Shown here piece after piece: positions 1-33,126 of a DNA stretch of 33,126 nucleotides (positions are counted from its first letter, which is position 1; each line of letters begins with the position of its first letter). The stretch lies in the sequence record DRR378314_1453; one strand, written 5' to 3'. The translations under genes were made by a program, and so were the position numbers. The notes beneath the pieces were generated by a model. It made no database searches, was not told the DNA's origin, and was given only the letters and a program-made list of their open reading frames with translations.

Positions 1-62
1 CCACACGTTTGCTTGCCTGATTGTTAAAGAGCTGCGGGGTCGGCGTTGTTGATGTCGCCCCG
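1..62 (-). promoter_or_regulatory. rRNA operon leader antitermination elements (boxB-like hairpin, boxA, boxC)
   Basis: Minus strand reads a CGGGG...CCCCG hairpin (62-35), then GCTCTTTAACAA (32-21; boxA consensus TGCTCTTTAACA), then GTGTGG (6-1; boxC-like), just downstream of an rrn-type promoter. The rRNA genes would lie outside the window. Confidence 0.85.
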
Positions 63-70
63 TCGAGGAA

Positions 71-112
71 TGCGCATTCTACGGATCGGGCCTTTCCTGT
101 CAAACCTTTTTT
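71..112 (-). promoter_or_regulatory. rrn-type sigma70 promoter
   Basis: TTGACA (103-98), 16-bp spacer, TAGAAT (81-76), GC-rich discriminator GCGCA and an upstream A-tract (112-107). The 16-bp spacing and discriminator are typical of stable-RNA promoters. Confidence 0.85.
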
Positions 113-180
113 GGCGGATTCCTCGAAATTCTTTGTGGTCGGCCAATTTTCATTCAAATCCAGGCCTTAGGGCCCGATTG

Positions 181-1383
181 CTAGCGAATCGTGACCCGCG
201 CGATCTTCTTCTTGCCCGCCTGGATCACCGCGCTTTCACCACGGGCGAAGGTGCGCTCCTCGGTGAGCTGCTGGCCGTCCACGTACACCGCGCCCCGCCC
301 GAACACGTCCTTGGCGGCTTTACCATTCTGGGCCAGACCGGCAAGGCGGAGCAACGGCACCACGTGCACCTCGTCGCCCTCTTCCAGGACCACCTCCACT
401 TCCGGGACGTTGTCGGGTATCGCCCCCAGGGAGGTCAGATTGCCCGCCGAGGAAGGCGCCGCCTGGGCGGCCGCCTCGCCGTGGAAGCGGGTCACCATCT
501 CCAACGCGAACGCTTTTTTGGCCTCCTGCGGGCTGCCCAGCCGCGCCGCTTCCGCCTTGCGCTCTTCCAGAGCCTCATTGGAGAGACCACTGAGCAATTC
601 ATAGTAGCGCCAGGTCATATCGTCGGGGATCGACAGCAGCTTGCGGTACATCTCCCCGGGGGCGTCGTTAACGCCGACATAATTCTTCAGCGACTTGGAC
701 ATCTTCTGGACCCCGTCCAGCCCCTCCAGAATCGGCATCGTCAGGCAAATCTGCGGCGCCTGCCCGTAGGCCTTCTGCAGGGTACGCCCCATCAGCAGGT
801 TGAACTTCTGATCGGTGCCGCCGAGCTCCACATCCGCCTCCATGGCCACCGAATCGTAGCCCTGCACCAGCGGATACAGGAACTCGTGCACCGCGATCGG
901 CTGATTGGCCCGGTAGCGCTTGTCGAAGTCGTCGCGCTCGAGCATGCGCGCCACCGTGTACTGGCTGGCCAGCTTGATCATGCCGGCGGCGCCCACCTGA
1001 TTCATCCAGGTGGAGTTGAACACCACCTCGGTCTTTTCCGGGTCCAGGATCTTGAACACCTGCTCTTTATAGGTTTCCGCGTTGCGCTCGATCTCTTCGG
1101 GGGTGAGCGGCGGGCGCGTGGCGCTCTTGCCGGTGGGGTCACCGATCATGCCGGTGAAGTCGCCGATCAGGAACATCACATGGTGGCCCAGCTCCTGGAA
1201 CTGGCGCAGCTTGTTGATCAGAACCGTATGACCCAGGTGCAGATCCGGGGCGGTGGGATCAAAGCCCGCCTTGACTCTCAAAGGGCGGCCGCTGGCGATG
1301 CGCTCGCGCAATTCGTCTTCCTGAATGATCTCATCCGCGCCACGGCGCAGCAGCGCCAGCTGTTCGTCCACCTTGATCATCAT
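181..1383 (-). CDS. tyrS: tyrosine--tRNA ligase
   Basis: [13 protein letters not shown] (HIGH), [16 protein letters not shown]-terminal S4-like domain. Start is 1383 or 1380 after GAGGTG. Confidence 0.97.
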
Positions 1384-1490
1384 CACCTCATTCACGGCCC
1401 GGGAATGGCCGGACCCAGCCTGTTTTAGGAACTTGCCCCGGCGGCACCGGTCTCAAACGCCAACCCGCCGACCACATCTCACCCTGAAAA

Positions 1491-1506
1491 GCGCGCCATT
1501 GTAGCA
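1491..1506 (-). promoter_or_regulatory. extended -10 promoter for tyrS
   Basis: Minus strand TG-C-TACAAT (1506-1498) followed by GC-rich discriminator GGCGCGC. Confidence 0.55.
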
Positions 1507-1590
1507 CTTGAAGCGGGTTGTAGAAGGCGGGTATCTTTGCTGCAACTAAATGAACGCCCTCGGCGGCGCACCTCAGAGCGTAGTAAAAGC

Positions 1591-2946
1591 ATGAGTATTA
1601 AATTATCCGCCCTCGGCCGTGCCGCGCGCCGTTTCCCCCGCACCCATCTGATCCTCTCCGGGGCGCTGGTGATCACGGTGGGGTTGGTCGCCCTGACCCC
1701 GGAATCCGGAGAATCCCGCCCGGAACGTCTGCAGACGCTGGACCTGCCCAAGCCGTCGGCCAGCGAGGAACTGGTCCGCCAGGAAAGCGCTCAGCCGGTC
1801 GCCGACGTCCGCGCGCCGGCGGAGACGCCCGACGAGGAGCAATGGATCAAGATCACCGTGGCGTCCGGCGACACCCTGTCCGGGCTGCTGCAGTCGCGCG
1901 GCGTCAGCGCGGCGCAGGTGCACCGCCTGGTTACCGGTGACGAGCGCCTGGCCGAGCTGGCCACCATCCGCCCCGGCGATTCCCTGAATATTTCCGTGGA
2001 CGAAGCCGGCGAGCTGACCTCGCTGCGCTATAGCCCGTCCCGGGTGGAGACCGTGGAAGCCACCCTGGAAGACGGCAACTGGCGAGTGGAGAACGTGGTG
2101 CGCGAATATCAGCGCCGCACCCGCTTCGCCGAGGCCACCATCGACAACTCCCTGTTCCTGGCCGGCCACGCCGCGGGCATGAGCGACAACCTGACCATGC
2201 AGCTGGCCAACATCTTCGGCTGGGACATCGACTTCGTGCTCGACATCCGCAACGGCGACCGCTTCCGGGTGCTCTACGAGGAGCTGTATCTGGATGGCGA
2301 GAAGGTCGGCGAAGGGGAAATCATCGCCGCGGAATTCTGGAACCAGGGCCGCCACCTCACCGCCTACCGCTACCAGACCCGCGACGGCGACGTGTCCTAC
2401 TTCGACAGCGACGGCAACTCCATGCGCAAGGAGTTCATCCGCACCCCGGTGGCCTTCTCGCGCATCAGCTCGCGCTTCAGCACCGGCCGCAAGCATCCGA
2501 TTCTGAACAAAGTACGCGCCCACAACGGCATCGACTACGCCGCCCCCAGCGGCACCCCGATCAAAGCCGCCGGCAAGGGCAAGGTGATCTTCGCCGGCGT
2601 CAAAGGCGGCTATGGCAATGTGCTGATTCTCAAGCACGGCCAGCGCTACTCCACGCTGTACGCCCATATGCGCGGCTTCGCCAAGGGCATTCGCGTCGGC
2701 AGCCGGGTGAATCAAAGCCAGACCATCGGCTATGTGGGCGCCTCCGGCCTGGCCACCGGCCCGCACCTGCATTACGAGTTCCGCATCGACGGCGTGCACC
2801 GCAATCCGCAGACCGTACCGCTGCCCAAGGCCAGCGGCATCGCCAGCAGCGAGAAGCCCCAGTTCCGTCTTCAGAGCAGCCGTCTGGCGGCGCAAATGAC
2901 CATGTTCGCCGAGGCCGCCACCCTGGCCAGCAGCAATGTCTTCTGA
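1591..2946 (+). CDS. M23 family peptidoglycan DD-endopeptidase (MepM-like; N-terminal TM, LysM-like domain)
   Basis: HNGID (HxxxD) and HLH (HxH) M23 motifs, VASGDTLSGLL LysM-like segment, N-terminal hydrophobic helix, tyrS/M23/anmK synteny. Start taken as ATG 1591. Confidence 0.92.
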   Translation: MSIKLSALGRAARRFPRTHLILSGALVITVGLVALTPESGESRPERLQTLDLPKPSASEELVRQESAQPVADVRAPAETPDEEQWIKITVASGDTLSGLLQSRGVSAAQVHRLVTGDERLAELATIRPGDSLNISVDEAGELTSLRYSPSRVETVEATLEDGNWRVENVVREYQRRTRFAEATIDNSLFLAGHAAGMSDNLTMQLANIFGWDIDFVLDIRNGDRFRVLYEELYLDGEKVGEGEIIAAEFWNQGRHLTAYRYQTRDGDVSYFDSDGNSMRKEFIRTPVAFSRISSRFSTGRKHPILNKVRAHNGIDYAAPSGTPIKAAGKGKVIFAGVKGGYGNVLILKHGQRYSTLYAHMRGFAKGIRVGSRVNQSQTIGYVGASGLATGPHLHYEFRIDGVHRNPQTVPLPKASGIASSEKPQFRLQSSRLAAQMTMFAEAATLASSNVF

Positions 2947-4027
2947 ATCGCTGTTCGTCGGTCTGATGACCGGCACCAGCCTGGACGGCGTGGACGCCGT
3001 CCTGGCCAGCGTCACCCACGCCGGCACCCGGGTGCTGGCCCACCACGGCAGCGACCTTCCCAGCGCCCTTCGCGCGGACCTGCAGCGGCTGTGCCGCCCC
3101 GGCGACGATGAAATCGACCGGGCCGGCGCCTGCCACCGGGCCCTGGGCGCTCACTATGCGGACGCCGTGGCCGCCCTGCTCAGCAAAGCGAACGTGCCGG
3201 CGGACGCCGTCACCGCCATCGGCTGCCACGGCCAGACCGTGCGCCACCGCCCCGGCGACGCCGGGTTCAGCGTACAGCTCGGATGCCCGGACACCCTGGC
3301 GGTCCGATCCGGCCTGCCGGTGGTCAGCAATTTCCGCAACAAGGACATGGTGCTCGGCGGCCAGGGCGCGCCCCTGGCGCCGCGCTTCCACGAGCACGCC
3401 TTCGGTGATCCGCGCGAGCGCCGGGTGGTTCTCAACCTGGGCGGCATCGCCAACGTCTCGCTGCTGGACAAAGGCGCATTGATCGGCGGTTTCGACACCG
3501 GCCCCGCCAATACCCTGCTGGACCAGTGGCACCAGCGGCACCAGGGCGGCGACTACGACCCTCGGGGCGACTGGGCCGCCGGCGGCGAGGTGATTCCGGC
3601 CCTGCTCGACAGACTGCTGGGCGACCCCTATTTCCACCTTCCGCCGCCCAAAAGCACCGGCCGGGAGTACTTCCATCAGGACTGGCTCGCCCCCCATCTG
3701 GGTGCCGACATGGCACCGCGCGACGTGCAGGCCACCCTCGCGGAGCTGACCGCCCGCACCGTCGCCGAGGCGATCAGCGGGTTCCACGCCGACCGCCTGC
3801 TGGTCTGCGGCGGCGGTGTGCATAACCGGGATCTTCTCAACCGGCTCGCCCGGCATTGCGGGCTGCCGGCGGGCAGCACCGAAGACGCCGGTGTCGCACC
3901 GGAATGGGTGGAAGCGGCCGCCTTCGCCTGGCTGGCCTGGGCCTTCTGGGAACGGGTGCCGGGCAACGCACCGCAAGTGACCGGCGCCGGCCGGTCGGCG
4001 GTGCTCGGCCATCTGAGCCTGCCCTGA
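2936..4027 (+). CDS. anmK: anhydro-N-acetylmuramic acid kinase
   Basis: GLMTGTSLDGVD, GCHGQTVRH, GGQGAPL, FDTGPAN, PKSTGRE, EAAAFAWLA motifs. Confidence 0.96.
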   Translation: MSSESLFVGLMTGTSLDGVDAVLASVTHAGTRVLAHHGSDLPSALRADLQRLCRPGDDEIDRAGACHRALGAHYADAVAALLSKANVPADAVTAIGCHGQTVRHRPGDAGFSVQLGCPDTLAVRSGLPVVSNFRNKDMVLGGQGAPLAPRFHEHAFGDPRERRVVLNLGGIANVSLLDKGALIGGFDTGPANTLLDQWHQRHQGGDYDPRGDWAAGGEVIPALLDRLLGDPYFHLPPPKSTGREYFHQDWLAPHLGADMAPRDVQATLAELTARTVAEAISGFHADRLLVCGGGVHNRDLLNRLARHCGLPAGSTEDAGVAPEWVEAAAFAWLAWAFWERVPGNAPQVTGAGRSAVLGHLSLP

Positions 4028-4037
4028 ATCGCGGGAA

Positions 4038-4571
4038 TTATACGAAGAGCGAGCCGATCATCGCGCAGCTGGTGCCGAGCAAGGCGCCGGCGGCGATATC
4101 CGACGGGTAGTGCACGCCGAGCAGCACCCGCGACAACCCCACCAACAGCGCGAACGCCAGCGCCAGCGTCGCCACCACCGGATAGAAGATACCCAGCAGC
4201 GTCGCCATCACGAAGGCCGCGGCGGTGTGGCCGGACGGGAAGCTGAAACGGCCCGCGGGCTTGATAAAGGCGCACAGCGCCATCTCGGAATCGGCGGGTC
4301 TGGGGCGTTTGATCAGGTTCTTGAGCACCATGAAGGCCGGCATTTCCAGGCCGTAGGCCACCGCCGCCGCCAGGGCGAAGCGGGTGCCGTCCTCGGGGTC
4401 GACCAGCCAGAGCATCGCGACCAGCGCCGCGTAGAAGGGGCCGTCACCGAACCGGGAGATGGCCCTGGCCATGCGGGCGCGGCTGGCGGCGCGGGGCTGG
4501 GCCAGCAACCAGCACATGGCGCGGGTATCCGCGGCCGTCATTTTCTGGATGGAAGGTCTCTGTATCGTCAT
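4038..4571 (-). CDS. PAP2 family phosphatase (membrane lipid or undecaprenyl-pyrophosphate phosphatase-like)
   Basis: KxxxxxxRP, SFPSGH and SRVLLGVHYPSD motifs; GGAGG SD 8 nt before ATG 4571. Confidence 0.9.
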   Translation of the reverse strand: MTIQRPSIQKMTAADTRAMCWLLAQPRAASRARMARAISRFGDGPFYAALVAMLWLVDPEDGTRFALAAAVAYGLEMPAFMVLKNLIKRPRPADSEMALCAFIKPAGRFSFPSGHTAAAFVMATLLGIFYPVVATLALAFALLVGLSRVLLGVHYPSDIAAGALLGTSCAMIGSLFV

Positions 4572-4615
4572 GCCTACAGCCTCCATGCTGCTCAAGACAA
4601 TATTCTGATACTTTA

Positions 4616-4633
4616 ATGACCGTTAAATGACAG
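4616..4633 (-). promoter_or_regulatory. Pho box (PhoB-type direct repeat) upstream of the PAP2 gene
   Basis: Minus strand CTGTCAT-TTAA-CGGTCAT against consensus CTGTCAT-N4(AT-rich)-CTGTCAT, one mismatch. Confidence 0.7.
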
Positions 4634-4645
4634 TGCCGGGCCGGC

Positions 4646-4984
4646 TCACACCGAGAACGACGAGCCGCAGCCGCAGGTGGTGGCCGCGTTGGGGTTATTG
4701 ACGATAAACCGCGAGCCCATCAGGCCCTGCTCGTAGTCCACCTGGGAGCCGTCCAGATACTGGATGCTCATGGCGTCCACCAGCAGCGTCACGTCTTCAC
4801 GGGCCACCGCCGTATCGTCCTCGTTCACCGCTTCATCAAAGGTGAAGCCGTAGGAAAACCCCGCGCAGCCGCCGCCGGTGATGTACACCCGCAGTTTCAG
4901 CTCGGGGTTGCCTTCGTCGTCACGGAGCTCGCGCACCTTGGCGGCGGCCCGTTCGGTCAGGATTATGGGTCCGGATTCGCTCAT
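4646..4984 (-). CDS. erpA: iron-sulfur cluster insertion protein ErpA
   Basis: [20 protein letters not shown] and [16 protein letters not shown]; argC-bactofilin-erpA synteny. Confidence 0.95.
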
Positions 4985-5019
4985 GTCACTCAATGCCGTT
5001 ATCACATCGCCATAGTCCA

Positions 5020-5044
5020 GTACCCGACTATTACAGTCAAGTAT
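5020..5044. promoter_or_regulatory. IscR type-1 binding site overlapping the erpA sigma70 promoter
   Basis: GTACCCGACTATTACAGTCAAGTAT matches ATASYYGACTRWWWYAGTCRRSTAT at 24 of 25 positions. It covers the -35 TTGACT (5040-5035), which lies 17 bp from the -10 GACTAT (5017-5012). Confidence 0.85.
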
Positions 5045-5495
5045 TCTCGGGCCGGGCGTCCGCCTCCGCGGGGTCCGCATCCGGCCGGCCGCCGGGCTTC
5101 TCGGGCGCCGGCAGGTTGCGGCGCTCTTCGTCCAGACGCACCAGCTTGCCGTTCACCCGCGCGCCCATCAGCATCTCGATCATCACGTAGAAGACATTGC
5201 CCTCCACCTGCGCCTTGCTGGCCAGTTCCAGATGCTCGGTGGCGTTCACGTCGCCTTCCACCCGGCCGTTGATGGTGATTCTCGGCACGCGGATCTCGCC
5301 ACGCACCACGCCGCTCTCGCCGATCACCAGCTGGCCGCCGTCTTCACCGACGGTGATATTGCCGTCCACTTCGCCCTGAACGTGCAATCCCCCGTTGAAC
5401 TCAATATCGCCCACGATGCGGGCACTGGGAGCGATCAGGGTGTGATCGCGGAAATTTTGCTGACCACCCGTGCTCTTCTTGTCTCGCCCAATCAC
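5037..5495 (-). CDS. bactofilin (polymer-forming cytoskeletal protein, CcmA family)
   Basis: Beta-helix repeats [27 protein letters not shown]...[12 protein letters not shown] start after AGGAG. Confidence 0.9.
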
Positions 5496-5528
5496 CTGTC
5501 GTCTCCTGCTTGATTATTCGATACGCCA

Positions 5529-6254
5529 TCACCAAGGAAGGCTCTGAACCACCTCCGCGCGACGCGGCGCGGTGGCTGTCGCGGTCATCTCCAAAGCGTC
5601 GATGCGCGTGCCCTCGGGCACCGTCAGCGTACCGGAAAGCTCCTGGAAGTACCGGAAACGGAATCGCAAATCGCTGTTTTCCCCCAACAGCTCACCGCCA
5701 TCCAGCGTCACCGGCTCGCCGTCACGGGAGCCTTTCAGCGCGAAGCTCACCGTGCCCGACAAGTATCCCCGGTTATCACCGGACTGAACCAGTATCAAAC
5801 GGTAACGGAAGCGCCGCTCCCCGTTCTCCGGGCTCACCTCGAATTTCTCCACCTGCATGGGCGCGTCGGACGCCCCCGGGGACATCACGTTCTTGTAGAA
5901 CGCCACCGCCTCTTCCAGTTCCGCGCTCTGATCACGCAGGCCGCGAATCTCCTGGCGCAACTGCTCGCGGGCCTGATCGGCCACCTCCACCTCCGCCCGG
6001 TAGCGGGCCAGATCGTGGCGCACGGTGCGCAATTCCTGGCGGGCGTCGCGTAATTCCGCGCGCAGCTCGCTGTTTTTCATGTTGCTGTCCAGGGCGCCGC
6101 TCTGGCCCAGCCAGGAGCCCGCCAGAAACGCCACGATCACCGCCGCCAGCGCGGTCACTGTCAGCAGCACGCGGGTGCGCCGGCGGTGCGACGGGCTCAC
6201 CGGAACCAGAATGACATCGTCAACGCCCGCTCTGGGCCGGCTTCCCGTCGCCAT
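5529..6254 (-). CDS. membrane-anchored coiled-coil protein (DUF6776-like)
   Basis: N-terminal TM, coiled coil ending LEEAVAFYKNVM, C-terminal FRFRYFQELSG; ATG overlaps the argC stop. Confidence 0.75.
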   Translation of the reverse strand: MATGSRPRAGVDDVILVPVSPSHRRRTRVLLTVTALAAVIVAFLAGSWLGQSGALDSNMKNSELRAELRDARQELRTVRHDLARYRAEVEVADQAREQLRQEIRGLRDQSAELEEAVAFYKNVMSPGASDAPMQVEKFEVSPENGERRFRYRLILVQSGDNRGYLSGTVSFALKGSRDGEPVTLDGGELLGENSDLRFRFRYFQELSGTLTVPEGTRIDALEMTATATAPRRAEVVQSLPW

Positions 6255-7318
6255 CAGGGCAGCAACGCGGGGAGATCAATGCCGGCCGTCTCTTCCAGGC
6301 CGAACATGAGGTTCATGCATTGGATCGCCTGGCCGGACGCGCCCTTGACCAGGTTATCGATCACCGACAACACCACCAGGACGTCGCCGCCCCCGGGCCG
6401 GTGGATCGCCAGACGGCAATGGTTGGAGCCTTTCACGAAACGGGTCTCCGGATGGCTGCCCTGGGGCATCACGTCGACGAAGGGTTCGTCGGCGTAGCGC
6501 GCCTCGAAGGCCGCCTGCACCTGATCCAGCGCCGGGGTGTCGCCGTTGACGGTGGCATACAGGCTGGCATGGATGCCCCGCACCATCGGCACCAGATGCG
6601 GCACGAAGGTGACCGACACCGGCCCGCCGGCGATGTCACCCAGGCCCTGCTCGATTTCCGGCAGATGCCGGTGCCCGCCGGCGCCGTAGGCCTTGAAGCT
6701 CTCCGACGCCTCCGCCAGCAACATCGGCACCTTGGCACCGCGTCCGGCGCCGCTGGCGCCGCTGGCGGCACTGGCGATCAGTTGTTCCGGGCGCACCCAG
6801 CCGCGCTCCAGCAACGGCAGGTAGCCGAGCTGAATCGAGGTGGGGTAACAGCCGGCGCAGGCCACCAGCCGGGCACCGCGAATGCGTTCGCGGTTCACTT
6901 CCGGCAGGCCGTAGACCGCCTGATCCAGCATTTCCGGGCAGGCATGGGGCTCGCCGTACCACTGGCTCCAGACGCCGGCGTCGCGAAGCCGGAAATCCGC
7001 CGACAGGTCCACCACCCGGGTGCCGGCGGCCAGCAGCTCCGGCACCAGCCGCATGGCGACATTGTGCGGCGTGGCAAAGAACACCACGTCACAGGCCGCC
7101 AGCGCGGCCACGTCCGGCTCCTCGAACTTGAGGTCGGTGTAGCCGCGCAGGGTCGGGTACAGATCACTGACCTTCAGACCCTGCTCGCTGCGCGAGGTAA
7201 TGGTTTCCAGACGCACCAGCGGATGCCGCACCAGCAGGCGCAGCAACTCCACACCGGTGTACCCGGTGCCGCCGACAATGCCGACTTTCAAAGGGTTCGC
7301 CGCGTCGACCTGGGTCAT
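6254..7318 (-). CDS. argC: N-acetyl-gamma-glutamyl-phosphate reductase
   Basis: [52 protein letters not shown] before ATG 7318. Confidence 0.97.
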
Positions 7319-7388
7319 ACCATTACTCCCATTACTACTTTCCACTAAAGGACCCGCATGATAGGCACCACCGCCATGGGCGGCAACT

Positions 7389-8795
7389 TCATTGGCCGCC
7401 GCCGCGGCCCCGCTCGTCCGCCGGGCCGCTTTCGGTGCTCACCACCCGCGCCCGGTCCAGGGCCATGCCCTCGCCTTCCTGCAGCCGTTCCGCCAGGGAG
7501 TCGTAAAGCGGGCGCAGCCAGACCAGCTTGGCCACCGCCGCCGCCACGAACGCGCCGGCCATCAGCGGCAACAGAATGTCGTGGCGGTTGCCGGTGAGTT
7601 CCATGACGATCACGAAGGAGGTGATCGGCCGCTGGATCACCCCGGCCAGAAAGGCCGCCATCGCCACCAGGGTAACGCCCACCACCGAGGAGTCGGGAAA
7701 CAGCCCGCCGATCACATTGCCGACGCCAGCGCCGGCGGCCAGGCTGGGGGAAAACAGCCCGCCGGGAATGCCGGTGAAATAGGACACCAGGGTGGCCGCC
7801 ATCTTGGCGAGCGGGAAACTCCAGTCGCCGTCGGCGTCGCCGCTGAGCAGGTGGCGGGCCTGTTCATAGCCGCTGCCGTAGGTCATGCCGCCGGTGACCA
7901 GCCCCAGCAGCACCAGCACCAGCGCGCACAGCAACACCACCCGGTAGGGGTGCTTGCGGCCATAGGGCGCCAGAAAACGGCTGCCGGTGATCAGCAGACG
8001 GCTGAAAGCCCCGCCCAGCAAGCCGCACACCAGACCGGTGACGCCGATGGCGAGCCAGTCCTGGGTGATGTCCAGCGCCCCCTGGGGATGGCCGAAAAAA
8101 CTGTAATGCCCGGCGATCGCCAGCACCACCACGCCGGACAGGATAATCGCCAGAATCAGGGTGCCGCTGGTGCGCTGTTCGAACGAGCCGGACAGCTCCT
8201 CGATCGCGAACACGATGCCCGCCAGCGGCGCGTTGAAGGCCGCCGACACCCCGGCGGCGCCGCCGGCCACGATCAGGGCGTTGTCCACGTACTTCTGGTG
8301 AAGGCGGCCGACCTGCCCCACCGAGTACATCATCGCCGCGCCCATATGAACGCTGGGCCCCTCGCGGCCGATGCTGGCGCCGCACAACAGCCCCATGCAG
8401 GTGAGCGCGAACTTCATGACGATAACGCGGAACGACAGAAAGGTGGGCCGCAGCCAGTGGTAGCGCTGCTTGAGCACCACCAGTACCTGGGGAATACCGC
8501 TGCCCTGGGACTCGGCGCCGGTGCGGCGCATCACGAACACGGTCGCCAGCATCCCCAGCGGGGTGATCAGCACCGGCCACAACGACGAGTGCCGCTCCAT
8601 CTCGGCGAACGCCTCGGCGCACATTTCCGCCACCCAGGCGAACCCCACGGTGACCAGACCGACCATCAGCGCGCCGATCCAGAACACCACCCGCATCTTC
8701 CAGTCCTGGAGGGTGCCCAGCTGCCGACGGGACAGACGCCGGGTGCGAAACAGATAGTATCGCAGCAGGCGGCTGGCGCGCGGTGGCTTGGTCAC
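7389..8795 (-). CDS. ClC family chloride channel / H+:Cl- antiporter
   Basis: GSGIP, GREGP (gating Glu), FAIEEL and GLFSP motifs; many TM helices; GTG start after AGAGGA. Confidence 0.92.
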
Positions 8796-8984
8796 GGCAT
8801 CCTCTTTTGTGTCAGATCGGCGTCAGCGGCTGGCACCGGGAGTGGCGGAACAGGGTCCGGAAGCGGCCCGCGGCCTCGGCGGCGCGGGACGATACAAGCA
8901 AGGCGCTGTAGTATACAGCGGCTAGCGGGTGACACTCCAACGCGGTGCACCCCCGACCACCCTGCGTACCGGGAGAACCCTACA

Positions 8985-9407
8985 ATGCTCTGGCTGAAAG
9001 CGTTCCATCTTATTGCCGTGATTTGCTGGTTCGCGGCGATCTTTTATCTGCCCCGCCTGTTCGTGTACCACGCCATGGCCGAGGACCAGACCAGCCGCGA
9101 CCGCTTCAAGATCATGGAGCGCAAGCTCTACCGGGGCATCATGAACCCGTCCATGATCGCCACCCTGGTGCTGGGCATCTGGATGCTGGCGCTGAACTGG
9201 GACTACTACAAAACCCAGGGCTGGCTGCACGCCAAGATCACCCTGGTGGTACTGCTGATCGGCTACCATCACGTCTGTCTGGCCTACCTAAAGAAGTTCG
9301 CCGCCGACGCCAACACCAAGAGCGACAAGTTCTACCGGATCTTTAACGAAGTGCCGGTGTTACTGCTGGTGGCGATTGTTATCCTGGCGGTGGTGAAACC
9401 GTTTTGA
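8985..9407 (+). CDS. hemJ: protoporphyrinogen oxidase HemJ
   Basis: MLWLKAFHLIAVICWFAAIFYLPRLFVYH...RIFNEVP...VVKPF; GGGAG SD. It is the 3' part of the track's 7392..9407 ORF. Confidence 0.95.
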   Translation: MLWLKAFHLIAVICWFAAIFYLPRLFVYHAMAEDQTSRDRFKIMERKLYRGIMNPSMIATLVLGIWMLALNWDYYKTQGWLHAKITLVVLLIGYHHVCLAYLKKFAADANTKSDKFYRIFNEVPVLLLVAIVILAVVKPF

Positions 9408-9416
9408 GCGTATTCA

Positions 9417-10184
9417 ATGAGACCTAATATTCTTGTCATCGCGGGCCACGACCCGTCCGGTGGCGCCGGCATCCACGCCGACATCGAGGCGATCCAAAGC
9501 ACCGGCGGCTTCGCCAGCACGCTGATCACCGCGCTGACGGTACAAAACAGCCGCAAGGTCAGCAGCTTTCAACTGACCCCGCTGGAGCTTCTTGAACAGC
9601 AGGCGGACGCCCTGCTCGCCGATTATGAGTTCCAGGCGGTGAAGATCGGCATGACCGGCTCGGTGGCCACGGTGGAATGGATCGCCCGCCTGCTGGCCCG
9701 CCTGCCCGGCGTGCCCGTGGTCCTGGACCCGGTGCTCGCCGCCGAGTCCGGCGGCAGCCTGGCGCAGGGCGACCTCAACGAGGCCCTGATGGACCGGGTC
9801 GCCCCCCAGGCCACCGTGCTCACGCCCAACCTCCCCGAAGCCGGCCAACTGAGCGGCGAAACAGGGGTGGCCGAGGCGGGCGCCGCGCTCACCCGGCGCT
9901 GCGGCCGCGCGGTGCTGGTGACCGGGACCCACGACGACACCGACCAGGTCGCCAACCACCTGTTCCAGGGCGAGCACCACCGCCAATGGGAATGGCCGCG
10001 CCTGCCGGAGGTGTACCATGGCTCCGGCTGCTCGCTGGCCTCGGCGATCGCCAGCCTGCTGGCCCGCGGCCTGCCCCTGGAGGACGCCGTCGGCGACGCC
10101 CAGGCGTGGCTGCACCGCACCCTGCAGCACGCTTGGCGGCCCGGCGGCGGCCAGTTCGTACCGGACCGGAGCCTGACACCATGA
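9417..10184 (+). CDS. thiD: hydroxymethylpyrimidine/phosphomethylpyrimidine kinase
   Basis: IAGHDPSGGAGIHADI, VLDPVL, TPNLPEA, YHGSGCSLAS. Confidence 0.92.
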   Translation: MRPNILVIAGHDPSGGAGIHADIEAIQSTGGFASTLITALTVQNSRKVSSFQLTPLELLEQQADALLADYEFQAVKIGMTGSVATVEWIARLLARLPGVPVVLDPVLAAESGGSLAQGDLNEALMDRVAPQATVLTPNLPEAGQLSGETGVAEAGAALTRRCGRAVLVTGTHDDTDQVANHLFQGEHHRQWEWPRLPEVYHGSGCSLASAIASLLARGLPLEDAVGDAQAWLHRTLQHAWRPGGGQFVPDRSLTP

Positions 10185-10837
10185 GCCAGCCCCTGCAGGG
10201 CCTCTACGCCATCACCGATCCGCAGCTGACGCCCGGCGACCGCGTGCTCAGCGCCGCCGAAGCGGCCCTGCGCGGCGGCGCCACGCTGCTGCAGTACCGC
10301 GACAAACCCGCCGACGCCGACACCCGCCGCCACCGGGCCGCGCGGCTGGCCCTGCTGTGCAAGGACTACGGCGCGCGCTTTATCGTCAACGACGACGCCG
10401 CCCTGGCGGCGGAAGTGGAAGCCGACGGCGTGCACCTGGGCCAGAGCGACGGCGCGGTCGGCCGCGCGCGCATGCTGCTCGGCGACGACAAGCTGATCGG
10501 CGTGTCCTGCCATGGTCGTCTTGATCTGGCGCAAAAAGCCGCCGACGAGGGCGCCGACTATCTCGCCCTGGGCCGCTTTTTCGAATCGCGCACCAAGCCG
10601 GGCGCGCCGCCCGCGTCCCTGGACACCCTGCGCGAAGCACGCCGCCGCTTCTCCCTGCCGCTGGTGGCGATCGGCGGAGTGAATCCGCATAATGCCCGGC
10701 AACTGATCGAGGCCGGCGCCGACCTGGTGGCCGTTATCCACGCCCTGTTCGGCCACGCCGACGACGCCGACGTGGAAGCCGCCGCCCGGCGGCTGCACGC
10801 CGCCTTCCCGGCGCCCCCCTTCAAGGAGTCCCAATGA
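10181..10837 (+). CDS. thiE: thiamine phosphate synthase
   Basis: [39 protein letters not shown] overlaps with thiD and hemL. Confidence 0.95.
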
Positions 10838-12120
10838 GTCGCAAGCATTCCGAACAACTGTTCCGCCGTGCCCAGAAACACATCCCCGGTGGCGTTAATT
10901 CCCCGGTCCGCGCCTTTAAGGGCGTGGGCGGCACACCGGTGTTCTTCCGCCACGCGGAAGGCCCCTATCTGTTCGACGAGGACGACAACCGCTACGTGGA
11001 TTACGTCGGCTCCTGGGGGCCGATGATCCTCGGCCACAACAACCAGGAAGTGCGCGAAGCGGTGCTCAAGGCGGTGGCCGACGGCCTCAGCTTCGGCGCC
11101 CCCACCGCCGCCGAGGTGGACATGGCCGACCTGGTCTGCGAGATGGTGCCGTCCATGGACATGGTGCGCATGGTCAACTCCGGCACCGAAGCGGTGATGA
11201 GCGCGCTGCGCCTGGCGCGCGGCCACACCGGCCGCGACAAGGTGATCAAATTCGAGGGTTGCTACCACGGCCACGTGGACAGCCTGCTGGTGAAAGCCGG
11301 CTCCGGCGCGCTGACCCTGGGCACCCCCAGCTCACCGGGCGTGCCCAAGGCGGTCACCGACGACACCCTGACCCTCAATTTCAACGACGCCGGCGGCCTG
11401 GCCGAAGTGTTCAAGGCCCAGGGCGACCAGATCGCCGCCGTGATCGTCGAGCCGGTGGCCGGCAACATGAACTGCGTGCCGCCCACCCAGGGCTTTCTGG
11501 AAGCGCTGCGCGAGCAGTGCGACCAGTACGGCGCGGTGCTGATTTTCGACGAAGTGATGACCGGCTTCCGGGTCGCCAGGGGCGGCGCCCAGGCCCGCTA
11601 CGGCGTGACCCCGGACCTCACCACCCTGGGCAAGATCATCGGCGGCGGCATGCCGGTGGGCGCGCTGGGTGGCAAACGGGAAATCATGGAAAAGCTGTCA
11701 CCGCTGGGCCCGGTCTATCAGGCCGGCACCCTGTCCGGTAACCCGGTGGCCATGGCGGCCGGCCTGGCGACGCTGAAACAGCTGCGCCGCGACGGCTTCT
11801 ACGAAGAGCTGGAAGCGAAAACCGAACGGCTCACCGCGGGCCTGGCCGAAGCCGCCCGGGGCGCCGGCGTCGGCTTCCACACCACGCAGGCGGGCGGCAT
11901 GTTCGGCCTGTTCTTCACCGACCAGACCCGCATCAGCCGCTTCGACGAGGTCATGGCCTGCGACCAGCCGCGCTTCAACGGCTTCTTCCACGCCATGCTG
12001 GACCGCGGTGTCTATCTGGCGCCCAGCGCCTTCGAAGCCGGCTTCGTGTCGATCACCCACAGCGACGACGACATCGACACCACCATCCAGGCCGCCCGCG
12101 ACGCCTTCAGCGTTCTTTGA
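10834..12120 (+). CDS. hemL: glutamate-1-semialdehyde 2,1-aminomutase
   Basis: [47 protein letters not shown]. Confidence 0.98.
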
Positions 12121-12132
12121 AGCGGACGGGGG

Positions 12133-12597
12133 CTAGCGGGCCAGTGCTACGCACTGGCCCGCGGTCAGCGCCAACAGATCCACCGCCGCCATCTCGATTT
12201 CCAGACCCCGCCGTCCGGCACTCATGTAAAGGGTATCGAAACTCAACGCGCTCTGGTCCAGCCACAGCGGCGACCGGCGTTTCTGACCCAGCGGACTGAT
12301 GCCACCCAGCACATAACCGGTGACCCGTTGCGCCAGATCGGCGTCGGCCATCTGCGCCTTCTTGCCGCCGGCCGCCTTGGCCAGCGCTTTCAGATCAAGG
12401 CTCAGGTGCACCGGCACCATGGCCACCTGGGGCTGGTCGTCGACCACCGCCAGCAGCGTCTTGAACACGCGGCGCGGGTCCAGATCCAGAAGCTCCGCGG
12501 CCTCCAGGCCGTAGCTTTCGGCACCGGGGTCGTGCTGGTAGCGGTGCAGCCGGAAATCGACGCCGGCGTCCTCCGCCATTTTTACCGCCGGGGTCAT
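12133..12597 (-). CDS. ybaK: Cys-tRNA(Pro) deacylase YbaK
   Basis: MTPAV, VFKTL, TGYVLGGISPLGQK, SAGRRGLEIE. Confidence 0.93.
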   Translation of the reverse strand: MTPAVKMAEDAGVDFRLHRYQHDPGAESYGLEAAELLDLDPRRVFKTLLAVVDDQPQVAMVPVHLSLDLKALAKAAGGKKAQMADADLAQRVTGYVLGGISPLGQKRRSPLWLDQSALSFDTLYMSAGRRGLEIEMAAVDLLALTAGQCVALAR

Positions 12598-13043
12598 GCG
12601 CGGTCCGGCTGCCGCAGGGCCTGGGCCCGCGCGCGCGCTTCATCGGCGCCGCTGCGGTCGCCCTGCTCGGCGCGGGCGGCGGCCACCAGCTCCCACAGCT
12701 CGGCGCGGTAGTCGTCGTTGTCCGGCGCCAGGCGCAGGGCGCGCTGGGCAAAGCCTTCGGCGGCATGGCCGTCGCCCTCTTCCAGCCGCAGCAGCGCCAG
12801 CTCGCGGTACAGCCACGAGGAGTTGGGCGCCATGGTCAGCGCCCGTTCCAGGTAGCGGCTGGCCGCGCCGGTCTCTCCCTGGGCACGGGCCTGCTCGGCG
12901 CGGCTCAGCAGCGCCATCGCCGGAGACCCTTGCAACTCGGTGTCGGCGGTGACCGGCTCCGCTTTCTCCGCCGGCGGCGTCACCGCGCAGCCGGACAGCA
13001 ACAGCACCGCCAGCAGCGTTAGTCGAACCAGCCCTTGAACCAT
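12594..13043 (-). CDS. TPR lipoprotein, LpoP-like PBP1b activator
   Basis: Lipobox LLLSGC, TPR helices (AASRYLERAL...AEGFAQRALRLA), overlaps the mrcB 3' end as Pseudomonas lpoP follows ponB. Confidence 0.75.
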   Translation of the reverse strand: MVQGLVRLTLLAVLLLSGCAVTPPAEKAEPVTADTELQGSPAMALLSRAEQARAQGETGAASRYLERALTMAPNSSWLYRELALLRLEEGDGHAAEGFAQRALRLAPDNDDYRAELWELVAAARAEQGDRSGADEARARAQALRQPDRA

Positions 13044-15376
13044 TCCACCACTCCTTCCTTAACCTGGGTCGCGTTACCGCAACCGTCGCTTTGCTCCGGG
13101 ATGGAAGCCTCCAGCATCGGGTATTCCCGCGCCCCGGAACAGCCTTTGCCACTGGTTTTCTCCCCGGAGGGATCCATCCACACCTCTTCCACGCCCGGCG
13201 GCGGCACCTGGGACAGGCTGGTCTGCGGCAGACCGGCCATCAGCCGGCTCCACACCGGGAGCGCGCCGGACGAGCCGGTCACACGGGCGTTTTCGTTGTT
13301 GTCACGGCCCACCCAGACCACCGACAGGTGGTTGCCGGAGAAGCCGGCGAACCAGGCGTCCCGGTATTCATCACTGGTGCCGGTCTTGCCGGCCACTTTC
13401 AGGTCCGCGGGCAGCACCGAGCGGGCGGAACGGGCGGTGCCCTTCTCCACCACCTGCTGCATGCCCCACTGAATCAGATAGGCCGGCCCGGAATCGATCA
13501 CCTCTTCGGTGTCCACCGGATAGCGGGCCAGCGGCTCGCCGTCCTTGTCCAGCACATCGGTGATCGAACGCAACGGCGTGGCGAAGCCGCCGGTGGCGAG
13601 CGGCTGGTACAGCATCGCCACCTCGAAGGGCGTCATGCCGATGCTGCCGAGCAGAATACTGGGGTAGGCCGGAACGGTCTTTTTCACGCCCAGCTGGGAC
13701 AGGGTCCGGACCACCGCGTCCGGCCCCACGTCCATGCCCAGGCGCACGGTGGCCTGGTTGCGTGAATAGGCCAGCGCGTCGACCAGCGGGATGGGGCCCT
13801 TGGATTCGCCGTCGAAGTTCTGCGGGGTCCACTTCTTGCCGGTGGTCAGCGGCACGGTGATCGGCTCGTCCGCCACCGGGGTGGCCAGGCTGTAGCGCTT
13901 GGGCCGCTGCAGCGCGGTGAGCATCACCACCGGCTTGACCAGCGAGCCCATCGGCCGGGTGGCGTCCAGGGCGCGGTTGAAACCCTGGGCGCGGGACTCG
14001 CGGCTGCCCACCAGCGCCAGCACGTCGCCCTGGGCCGGCGCCACCACCACCACCGCGCCGTTGAGCGCGTCGCCGGAGGCGTCCAGGCTGTTGAGGTGCT
14101 CACTGAGCGCCTTCTCGGAGGCCAGCTGCGCCAGCACGTCCAGGGTGGAGTGAATCCGCAGGCCCTCCTCGCCCAGCACGTCGGCCGGATAATCCCGGGC
14201 CAGCTGACGGCGCACCAGATCAATGAACGCCGGGAAGGCGTACAGCGGCGACGCGCCACGCGGCACCACTTCCAGATCCCGTTCGCGGAAACGCCGGTAC
14301 TCCTGATCGCTCAACGCGCCCTCTTCCAGGGCCACTTTGAGCACCGTGTTGCGACGCGCCAGGGAACGCTCCGGATTACGGCGCGGGTCGTAGTAGCTGG
14401 GGCCCTTCAACAGGGCCACCAGGGTGGCGAGCTGGTGGGGCTCCAGCTCTTCCAGCGGTCGCCCGAAATAGAACTGAGCGCCCAACCCCATGCCGTGGAT
14501 GGCGCGCTTGCCGTCCTGGCCCAGGTACACCTCGTTAAGGTAGGCCTCGAGGATCTGCTCTTTGCTGTAGTGCAGCTCCAGCAACACCGCCATCGGCATT
14601 TCCACCAGCTTGCGGGCGAGAGTGCGGTCCTGCGTGAGCCAGAAATTCTTCACCAGCTGCTGGGTCAGGGTGCTGCCGCCCTGCACCAGGCCGCCGGCTT
14701 TAACGTTGGCCACCATGGCGCGGGCCAGCCCCCGCGGCGAGACCCCGTGGTGCTCATAGAAATCACGGTCCTCGGTGGCCAGCAGCATCTGCACCAGCAG
14801 CGGCGGCACCCGGTCCAGGGGCACGAACACCCGGTCCTCGGTGTGGCCGGGGTGGATGCTGCCGATTTGCAGCGGCTCCAGCCGGGCCAGTGAATCGCCG
14901 TCGTTGCTGTCCAGCGCGCTGATCTGTCCGCCGCCGAGCGTGACGCGGATGCGCTGGGCCGGCTCGCCGCCGTCGCTGTCGCGGAAACCACGGGTATGGA
15001 TCACCAGGGTGTTGCCGTCGGTGGTGTAGCTGCCCGGGGTGGGCGCGCCACCGGCGCGACGGTAGCGCATCAACTCCAGCATCTTGAGCATGTCGTTGCG
15101 CGCCAGGACCCGGCCGGGATACAACTCCACCGGACGCGCGTATACGCGCGCCGGCAACTGCCAGACGTGGCTGTCGAACCGGTCGCGCACATAGGCGTCC
15201 AGATAGGCCAGCCCGGCGGCCGCCAGCACCAGCAGCACCACCGAGACCTTGGCGATGAACCGCCAGCTGAACCAGCGCCGCCCCGCGGACCGGTTGTTTC
15301 GTTTGTTTCCCGACTTAGCGGGGCGGCGCGCGGACCCTTTACGGGCGGACGCCGGCTTTTTCGCATTCTTCGCCAT
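13019..15376 (-). CDS. mrcB: penicillin-binding protein 1B
   Basis: TM anchor, UB2H region, transglycosylase EDRDFYEHHG and GGSTLTQQLVKN, transpeptidase SLVK, SRN, KTGT. Confidence 0.96.
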   Translation of the reverse strand: MAKNAKKPASARKGSARRPAKSGNKRNNRSAGRRWFSWRFIAKVSVVLLVLAAAGLAYLDAYVRDRFDSHVWQLPARVYARPVELYPGRVLARNDMLKMLELMRYRRAGGAPTPGSYTTDGNTLVIHTRGFRDSDGGEPAQRIRVTLGGGQISALDSNDGDSLARLEPLQIGSIHPGHTEDRVFVPLDRVPPLLVQMLLATEDRDFYEHHGVSPRGLARAMVANVKAGGLVQGGSTLTQQLVKNFWLTQDRTLARKLVEMPMAVLLELHYSKEQILEAYLNEVYLGQDGKRAIHGMGLGAQFYFGRPLEELEPHQLATLVALLKGPSYYDPRRNPERSLARRNTVLKVALEEGALSDQEYRRFRERDLEVVPRGASPLYAFPAFIDLVRRQLARDYPADVLGEEGLRIHSTLDVLAQLASEKALSEHLNSLDASGDALNGAVVVVAPAQGDVLALVGSRESRAQGFNRALDATRPMGSLVKPVVMLTALQRPKRYSLATPVADEPITVPLTTGKKWTPQNFDGESKGPIPLVDALAYSRNQATVRLGMDVGPDAVVRTLSQLGVKKTVPAYPSILLGSIGMTPFEVAMLYQPLATGGFATPLRSITDVLDKDGEPLARYPVDTEEVIDSGPAYLIQWGMQQVVEKGTARSARSVLPADLKVAGKTGTSDEYRDAWFAGFSGNHLSVVWVGRDNNENARVTGSSGALPVWSRLMAGLPQTSLSQVPPPGVEEVWMDPSGEKTSGKGCSGAREYPMLEASIPEQSDGCGNATQVKEGVVEWFKGWFD

Positions 15377-15489
15377 GGTCGCGAGTATAGTGAGACGGTG
15401 GCCGGGAGCCTACGCAAGAAAACCCGGTTTTACACTGTTATCGGTGTCTTTATGAGTGGCGTCACAGTCACCGGGCGGGCAAACCCGGT

Positions 15490-15518
15490 TTGGCATGGGA
15501 GGTCGGCGCCACCATAAT
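15490..15518 (+). promoter_or_regulatory. sigma70 promoter for PfkB kinase-Rieske-srkA
   Basis: TTGGCA (15490-95), 17-bp spacer, CATAAT (15513-18). Confidence 0.6.
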
Positions 15519-15549
15519 GGCCTCTTTTGTTAACCGGCCCGGAGTCCGC

Positions 15550-16554
15550 ATGGAAAAGAAATACCACGTTTACGCCCTCGGCAATGCCCTGGTGGATACC
15601 GAAGTGGAAGTAACCGATGAATTCCTGACCCGTCTGGATTTGAGCAAGGGCCTGATGACGCTCGTCGATGAGGCGCGCCAGCAGGAGCTGGTGGCGGCGC
15701 TGGCCGGCGAAGCCGAACCCCACAAGCACACCTGCGGCGGCTCCGCCTGCAATACGGTGGTGGCGGCACGCCACTTCGGCGGCCGTGGCTACTACGCCTG
15801 CAAGGTGGCCGCCGACGACACCGGTGACTTTTTCGTGCGCGACCTGCAGGCCGCCGGCGTCGACACCAACATGACCGGCACCCGCGAGGACGGTGTGTCC
15901 GGCAAATGCCTGGTGATGATCACACCGGACGCGGAACGCACCATGCACACCTTTCTGGGCATCTCCCAGTCGGTCGGCGAACAGGAACTGGACGAAGACG
16001 CCATCGCCGCCTCCGAGTTCGTCTACCTGGAAGGCTATCTGGTGAGCTCCGACAGCGCCCGCGCCGCCGCCGTCCGTCTACGCCAGCTGGCGGAAAAGCA
16101 CGGCGTGCGCACTTCGCTGACGTTCTCCGATCCGGCGATGGTGCAGTTCTTCCGCGACGGCCTGGCGGAAATGCTGGGCGACGGCGTCGACCTGCTGTTC
16201 TGCAATGAGGCGGAAGCCCTCGGCTACACCGACACCGACAGCCCGCAGGCCGCGCTGGAGGCGCTGAAGCCGCTGTGCCGCGCCCTGGTGATGACGCGCG
16301 GCGCGGAAGGCGCGCTGATCTGGGACGGCGAGCGGGTCCACCAGGTCGACGCGACGCCGGTTAAAGCCATCGACACCAACGGCGCCGGCGACATGTTCGC
16401 CGGCGCGTATCTGTACGCCCTCACCCACGGCCATGACCACGCCACCGCCGGCCGGCTGGCGGCCGCCGCCAGCTCGCGGCTGGTCACCGAATTCGGCCCG
16501 CGCCTCCCCGCCGAGGCGCATCTGGAAGTGCGCAAGCAGGTACTGGGCGAATAA
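15550..16554 (+). CDS. PfkB family carbohydrate/adenosine kinase
   Basis: GNALVD, GGSACNT, ERTMHTFLG, DTNGAGDMFAG; GGAG SD. Confidence 0.9.
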   Translation: MEKKYHVYALGNALVDTEVEVTDEFLTRLDLSKGLMTLVDEARQQELVAALAGEAEPHKHTCGGSACNTVVAARHFGGRGYYACKVAADDTGDFFVRDLQAAGVDTNMTGTREDGVSGKCLVMITPDAERTMHTFLGISQSVGEQELDEDAIAASEFVYLEGYLVSSDSARAAAVRLRQLAEKHGVRTSLTFSDPAMVQFFRDGLAEMLGDGVDLLFCNEAEALGYTDTDSPQAALEALKPLCRALVMTRGAEGALIWDGERVHQVDATPVKAIDTNGAGDMFAGAYLYALTHGHDHATAGRLAAAASSRLVTEFGPRLPAEAHLEVRKQVLGE

Positions 16555-16567
16555 AAAAGGGGGAGCC

Positions 16568-16900
16568 ATGCAAGCAGTCTGCAAAACCGAGGACATCGGC
16601 GAGGAAAGCGCCCGGGAATTCATGGTCGGCGAGCAGTCGGTGATCGTGGTCAAATTCGACGGCCAGTTCCATGCGTACCTGAACTGGTGTCCGCACCTGG
16701 GCATTGAACTGAACTTCATGCCCGACCAGTTCATGGACGACGACGGCCGCTTTCTGGTGTGCGCCAACCACGGCGCCCTGTTTGAACCGGAAAACGGCGC
16801 CTGTCTGTCCGGCCCCTGCAGCGGCGACAGCCTTACCGCGGTACCGCTGGACGTCCGCGACGGGGAAATCTGGGTGGGCAACGCCGAAGCCACCGCTTAA
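16568..16900 (+). CDS. Rieske (2Fe-2S) ferredoxin
   Basis: CPH...CANHGALF...CLSGPC Rieske motifs; GGGGAG SD. Confidence 0.92.
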   Translation: MQAVCKTEDIGEESAREFMVGEQSVIVVKFDGQFHAYLNWCPHLGIELNFMPDQFMDDDGRFLVCANHGALFEPENGACLSGPCSGDSLTAVPLDVRDGEIWVGNAEATA

Positions 16901-16913
16901 CCGAGCATTCGTC

Positions 16914-17900
16914 ATGACCGACCAGGAAGGCTCCACCCATCCGTTCGACGCCCTCACCCCGGACGTGATTCTCGACGCCGTGGACAGCGCCGGCTTCGTC
17001 ACCGACGGCCGACTGATGGGGCTCAACAGCTTCGAAAACCGGGTCTATCAGGTCGGTTTGGAAGACACCACGCCGGTGGTGGTGAAGTTCTACCGGCCGC
17101 AGCGCTGGAGCGACGCCCAAATTCTCGAGGAGCACGCCTTCAGCCGCTTCCTGCGCGAGCAGGAACTGCCGGTGGTGGCGCCCCTGGCCAACGACCGCGG
17201 CGAGACCCTGTTCTACCACGCCGACTTCCGTTTCACGGTGTTCCCGCGCCAGGGCGGCCATGCCCCGGAACTGGACAACGCCGACCACCTGCTGGTGCTG
17301 GGCCGCACCCTGGCCCGCTGGCACGCGGCCGGCAACGACCGCCCCTTCCAGACCCGCCCGGCCATCGACATCATCGCCGACTGCCGGGCCGCCGTGGACT
17401 ACGTCAATCAGGGCGTGGTCGACCCCAACTTCTCGGGGCGCTACCGGGACCTGGGCGGGGCACTGATCGAGGCCATGGAGCGGCGGCTGGACGGGATCAC
17501 CTGGCAGGCCATCAACGTGCACGGCGACTGCCACACCGGCAATATTCTGTGGCGCGACGACCTGCCGCACTTCGTGGATCTGGACGACAGCGTGCGCGGC
17601 CCCGCCATGCAGGATCTGTGGATGCTGCTCTCCGGCGACGCGGAGGAGAACAGCCAGCAACTGCGCACCCTGTCCGAGGGCTATGAAACCTTCCTGCCGT
17701 TTCCCTGGGAGCAGCGCCGCCTGATCGAGCCGCTACGGGCCCGGCGCATGCTGCGCCACAGCGCCTGGCTGGCGCAGCGCTGGGACGACCCGGCGTTCCC
17801 GCTGGCGTTTCCCTGGTTCGACTCGCCGCGCTACTGGCAGGACCACATCAATGATCTCGAGCAGGAGCTGGCCACCATGCAGCGCCTGCTCGAACCCTGA
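16914..17900 (+). CDS. srkA: stress response Ser/Thr kinase SrkA (YihE/RdoA)
   Basis: LNSFENRVYQ, KFYRPQRWS, HGDCHTGNIL, DLDD, RWDDPAFPLAFPWF. Confidence 0.93.
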   Translation: MTDQEGSTHPFDALTPDVILDAVDSAGFVTDGRLMGLNSFENRVYQVGLEDTTPVVVKFYRPQRWSDAQILEEHAFSRFLREQELPVVAPLANDRGETLFYHADFRFTVFPRQGGHAPELDNADHLLVLGRTLARWHAAGNDRPFQTRPAIDIIADCRAAVDYVNQGVVDPNFSGRYRDLGGALIEAMERRLDGITWQAINVHGDCHTGNILWRDDLPHFVDLDDSVRGPAMQDLWMLLSGDAEENSQQLRTLSEGYETFLPFPWEQRRLIEPLRARRMLRHSAWLAQRWDDPAFPLAFPWFDSPRYWQDHINDLEQELATMQRLLEP

Positions 17901-17905
17901 CACCG

Positions 17906-18631
17906 TCAGGGCAGCACCACCGGCACCGGCGCATCCAGCACGAATTCGCCGGTGCTCATCCGCGTGCGCCAGGCCAGGATTTCCACCCCGGCGCCCGCCG
18001 CCTCCCGCAGCAGCTGCCCGTACACCGGGTCCACATCGTCGGCGGGCCCGGCGGAACGGGCGCCGCCGTGCTGTACACAGAAGAACAGCACTGCCCGGTA
18101 CCCCTCCCGCGCGGCGGCCATCAAGGTACGCAAATGCTTCTGGCCGCGTTCGGTCACCGAATCCGGGAAACGAATCTCGCCACTGTCCACCTCGCCCGGG
18201 GCCGGCCCCAGGGTCACATTCTTGACCTCGATAAAGGTGTGCGGCGCGGCGCGCTCGCCCAGGGCCAGATCGAAGCGGCTCTCCGCGAACGTCACTTCGC
18301 GCTCCACGCCGTCCGCCGGGGACAGGCCGTCGATGCGGCCGGCGCTAAGCGCCTCGGCCACCAGAGCGTTGGTGCGGCCGGTATTCACCCCCGCCCAGTA
18401 ACCGTGCGCCACCCGCACCGCTTCCAGGGTGTGGCGGTATTTGCGCTTGGGGTTGCCGCTGTCGGAGATCAGCGCCGCCTGTTCCTGGCCGGGCAGCACG
18501 CAGTTTTTCATCGAGCCGGTGTTGGGGCAGTGCACCGTGGTCTCGCTGCCGTCGGGCAGACGTACATCGGCGAGAAAGCGCTTGTAGCGGCGCAGCAGCG
18601 TCACCTCGCGCAGAGGGGGATCAAAATTCAC
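17906..18631 (-). CDS. sfsA: DNA/RNA nuclease SfsA
   Basis: RRYKRFLADV, HCPNTGSM, IEVKNVT, FPDSVTERGQKHL; GTG start overlapping the upstream stop. Confidence 0.95.
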   Translation of the reverse strand: MNFDPPLREVTLLRRYKRFLADVRLPDGSETTVHCPNTGSMKNCVLPGQEQAALISDSGNPKRKYRHTLEAVRVAHGYWAGVNTGRTNALVAEALSAGRIDGLSPADGVEREVTFAESRFDLALGERAAPHTFIEVKNVTLGPAPGEVDSGEIRFPDSVTERGQKHLRTLMAAAREGYRAVLFFCVQHGGARSAGPADDVDPVYGQLLREAAGAGVEILAWRTRMSTGEFVLDAPVPVVLP

Positions 18632-19800
18632 GGTCTCTCCAGATAGGCGCGCAGCCGCTCAAGGGCTTCGTGCAGGCGGCTTTCCTCGCAGGTATAGGCG
18701 AGTCGCAGATAGCGTTCGGGATGATGGTGGGCGCCGAAATCCAGCCCCGGCGTGAGCGCCACCCCGGTGCGTTCCAGCAGGTCCCGGCAGAACGCGAAGC
18801 TGTCGTCGGTGTGCGCACTCACATCCAGATACAGGTAGAAGGCGCCCTCGGCGCCGCCCACCACCGGCAGGCCCATGCCGGGCAGGGCCTCCATCAGCAG
18901 GGTGCGGCGCCGGTCGAGAAGCTGGCGCCTCTGCTCGGCGATCGCCAGGCTCTCCTCGCCGAAGGCGGCCATGGCGGCGTGCTGGGCCACCGTGGACGGC
19001 GCCAGAAACCAGTTCTGCGCCAGCCGCTCGATGGCCGGCACCCAGGCTTGCGGCGCCACCAGCCAGCCCAGCCGCCAGCCGGTCATGCCGAAGTACTTGC
19101 TGAAGCTGTTGATCACCACCGCCTCGTCGCCGTGGCGCAGCACGGTATCCGCCGGCGCCCCGTAACAGAGCCCCTGATAGATCTCGTCCACCACCAGGGT
19201 GCCGCCGCGCGCCCTGCAGTCGCGGGCCAGGCCCGCCAGCCCGGCGCCGTCGGTGCGGTTGCCGGTGGGGTTGTCCGGGCTGGCCACCATCGCCACCCGG
19301 GTGCGCTCGGTCCAGGCCGCCTCGAGGGTGTCGGCGGTCAGCCGGAAGCCGTCTTCGGGCCTCAACGGCAGGGGGCGGGGCACGCCGCCGAACAGGGTCA
19401 CGAACTGGCGGTTGCAGGGGTAGCCCGGGTCACACAGCAGCACCTCGTCGCCGGCGTTCAACAGGGCGCCCATAATCAATTGCAGCGCTCCCGAAGCGCC
19501 CGGCGTCACCACCACCTGGGCCGGGCTCACCGAGGCGCCGAGCCGATCACGGTAGTCCCGGGCAATGGCTTCGCGCAGCGCGGGCAGGCCGGCGGCGGGC
19601 GTGTAGCGCGTCTGGCCCCGGTCCAGGGCGCGCCGCGCCGCGTCCATGATCGGGGCGGCGCAGGGAAAATCCGGCTCGCCCACTTCCAGGTGCAGGATGT
19701 CGTGGCCGGCGGCTTCCAGGGCCTGGGCCCGCTCCAGCAACGCCATGACATGAAACGGCGGCGCCTGTTCGGCAAGATGAGACAAGATGGGACGGTTCAA
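18628..19800 (-). CDS. PLP-dependent class I/II aminotransferase
   Basis: PFHVM, LEVGEPDF, SPDNPTG, DEIY, NSFSKYFGMTGWRLG; likely TTG start at 19800 after GGAAAGGGG. Confidence 0.9.
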   Translation of the reverse strand: MNRPILSHLAEQAPPFHVMALLERAQALEAAGHDILHLEVGEPDFPCAAPIMDAARRALDRGQTRYTPAAGLPALREAIARDYRDRLGASVSPAQVVVTPGASGALQLIMGALLNAGDEVLLCDPGYPCNRQFVTLFGGVPRPLPLRPEDGFRLTADTLEAAWTERTRVAMVASPDNPTGNRTDGAGLAGLARDCRARGGTLVVDEIYQGLCYGAPADTVLRHGDEAVVINSFSKYFGMTGWRLGWLVAPQAWVPAIERLAQNWFLAPSTVAQHAAMAAFGEESLAIAEQRRQLLDRRRTLLMEALPGMGLPVVGGAEGAFYLYLDVSAHTDDSFAFCRDLLERTGVALTPGLDFGAHHHPERYLRLAYTCEESRLHEALERLRAYLERP

Positions 19801-20091
19801 GAAAAACCCCTTTCCTGTGGCCTGGGTGTCGTTATAATCCCGTGGTTTCGCCACGCAATGCGTGCGCGGGCAAGGGAACGCCCCCGCTTCGCAAGCCGCG
19901 CCAACAGCGAATCTCGCCGGAAAAACCGCGACTGTGCTGAATAGTGACAAGGCTTGCAATAAAGCGGTAAGGTCGAAGGTTACACTATTATCTGTCCTGG
20001 ATTGGGCGGCCCTGTGCAAGGGCGGCTGTCGCCTGCAGGGATCTGGGCTCTTAGGTAGCGAGTCGTGACTATGTTAAGGGAGTTGATCAAA

Positions 20092-20680
20092 ATGGCCACC
20101 GGTAGCAAGAGCAAGAAGAAAACGGCCAGCAAGGCGGGCAGCGCGGCTTCCAAAAAAGCCACCACGAAAACGACGACGGCTAAAAAAGCGGTCGCCAAGA
20201 AAGCGGCCGTAAAGAAGGCCCCGGCTAAAAAAGCCGCCGCCAAGACCACCCCGAAACGCGCCACGGCCGCCCCCACCAGGAAAACCACCGCTACCAAAGC
20301 GGCCGCCAAAAAGGCGACCGCGAAAAAAGCCGCGGTAAAGAAACCGGCGGCGAAGAAGACCACGGTGAAAAAAGCCGCAACCGCTCCGGCCAAGAAAGCC
20401 GCCAGCAAAAAGCCGGCGAGCAAACCGGCGGCCAAAAAGGCCGCAGTGAAGAAGGCCGCAGTGAAGAAGACCGCCGCGAAAAAGCCCACGGCGAAGAAAG
20501 CCGCCGTGAAGAAAGCCGCGACCGCTAAATCCGCGACAACGCCGAAAGCACCGGCCAAACAGAGCGCGGCCCAAAAGGCGCCGGCAAAAACCGCCGCCGG
20601 CAAAGCCGCCAAACCCGTCGCCAAAAAGGCGGCGGCGAAGAAAAGCACCGCTCGGAAGGCTACCGCCGCGCCGGCCACGA
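20092..20680 (+). repeat. low-complexity KKAA/PAKK repeats in the dksA 5' region
   Basis: Recurrent AAKK, KKAAVKK and PAKK peptides, including an exact 15-bp tandem duplication AAGGCCGCAGTGAAG at 20437-20466. Confidence 0.9.
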
Positions 20681-21255
20681 ACCCCAATCGTCCGGCCTCC
20701 GCCCAACCGAGCAGCACGCGTTCCCCGGGGACCGCCAGGAGGGCTACCGGCAGCATGGACAGGCCGCCGTCCCGTTCTCCATCTTCCAATCAGGTGACAT
20801 CCAAGGTGAAGAAATCCGCATCCTCCGCCTCCAAGGCGGAAACGCTCATTCATGGTTTTACGCCTTACACGCCCAACCAAGGCGAGGAGTACATGAACGA
20901 AGCACAGCGCGCCCATTTCCGTCAGATTCTGCTGGCCTGGCGCCAGGAACTGATGGAGGAAGCCGACCGCACCATGCACCACCTCCAGGACGAAGTGGCC
21001 AACCTGCCGGACCCGGCCGACCGGGCCACCCAGGAAGAAGAATTCGCTCTGGAGCTGCGCACCCGCGACCGCGAGCGCAAGCTTCTCAAGAAGATCGAAA
21101 AAGCGCTCGACCAGATCGACAAGGACGATTACGGCTTCTGTGATGCCTGCGGCATCGAAATCGGCATCCGCCGCCTGGAAGCCCGCCCCACCGCCGAGCT
21201 CTGCATCGACTGCAAGGAACTGGCGGAAATCAAGGAAAAACAGCTGGCCGGGTGA
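20092..21255 (+). CDS. dksA: RNA polymerase-binding factor DksA with long N-terminal Lys/Ala-rich extension
   Basis: C-terminal EEYMNE..., DPADRA coiled-coil tip, CDAC...CIDC zinc finger; AAGGGAG SD before ATG 20092; sfsA/dksA/gluQ synteny. Confidence 0.93.
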   Translation: MATGSKSKKKTASKAGSAASKKATTKTTTAKKAVAKKAAVKKAPAKKAAAKTTPKRATAAPTRKTTATKAAAKKATAKKAAVKKPAAKKTTVKKAATAPAKKAASKKPASKPAAKKAAVKKAAVKKTAAKKPTAKKAAVKKAATAKSATTPKAPAKQSAAQKAPAKTAAGKAAKPVAKKAAAKKSTARKATAAPATNPNRPASAQPSSTRSPGTARRATGSMDRPPSRSPSSNQVTSKVKKSASSASKAETLIHGFTPYTPNQGEEYMNEAQRAHFRQILLAWRQELMEEADRTMHHLQDEVANLPDPADRATQEEEFALELRTRDRERKLLKKIEKALDQIDKDDYGFCDACGIEIGIRRLEARPTAELCIDCKELAEIKEKQLAG

Positions 21256-22130
21256 ACCGGCCGTACCGGGGGCGCTTCGCCCCCACGCCATCGGGGCCGC
21301 TGCATTTCGGCTCGCTGGTAACGGCGCTGGCCGGCTGGCTGGACGCCCGTTACCACGGCGGCCAGTGGCTGCTGCGCATCGACGATCTGGACCCGCCCCG
21401 CCAGCAACCGGGGGCGGTGGACACCATCCTGCGACAACTGGACGCCTTTCAACTGCACTGGGACGGCGACCCGGTCTATCAAAGCCGGCGTAGCGATCAT
21501 TATCAGCGGGCAGTGGACACCCTGCTGGCGGAGGGCAAGGCGTTTTACTGCACCCTGTCGCGCAAACAACTGAAAGCCCTGGATCACATTCACCCCGGCC
21601 CCGCCGTGGCCCAGCCGCCGGGGCCGGACCGCGCGGTGCGTCTGACGGTGCCCGACACACCGCTGTGGCTTGACGACCGGCTGCAGGGCCGGGTGCACGC
21701 CGATCTGGCCCTGGAGGGCGGCGCCTTCGTGATACGCCGCCGCGACGGGCTGTTCGGCTACCAGCTGGCGTGCGCGCTGGACGACGCGGAAATGGCGATC
21801 ACCGACGTGGTCCGCGGCAGCGACCTGCTGGCCTCCACCCTGCGCCAGCAATGGGTGCTGGAGTGCCTGGGCAAGGCCGCGCCATGCTACGCTCATCTGC
21901 CGGTGGTGATGGACCCGGCCGGCGGCAAGATGAGCAAGTCCGCCGGCGCCGCCGCGCTCGACAGTGAACGGCCCGGCGGCTTCCTGTTCACCGCTCTCGG
22001 CTATGTGGGGCTGACACCGCCGCCGACACTGCGCGACGCCGGCGTGGCGGAGCAACTGGCCTGGGCCCGCGCGAACTGGACGCCGGCCCACCAGCCCGGC
22101 GGGCGCCGGCTGCCGCCACCCTCGATTTAG
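21252..22130 (+). CDS. gluQ: glutamyl-Q tRNA(Asp) synthetase
   Basis: YRGRFAPTPSGPLHFGSL, LRIDDLDPPR, VVRGSDLL, KMSKS; no anticodon domain; GTGA overlap with dksA. Confidence 0.94.
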   Translation: MNRPYRGRFAPTPSGPLHFGSLVTALAGWLDARYHGGQWLLRIDDLDPPRQQPGAVDTILRQLDAFQLHWDGDPVYQSRRSDHYQRAVDTLLAEGKAFYCTLSRKQLKALDHIHPGPAVAQPPGPDRAVRLTVPDTPLWLDDRLQGRVHADLALEGGAFVIRRRDGLFGYQLACALDDAEMAITDVVRGSDLLASTLRQQWVLECLGKAAPCYAHLPVVMDPAGGKMSKSAGAAALDSERPGGFLFTALGYVGLTPPPTLRDAGVAEQLAWARANWTPAHQPGGRRLPPPSI

Positions 22131-22139
22131 GAAGCGATC

Positions 22140-22316
22140 ATGTACACCGACCGGCTGCTGATCATTTTTATTCTCGGCACCTATCTGTTGTCACCGTCCC
22201 TGATCGACTGGTGGAGCGAAGGCGGCCGCGCCTGGTACCGCCCCTATCTGGTCTGGCTGGGGCTGATCGCATTGAGCTACTGGATCGCCAGGAGTCGGGA
22301 TGTCGATGGCCTATAG
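22140..22316 (+). CDS. cbrX: CbrX-like 58-aa membrane peptide
   Basis: Hand translation MYTDRLLIIFILGTYLLSPSLIDWWSEGGRAWYRPYLVWLGLIALSYWIARSRDVDGL; overlaps the cbrA start by 17 nt; SPxxxDWW and AWYRPY as recalled from Pseudomonas CbrX. Below the ORF-track size cutoff. Confidence 0.85.
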   Translation: MYTDRLLIIFILGTYLLSPSLIDWWSEGGRAWYRPYLVWLGLIALSYWIARSRDVDGL

Positions 22317-25251
22317 TGTCAGCGATCTGATTCTGATCGCCGGCGCCTACCTGCTGTTTCTGTTCCTGGTGGCGTGGATCACCGAGAAGGGCTGGATCCC
22401 GGCGCGTCTGGTACGCCACCCGGCGGTCTATGTGTTTTCCCTGGGGGTCTACGCCAGCGCCTGGGCGATCTACGGCTCGGTGGGCTACGCCCACGACTAC
22501 GGCTACAACTTCCTCGCCTACTTCCTGGGCATCTCCGGCGTGTTCCTGCTGGCGCCGATACTGCTGGCGCCGATCCTGCGGCTCACCACCACCTATCAGC
22601 TCAGTTCCCTGGCCGACCTGTTCGCGTTCCGCTACCGCAGCCGCCTGGCCGGCGCGCTGACCACCGTGATGATGGTGGTCGGCATGCTGCCGCTGCTGTC
22701 GATGCAGATAAAAGCGGTGGCGGAGTCGATCCAGATTCTCACCGGCGAGCCGGACCCGGCCTGGGTGGCGTTCTGGTTCTGCCTGCTGATCACGCTGTTC
22801 GCGATTCTGTTCGGCGCCCGCCATGCCACCGCCCGCGAACGCCACGAAGGCCTGGTGGTGGCCATCGCCACCGAGTCCCTGATCAAGGTGGCGGCGTTCG
22901 CGGCGGTGGCGCTGATCGGCCTGTTCGGCGTGTTCGACGGGCCCAGCGGCCTGGGCGTGTGGCTGGACCAGCACCCGGAGATGCTGTCGCGCCTGTACGC
23001 GCCGCTGCAGGACAACACCTGGCACAGCCTGATCATGGCGTTTTTCGTGTCCGCCGTGGTGATGCCGCACATGTTCCACATGGCGTTCACGGAAAACCTT
23101 AACCCGCGCGCCCTGGTGTCGGCGAGCTGGGGGCTGCCGCTGCTGTTTCTGGTGATGGCGCTGTGCGTGCCGATCATTCTGTGGGCCGCGCTGGCCAGCA
23201 ACGCCACCACCTCGCCGGACTACTTCACACTCGGCGTGGGCCTGGCCAATGGTGGCGGCGGCGCGGTGCTGGGGTATCTGGCCGGGCTGGCCGGCGCCAG
23301 CGGCATGCTGATCGTCGCCATCCTGTCGTTGTCGGGCATGTGCCTGAACCATCTGATCCTGCCCGCCAGCCCGCTCAATTCCGCCCAGGACCTGTACCGG
23401 AATCTGCTCTGGACCCGGCGCGTGCTGATCGCCGCGATTCTCGCCCTGGCCTATGTGTTCTACCGCCTGGCCGGGCCCAATCATTCGGCGGTGGAACTGG
23501 GCGTGTTGTCGTTCGTGGCCGCGCTGCAATTCGTGCCCGGCCTGATCGGCACCCTGTTCTGGCCGTCCGGCAACCGCAACGGCCTGTACGCGGGGCTGTG
23601 CGCCGGCTTCGCAGTGTGGCTGGCGGCGCTGCTGCTGCCCATGGTGTACCCGGACTGGCACGCCCAGCACCTGGTGGAAATGTTCGGCCTGCGCCGGGCC
23701 GAAGGCGCCGACCACTGGAACCAGGTGGCGATCGTGTCGGTGGCCCTCAACGGCGTGGTGTACGCGATCATCTCCATCGTCACGCCCATGTCCCGGTCGG
23801 AGCGCACCGCCGCCGAAGCCTGCGCGGTGGACAGCCTGCGCCGCCCCTACCGCTGGGATCTCAGCGCGCAGACCGTGGACGAGTTCGTCACCGCGCTGAG
23901 CGGGCCGCTGGGGCCCGGCACCGCCGCCCGGGAAGTGGACATGGCCCTCGGCGACCTGCAACTGAATGCCAACGAAACACGGCCCTACGCGCTGCGGCGT
24001 CTGCGTGACCAACTGGAGACCAACCTCTCCGGCCTGCTGGGGCCGTCCGTGGCCCATCAGCTGATGGACGACAACCTGCCCTACAAGCCCCAGGACGGCG
24101 AATCCAGCGAGGACATCCAGTTCATCGAATCGCGCCTGGAACAGTACCGCGACCGCCTCTCCGGACTGGCCGCGGAGCTGGACAGCCTGCGCCGTTTTCA
24201 CCGCCAGACCCTGCTGGAGCTGCCCATGGGCGTGATTTCCCTGGGCGGCGACGGCGAGATCATCGGCTGGAACCGGGCGGTGGAGGACCTCACCGGCATC
24301 GACGCCGAGCACACCATCGGCTCGCGGCTGGCGCATCTGCCGGCGCCCTGGGGCGACCTGCTCTCGGAGTTCGGGCGCGGCGAAGCCATGCACGAGCCGC
24401 AGCGCCATCTGGAGGTGGACGGCCAGTCCCGCTGGATCAGCCTGCACAAATCGCTGATCCAGAGCCCGGGCCCCAGCGAGCAGGCCGGCGGCCTGGTGCT
24501 GGTGCTGGAGGACATCACCGAACTGCGGCAGATGGAATCCCACCTGGCCCACAACGAGCGCCTGGCGTCCATCGGCCGGCTGGCGGCGGGCGTGGCCCAC
24601 GAGATCGGCAACCCGGTGACCGCCATCGCCTGTCTGGCACAGAACCTGGACGGCGAATGCGACCGCGAGGAGCAGACTCTCAGCGCCAGCCAGATCATGG
24701 AGCAGACCCGCCGCATCACCCGTATCGTCGAATCCCTGGTCACGTTCAGCCACTCCGGCGGCCTGCGAGATACCATCCAGGGTCCGGTGAACGTGGCCGC
24801 CACCGCCGCCGAGGCCATTGCGCTGCTACTGCTCGACCCGGACCATCGGGCACAGCGATTTGAGAACCACTGCGCGCCGGATCTGGAAGTGATCGGCGAC
24901 CCCCAGCGCCTGCTGCAGGTGTTCGTCAACCTGCTCGGCAACGCGGCGGACGCCAGCGATGCGGGCGACGCGATCCGCGTGCTCAGTGAAGACCACGGCG
25001 ACAAGGTGCGCATCCAGGTGGAGGACCACGGCCACGGCATTCCCGAGGAATTGCGTGCCGCCCTGTTCGAGCCGTTTGTTACCAGCAAACCGCCCGGCAG
25101 AGGCACGGGGCTGGGTCTGGCGCTGGTTTACAGTATTATCGAGGACCACCACGGCACGGTATGGGTGGAAAGCCCCATCGACGGCGACCGTGGAACCCGC
25201 TTTATCATCGAGCTGCCGTGCTTCAGCGCCGGCGACTTGAGCACGCATTAA
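22300..25251 (+). CDS. cbrA: CbrA-like sensor histidine kinase (SLC5/SSS transporter, STAC, PAS, HisKA, HATPase)
   Basis: ~500-aa polytopic SSS-like N-terminus (SLGVYASAWAIYGSVG), PAS region, LAAGVAHEIGNP, QVFVNLLGNA, GTGLGL; position between gluQ and cbrB/pcnB. Confidence 0.92.
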   Translation: MSMAYSVSDLILIAGAYLLFLFLVAWITEKGWIPARLVRHPAVYVFSLGVYASAWAIYGSVGYAHDYGYNFLAYFLGISGVFLLAPILLAPILRLTTTYQLSSLADLFAFRYRSRLAGALTTVMMVVGMLPLLSMQIKAVAESIQILTGEPDPAWVAFWFCLLITLFAILFGARHATARERHEGLVVAIATESLIKVAAFAAVALIGLFGVFDGPSGLGVWLDQHPEMLSRLYAPLQDNTWHSLIMAFFVSAVVMPHMFHMAFTENLNPRALVSASWGLPLLFLVMALCVPIILWAALASNATTSPDYFTLGVGLANGGGGAVLGYLAGLAGASGMLIVAILSLSGMCLNHLILPASPLNSAQDLYRNLLWTRRVLIAAILALAYVFYRLAGPNHSAVELGVLSFVAALQFVPGLIGTLFWPSGNRNGLYAGLCAGFAVWLAALLLPMVYPDWHAQHLVEMFGLRRAEGADHWNQVAIVSVALNGVVYAIISIVTPMSRSERTAAEACAVDSLRRPYRWDLSAQTVDEFVTALSGPLGPGTAAREVDMALGDLQLNANETRPYALRRLRDQLETNLSGLLGPSVAHQLMDDNLPYKPQDGESSEDIQFIESRLEQYRDRLSGLAAELDSLRRFHRQTLLELPMGVISLGGDGEIIGWNRAVEDLTGIDAEHTIGSRLAHLPAPWGDLLSEFGRGEAMHEPQRHLEVDGQSRWISLHKSLIQSPGPSEQAGGLVLVLEDITELRQMESHLAHNERLASIGRLAAGVAHEIGNPVTAIACLAQNLDGECDREEQTLSASQIMEQTRRITRIVESLVTFSHSGGLRDTIQGPVNVAATAAEAIALLLLDPDHRAQRFENHCAPDLEVIGDPQRLLQVFVNLLGNAADASDAGDAIRVLSEDHGDKVRIQVEDHGHGIPEELRAALFEPFVTSKPPGRGTGLGLALVYSIIEDHHGTVWVESPIDGDRGTRFIIELPCFSAGDLSTH

Positions 25252-25266
25252 AAAAGGAACGGCACC

Positions 25267-26592
25267 ATGAGCCATATCCTGATCGTTGAAGACGAGCCGG
25301 TGATTCGCGGCGCCCTGCGCAAACTACTGGAACGGCACGATCACTCCGTGGCTGAGGCGGAATCCGTGGAGCAGGCCCGCGAGAACGGCCTCACCCAGTG
25401 CGACCTGATCATCAGCGACCTGCGCCTGCCCGGCGAGCCCGGCACCGCGCTGATCGAGCTGGCGGCCCCGGTGCCGGTGCTGATCATGACCAGCTACGCC
25501 AGTCTGCGCTCGGCGGTGGACGCCATGCGCGAAGGCGCCGTGGATTACATCCCCAAGCCGTTCGACCACGATGAAATGCTGATGTCGGTGCAGCGGGTGC
25601 TCAAGGAAGGCCGCATCAACCGGGGCAACCAGGCGCTGCGCCAGGACATGGAGCGCACTTACCCGGTTCGCTCCATGATCGGTGACTGCGAACCGATGCG
25701 CGATCTCAAGCACCGCATCAGCCGCGTCGGCCCCACCGACACCCCGGTGCTGATTCTCGGCGAGGCCGGCACCGGCAAGGAGCTCACCGCGCGCGCCCTG
25801 CACGAACACAGCGAGCGCGCCGCCGCGCCGCTGGTAACGGTGCACTGCGCCGCTCTGCCCAAGACTCTGCAACTGGAGGAACTGTTCGGCAACGACAGCC
25901 AACCCGGCCGCATCGAGAACGCCGACGGCGGCACCTTCTTTCTTGACGAAGTGGGCGAGCTGTCCAACGAGGCGCAAAGCCGCCTGCTGACCCTGCTGGA
26001 ACAAGGGGAGATCCACCGCCAGGGCTCGCTGTCGCCGCGCCGGGTGGACGTGCGCGTGATCGCCAGCAGCCAGATGGATTTGCCGGCCCGGGTCACCGAC
26101 GGTCGCTTCCGCGAGGACCTGTATTACCGCCTCAACGTGATGGAGCTGGAGCTGCCGCCCCTGCGCGAGCGCGAGGACGATATTGAGCAACTGGCCGCCA
26201 CCCTGCTGACGCGCAGCTGCGAAAAGCTCAGCCGTGGGGTGCTGTACTTCACCGACGCCGCGCTCGCCGCCATGCGCGCCTACAGCTGGCCGGGCAACGT
26301 GCGAGAGCTGGAAAACGTGATCGAGCGGGCGGTGATTCTCACCGAAGAGGACGGCATCGGCCCCGCGCAACTGGGCCTGAACCCCAACCGCACCCCGCAG
26401 CGGGTCAGCCGGGCCAGCCTGGACCCCTCCGAGGATCTGTCCCTGGAGGACTATTTCACCCGTTTCGTACTGGAAAACCAGGACAGCATGACCGAGACCG
26501 AACTGGCCCAGAAGCTGGGGATCAGCCGGAAAAGCCTGTGGGAACGCCGGCAACGCCTGGGCATTCCACGCCGCAAGAGCACCCGCCGGTGA
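25267..26592 (+). CDS. cbrB: CbrB-like NtrC-family response regulator lacking the GAFTGA motif
   Basis: REC (ILIVEDE, DLIISDLRLPG), Walker A GEAGTGKE, Walker B FFLDE, FREDLYYRL, WPGNVRELEN, C-terminal LSLEDYF...MTETELAQKLGISRKSLWERRQRLGIPR typical of CbrB. Confidence 0.92.
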   Translation: MSHILIVEDEPVIRGALRKLLERHDHSVAEAESVEQARENGLTQCDLIISDLRLPGEPGTALIELAAPVPVLIMTSYASLRSAVDAMREGAVDYIPKPFDHDEMLMSVQRVLKEGRINRGNQALRQDMERTYPVRSMIGDCEPMRDLKHRISRVGPTDTPVLILGEAGTGKELTARALHEHSERAAAPLVTVHCAALPKTLQLEELFGNDSQPGRIENADGGTFFLDEVGELSNEAQSRLLTLLEQGEIHRQGSLSPRRVDVRVIASSQMDLPARVTDGRFREDLYYRLNVMELELPPLREREDDIEQLAATLLTRSCEKLSRGVLYFTDAALAAMRAYSWPGNVRELENVIERAVILTEEDGIGPAQLGLNPNRTPQRVSRASLDPSEDLSLEDYFTRFVLENQDSMTETELAQKLGISRKSLWERRQRLGIPRRKSTRR

Positions 26593-26646
26593 ATTTCAGT
26601 GCTTGCTTTTGCGGTTTCGATCAGTGCGGAACGGGGCCGGGAGGGG

Positions 26647-26698
26647 TGTTACCCCAGAAGTGTTACCTTACTACACAGGGCGGTAACAGGTGTGCTAC
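26647..26698. promoter_or_regulatory. CbrB-type upstream activating sequences
   Basis: TGTTAC (26647-52), TGTTACC-N14-GGTAACA palindrome (26661-88) and a degenerate TGCTAC (26693-98). Confidence 0.8.
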
Positions 26699-26740
26699 CG
26701 CGCCGGAGCTTATAACTGTTCACATTTCTTCATTTTTTTA

Positions 26741-26753
26741 TAAGTGCTTGATT
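26741..26753 (-). promoter_or_regulatory. IHF binding site
   Basis: Minus strand AATCAAGCACTTA matches WATCAANNNNTTR exactly, in an AT-rich context between the UAS and the promoter. Confidence 0.75.
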
Positions 26754-26773
26754 TGAAAGGGTTTAACAACTTG

Positions 26774-26802
26774 TTGCAATGGAAAAACCATCCATGCACT
26801 AT
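26774..26802 (+). promoter_or_regulatory. putative sigma70-type promoter of the CrcZ-like sRNA
   Basis: TTGCAA (26774-79), 17-bp spacer, CACTAT (26797-802); predicted +1 near 26809-26810, at the base of the first stem. Confidence 0.5.
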
Positions 26803-26809
26803 GAATCCC

Positions 26810-27001
26810 ACGCCACATAAGGAAAACAACAACGGCGTTAAGGCTCATAATAAGAACAAGAAAAGAAGAAGAATAAACTTGGAGCCAAAACAAGATGCCG
26901 TAACAAAAATTGGTTATGGCGCAAGGCAGAAAAAAACACAAACAATAACAACAACAGAATCAGCGCATAGGGGATCACAACCGAGGTTGTGGTCCCTTTT
27001 T
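26810..27001 (+). ncRNA. CrcZ-like Hfq/Crc-sequestering small RNA (~190 nt)
   Basis: Sits at the crcZ locus (cbrB-pcnB). AANAANAA tracts at 26825-32, 26849-76 and 26941-54; short GC stems; ends in an intrinsic terminator. The 5' end is inferred. Confidence 0.8.
26971..27001 (+). terminator. rho-independent terminator of the sRNA
   Basis: GGGATCACAAC-CGAG-GTTGTGGTCCC 11-bp stem (one G-U) followed by TTTTT. Confidence 0.9.
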
Positions 27002-27084
27002 ACTTTCCAGGCCCGCCATATCCCTCACGCCCGGCGGACCGCCCGCCCTTTCTCCAGATCGAATAACCAGCCCGTGGCAAAAAG

Positions 27085-27093
27085 TGCTACCAT
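27085..27093 (+). promoter_or_regulatory. extended -10 promoter for the pcnB operon
   Basis: TG-C-TACCAT downstream of the sRNA terminator and 35 nt before ATG 27129. Confidence 0.5.
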
Positions 27094-27128
27094 GCCGCCT
27101 TTCATTCCGTCAGGACGTTTTTTGCTCA

Positions 27129-28643
27129 ATGGCACGTAACCTTTCACCGAGGCTTAAAAGCGCCCTTACCTGGCTTGTCATGCCCGTGGTCTGGGCCGAC
27201 GCAATTCTTACCTGGGCCCTGGCCCGGCTCGCCGGCATCGTCACCTACCCGCTACGCCTGCTCGGCCGCCCTCTGAGAACATTGACCGCCGTGGCGAGCA
27301 AAGGTTCCAGCGGCGGCACTGCCCTGCCCGAGGCGCGGATCATCCCCCGGGACCAGCATCCGATCTCCCGCAAGCAGATCTCCAGAGCGGCGCTGAATGT
27401 GCTGTATGGGTTGCACGAGCAGGGTTTTCAAGCCTTTCTGGTGGGCGGCTGCCTGCGCGACCTGCTGTGCGGCCGCGAGCCCAAGGACTTCGACGTGGTC
27501 ACCGACGCCACGCCGGAGCAGGTCCAGCGCCTGTTCAAGCGCAGCCGTATCATCGGCCGCCGCTTCCAGATCGTGCATGTGCGTTTCGGCCGCGAAGTGA
27601 TCGAAGTCTCCACGTTCCGCGCCTTTCAACGGGACGACCAGGAGCTCGACCGCGACCAGCACTCCGCCCACGAGGAGACCGGGCTGGTACTGCGCGACAA
27701 CACCTGGGGCAGCATCGAGGAAGACGCCCTGCGGCGCGACTTCACCATCAATGCGCTCTACTACAATATCGCCGACTTCGCGCTGTACGACTTCGTCGGC
27801 AGCCGGCGCGCCATCGAGCGCGGCGAGATCAGCCTGATCGGCGATCCCGAACAGCGCTACCGGGAAGACCCGGTGCGCATGCTGCGCGCCGCCCGCTTCG
27901 CCGCCAAGCTGGGCTTCCGGCTGGACCAGAAGGCAAGCCGCAAGATTCCCGAACTGGCCGAGCTGCTGCTGCAGGTGCCGCCGGCGCGGCTGTTCGACGA
28001 GGTGCTGAAACTGTTCCTCAGCGGCCACGCCCGCGCCTCCATGCAGCAACTGCAGGACCTGGGCCTGTTCCATTTCCTGTTCCCGGAAACCGACCGCAGC
28101 CTGAAGGGCCCCCAGGGCAAGGTCTGGGAGAAGCTGATCCTGGCCGCCATGGACAACACCGACCGGCGGCTGGCGCAGGATAAACCGGTGACGCCGGCGT
28201 TCATCTTCGCCGTACTGTTGTGGCCGGTGACCGTGGCGCGCCTGGAAAAGCTGCGCGCCGACGGCATGCCGCCGGCTCCGGCCCTGCACAAGGCCGCCGG
28301 CTGGGCCCTGAACCAGCAGGTTCAGCACACCGCCATTCCGCGCCGCTTCTCCACCGTGATGCGGGAAATGTGGGACCTGCAGGACCGGCTGCCACGCCGT
28401 GGCGGCCGCCGCGCCGAGGCGCTGGTGCAGCATCCCCGTTTCCGGGCCGCCTACGATTTCCTGCTGCTGCGCGAGCAGGCCGGTGAACTGCCCGCCGGCC
28501 TGGGTGACTGGTGGACACGCTACCAGGACGCCGACGAGGACCAGCGCGAAGCGATGGTGCAGGCGCTCGGCCCCAACCAGGGCGCCAGCGGCGGTGGCAA
28601 GCGCCGCCGGCGCCGGCGCAAACCCGCCAACAGCCAGGGCTGA
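27129..28643 (+). CDS. pcnB: poly(A) polymerase I
   Basis: VGGCLRD, PKDFDVVT, IIGRRFQIVHV (PAP signature), RRDFTINAL, EDPVRMLR, HPRFRAAYDFL, basic C-terminal tail. Start uncertain. Confidence 0.95.
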   Translation: MARNLSPRLKSALTWLVMPVVWADAILTWALARLAGIVTYPLRLLGRPLRTLTAVASKGSSGGTALPEARIIPRDQHPISRKQISRAALNVLYGLHEQGFQAFLVGGCLRDLLCGREPKDFDVVTDATPEQVQRLFKRSRIIGRRFQIVHVRFGREVIEVSTFRAFQRDDQELDRDQHSAHEETGLVLRDNTWGSIEEDALRRDFTINALYYNIADFALYDFVGSRRAIERGEISLIGDPEQRYREDPVRMLRAARFAAKLGFRLDQKASRKIPELAELLLQVPPARLFDEVLKLFLSGHARASMQQLQDLGLFHFLFPETDRSLKGPQGKVWEKLILAAMDNTDRRLAQDKPVTPAFIFAVLLWPVTVARLEKLRADGMPPAPALHKAAGWALNQQVQHTAIPRRFSTVMREMWDLQDRLPRRGGRRAEALVQHPRFRAAYDFLLLREQAGELPAGLGDWWTRYQDADEDQREAMVQALGPNQGASGGGKRRRRRRKPANSQG

Positions 28644-28649
28644 ACAGGC

Positions 28650-29159
28650 ATGGTGGTGATCGGGCTGGGCGGCAATCTGGCGGATCCCCGCCGGCGACTG
28701 TGCCGGACCCTGGAGGCGCTGGCCGCCTTGCCCGACACCCGGCTGGTGGGCCATTCCGATCTCTACGCCAGCGCCCCGGTGGGGCCCCAGGACCAGCCCG
28801 ACTTCATCAACGCGGTGGCGGCCCTGGAAACCACGCTGGCCCCGCTGGCCCTGCTGGACGCCTTGCAGCAGCTGGAAAACGCCGCCGGCCGCGAGCGGCA
28901 CCGGCGTTGGGGCGAGCGCACCCTGGATCTGGACATCCTGTTATGGGACCAGCGGACCCTCGACCTGCCCCGCCTCACCGTCCCCCACCCCGAGCTCACG
29001 CGGCGCGCCTTCGTGATCGGCCCGCTGGTCGACCTGCTGCCCGATTGCCGCTTGCCGGACGGCACCCCGGTGGCCGACTATTGGCCTGCGGTCGCCGCCC
29101 AGCCACTGCAGCGCCTGCACTGCCTGGAGGAGAACCACTTTGCTGACCGAACGCATTAA
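28650..29159 (+). CDS. folK: 2-amino-4-hydroxy-6-hydroxymethyldihydropteridine diphosphokinase
   Basis: IGLGGNL, QPDFINAV, RWGERTLDLDIL, PHPEL..RAFV. Confidence 0.95.
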   Translation: MVVIGLGGNLADPRRRLCRTLEALAALPDTRLVGHSDLYASAPVGPQDQPDFINAVAALETTLAPLALLDALQQLENAAGRERHRRWGERTLDLDILLWDQRTLDLPRLTVPHPELTRRAFVIGPLVDLLPDCRLPDGTPVADYWPAVAAQPLQRLHCLEENHFADRTH

Positions 29160-29817
29160 CCGTCTGCGCGACAACGGCGAACTGCCCCGTTTCATCGCCG
29201 TGGAAGGCCCCATCGGCGCCGGCAAAACTACCCTGGCCCAGCGTCTGGCGGACACCTTCGGCTTCGACACCCTGTTCGAGCGCGCCGACGACAACCCGTT
29301 TCTGACCCGCTTCTATCAGGACCCGGCCCGCTTCGCCCTGCAGACCGAACTGTTTTTCCTGTTTCAGCGCGCCGACCAGCTGCGCGGGCTGCGCCAGCAG
29401 GACCTGTTTTCCGGCCCGCGGGTGGCGGATTTCCTGGTCGACAAGAACCGCCTGTTCGCCGAGGTGAATCTCGACGAGGACGAGTTCGCCCTCTACGACA
29501 ACGTCTACCAGCACATGCTGATCGACGCCCCGGCGCCGGACCTGGTGATCTACCTGCAGGCGCCCACGCCGGTTCTGCGCCAGCGGGTGCTGAAACGGGG
29601 CAACGCCTTCGAGCAACGCATCGACCCGGACTACCTGGACCGCCTCAACGACGCCTACACCCGCTTTTTCCACTTCTACGACCGGGCCCCGCTGCTGATC
29701 GTCAACGCGGCGGAAATCGACCTGGCCAGCGGTGACGCGGACTACCAGCAACTGGTGGCCGAGTTGCTGGACATCCGCACCGGGCGCCACTATTTTAACC
29801 CCCGGCCGCTGGTCTAA
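29140..29817 (+). CDS. deoxynucleoside kinase
   Basis: [33 protein letters not shown] start after GGAGGAG. Confidence 0.9.
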
Positions 29818-29843
29818 ACGCAGTTTCCCGGGGGAAAACACCC

Positions 29844-30632
29844 ATGCCCGTTACCATCCGCACTCTCAACAAGCGCAAGCAGGACGGCGAGAAGTTCTCC
29901 ATGCTCACCGCCTACGACGCCACCTTCGCGCGTCTGATCAGCGAAGCGGGCGTGGACGCCGTCCTGATCGGCGATTCCCTGGGCAACGTGATCCAGGGCC
30001 GTGACAGCACCGTGCCGGTGACCCTGGACGACATGGTCTACCACACCCGGTGCGTGGCCCGCGGCAACCAGGGCAGCCTGGTGCTGGCCGATGTGCCCTT
30101 CCTGGGCGCCGCCACGCTGGAGCGCATTCTCGAGGCCAGCGGCGCGCTGATGCAGGCCGGCGCCAACATGGTCAAGCTGGAAGGCGGCGCCTGGCTGGCC
30201 GAAGCGGTCACCGTGCTCAAGCGCAACGGCGTCCCGGCCTGCGTGCATCTGGGCCTGACCCCGCAGGCGGTCAACGCCTTCGGCGGCTACCGGGTCCAGG
30301 GCAAGGACGAGCAGGGCGCCCGCGAGCTGCTGGAGGCCGCCGTCGCCCTGGAAAAGGCCGGCGCCGCCATGCTGCTGCTGGAGTGCGTGCCGCGCGCCCT
30401 GAGCGCGGAAATCACCGCCGCCGTGAACATCCCGGTGACCGGTATCGGCGCCGCCCCGGAGTGCGACGGCCAGGTGCTGGTGATGCACGACATGCTCGGG
30501 CTCAATGCCAGCCCGGCGCGCTTCGTGAAGGACTTCATGGCGGAGGCCGGCGGCGATGTGGCCGCGGCGTTCCGCGCCTACGACCGGGCCGTCAAGGACG
30601 GCCAGTTCCCCGCCGAACAGCACTGCTTCTGA
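29844..30632 (+). CDS. panB: 3-methyl-2-oxobutanoate hydroxymethyltransferase
   Basis: LTAYDA, LIGDSLG, VKLEGG, HLGLTPQ, GIGA...DGQVLV. Confidence 0.97.
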
Positions 30633-30637
30633 CCACC

Positions 30638-31498
30638 ATGGAATTGCTGCATACCGTCGCCGAGGTGCGCGAGCGCGTGCGCCAGTGGCGCCAGGCCGGA
30701 AAACGGGTGGGCTTCGTGCCCACCATGGGCAATCTGCACGAGGGCCACCTGAGCCTGGTGCGCGAGGCCCGGCGCCACAGCGACGAGGTGGTGGTGTCGA
30801 TTTTCGTCAACCCCACCCAGTTCGGCCCCAATGAGGACTTCGACGCCTACCCGCGCACCCTGGACGCGGACTGCGCCCAGCTGCGCGACGCCGGGGTGGC
30901 CATGGCGTTCGCCCCGCCGGTGGAGGAAATCTACCCGCTGGGGACCAACCAGACCTGGGTGGACGTGGACGCCCTGGGCGATTATCTGTGCGGCGCCGAC
31001 CGGCCCGGCCATTTCCGGGGCGTGACCACGGTAGTAAGCAAATTATTCAATATTGTTCAGCCTGATCTGGCGGTGTTCGGCGAGAAGGATTTCCAGCAAC
31101 TGGCGGTGATCCGCCGCATGGTGGCGGAATTGCTGATGCCGGTGCGCGTGATCGGCGCCGCCACCGACCGGGAGCCGGACGGCCTGGCGCGCAGCTCCCG
31201 GAACGGCTTTCTCACCGCCGAGGAGCGCACCAGAGCGCCGCTGCTCCAGCAGCACCTGCAGGAGGCGCGGCGCGCCATCGAGGCCGGCGAACGCGACTAC
31301 CGGGCCCTGGAACAGCGCCTGGCGGCGTCGCTCGCCGGGCACGGCTTTGATGTCGATTACGTGACCGTGGCCAACGCCGACAGCCTGGTCCCCGCCGGCC
31401 CCGGCGACCGCTCTTTGGTGGTCGCGGCGGCGGCGCGCCTGGGGCGCCCCAGATTGATCGACAATGTGACCGTGAAATTGGCTGAGACTGCCCTATAA
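30638..31498 (+). CDS. panC: pantoate--beta-alanine ligase
   Basis: FVPTMGNLHEGH, FVNPTQF, RPGHFRGV, FGEKDFQQ, RLIDN. Confidence 0.97.
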   Translation: MELLHTVAEVRERVRQWRQAGKRVGFVPTMGNLHEGHLSLVREARRHSDEVVVSIFVNPTQFGPNEDFDAYPRTLDADCAQLRDAGVAMAFAPPVEEIYPLGTNQTWVDVDALGDYLCGADRPGHFRGVTTVVSKLFNIVQPDLAVFGEKDFQQLAVIRRMVAELLMPVRVIGAATDREPDGLARSSRNGFLTAEERTRAPLLQQHLQEARRAIEAGERDYRALEQRLAASLAGHGFDVDYVTVANADSLVPAGPGDRSLVVAAAARLGRPRLIDNVTVKLAETAL

Positions 31499-31547
31499 TG
31501 CCGCTCTCAGCGTCGGCTCAGGGCACGGGGTGCCCCCCACCGGTTTA

Positions 31548-31576
31548 TTGTATGTGACCGGTGATTCATGCATACT
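31548..31576 (+). promoter_or_regulatory. putative sigma70 promoter for panD
   Basis: TTGTAT (31548-53), 17-bp spacer, CATACT (31571-76). A second TATAAT overlaps the panC stop (31494-99). Confidence 0.5.
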
Positions 31577-31640
31577 GCCGCCCCCCTGTCAGCGGCCGTT
31601 ATTCAGTGCCCGTGCAAGGGTTGTTTAGAGAGGTACCAAC

Positions 31641-32021
31641 ATGCAGTGCACCATGCTGAAAGCCAAGTTGCACCAGGCCCGCGTCACCCATGCGGAACTT
31701 GAGTACGAAGGCTCCTGCGCCATCGACGGCCGTCTTATGGACATGGCCGGCATCCTTGAATACGAGCAGATCCAGATTTACAACCTGGACAATGGCGAGC
31801 GCTTCGAAACCTACGCGATCCGCGGCGAAGAGGGTTCGAAGATGATTTCCGTGAACGGCGCCGCCGCCCACAAGGCGCAGCCCGGGCACCGCGTGATCAT
31901 CTGCGCCTACGCCAACTATTCCAGCTCCGAGCTGATCAATTATAAGCCCCGTCTGATTTACATGGACGAAGGCAACGAGGTTAAAGGGACCAGCAACGCT
32001 ATCCCGGTGCAGGTGGCCTGA
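31641..32021 (+). CDS. panD: aspartate 1-decarboxylase
   Basis: [20 protein letters not shown] autocleavage site, [23 protein letters not shown]. Confidence 0.97.
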
Positions 32022-32044
32022 GCCGCCTGTACCACCTCGCCCTG

Positions 32045-32072
32045 AACGCCGGCCTCGAGCCGGCGTTTTTGT
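32045..32072 (+). terminator. rho-independent terminator after panD
   Basis: AACGCCGGC-CTCGA-GCCGGCGTT followed by TTTGT. Confidence 0.85.
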
Positions 32073-32319
32073 ATCCAGCCCCTTGATGCTACCCCCTCCC
32101 CGCGCGCGCATCTCTTCGCCTTTGGTAGTAGACGTCCCTTTCCCAGCGCCGCTAGCGGTACACTGTCCTCAATGGCATTTGATAAGCCGGTCTTTAGACA
32201 ATAGTTTAATTCCAGGCGTATCGCCGTTGGCACGATAATACGGCGCCGTATTACCCCCGCGGCTTCAGGGCGGGGCGGCCAGACAATAAACATCAGCGGG
32301 CAGTACGAAGGAGGCTGAC

Positions 32320-33126
32320 ATGTCCGAGCAAAAGATCTACCCGGTTCCGGAGGCGTTTAAACGCCAGACACTGATGGATCGGCAAACCTATGATCGCTGG
32401 TATCAGCAATCCATCGACGATCCCGATACGTTCTGGGCCGAGCGCGCGGACCAACTGCTCGACTGGCAGACCCGCTGGGACACGGTCAGCGACTGGGACT
32501 TCAAGGAAGGCCGCGCGGCCTGGTTCCAGGGCGGCAAGCTCAACGCCTGCTACAACTGCGTCGACCGCCACCTGCCCGAGCGCGCCCAGCAGACCGCGAT
32601 CATCTGGGAGGGCGACGAGCCCGACCAGGAAAAGCACATCACCTACCAGGAACTGTTCGAGCAGGTGTCGCGCTTCGCCAACGCCCTGAAGGACCGCGGC
32701 GTGAAAAAAGGCGACCGGGTGGTGATCTACATGCCGATGATCCCGGAAGCGGCCTACGCCATGCTGGCCTGCGCCCGCATCGGCGCGATTCACTCGGTGG
32801 TGTTCGGCGGCTTCTCGCCGGAAGCCCTCAAGGACCGCATCCAGAACGCCGGCGCCTGCGCCCTGATCACCGCCGACGAAGGCGTGCGCGGCGGCAAGGT
32901 GGTGGCACTGAAAGCCAACGCCGACAAGGCCCTGAGCGGCTGCGATTCGGTCCACACCTGCCTGGTGGTGGAACGCACCGGCGGCGATATCGACTGGGAC
33001 GACCAGCGTGACATCTGGTACCACGACGCGCTCGCCAAGGCGGACGCGAACTGCGAACCGGAATGGGTCGACAGCGAGGACCCGCTGTTCACCCTGTACA
33101 CCTCCGGCTCCACCGGCAAGCCCAAG
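32320..33126 (+). CDS. acs: acetyl-CoA synthetase (5' partial, runs off the window)
   Basis: AAGGAGG SD, ATG 32320; MSEQKIYPVP...LNACYNCVDRH...YMPMIPEA...ARIGAIHSVVFGGFS...LYTSGSTGKPK. Not in the ORF track because no stop lies in the window. Confidence 0.96.
   Translation, partial: MSEQKIYPVPEAFKRQTLMDRQTYDRWYQQSIDDPDTFWAERADQLLDWQTRWDTVSDWDFKEGRAAWFQGGKLNACYNCVDRHLPERAQQTAIIWEGDEPDQEKHITYQELFEQVSRFANALKDRGVKKGDRVVIYMPMIPEAAYAMLACARIGAIHSVVFGGFSPEALKDRIQNAGACALITADEGVRGGKVVALKANADKALSGCDSVHTCLVVERTGGDIDWDDQRDIWYHDALAKADANCEPEWVDSEDPLFTLYTSGSTGKPK

Follow-up and report, generated by a model that had tools for sequence, protein, structure and literature searches.

A CbrAB/CrcZ-type module of Alcanivorax with a GAFTGA-less CbrB and a putative sigma-70-family promoter before its small RNA

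The window analyzed here (the whole stretch of 33,126 nucleotides from sequence record DRR378314_1453) belongs to Alcanivorax, a marine oil-degrading bacterium, and contains cbrX, cbrA, cbrB, an A-rich small RNA (sRNA) gene of ~195 nt and pcnB, in this order (table 1). An earlier reading of the sequence alone (hereafter the sequence-only reading) had proposed a complete cbrX-cbrA-cbrB-sRNA architecture, and all of its elements were recovered in place. The locus is the Alcanivorax version of the CbrX-CbrA-CbrB/CrcZ-type module. In Pseudomonas and Azotobacter, CbrB activates crcZ through sigma-54; the Alcanivorax locus shares with the CbrAB-CrcZ(/CrcY/CrcX) systems of these organisms the gene order and the flanking dksA, gluQ-like gene and pcnB. 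The cbrX-like ORF lies over the start of cbrA, and both its size and its overlap equal the figures given for Pseudomonas putida cbrX (58 aa, 17 nt) in a review (PMC8871633). A single homologue (40–46% identity) is located upstream of cbrA in all five outgroup genomes. In its available text, the same 2022 review describes CbrAB-CrcZ for Pseudomonadaceae only, a family to which Alcanivorax does not belong. CbrA consists of an SLC5-type transporter domain fused to PAS and histidine kinase domains: residues 1–597 match PDB chain 10ed_A ("histidine kinase," 606 aa; E = 1.3e-204), and residues 641–973 contain PAS, HisKA and HATPase_c (Pfam). 10ed is presumably the Pseudomonas CbrA structure of a 2026 paper.

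Table 1. Features of the cbrX–pcnB region, numbered from the first letter of the window
Feature	Position	Strand	Evidence or remark
cbrX-like small ORF, 58 aa	22140..22316	+	ORF list and translation; 17-nt overlap with cbrA
cbrA, transporter-fused sensor histidine kinase, 983 aa	22300..25251	+	Pfam and PDB match
cbrB, REC-AAA+-HTH response regulator without GAFTGA loop	25267..26592	+	Pfam, AlphaFold
L1 loop remnant, G208-G214	25888..25908	+	HMMER alignment to NtrC1, orthologue alignment
Candidate upstream activating site: TGTTAC 26647, TGTTAC 26661, GTAACA 26683	26647..26688		Motif search
IHF-consensus match TAAGTGCTTGATT	26741..26753	-	Motif search; between upstream site and promoter
-35-like hexamer TTGCAA	26774..26779	+	Conserved across family loci
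-10-like hexamer CACTAT (family pattern CAnnAT)	26797..26802	+	Conserved across family loci
A-rich sRNA, CrcZ-like by position and make-up	26809 to about 27002-27004	+	Start predicted
Intrinsic terminator of sRNA	26969..27004	+	13-pair stem, then T run; covariation across family
pcnB	from 27084		Downstream of sRNA

CbrB contains Response_reg, Sigma54_activat (PF00158, E = 1e-48) and AAA_lid_14 domains (Pfam) and is 53–56% identical to Pseudomonas CbrB over its full length. This identity, its grouping in one clade with Pseudomonas CbrB as against NtrC paralogues, and the presence of TGTTAC-type sites identify it as a CbrB orthologue. In its AlphaFold model (mean pLDDT 80.8), the AAA+ domain superposes on the central domains of NtrC1, FleQ and PspF at 1.4–2.7 Å. 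The Walker A, Walker B (DE) and arginine-finger residues (both FRxDLYYRL arginines) of PF00158 bEBPs are kept, as are REC, GNVRELEN and the HTH. CbrB is still under constraint, as these motifs and the confident model of the AAA+ fold show. What it lacks is the GAFTGA L1 loop of sigma-54-dependent bEBPs, in agreement with the sequence-only reading: in HMMER alignments with Aquifex aeolicus NtrC1 (chains 4l4u and 1ny5), a 9-residue gap falls exactly over KGAFTGAVS, between D210 and S211 of CbrB, and the same gap is seen against 30 orthologues. With a bEBP fold devoid of a functional GAFTGA loop, CbrB probably belongs to the unconventional bEBPs.

The 9-residue deletion is common to the window and all 19 sampled loci of the genus Alcanivorax, and in six other Alcanivoracaceae genera the loop is degenerate, in each in a different way. 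Outside the family, it reads G[AS]FTGA in 5 of 5 loci of the orthologue alignment and is intact in 73 of 79 CbrB-like loci. In a tree rooted with two NtrC-type paralogues and built from an alignment that retained the loop columns, the Alcanivoracaceae CbrB proteins form a single clade (SH-aLRT 100) that lies within the loop-intact CbrBs. Walker B has become DD or ED in three of the seven Alcanivoracaceae genera, implying a relaxed ATPase in some relatives, which a sigma-54 activator would not tolerate. The loss of the loop appears specific to CbrB: rpoN was detected in all 25 Alcanivoracaceae genomes, and the two other strong PF00158 proteins of the nearest genome (G001) retain GAFTGA or GSFTGA.

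Directly 3' of cbrB, the sRNA has the several unpaired A-rich motifs of CrcZ-type RNAs. It is predicted to fold into four hairpins (z-score -4.87, 200 shuffles) and contains 44% A (18% for the window). AANAANAA words occur 11 times in it, compared with 1.35 +/- 1.35 in 1000 shuffles, and are located in hairpin loops and one long unpaired stretch; among 196-nt stretches on both strands of the window, it is the richest in these words. It is single-copy in G001 and is kept in six of the seven Alcanivoracaceae genera, where its first stem and its terminator show compensatory changes; a search of one family genome that has a CbrB-like gene found no such sRNA. The first hairpin has a homologous counterpart in related sRNAs driven by sigma-54. 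The Rfam covariance search gave no match at the gathering score, and the sole match at E <= 10 was CyaR on the terminator, a chance match; as a positive control, the CrcZ model scored 309 bits on a Pseudomonas locus. The sRNA thus shares its A-rich make-up with the Pseudomonas and Azotobacter RNAs but differs in size (~195 nt vs. 398 positions of the Rfam CrcZ model) and in the lack of a match to that model.

The sequence-only reading had also called for a search for crc and hfq, only one of which turned up. hfq is present in G001, whereas no Crc homologue was detected in any of the 25 Alcanivoracaceae genomes using Pseudomonas Crc as query (E <= 1e-10); the same search gave matches in 12 of 16 genomes of other families. 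Of the four PF03372 proteins in G001, one is ExoIII, two are ExeM-like and the last is unassigned, with no PDB match. Unlike in Pseudomonas and Azotobacter, which have Hfq and Crc, catabolite repression through CrcZ and Crc is therefore not established in Alcanivoracaceae, and a sponge RNA for Hfq only, rather than for Hfq and Crc, appears to be the better guess.

The hexamers of the putative promoter proposed by the sequence-only reading, TTGCAA-N17-CACTAT, were recovered in place, the start being predicted at the first RNA stem. Only 7 of 12 hexamer positions match the sigma-70 consensus and the promoter scan does not list the pair, but both hexamers are conserved. Across 31 family loci, which provide 18 distinct promoter segments, TTGC is invariant, positions 5–6 are at least 80% conserved, and the C, A, A and T of CAnnAT are invariant; the spacer is not conserved in sequence, yet a length of exactly 17 nt suits every one of the 31 loci. 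As for a sigma-54 target, the only plus-strand GG-N10-GC in 26593–26850 (26682–26695) lies within the upstream site, so that none is present between this site and the RNA, as had been claimed. The suggestion that a GG-N13-GC within a 19-mer (26780–26798) is a mis-spaced relic of a -24/-12 promoter holds in part: the GG varies within the genus (GG, GC, GA, CC, AA), and only the TGCA end, which matches the place of the -12 GC of related sigma-54 promoters, is a plausible relic.

Upstream of the promoter, CbrB-type sites and an IHF-like site are retained at distances conserved across Alcanivoracaceae, which upholds their prediction from the window. TGTTAC is the reported CbrB half-site (PMC6296734). 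The candidate upstream site extends from about -162 to -121 relative to the predicted sRNA start, and its core GTGTTACC.T.CTAC.C...GGTAACA does not vary across the genus alignment and can be recognized in other Alcanivoracaceae genera. The IHF-like site is kept in all 14 Alcanivoracaceae representatives, always equally far from the promoter, and shares an alignment column with that of related sigma-54 promoters; G001 has ihfA. Pseudomonas and Azotobacter likewise have an IHF site and upstream sites of the TGTTAC type. Taken singly, the elements of the window could be explained by chance, considering the 7/12 hexamers and the palindrome TGTTAC-N16-GTAACA, which occurs once in G001, as does a reversed control pattern; the case is therefore carried by conservation across seven genera and by the contrast with outgroups.

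This contrast is evident when promoters downstream of cbrB are compared. We scored matches to the sigma-54 pattern TGGCAC-N5-TTGCW (also written TGGCAC-N5-nTGC[AT]) within 700 nt downstream of cbrB, using a score fixed beforehand. A match at 10 of 11 positions was detected in 57 of 73 loop-intact loci outside Alcanivoracaceae and in none of the 32 Alcanivoracaceae loci, all of which are loop-less. The sequence-only reading had raised the question of whether GAFTGA loss co-occurs with -24/-12 loss across genomes, and it does; this amounts to one evolutionary event, confined to one family, rather than a replicated correlation, and the loci counted include kin and are not independent. TTGC[AC][AT]-N17-CAnnAT was found in 31 of 32 Alcanivoracaceae loci, a partly circular rate, as this pattern was defined after viewing the family loci (only the sigma-54 score was preset), and was absent from all 79 other CbrB-like loci. 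Among 2100 shuffles, there were 9 occurrences of a 10-of-11 sigma-54 match and 11 of the family pattern. Among the 16 loop-intact loci below the threshold, 7 score 9 and 9 score lower, the locus being different or cut in most low-scoring cases; a repeat situated ~270 nt before the -35 hexamer gives 3 Alcanivoracaceae loci a 9-of-11 match. The only other clear loop loss, in Candidatus Thiodiazotropha, is unusable as a replicate because no sRNA lies downstream of cbrB there.

Based on these features and their conservation, it is likely that an unconventional, sigma-54-independent bEBP acts from the retained upstream site on a sigma-70-family promoter and thereby drives a CrcZ-like RNA that serves as an Hfq sponge. 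CbrA, a transporter-kinase, would phosphorylate CbrB, which would bind the TGTTAC/GTAACA sites about 120–165 bp upstream of the sRNA gene, and an IHF-induced bend would help it activate the weak, activator-dependent promoter. As the sigma-54-contacting L1 loop is deleted, this activation would work without sigma-54. The A-rich sRNA would then titrate Hfq with no Crc partner.

It is also possible, albeit unlikely, that the promoter is of the sigma-70 family and CbrB is no activator of it, but rather a repressor, an architectural binder or a regulator of other targets, the sRNA being constitutive or otherwise controlled. Atypical EBPs vary, and NtrX, which has been reported as a repressor (PMC6158489), provides the top full-length Foldseek matches of the CbrB model; Walker B is changed in the three genera mentioned above, and activation by CbrB is itself our reading of the sequence. 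On the other hand, the upstream and IHF-like sites hold their sigma-54-relative distances across seven genera, a layout of activation at a distance, and -120 to -165 is a poor position for a repressor site. Hexamers this weak suit an activator-dependent promoter, and REC, AAA+ and HTH are under clear constraint.

There is a still smaller chance that the promoter, though activated by CbrB, is read by a different factor of the sigma-70 family, such as RpoS or one of the heat/stress type, instead of housekeeping sigma-70. A C near -13/-12 is a feature of RpoS-type promoters, and here the -10 hexamer begins with an invariant non-consensus C and the overall match to the sigma-70 consensus is poor. 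However, inheritance from the -12 GC also explains this C, and TTGCAA with a 17-nt spacer is an ordinary housekeeping geometry.

Production of the sRNA mainly by read-through from cbrB and processing, with the hexamers being something other than a promoter, appears very improbable. Processing of a cbrB-crcZ co-transcript has reportedly been described in P. putida. No terminator-like site was found between the cbrB stop and the sRNA, and an RNA-library contig (25900–26831) connects cbrB with the 5' portion of the sRNA, although such contigs cannot show single transcripts and RNA libraries may contain DNA. Processing would need neither the hexamers, which are invariant at a fixed 17-nt spacing of unconserved sequence in seven genera, nor the upstream and IHF-like sites that are kept. 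A module still dependent on sigma-54 through a non-canonical GG-N13-GC promoter and a non-canonical contact is the least probable of all: rpoN and a GG...GC pair (26781–26797) are present, but the GAFTGA loop is deleted, the GG varies within the genus, the spacing exceeds the proper length by 3 nt, no Alcanivoracaceae locus has a 10-of-11 sigma-54 match, and Walker B is altered in relatives.

GAFTGA-less bEBPs reported at sigma-70 promoters include Rhodobacter capsulatus NtrC, Caulobacter NtrC, VpsR, TyrR, PhhR and HupR. The R. capsulatus protein, which has an L1-loop deletion, is described as activating the housekeeping polymerase from enhancer-like sites and as needing ATP binding, not hydrolysis (bioRxiv 10.1101/2023.06.06.543975, citing Bowman and Kranz 1998). 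Like it, CbrB is a response-regulator bEBP with a deleted loop, kept Walker motifs and sites far upstream of a promoter that is putatively of sigma-70 type, but it belongs to the CbrB orthologous group instead of NtrC, and to a different class of bacteria. As far as these sources describe them, Caulobacter NtrC (8-residue L1 deletion) is a similarly unconventional bEBP at sigma-70 promoters that represses as well, and Vibrio cholerae VpsR lacks GAFTGA and has an altered Walker B, its loss of DE resembling the DD/ED of some Alcanivoracaceae, but binds near the promoter and uses c-di-GMP; neither is tied there to an IHF-bent distant site driving one sRNA. Close relatives of Alcanivorax still carry the sigma-54 form of regulator and promoter, which makes the transition readable, unlike in the case of R. 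capsulatus NtrC.

In its loop-less CbrB and its -35/-10-like instead of -24/-12 promoter, Alcanivorax departs from Pseudomonas and Azotobacter. The IHF-like core, the anchor C and the first A-rich hairpin fall into the same alignment columns as in loop-intact relatives. In anchored alignments, the invariant C of CAnnAT is matched to the C of the -12 GC in sigma-54 promoters, and the -35 hexamer lies 10 bp upstream of the TGGCAC (-24) position of related promoters. In one Pseudomonas locus, the first position of the Rfam CrcZ model falls 13 nt past the C of the -12 GC, and the sigma-70 spacing rule puts the sRNA start of the window 12 nt after the matching C; the distance of the predicted start from the -12/-10 anchor is thus shared with the Pseudomonas and Azotobacter systems. 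Several loop-intact relatives already have CAATAT, CATTAT or CAGTAT after the -12 G. The ancestor of Alcanivoracaceae may accordingly be pictured with a sigma-54 promoter like that of its relatives, although the sister relation behind this ancestral-spacing argument has an SH-aLRT of only 85. A -35 hexamer would have appeared at a distance of one helical turn on the 5' side of the -24 box, and the -12 GC with its AT-rich flank would have turned into the -10 hexamer, a reuse by which upstream site, IHF bend and transcription start would all have stayed. The GAFTGA loop would later have decayed separately in each genus, being deleted in the genus Alcanivorax. With some reserve, we suggest that Alcanivoracaceae hold a readable stepwise conversion from sigma-54 to sigma-70 that comprised gain of the -35, reuse of the -10, decay of the loop and, in some lineages, of Walker B, and loss of Crc; an Hfq-only sponge circuit would remain, perhaps with a single CbrB target. 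A loop-less CbrB at a promoter of ordinary type would be a natural example of how such switches evolve and, if the conversion proceeded in this way, sigma-70 polymerase can be activated by an AAA+ enhancer-binding protein that loops in from -120 to -165, and the relatives would be natural intermediates for dissecting this activation. Within the genus, a possible overlapping alternative to the promoter, TTAACA-N17-AACCAT, is located 11 bp upstream.

The gene row at 20065-28643 carries what we conclude is a genuine cbrX-cbrA-cbrB locus (see table), because three features agree. The small ORF is identical in length (58 aa) and in its overlap (17 nt) to cbrX of P. putida as given in the available portion of the 2022 CbrAB review (PMC8871633). 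A single homologue of this ORF, with 40-46% identity, lies 5' of cbrA in all five outgroup genomes tested (Pseudomonas, Stutzerimonas, Thalassolituus, Litchfieldella and Microbulbifer). Over residues 1-597, the kinase matches a structurally solved chain of 606 residues named "histidine kinase" (E = 1.3e-204). The same portion of the review confines the Cbr system to Pseudomonadaceae, unlike the present locus, which belongs to a family outside that range (PMC8871633). The locus is 98% identical to the window in L032 (Alcanivorax) and 83% in L033 (A. xiamenensis), and the DNA is GC-rich (about 62-73%) outside the sRNA region. The dksA frame at the 5' end (20065-21255, + strand) is open for 396 aa; the N-terminal and zinc-finger domains of DksA follow a histone-H1-like stretch of about 270 residues rich in Lys, Ala, Pro and Thr (Pfam HC2, E = 2e-12), and the AT skew in this region is 0.53.

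Features of the cbr locus and its surroundings in the window
Feature	Position	Strand	Remarks
dksA, then gluQ-like class I tRNA-synthetase paralogue	5' end of gene row 20065-28643	+	
cbrX-like ORF	22140-22316	+	58 aa; 17-nt overlap with kinase gene
cbrA	22300-25251	+	983-aa sensor kinase
cbrB	25267-26592	+	441-aa REC-AAA+-HTH regulator
Upstream site	26647-26688		TGTTAC/GTAACA
Candidate promoter	26774-26779 and 26797-26802		TTGCAA-N17-CACTAT
A-rich sRNA	about 26809 to terminator 26969-27004		four hairpins; fold z-score -4.87
Gap after cbrB, then pcnB	within 20065-28643	+	gap of 490 nt

CbrB matches the sigma-54 interaction domain of Pfam with E = 1e-48 but is devoid of GAFTGA, the loop motif that contacts sigma-54. 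When CbrB was aligned to A. aeolicus NtrC1, a gap of nine residues fell exactly over KGAFTGAVS, between D210 and S211. In an AlphaFold model built on 15 orthologues (mean pLDDT 80.8), the central domain superposes on those of NtrC1, FleQ, FlrC, LuxO and PspF at 1.4-2.7 A. Walker A, Walker B (DE), both arginines of FRxDLYYRL, GNVRELEN and the C-terminal helix-turn-helix are all kept. Judged from alignment and model, CbrB appears to be a functional AAA+ DNA-binding regulator in which the contact with sigma-54 alone is missing.

We then compared the protein across the nearest genome, G001 (77% shared words with the window), and 40 relatives; all genome-wide statements refer to G001 or to these relatives. 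CbrB orthologues were detected in all 41 genomes, and the loop pattern was read from the 30 best loci. The nine-residue deletion is present in the window and in all 19 loci of its genus. The other six genera of Alcanivoracaceae (six loci) have loops of full or nearly full length which are degenerate and different in each (EKDALPGA, HQPG--TG, EKGAFEGA, ERDGNNG, EKGAFAAA and VTDDSTG), and all five loci from other families of the order in this set read GAFTGA or GSFTGA. In a maximum-likelihood tree of 63 CbrB-like proteins, rooted on two NtrC-type paralogues of G001 and obtained by a quick search with the loop columns left in, all 16 Alcanivoracaceae rows form one clade (SH-aLRT 100) nested among loop-intact clades, and the window's genus forms a subclade of it (SH-aLRT 100). 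On sequence grounds, the window protein is CbrB by descent. Since every one of the 25 family genomes has rpoN, and the two further strong PF00158 proteins of G001 carry GAFTGA and GSFTGA, we take the loop loss to be specific to CbrB. In three of the seven family genera, DE of Walker B is replaced by DD or ED, a change which a sigma-54 activator should not tolerate and which we regard as further decay. The CbrB-like gene of G024, from another family genus (locus L027), is divergent, with a branch of 0.89, a DD Walker B and the most degenerate loop.

GAFTGA is also missing from CbrB-like proteins of Ca. Thiodiazotropha (contigs L071, L088 and L091; e.g., LFGPQDERET--RRGG), which form a separate clade and which we read as a second, unrelated loop loss. 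Neither an A-rich sRNA nor a sigma-54 site was found 3' of the CbrB-like gene in these loci. With no sRNA downstream, this loss is therefore ruled out as a replicate of the switch. GAFTSA and GAFIGA variants (L056, L079 and L068) were set aside; they belong to a different subgroup and have protein-coding genes downstream.

The motifs from which the sequence-only reading had argued that the cbrXAB-sRNA locus changed from sigma-54 to sigma-70 are all present in the window at the coordinates it had assigned. Its claim that GG-N10-GC is absent from the + strand between 26689 and 26834 holds as well, the sole such match between the cbrB stop and the RNA falling inside the upstream site. Its proposal that loss of GAFTGA co-occurs with loss of the -24/-12 promoter was examined across genomes. 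The addition of 80 named loci from a reference-genome scan gave 111 loci including the window, some of which duplicate the same genomes. The sigma-54 score, fixed beforehand, was the best match to TGGCAC-N5-TTGCW within 700 nt 3' of cbrB, with GG and GC required. Among the 73 loop-intact loci outside the family, 57 scored 10/11, seven scored 9 and nine scored lower; those of low score have other genes downstream or lie on cut contigs. None of the 32 Alcanivoracaceae loci scored 10, and three scored 9, in a repeat about 270 nt 5' of the promoter. The pattern TTGC[AC][AT]-N17-CAnnAT, written after the family had been seen, occurs in 31 of the 32 family loci and in none of the 79 loci outside the family. 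In 2100 shuffled sequences, a sigma-54 score of 10 arose nine times and the family pattern 11 times. The co-occurrence of regulator and promoter changes is thus borne out, as a single evolutionary event among non-independent relatives and not as a statistic.

TTGC and C-A-n-n-A-T do not vary among the 18 distinct promoter segments of the family, and the 17-nt spacer is unconserved except for one G. Such a pattern is typical of -35/-10 promoters. The window hexamers match the sigma-70 consensus at only 7 of 12 positions, and a sigma-70 promoter scan reported no site in 26400-27200, so the promoter call is drawn from conservation. A weak match to consensus would suit an activator-dependent promoter and proves nothing alone. 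A second hexamer pair, TTAACA-N17-AACCAT (26763-26791), overlaps the candidate promoter 11 bp further upstream; the genus alignment shows it conserved, and the other family genera do not share it. In some species of the genus (L017, L020 and L033), long GC-rich palindromic repeats are inserted between cbrB and the upstream site, 100-270 nt past the cbrB stop, and contain the family's only 9/11 sigma-54-like matches.

To compare the two promoter types column by column, we used the C of CAnnAT as anchor for the family and the C of the -12 GC as anchor for the outgroups. With this anchoring, the IHF-like core (TTGATTT/TTGTTTT) occupies shared columns, as do the anchor C and the first sRNA hairpin, and the loop of this hairpin is recognisably alike in the window (ACATAAGGAAAACAACAA) and in a Moraxellaceae-like relative (ACATAACAAAAACAAG). 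The match is true of every loop-intact member of the smallest clade containing the family (SH-aLRT 85), and in these members the IHF-like core precedes TGGCAC by 35 nt. In another outgroup class this distance is 25 nt, a difference of one helical turn; L031, L044 and L066 versus L038, L048 and L054 are examples across the two spacing classes. In this alignment, TTGCAA of the family is placed 10 bp 5' of the old -24 box, at whose position unconserved spacer now stands, and the old -12 C coincides with the first C of the -10 hexamer, which is invariant and would otherwise be hard to account for. The switch probably ran through gain of this -35 and reuse of the -12 C. Four of the 27 listed sigma-54 promoters already read CAATAT, CATTAT or CAGTAT from the -12 C, and a usable -10 was therefore latent. 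The Rfam CrcZ model begins 13 nt past the -12 C in a Pseudomonas locus, and the start predicted by the sigma-70 spacing rule in the window (26809) is 12 nt past the matching C; the RNA 5' end was probably kept through the switch. The suggestion that GG-N13-GC is a mis-spaced relic survives in part. Its TGCA end occupies the position of the old -12, and its GG half is rejected, being unconserved even within the genus.

The sRNA contains 44% A versus 18% in the window and 11 AANAANAA words versus 1.35 +/- 1.35 in shuffles. It is single-copy in G001 and conserved in six of the seven family genera; its terminator and first stem show compensatory changes. No Rfam model matched anywhere in the window at gathering scores; a 17.5-bit match of CyaR to the terminator, seen in the intergenic region at E<=10, was taken as chance. 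The CrcZ model of Rfam scores 309 bits on a Pseudomonas locus and has no match in seven non-Pseudomonas loci. Judged by position, make-up and first-hairpin homology, the sRNA is the counterpart of CrcZ. With the window sRNA as query, no sRNA was found in the 97%-complete genome G024, either 3' of the CbrB-like gene or elsewhere, and the sRNA arm may have been lost in this lineage.

The stretch is present in contigs of 24 sequencing runs, 17 of them recorded as RNA. The sRNA is covered in all four runs examined, as assembled contigs that carry no starts, strands or levels and may include DNA. In run X15, one contig spans 26808-26976 and another reaches from cbrB to 26831; in run X17, the start of one contig, at 26827, is immediately preceded by a tail of 22 letters, presumably the end of a sequencing adapter. 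Because the two starts disagree and one of them bears a loose end, we draw no inference from them on the 5' end or on expression. The extended upstream site and its palindrome each occur once in G001, as does the reversed control, so this uniqueness proves nothing about the size of the CbrB regulon.

Of the two partners that the sequence-only reading had wished to see confirmed, Hfq is present in G001 and Crc was not found. A Pseudomonas Crc, identified by its match to PDB 4jg3 (E = 1.2e-145), had no match at E<=1e-10 in any of the 25 Alcanivoracaceae genomes; among the 16 genomes from other families of the order, 12 had a match, and in one of these the match was checked back and Crc was its best match. 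PF03372 has four members in G001, namely ExoIII, two ExeM-like nucleases and an unassigned protein without a solved relative, and no model named Crc appeared among the NCBIfam matches. We therefore expect that the sRNA would act as an Hfq-only sponge, which suggests that the carbon-source hierarchy in Alcanivorax may run without Crc.

The comparative test supports the sequence-only reading with corrections to the GG half, Crc and the counting of a single event. We consider it reasonably likely that a sigma-54-independent CbrB, acting from the conserved upstream site, drives a sigma-70-family promoter of a CrcZ-like, Hfq-titrating sRNA, a function which we infer from the comparisons described here. 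The accessible parts of two papers establish GAFTGA-less bEBPs at sigma-70 promoters as a known kind (PMC6158489; bioRxiv 10.1101/2023.06.06.543975). They include R. capsulatus NtrC, whose loop is deleted and which activates the housekeeping polymerase in a manner for which ATP must be bound but need not be hydrolysed, Caulobacter NtrC with an 8-residue deletion, and VpsR, TyrR, PhhR, HupR, HsfA and NtrX (same sources); in the accessible part of the VpsR paper (PMC6158489), it is suggested that atypical EBPs may connect the two sigma classes in evolution. The window CbrB lacks the sigma-54 features both of CbrB as described and of a sigma-54 activator and by its sequence qualifies as an unconventional bEBP, with R. 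capsulatus NtrC as its closest working analogue. No description of a sigma-54-independent CbrB, or of a Cbr system in Alcanivorax, was found in full texts, a provisional result since subscription journals are mostly uncovered; co-mentions of "Alcanivorax" and "CbrA" were incidental only.

How sigma-54 activators are converted into sigma-70 activators is an open question. To our knowledge, the GAFTGA-less cases described so far are ancient orthologous groups that stand alone, and their ancestral promoters no longer survive. In the present case, close relatives in which sigma-54 is still in use allow comparison of the regulator as well as of its one adjacent target; binding sites, IHF-like site and RNA start are in register with these relatives, and from genus to genus the loop and the ATPase motif are decayed to different degrees. 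The case is of interest because both sides of the switch and decay intermediates survive among close relatives, and the comparison supplies concrete constructs such as promoter or loop swaps between Alcanivorax and its relatives. Alcanivorax is a key marine hydrocarbon degrader. The Cbr system is thus extended to such an organism from the Pseudomonadaceae, the range given in the available portion of the review (PMC8871633).

In two loci of other families (L031 and L028), two tandem A-rich sRNA genes lie 3' of cbrB, and both have separate TGTTAC/GTAACA sites and a separate TGGCAC-N5-TGC promoter. These CrcZ/CrcY-like duplications outside Pseudomonas are not matched by Rfam. The cbrB-sRNA locus L038, on a contig titled Pedobacter sp. 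MAG (a Bacteroidota bin), groups tightly with Moraxellaceae loci, and the contig is probably mis-binned.

Follow-up and report, generated by a model that had tools for sequence, protein, structure and literature searches.

Which RNA polymerase does a CbrB serve once it has lost the loop that contacts sigma-54? The question arises from a 33,126-nucleotide stretch of DNA (sequence record DRR378314_1453), analyzed over its whole length and called the window below. It encodes a CbrB that has one hallmark of the bEBP family (bacterial enhancer-binding proteins, the class that activates sigma-54), a PF00158-type AAA+ domain, and lacks another, the GAFTGA motif on the sigma-54-contacting L1 loop. Two abstracts in the literature state that CbrAB is exclusive to Pseudomonadaceae. 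A literature search found no paper on Alcanivorax CbrB, and CbrB orthologs are widespread, with a match in 214 of 301 sampled genomes of the order.

The cbrB gene and its L1 loop

The gene order is dksA, a gluQ-like gene, cbrA, cbrB, a small RNA (sRNA) gene, pcnB, and folK. The protein-coding features that concern us are as follows.

22300..25251, plus strand: cbrA-like sensor kinase, 983 residues, with a long N-terminal membrane part followed by PAS, HisKA, and HATPase_c (Pfam)
25267..26592, plus strand: cbrB ortholog, 441 residues, with receiver, AAA+ (PF00158), and CbrB-type HTH tail, and a truncated L1 loop (Pfam)
25759..25782, plus strand: Walker A, GEAGTGKE, residues 165-172, intact (motif inspection)
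25891..25905, plus strand: site of the 9-residue L1-loop (GAFTGA) deletion, N209-P213 (alignment gaps; the junction is ambiguous within these codons)
25936..25953, plus strand: Walker B, FFLDEV, residues 224-229, its DE intact in genus g1 (motif inspection)
27084..28643, plus strand: pcnB, poly(A) polymerase, at the downstream end of the conserved cbrB-sRNA-pcnB order (Pfam PolyA_pol 1.3e-35, PolyA_pol_arg_C 2.1e-44)

The cbrA gene lies directly upstream of cbrB, as it does in Pseudomonas loci L011-L013. These three (Pseudomonas, Phytopseudomonas) are the only loci used from a pattern-based search in which the other 77 of 80 were unrelated NtrC-family genes. CbrA matches the Pfam models PAS_4 (1.3e-7), HisKA (2.5e-10), and HATPase_c (8.8e-26); its N-terminal 600 residues returned no match in a Pfam search. 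CbrB matches Response_reg (9.4e-21), Sigma54_activat (1e-48), and AAA_lid_14 (2.7e-21). Over residues 1-438 it shows 53-54% identity to CbrB from Pseudomonas loci that precede a CrcZ recognized by Rfam, and it shares with those loci a CbrB-specific tail, LSLEDYF..FVLE.Q..M.ETELA.KLGISRK.LWERRQRLGIPR, which is kept in all aligned rows. The tree places it in one clade with CbrB orthologs. The ORF in the window is a syntenic ortholog of CbrB.

Positions 25861-25950 hold the codons for K199-E228 of the 441-residue ORF and read ...LPKTLQLEELFGNDSQPGRIENADGGTFFLDE. Here the original prediction had described an in-frame loss of about nine residues, GAFTGA included, in a protein otherwise intact in its motifs, and had named an assembly error as what would undo the claim. 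The loss is of exactly nine residues. An alignment by phmmer to Aquifex NtrC1 (4l4u, 1ny5) leaves a nine-residue gap exactly facing kgaftgavs, and MAFFT alignment to CbrB orthologs opens the same nine-column gap, its placement shifting slightly among three alignments. The linker from ELFG to ADGGT is 10 residues long, as compared to 19 in Pseudomonas CbrB, and every one of the 30 loci examined, 19 from genus g1 and 11 from g2, has the same 10-residue linker. Near-identical 441-residue CbrB sequences recur across many contigs (199 for P0006 and 62 for P0005, to name two). Because the deletion is identical in 30 loci and on hundreds of contigs, it is not an assembly artifact.

The remaining motifs are indeed all present: the receiver Asp (Asp51, invariant across all aligned rows), Walker A and B, the arginine fingers, sensor II, and the HTH, with FREDLYYRL at residues 281-289 and GNVRELEN at 343-350. 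The sensor-I triad reads SSQ, where all listed GAFTGA-bearing orthologs read ATH. An AlphaFold2 model of the protein has a mean pLDDT of 80, and its AAA+ domain superposes on NtrC1, FlrC, and FleQ with target-normalized TM-scores of 0.85-0.91. Between genera, dN/dS values of 0.14-0.20 indicate purifying selection on cbrB.

Loop state among relatives

The canonical motif G[AS]FTGA is found in none of 56 loci from the nine genera of the Alcanivorax family. Some have the variants GALPGA/DALPGA, GAFEGA, GAFAGA, and GELSGA in its place, and in others the loop is shortened by 1, 2, 7, or 9 residues. CbrB orthologs from beyond the family mostly carry the canonical loop, 60 of 63 in all (39/40, 6/8 further loci of family f22, 10/10, 2/2, and 3/3 from Pseudomonas); the two noncanonical loci among the eight further f22 loci, L187 and L188, both have a deletion. 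Additional loop-less lineages were sought in 10 lower-scoring genomes and five with 'no match', and every CbrB-like match in these was canonical. The loop is defective in 56/56 family loci and in different ways, as expected if a sigma-54 contact had fallen out of use and selection on it had relaxed.

ATPase motifs vary as well. The DE of Walker B is kept in 20/20 rows of g1 and 10/10 of g2 and is lost in g3, g4, g6, g7, and 3/8 rows of g5, and the sensor II arginine is also lost in some family genera. The gene is present in 69 of 70 family genomes, and the sole genome lacking a match is 64% complete. In one g2 genome, G019, the cbrB copy contains an in-frame TAA.

When the deletion is mapped on the tree, loop state needs two changes, with the loop columns kept or removed. 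In the tree with loop columns kept, SH-aLRT support is 100 both for the family clade and for the f22 deletion clade. In an AU test, monophyly of all defective rows is rejected only marginally (p 0.047), and this grouping was named after the tree was seen. The independent loop-state contrasts number only two, both in the same direction (sign test p = 0.5).

The sRNA gene and its upstream sites

Downstream of cbrB, four features were delineated.

26647..26698, plus strand: CbrB-type upstream activating sequence, consisting of half-site TGTTAC (26647-26652), palindrome TGTTAC-N16-GTAACA (26661-26688), and half-site-like TGCTAC (26693-26698) (sequence)
26741..26753, plus strand: IHF-like box TAAGTGCTTGATT (reverse complement of WATCAANNNNTTR), from -68 onward, with 0 mismatches to the IHF consensus
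26774..26802, plus strand: proposed core promoter, -35 TTGCAA (26774-26779), 17-bp spacer, -10 CACTAT (26797-26802) (conservation)
26809..27001, plus strand: CrcZ-like A-rich sRNA, about 193 nt, predicted start 26808-26810, with intrinsic terminator (conservation, A-rich words)

The sRNA contains AANAANAA 11 times, whereas 1000 shuffled versions average 1.2 copies. It is conserved across eight genera, with compensatory changes in the stem of the terminator (26969-26998, followed by a T run); RNAalifold, applied to the sRNA alignment, recovers this helix and no other. It resembles CrcZ in lying between cbrB and pcnB, downstream of CbrB sites, and in having multiple AANAANAA words and the intrinsic terminator. 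Rfam finds neither CrcZ nor any other family at gathering score in the window, and only chance-level matches in 26400-27400 at E up to 10. When run on 10 loci from the family and f22, the CrcZ model RF01675 likewise matched none; Pseudomonas loci reach 234-350 bits. Contigs from RNA libraries cover the sRNA. One of 169 nt from run X15 corresponds to 26808-26976, a weak hint, as assembled contigs show no 5' end, strand, or level; a high-depth X9 contig on the g2-type sRNA is likewise a hint only, coming from assembled Logan contigs.

The pattern TTGC(A/C)(A/T)-N17-CAnnAT is conserved in 54 of 57 family loci, including in an ungapped alignment. As a promoter it is weak relative to consensus, with 7/12 positions matched (4/6 in the -35, 3/6 in the -10). 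A consensus sigma-70 scan of 26560-27120 returned 0 sites, and the proposed promoter falls below the threshold of the tool, so it is conservation by which it is identified. A -24/-12 element is missing from this locus. In a weighted match to TGGCACG-N4-TTGCW, the best score downstream of cbrB in the window is 16/21, vs. 19-20 in canonical loci, and a sigma-54 pattern allowing up to three mismatches has no match on the plus strand between the stop codon and the sRNA. The same pattern run across the whole window gives 126 matches against 154 expected and is uninformative. Across loci, TGGCAC-N5-xTGCW at a score of at least 18.5/21 precedes the CrcZ-like sRNA in 44 of 48 loci with a canonical loop and in 1 of 60 with a defective one, where the match sits in a REP-like palindrome; in a shuffle control (n=1100), 2.3% reach 18.5 and 0% reach 20. 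A strong sigma-54 site was found in seven of ten further canonical loci and not in the other three. Four canonical loci without a strong -24/-12 comprise three without an adjacent sRNA and one at a contig edge.

Genus g30, in f22, contains both arrangements. Three of its loci combine an L1 deletion with TTG(T/C)CG-N17-TTAACT, six combine GAFTGA with TGGCACG..ATGC(C/T/G), and both types precede the same sRNA. This genus is a second, independent case of what appears to be coupled loop loss and promoter swap. More generally, sRNAs behind the two promoter types share a GCCAAUGCAGUG box and A-rich repeats and are probably homologous.

Further upstream, the arrangement changes little. All promoter distances given here assume the predicted start 7 nt after the -10 hexamer. 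The palindrome in the window is centered at about -134.5, and across g1, g2, g3, g5, and g9 the center lies at -133.5 to -136 from the predicted start. Loci bearing GAFTGA have the same kind of TGTTAC/GTAACA site at the same position. The pattern TGTTAC-N13-17-GTAAC occurs once in the nearest genome, G001; a reversed control pattern has 1-2 matches there, and the frequency of the palindrome taken by itself is therefore uninformative. If up to two mismatches are allowed, 51 of 54 family loci have an IHF-like box that begins at -68, and sigma-54-type loci have a similar one at either -58 or -68. We propose that a core promoter of the -35/-10 type has replaced the -24/-12 element of the sRNA gene while the old distant sites were kept.

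Modes of action and known counterparts

The original prediction had concluded that this CbrB cannot activate sigma-54 promoters, citing as precedent that E. coli TyrR acts at sigma-70 promoters and as contrast that Pseudomonas CbrB is sigma-54 dependent. Both background statements are borne out by the sources consulted (PMC3162934 for TyrR, PMC6296734 for the sigma-N dependence of Pseudomonas CbrB). The conclusion itself gains support from a neighboring target with no -24/-12 element, from loop defects throughout the family, and from the second apparent coupled switch. The sigma-N dependence described for P. putida CbrB would thus not extend to CbrB in the window, which has neither GAFTGA nor a -24/-12 element to act on. 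We consider it probable, judging from sequence comparison, that this CbrB works without sigma-54, as an enhancer-type activator of a sigma-70-family promoter, in the manner of NtrC of Rhodobacter capsulatus.

Under such a mechanism, phosphorylated CbrB would still bind the distant palindrome, and a DNA bend at the IHF-like box would let it activate a sigma-70-family polymerase, as R. capsulatus NtrC does. ATP binding would probably be needed for assembly, and not for sigma-54 remodeling. The sRNA would then probably titrate Hfq, by analogy with CrcZ. The switch probably occurred at the base of the family. The unused loop would then have degenerated along a separate course in each genus, as would the Walker B glutamate and sensor residues in some of them; the nine-residue deletion would go back to the last shared ancestor of g1 and g2, the two Alcanivorax-like genera. 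A fuller history is more tentative, and we stop just short of calling it probable. It holds that the Alcanivoracaceae CbrB-sRNA promoter is a sigma-54 enhancer converted in place to a sigma-70-family enhancer, with about 35 bp of core rewritten. Since the distant site, the IHF-type bend, and the helical phasing are kept, the L1-less AAA+ ring would activate by looping from about -135. Regulator and promoter would have switched together at least twice in marine Pseudomonadales, with loop and ATPase motifs then decaying stepwise. Were this so, the transition from sigma-54 to sigma-70 would be an easy and repeatable path with living intermediates.

In nearest genome G001, which shares 77% of sampled words with the window and was checked for rpoN and other activators, rpoN is intact, and GAFTGA or GSFTGA is found in two further activators. 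Hfq is present. Four PF03372 matches were considered for Crc; the three scanned are an exonuclease III, an ExeM/NucH-like nuclease, and an unnamed protein, and none was identified as Crc.

Other readings of the same evidence deserve weight. CbrB may no longer activate at all, serving as a palindrome-bound repressor, anti-activator, or architectural protein beside an sRNA promoter that is constitutive or otherwise driven. TyrR and Caulobacter NtrC, both without GAFTGA, are described as repressing too (PMC3162934; bioRxiv 10.1101/2023.06.06.543975), and with the Walker B glutamate and sensor II arginine lost in some family genera, ATP hydrolysis cannot be universally required. We find this reading unlikely, however: a palindrome about 135 bp upstream with a phased IHF-like box has the activation geometry of sigma-54 ancestors and is poor for repression, the nonconsensus -10 CAnnAT looks activator-dependent, and the receiver Asp is invariant. 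It is a little less likely still that the rewiring took place as proposed but handed the promoter to a sigma-70-family factor other than the housekeeping one, for instance a sigma of stationary phase or stress. The C rather than T that opens the conserved -10, and the score under the sigma-70 scan threshold, would suit such a factor, but a TTGCAA followed by an invariant 17-bp spacer is what one expects of a housekeeping promoter, and comparison by eye to consensus sequences, unscored, revealed no specific alternative-sigma motif.

Retained use of sigma-54, through a noncanonical contact at a divergent -24/-12 in which TTGCA of the -35 serves as the -12, is very improbable. TTGCA does fit the -12 consensus, and rpoN persists in G001, but that GC lacks a GG 10 nt upstream, in the window and in the other genera alike, and the best sigma-54 score is the 16/21 given above. 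Moreover, as L1 differs in every genus and shows four deletion lengths, no replacement sigma-54 contact is conserved, and even single F or T changes in GAFTGA are reported to abolish activity in most cases (PMC3162934). That cbrB is decaying without function, or that its deletion is a sequencing or assembly error, is hardly credible: the in-frame TAA of G019 and the ATPase motif decay in some genera might suggest as much, but the dN/dS values, the retention of the gene in 69/70 family genomes, and the identical deletion in 30 loci and on hundreds of contigs contradict it.

Activation through a sigma-70-family promoter, the reading we prefer, has precedents. The bEBP homologs without GAFTGA that act at sigma-70 promoters are already known, and CbrB in the window would add a case from the Alcanivorax group. 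R. capsulatus NtrC acts from distant upstream sites. It resembles CbrB in its receiver-AAA+-HTH architecture and in an L1 deletion that removes GAFTGA; it is described as activating sigma-70 polymerase in a manner that requires phosphorylation and the binding, not the hydrolysis, of ATP (bioRxiv 10.1101/2023.06.06.543975, citing Bowman and Kranz 1998). It belongs, however, to another orthologous group (NtrC, Alphaproteobacteria). In our case, a sigma-54-type ancestor of the same promoter is visible in sister lineages and the IHF-like box is retained. Caulobacter NtrC, which has an eight-residue L1 deletion, Brucella/alphaproteobacterial NtrX, and Vibrio cholerae VpsR are listed with R. capsulatus NtrC as GAFTGA-less proteins at sigma-70 promoters (bioRxiv 10.1101/2023.06.06.543975). 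A Foldseek search with the CbrB model returned NtrX (5m7p) as top match and also VpsR (7v2b). These three differ in governing other regulons outside any CbrAB-sRNA module, and in VpsR the signal is c-di-GMP. In TyrR, ACT/PAS sensory domains take the place of a receiver; it binds near its promoters and mainly represses. It is no ortholog of CbrB, which matches the NCBIfam TyrR model at 2.6e-56, well below the model cutoff. Like CbrB, Escherichia coli TyrR, and also DhaR and HupR, are AAA+ proteins of the sigma-54-activator family with a defective GAFTGA region, and they are reported to work at sigma-70 promoters (PMC3162934).

Another close counterpart is CbrA/CbrB-CrcZ of Pseudomonas (P. putida, P. 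aeruginosa) and Azotobacter. The cbrA-cbrB-sRNA-pcnB order, the C-terminal DNA-binding tail of CbrB, TGTTAC...GTAACA-type sites about 135 bp from the start with an IHF-type box between, and an A-rich sRNA with AANAANAA are common to both, and the TGTTAC/GTAACA sub-site arrangement described upstream of the P. putida sRNA gene (PMC6296734) recurs in the window. The differences are that Pseudomonas CbrB has GAFTGA and its crcZ has TGGCACGCACCCTGCT, whereas in the window the loop is gone and the proposed core promoter belongs to the -35/-10 type; and that the sRNA, at about 193 nt, has no RF01675 match, unlike Pseudomonas CrcZ.

Marine oil degradation is dominated by Alcanivorax and its relatives, whose substrate preferences the CbrAB-sRNA module likely controls. 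On one orthologous promoter they offer a graded natural series of loops (canonical, point-degenerate, with small deletions, fully deleted, and in some genera with ATPase decay), and the sigma-54 form survives in sister lineages, even within one genus. It should therefore be testable by what means an enhancer-binding AAA+ protein drives polymerase of the sigma-70 type, and how a regulator and its promoter pass jointly from one sigma class to another. Public databases name near-identical CbrB proteins 'sigma-54-dependent' or 'NR(I)', and regulon predictions built on such a label would seek the wrong promoters.

The cbrB locus and its shortened L1 loop

The gene order of the window (dksA, a gluQ-like synthetase, a 983-residue PAS/HisKA/HATPase kinase, cbrB, a 490-bp non-coding stretch, pcnB, folK and pantothenate genes) is that around cbrAB-crcZ in Pseudomonas. 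It agrees with the order at loci L011-L013, where the cbrB orthologue is 53-54% identical over residues 1-438 and is followed by an Rfam CrcZ match of 234-350 bits. A distinctive C-terminal tail, LSLEDYF..FVLE.Q..M.ETELA.KLGISRK.LWERRQRLGIPR, is common to all aligned orthologues. By the source names of close relatives, the window belongs to the Alcanivorax / Alloalcanivorax group, the nearest genome (G001) having 77% of sampled words in common with the window, and in those sources the protein is labelled 'sigma-54-dependent transcriptional regulator' or 'NR(I)'.

Elsewhere in the window, the dksA ORF (20065-21252, plus strand) encodes 396 residues from its first start, with DksA domains at 281-388; residues 71-231 match Pfam HC2 (histone H1-like, Lys/Ala-rich; 2e-12), and this N-terminus is either a real extension or an over-long ORF call. 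ORFs 9626-10834 (minus strand, 403 aa) and 32296-33024 (minus strand, 243 aa) match no Pfam family at E <=1e-5, and the low third-position G+C of the latter (0.64) indicates that it may not be a gene.

The cbrB ORF (25267..26592, plus strand, 441 aa) matches Pfam models for a receiver domain (9.4e-21), the Sigma54_activat AAA+ domain (1e-48) and an AAA+ lid domain. The original prediction held that this protein had lost GAFTGA, the sigma-54 contact motif, in frame, and that it could not activate sigma-54 promoters. The predicted residue string, EELFG-NDSQPGRIEN-ADGGTFFLDE, matches the sequence, in which window positions 25861-25950 encode K199-E228. A loss of about nine residues is borne out by phmmer comparison to Aquifex NtrC1 (4l4u, 1ny5), which opens one 9-residue gap exactly facing 'kgaftgavs', and the ELFG-to-ADGGT spacing is 10 residues vs 19 in three Pseudomonas-type CbrB proteins. 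The other motifs described as intact are all present: Asp51 of the receiver, Walker A, Walker B (DE), FREDLYYRL, GNVRELEN and the helix-turn-helix tail. The sensor-I triad (residues 267-269) is SSQ, as throughout the window's genus (g1) and a second Alcanivorax-like genus (g2); it is ASQ in genus g4, STQ in an independent deletion clade of family f22, and ATH in the listed GAFTGA-bearing orthologues. The His-to-Gln change may, by this distribution, be convergent and accompany loop loss.

In six pairwise comparisons, some inside g1 or g2 and some across the two genera, dN/dS is 0.14-0.20, so cbrB is under purifying selection. An AlphaFold2 model of the window protein has mean pLDDT 80 (87-95 in the AAA+ core), and its AAA+ domain superposes on those of NtrC1, FlrC and FleQ with target-normalised TM-scores of 0.85-0.91 and rmsd of 1.5-2.6 Å. 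The top overall structural match is NtrX, itself described as lacking GAFTGA in a preprint (bioRxiv 10.1101/2023.06.06.543975).

Loop states in the family and across the order

A cbrB match at E <=1e-100 was found in 69 of the 70 genomes of the GTDB family around the window, the single exception being 64% complete. We read 56 family loci at the residue level (19 from g1, 11 from g2, and 26 from seven other genera). The identical 9-residue deletion occurs in all 19 g1 and all 11 g2 loci, and is not, therefore, an artefact of one assembly; the remaining 13 g2 genomes, outside this count, have matches of equal length. G[AS]FTGA appears in none of the 26 loci from the other genera, whose loops are substituted or deleted in diverse ways.

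Loop forms in the seven other genera of the family
g3: GELSGA, SHLTGL
g4: 1-residue deletion
g5: G/DALPGA or DAVPGA
g6: GAFEGA
g7: STLEGA, GAFAAA, GAFAGA
g8: 2-residue deletion
g9: GAV(A/S)GR; 2-residue deletion; 7-residue deletion

Walker B follows hhhDE in 48 of 48 rows with a canonical loop (GAFTGA or GSFTGA). Its DE pair is kept in g1 (20/20), g2 (10/10), g8 (6/6), g9 (3/3) and five of eight g5 rows, and is replaced by DD, ED, ND, SK, VG or AE in g3, g4, g6, g7 and the other three g5 rows. The sensor II arginine is also lost in g3; the receiver Asp is invariant in every row. This pattern fits a protein for which ATP hydrolysis for sigma-54 remodelling would no longer be needed and phosphorylation signalling would be retained.

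Two family copies stand apart. Locus L118 (genome G019, g2) carries a single in-frame TAA that leaves an ORF of 286 aa; the stop may reflect either pseudogene formation or an error in sequencing (the assembly is 82% complete, in 230 contigs). The CbrB of g4 locus L142, with Walker B reading DD, lies on the family's longest branch (0.78).

An order-wide search of 301 sampled genomes found CbrB matches at E <=1e-110 in 214, across dozens of families; these orthologues have the CbrB-specific tail, and downstream of most of them lie a sigma-54 promoter and an A-rich small RNA (L147-L213). According to two abstracts (PMC6296734, PMC8871633), CbrAB is confined to Pseudomonadaceae. Of 40 loci read across 33 families, one (L168) has lost 8 residues and the other 39 carry GAFTGA or GSFTGA. 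Because these were better-scoring matches, ten loci from lower-scoring genomes were added, and all ten are canonical, as are two diverged CbrB-like genes, L212 (f19) and L213 (f9), from families without a match at the 1e-110 threshold. Both of the latter pair GAFTGA with a downstream -24/-12 site (TGGCAC-N5-xTGC(C/A)). In one, the N-terminus resembles a receiver but is poorly conserved near the phospho-acceptor region; the other may lack a receiver, since its match starts only at query residue 134.

The promoter and small RNA downstream of cbrB

The region 3' of cbrB is an AT-rich island (38% G+C vs 67% for the window) with the following features, read on the window strand.

Features of the island downstream of cbrB
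26661-26688: palindrome TGTTAC-N16-GTAACA, one of several sites with TGTTAC half-sites
26741-26753: IHF-like box TAAGTGCTTGATT
26774-26779: proposed -35, TTGCAA, followed by a 17-bp spacer
26797-26802: proposed -10, CACTAT
26969-26998: 13-pair terminator hairpin ending an A-rich RNA-like region

The RNA-like region contains 11 AANAANAA words vs 1.2 on average over 1000 shuffles, a density resembling that of CrcZ (14 words in 393 nt). Eight genera conserve it, the terminator showing compensatory changes, and a GCCAAUGCAGUG box is common to it and to the small RNA of f29, the nearest canonical family. The Rfam CrcZ model does not match it. RNA libraries contain the region; one 169-nt contig spans 26808-26976, although assembled contigs cannot show a 5' end. 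In a marine metatranscriptome (run X9), one contig of 120 nt, which corresponds to the 3' part of the RNA in its g2-type form (window 26922-26967), has mean word depth 1242 vs 129 for a flank-covering contig, which hints at an abundant RNA and is a hint only, as contig depths cannot rank expression. L142 is from the sole family genus read without this RNA after cbrB, having protein-coding sequence there instead.

Regions downstream of cbrB were scored by weighted match to the sigma-54 consensus TGGCACG-N4-TTGCW (maximum 21). A site of at least 18.5 lies in the 700 nt after cbrB at 44 of 48 canonical loci, L183 being counted as canonical; the exceptions are three loci without an adjacent small RNA (L153, L157, L174) and one that ends after 359 nt (L177). 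A strong site is also present at seven of the ten lower-scoring canonical loci. Shuffled controls (1100 trials) reach 18.5 in 2.3%, 19 in 0.5% and 20 in 0%. Only one of 60 loop-defective loci, L106, reaches 18.5; its match, some 270 nt 5' of the RNA promoter, falls within a REP-like palindrome and is a chance product of the repeat.

Family loci have TTGC(A/C)(A/T)-N17-CAnnAT in 54 of 57 cases, with -35 hexamers TTGCAA (39), TTGCAT (13) and TTGCCA (2), and -10 hexamers CACTAT (35), CAGGAT (7) and various forms. The three without it are the stop-codon-broken copy, the g4 locus without adjacent small RNA, and a contig end. In the window the proposed promoter agrees with 7 of 12 consensus positions, and a consensus scan tool does not call a site. 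As read in these sequences, promoter type agrees with loop state: in the family -24/-12 is absent and a conserved -35/-10-like motif stands instead.

All distances are predicted from a start assumed to lie 7 nt past the -10 hexamer, at 26809 in the window. On this basis the palindrome is centred at -133.5 to -136 in g1, g2, g3, g5 and g9, and about one helical turn nearer in g6, g7 and g8. In 51 of 54 family loci a box beginning at -68 matches YAANNNNTTGATW, the IHF consensus in reverse complement, with at most two mismatches. The corresponding box of sigma-54-type loci begins at -58 or -68, and there palindromes centre at about -115, -135, -146 or -156, roughly helical-turn steps. According to PMC6296734, activation of P. 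putida crcZ, crcY and PP2810 by CbrB involves sub-sites upstream of each promoter together with IHF and sigma-N. Taken together, these layouts suggest that the family kept the upstream architecture and exchanged the core promoter alone.

One g1 subgroup (L106 and L110) carries an insertion that separates cbrB from the upstream activating site: a long inverted repeat of REP-like type (GCTGTGGGAAGCTTGCTTGCAAGCGAAT...ATTCGCTTGCAAGCAAGCTTCCCACAGC), some 60-150 nt past the stop codon of cbrB.

A second switch, precedents and a proposed mechanism

Within g30, a genus of f22, six genomes have GAFTGA and TGGCACG(G/C)..ATGC(C/T/G) ahead of a small A-rich RNA, and in three the L1 loop is shortened by a deletion (ELFGSDRTSCGVIE and variants) and TTG(T/C)CG-N17-TTAACT stands ahead of the same RNA. 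The latter three lack the IHF-like box and have their half-sites nearer the promoter, which makes this a different solution from the family's. Maximum-likelihood trees of 75 and 85 rows require two loop-state changes, with loop columns kept or removed. In the 75-row tree with loop columns kept, the family and the f22 deletion group form separate clades (SH-aLRT 100 each), the latter nested in f22. When all defective rows are forced into one clade, an AU test returns p = 0.047, the group having been defined after the tree was seen. Loop loss and promoter swap in g30 is, on the sequence evidence, a second, independent switch. Both independent contrasts agree with promoter type, which with n=2 is not significant (sign test p = 0.5).

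Proteins of the sigma-54 activator type that lack GAFTGA and act together with sigma-70 have been described before. R. capsulatus NtrC is the nearest in mechanism; further cases are Caulobacter NtrC, NtrX and VpsR (bioRxiv 10.1101/2023.06.06.543975) and TyrR, DhaR and HupR (PMC3162934). Among open-access papers and bioRxiv preprints we found none on CbrB or CrcZ in Alcanivorax, and none on such loop loss among those that name both CbrB and GAFTGA. What these loci add is a natural decay series and an in-place promoter conversion, seen twice.

The sigma-54 contact loop is lost and the -24/-12 site absent; the -35/-10-like motif, distal palindrome and IHF-like box are conserved, and the gene is under purifying selection. 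We propose that phosphorylated CbrB would assemble on the palindrome and that bending of the DNA at the IHF-like box would let it activate a sigma-70-family polymerase at the small RNA promoter. By analogy to CrcZ, which the abstract of PMC4063720 describes as sequestering Hfq, the RNA might then sequester Hfq. Genome G001 encodes Hfq, and a scan of three of its four PF03372 matches identified no Crc orthologue. Its rpoN is intact, and its two activators with GAFTGA or GSFTGA agree with the published count for A. borkumensis SK2, which is listed with three PF00158 proteins in UniProt, two of them true activators (PMC3162934, supplement file 1, row 607).

Follow-up and report, generated by a model that had tools for sequence, protein, structure and literature searches.

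A small RNA downstream of a GAFTGA-less cbrB is the probable counterpart of CrcZ in Alcanivoracaceae

The gap between a cbrB-like gene and pcnB in a 33,126-nt stretch of DNA (sequence record DRR378314_1453, hereafter the window) holds a small RNA of about 192 nt, which is probably the Alcanivoracaceae counterpart of CrcZ, that is, a decoy for Hfq that is driven by CbrB, transcribed with sigma-70 and independent of Crc. The RNA itself has already been catalogued, with no function attached, in the tables of a study of A. dieselolei (PMC9788540), and what is new here is a CbrB that has lost its GAFTGA loop, a promoter of the sigma-70 type and an RNA like CrcZ in a family in which no Crc was found.

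According to the open reading frames and their Pfam matches, the genes of the locus follow one another in the order cbrA-like, cbrB-like, RNA, pcnB and folK, and the gap with the RNA is flanked by cbrB and pcnB. The named relatives of the regulator encoded in the window are Alcanivorax and Alloalcanivorax species. The N-terminal 600 residues of the kinase gave no Pfam match at E<=1, which leaves the resemblance of this protein to CbrA, with its transporter-like domain, unsupported in that part. The parts of the locus are listed below.

22300..25251, + strand: cbrA-like sensor kinase gene, 983 aa; an ORF with the Pfam domains PAS_4, HisKA and HATPase_c, its N-terminal half being membrane
25267..26592, + strand: cbrB-like response regulator gene, 441 aa, of REC/AAA+/HTH build and without the GAFTGA loop; Pfam Response_reg and Sigma54_activat
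26647-52: additional TGTTAC near the candidate CbrB site, by inspection of the sequence
26661..26688, + strand: candidate CbrB site TGTTAC-N16-GTAACA, from conservation in the family; its centre lies about 135 nt upstream of the RNA start
26694-98: degenerate half-site of the GTTAC type near the candidate CbrB site, by inspection of the sequence
26741..26753, - strand: putative IHF-like site, read from the sequence, which fits the IHF consensus WATCAANNNNTTR; the block TAAGTnnnTGATTT is conserved only partly
26774..26802, + strand: core promoter of the sigma-70 type, from conservation; -35 TTGCAA (26774-79), 17-nt spacer, -10 CACTAT (26797-802)
26810..27001, + strand: small RNA of about 192 nt, with its inferred start at the A of ACGCC and its end at the T run; from the start and end of an orthologue, the covariance model R1 and contigs of RNA libraries
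26810..26838, + strand: hairpin 1, ACGCC/GGCGT, 26810-14 with 26834-38, and (ARN)3 in its loop at 26825-33; from sequence and fold
26842..26886, + strand: hairpin 2, GGCTC/GAGCC, 26842-46 with 26882-86, enclosing the longest A-rich tract; from sequence and fold
26896..26921, + strand: hairpin 3, 9 bp, with AACAAAAAT in its loop; from the centroid fold
26928..26958, + strand: A-rich linker, unpaired in the centroid fold, made up of (ARN)3 and (ARN)6 with the invariant CAGAATCAGCGCA after them
26969..27001, + strand: intrinsic terminator with a 13-bp stem (26969-26998), a 4-nt loop and a T run; from terminator prediction
27084..28643, + strand: pcnB, poly(A) polymerase, with Pfam PolyA_pol, PolyA_pol_RNAbd and PolyA_pol_arg_C; its start is uncertain between GTG at 27084 and ATG at 27131

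The stems, the A-rich tracts and the terminator had been placed by the sequence-only reading, which described a compact RNA of the CrcZ kind with A-rich loops clamped by short GC stems, and all of them are found at the coordinates it gave, the centroid fold of 26800-27003 yielding the same stems. The energy of this fold is -45.5 kcal/mol, compared with -29.2 +/- 3.6 kcal/mol for 200 shuffled versions of the same stretch (z -4.53), none of which folds as well. On the other hand, the three main binding tracts that had been proposed proved to be an undercount, as a repeat count gives five (A-R-N)n tracts with three repeats or more, all of them on the + strand:

26825-33, + strand: (ARN)n tract of three repeats
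26849-77, + strand: (ARN)n tract of eight repeats at 26849-72, and of five in another register that runs on to 26877
26902-10, + strand: (ARN)n tract of three repeats
26928-36, + strand: (ARN)n tract of three repeats
26941-58, + strand: (ARN)n tract of six repeats

All the AANAANAA matches in the five tracts are situated in loops or in the linker of the predicted fold. Across the whole window this word was seen 17 times, against 2.56 +/- 1.53 expected, a count reached by none of 100 shuffles, and 11 of the 17 words (overlapping matches are counted) fall within 26825-26954, every one of them on the + strand. The base composition sets the RNA apart as well: the 192-nt stretch has 40% G+C and 45% A, while the window as a whole has 66.6% G+C.

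Published tables for one species of the genus document the transcript along with its two ends and its response to the carbon source. The orthologue in A. dieselolei B-5, sRNA4261059, is catalogued there as a primary transcript on the basis of dRNA-seq, which bears out the discrete transcript expected by the sequence-only reading; it is located on the + strand, in the intergenic region that extends from a gene for 'nitrogen regulation protein NR(I)' to the poly(A) polymerase gene (Table S2, PMC9788540). Its transcription start site is the A of ACGCC, which matches window position 26810, the very start that had been read from the letters of the window, and its end is the terminator (PMC9788540). 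In the BLAST table of the same study, sRNA4261059 is 83% identical to a row for A. venustensis, the letters of which, compared by eye, are those of window positions 26810-26971 (PMC9788540). It is one of 549 sRNAs listed there and comes with no proposed function; in the main text of the article its identifier is absent and 'CrcZ' has 0 occurrences (PMC9788540).

The abundance of the orthologue was higher on hexadecane than on acetate in both tables that report it. According to Table S2, sRNA4261059 reached 938504 (TEX+) and 696156 (TEX-) RPM on C16 (hexadecane), 258349 and 55741 RPM on acetate, and 63853 and 8719 in ssRNA-seq, and the corresponding entries in the tmRNA row are 286 and 913 (C16, TEX+ and TEX-), 17454, 14607, 59591 and 74392 (PMC9788540). 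Table S16, based on ssRNA-seq, gives mean TPM values of 1353.6 on C16 and 413.7 on acetate, with a log2FC of 3.91 (p 2.5e-11), and the TPM rank of the RNA among the sRNAs is 12 on C16 and 131 on acetate, while the main text names tmRNA as the most abundant sRNA (PMC9788540). The two tables are thus in conflict on whether this RNA is dominant, and rank 12 sits badly with the RPM values of Table S2. An antisense entry, sRNA4261221, may be bleed-through from the opposite strand. Contigs of RNA libraries that span this stretch of the window come from four runs in four studies, and they are not counted as proof of a discrete transcript because contigs show neither ends nor levels. As a side observation, one RNA library holds a contig of 169 nt that covers 26808-26976, and another holds a contig of 120 nt, at a depth of 1242, with the version found in Alcanivorax sensu stricto; each is taken as a hint.

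The same data bear on whether the RNA has any function in trans, since it could instead be a cis-acting leader or attenuator for read-through into pcnB, or a stable fragment from the 3' end of the cbrB mRNA. No terminator was found from the cbrB stop codon to the RNA, pcnB begins 83-130 nt past the terminator of the RNA, depending on which start is used, and read-through from cbrB into crcZ has been reported in Pseudomonas, as stated in a 2022 review. Nevertheless, the orthologue has a start site of its own, with more TEX+ than TEX- reads, and ends at the terminator (PMC9788540), the promoter hexamers are conserved and conservation stops at the T run, all of which makes a leader or fragment highly improbable.

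A blastn search with the intergenic region gave matches in 19/19 genomes of the genus; for five of the six other genera of the family the match was to its 3' part, and no match was obtained in 16 other families, with one genome sampled per family. R1, the covariance model built from the 192-nt RNA, finds a single copy in 68 of 70 Alcanivoracaceae genomes, covering all nine genera and all 58 genomes of good quality; the two genomes missed are 64% and 76% complete. Across the order, R1 recovers the RNA in 4/4 genomes of the family, and the other 147 genomes give only three weak matches, with E values from 3e-4 to 4e-3. In four genomes of the genus, a second weak match was considered as a paralogue and rejected: it is A-rich intergenic DNA without a clear terminator, it is missed by R1, and the tables of PMC9788540 contain no sRNA identifier that starts with sRNA2411 or sRNA2412.

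The alignments show hardly any variation within the RNA and drift in its flanks and in the spacer of the promoter, and the conservation ends at the T run. In an alignment of 38 sequences (36 distinct) with a structure of four helices, 96.2% of the cells are paired, compared with 35-51% when the partners are slid, and none of the measures is reached by any of 500 shuffles. Changes on both sides are seen in seven pairs: six belong to the terminator, amounting to 6 of its 11 modelled pairs with 99% of the cells paired, and one to hairpin 2, where 98.9% of the cells are paired. Stem 1 and the outer part of stem 3 are almost invariant, and for this reason covariation is silent on them; the arms of hairpin 3 in Alcanivorax sensu stricto consist of other letters, which again form a hairpin in the same place. 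The (ARN)6 tract near the 3' end has its A and R positions 100% conserved and its N positions 87% conserved among the 36 distinct rows. The same trend of A and R over N can be seen weakly in loop 1; loop 2 shows no such difference, its A, R and N positions being conserved to the same degree.

This pattern of conservation also has to be set against the idea of a decoy for an RNA-binding protein other than Hfq, such as CsrA/RsmA or ProQ. A few GGA words can be pointed to (AAGGA at 26819-23, and AAGGC at 26840 and 26923, for example), and sRNAs related to CsrA have been proposed elsewhere in the A. dieselolei genome (PMC9788540). The GGA of loop 1, however, is not conserved, AAACAA taking its place in other clades, and it is the AAN periodicity that has been conserved rather than GGA in hairpin loops, which leaves a decoy of this kind very unlikely.

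The 192-nt RNA is non-coding. The sequence-only reading had counted translation of a 131-aa ORF (26744-27139) as an outcome that would speak against it, and this ORF turned out not to be conserved among 38 orthologues: in 16 of them no + frame is open across the RNA, and the remaining 22 have one open + frame each, +0 for 16 of them, +1 for three and +2 for three. As the open frame differs among orthologues, the indels are not in threes, and one close relative of the window carries an insertion of 29 nt. Additionally, the ORF has no Pfam match and reads through the terminator. A translated region, be it this ORF or a shorter peptide, would account for the one open + frame in those 22 orthologues and for the partial ORF that GeneMarkS-2 places in the A. 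dieselolei orthologue (Table S8, PMC9788540), but AAN repeats, being poor in T, remain open simply through their composition and the identifier sRNA4261059 is missing from the Ribo-seq table of that study (PMC9788540), so that translation is regarded as extremely improbable.

The Rfam model of CrcZ (RF01675, gathering score 95 bits) yields 0 matches at gathering in the window, nothing at E<=10 in the 601 nt of 26550-27150, and nothing at E<=0.001 in any of four Alcanivoracaceae genomes, which agrees with the expectation that the RNA might be too diverged for standard models. Elsewhere in the order, the same model passes the cut-off in 3/3 and 4/4 genomes of two families and stays below it in several more, and a Pseudomonadaceae-type genome of the order has a 360-bit CrcZ in the same gene order. 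The 192-nt RNA occupies the same slot, cbrB-RNA-pcnB, as CrcZ does in Pseudomonas and Azotobacter, and both RNAs end in an intrinsic terminator and have numerous AANAANAA tracts that are unpaired. Both are also accompanied by an upstream TGTTAC/GTAACA site at nearly the same distance, TGTTAC-N14-GTAACA centred at about -138 for CrcZ in a Pseudomonadaceae-type locus and TGTTAC-N16-GTAACA at about -135 for the RNA studied here. CrcZ is higher on a less preferred carbon source, and the excess of the orthologue on hexadecane over acetate (PMC9788540) would, by analogy, fit the logic of CrcZ, namely release on the less preferred substrate. The two differ in length, with 192 nt against the 398 positions of the Rfam model that misses the RNA, about half as had been estimated from the window, and they differ in their promoters, in the regulators beside them and in the presence of Crc, as described below.

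Further RNAs resembling CrcZ occur in other families of Pseudomonadales (Ketobacter, uncultured Moraxellaceae and HdN1, among others), likewise downstream of a CbrB homologue and with clusters of AANAANAA, of which these loci have 11-35 words per 750 nt compared with 8-14 in loci of the Alcanivorax type. A 2022 review describes the cbrA-cbrB-crcZ arrangement only in Pseudomonas and Azotobacter, and the titles and opening lines of abstracts in the literature on Alcanivorax together with CrcZ or CbrB contain no link of this RNA to CrcZ.

An A-R-N tract and a U-tailed Rho-independent terminator are both present in the 192-nt RNA, as in Hfq-dependent sRNAs, and the RNA could be a base-pairing sRNA of this class that targets particular mRNAs by way of a conserved unpaired seed, such as the linker plus CAGAATCAGCGCA, instead of titrating Hfq, which would be compatible with some decoy action. 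Its most conserved part is the single-stranded stretch right before the terminator, it is short for a decoy of more than one Hfq, and Rfam as a whole offers a single match, to CyaR at 26926-27002, which is weak (17.5 bits, E 2.2, gathering 47). That score, however, is at chance level, and the slot, the upstream site and the A-rich repeats in three loops and a linker parallel CrcZ, while the very high abundance given in Table S2 suits titration (PMC9788540). A base-pairing sRNA is for these reasons considered an unlikely reading, albeit one of some weight, and the RNA is treated below as a counterpart of CrcZ.

Transcription of CrcZ depends on a sigma-54 promoter with -24/-12 elements, whereas by eye no GG-N10-GC lies at the proper place upstream of the 192-nt RNA, and the promoter of the orthologue is labelled 'Sigma 70' (Table S5, PMC9788540). 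Two candidates for a sigma-54 element were rejected: TGG(26780)...GC(26796) as -24/-12 has a spacing of 15 instead of 12 nt, three too far, and a GG that is not conserved, and TTGCA at 26774 as a -12 element has no GG 10 nt upstream. The weak TTGCAA-N17-CACTAT was retained as the promoter because it is conserved and fits the published start site of the orthologue. There are 7 nt from CACTAT to the RNA start, and 38/38 loci of the Alcanivorax type retain TTGCAA, CACTAT and a spacing of exactly 17 nt, with variable letters in the spacer. By consensus this core promoter is weak, with 7 of 12 hexamer letters, and a promoter scan of 26400-27300 listed no site resembling sigma-70; a weak consensus would be usual for promoters that depend on an activator.

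The regulator encoded next to the RNA differs as well. When aligned with the CbrB that precedes the 360-bit CrcZ in a Pseudomonadaceae-type genome, to which it is 53% identical, the CbrB of the window shows a gap of nine residues exactly at GAFTGA, which the other protein has, and the C-terminal DNA-binding ends of the two are almost identical. All loci of the Alcanivorax type lack the loop or have it in degenerate form. The nearest genome keeps rpoN and encodes three such activators in total, and the other two have an intact GAFTGA or GSFTGA, so the loss of the loop is specific to CbrB.

Among 80 loci of the cbrB type, 77 could be evaluated, the other three having too little downstream DNA. 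The 38 Alcanivorax-type loci all lack GAFTGA, and all 38 carry TTGC-N17-CAnnAT-N5-8-ACGC, a pattern drawn from the same Alcanivorax-type sequences on which it was scored, and none carries the sigma-54 motif TGGYAY-N5-YTGC. Of the 36 loci with GAFTGA or GSFTGA, to which those of the other Pseudomonadales families belong, 26 carry TGGYAY-N5-YTGC (of the TGGCAC-N5-YTGC type), mostly with large AANAANAA clusters. Neither promoter pattern is found in the three remaining loci, which are distant, loop-less and probably not CbrB. Because the 38 loop-less loci form one clade, the link between GAFTGA and the promoter represents a single evolutionary event. Three deep-branching loci of the Alcanivorax type have a decayed loop ('...GAVAGR...' and similar), and in the two of them with enough downstream DNA the new promoter is already present.

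The candidate CbrB site upstream of this promoter is conserved throughout the family, its TGTTACC and GTAAC being invariant across 39 distinct sequences. The consensus for CbrB in Pseudomonas is TGTTAC-N12-14-GTAACA-N15-19-GTAACA according to the 2022 review, and the spacer of 16 nt in the candidate site is 2 above the published range of 12-14. A search of the nearest genome for TGTTAC-N12-18-GTAACA returned this very site and no other, and the reversed control also gives one match, which means no genome-wide enrichment over the control there.

Homologues of enhancer-binding proteins that lack GAFTGA and work with sigma-70 polymerase are known, namely NtrC of Rhodobacter capsulatus, NtrC of Caulobacter and VpsR of Vibrio cholerae. 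The last of these is without conserved residues required for sigma-54, as stated in the abstract of the work on VpsR. The CbrB of the window resembles all three in being an AAA+ protein of the NtrC family that has no contact loop and stands beside a promoter without -24/-12 elements. Unlike in those cases, the loss here, by sequence comparison, took place within a lineage whose near relatives keep sigma-54 for this target, and the upstream site and its distance were retained.

As for partners, CrcZ titrates Hfq together with Crc. In the family studied here hfq is present: the Hfq of the nearest genome matches that of P. aeruginosa with an E value of 1.8e-36 and differs little from it over the first 66 residues, where position 25 has Phe in place of Tyr. 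Crc, on the other hand, was not found in 70 genomes of the family when a Pseudomonadaceae Crc (E 5.9e-164 to PDB 4jg3) was used as the query, the best matches having at most 50 bits and 24-32% identity, and this is a further difference from the system of CrcZ. In the nearest genome the best match of the query falls on the gene for ExoIII, and the Exo_endo_phos proteins encoded there are an ExoIII of the E. coli type, another member of the family and a nuclease-like protein, none of which is Crc. Across the order, 125 of 151 genomes match the query at E<=1e-30, including most other families, and the four Alcanivoracaceae genomes in that search do not; since the query cannot separate Crc from its ExoIII paralogues, the order-wide search is used only for the absence in this family. 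In Pseudomonas, strong repression requires Crc, and its absence from the search results weighs against the reading that follows.

Taken as the Alcanivoracaceae counterpart of CrcZ, the RNA would function as follows. The CbrA kinase would activate CbrB, which would then bind the conserved TGTTAC-N16-GTAACA about 135 nt upstream of the RNA start and, with its sigma-54 contact loop gone, would stimulate RNA polymerase carrying the housekeeping sigma factor at the weak TTGCAA-N17-CACTAT. Short GC stems of the transcript would hold open five unpaired stretches of (A-R-N)n, including two with 6-8 repeats; the A-rich tracts would be bound by the distal face of Hfq and the U tail by its proximal face. 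By this means the RNA could pull Hfq off mRNAs that are repressed via A-rich sites near their ribosome-binding sites, with no part for Crc. As the RNA is high on alkane and low on acetate, genes for the catabolism of less preferred substrates would be the ones released.

A broader scenario, which is put forward tentatively and may well not hold in full, is that the whole circuit was rebuilt in the ancestor of Alcanivoracaceae. CbrB would have lost its loop while the enhancer site and its distance were kept, the promoter would have passed from -24/-12 to -35/-10, Crc would have been lost and the RNA would have shrunk to about 190 nt; the RNA would now be the dominant small transcript on alkane, and, through Hfq alone, it would set the preference between acetate and alkane in the main oil degraders of the ocean. 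The lineage with the decayed loop (...GAVAGR...) would be a snapshot of this passage.

CbrAB-CrcZ has been confined to Pseudomonadaceae by a statement in the 2022 review, and the present finding contradicts it. In this locus, nature may have shifted an enhancer-binding protein jointly with the promoter it targets from sigma-54 to sigma-70, with the upstream site kept, and such a joint shift bears on how activators contact both forms of the polymerase. Additionally, the RNA offers a test of whether an A-rich decoy can act on Hfq without Crc. In the published tables it is abundant and goes up on hexadecane (PMC9788540), and it resembles the decoy of catabolite repression in Pseudomonas. Alcanivorax, a marine degrader of oil, blooms after oil spills, and the RNA provides a concrete and testable control point for its narrow substrate preference.

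Throughout the family Alcanivoracaceae, the CbrB orthologue (window 25267-26592; loci L030-L066, L105 and L106 of relatives) is devoid of the GAFTGA loop that contacts sigma-54, a decayed version of which is retained in three deep-branching loci, L064, L067 and L105. The nearest genome, a relative used in place of the window's own assembly, encodes just three activators of the CbrB kind, and the loop is intact in both of the others.

A second palindrome of the candidate CbrB-site pattern, TGTTAC-N17-GTAACA, is found in a relative at locus L179, about 500 nt 5' of a gene whose product is a periplasmic amino-acid-binding protein, with AAAACAACAACAAAG immediately 5' of the ribosome-binding site of the same gene:

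L179 (G005:C1:1720400-1721900), locus positions 184-212 and 688-717: palindrome and AAAACAACAACAAAG region

The gene could be a target of CbrB and of Hfq at once. In Table S16 of the dRNA-seq study of A. dieselolei B-5 (PMC9788540), an alkane-induced sRNA has coordinates within the L179 range.

The interval between the terminator of the CrcZ-like RNA and pcnB (window 27003-27083; …CCCTTTCTCCAGATCGAATAACC…AAAAAGTGCTACCATGCC…) is kept in the closest relatives and may contain a pcnB promoter or leader. The choice of start codon for this gene is uncertain:

27084 GTG or 27131 ATG: start codon of pcnB

According to Table S2 (PMC9788540), antisense sRNA4261221 spans the orthologue of window 26810-26971 on the - strand, and antisense sRNA4261068 covers the promoter together with the 3' end of cbrB at the orthologous locus. 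The ssRNA-seq signal of sRNA4261221 is about 2% of the sense signal (1335 vs 63853) and its dRNA-seq signal is nearly nil; this transcript may be strand bleed-through.

Four genomes of the genus (L026-L029) carry another intergenic A-rich stretch (e.g. L029 1470-1560), flanked by two - strand genes, in which a hairpin is followed by AAGGCAGAAAAAGCAAACAAAG...AAAATCAGCGCA and which looks like the 3' linker of the CrcZ-like RNA. It was unmatched by R1, the covariance model built from the RNA, it has no clear terminator, and sRNA2411.../sRNA2412... identifiers are absent from the sRNA catalogue of A. dieselolei (PMC9788540).

In an order-wide search, the Rfam CrcZ model scored 101-111 bits in all four genomes of a second family, exceeding its cut-off, and several further families gave scores short of this threshold. 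Because the model scores in other families of the order, CrcZ relatives are widespread outside the Pseudomonadaceae, the family named in reviews for the cbrA-cbrB-crcZ arrangement.
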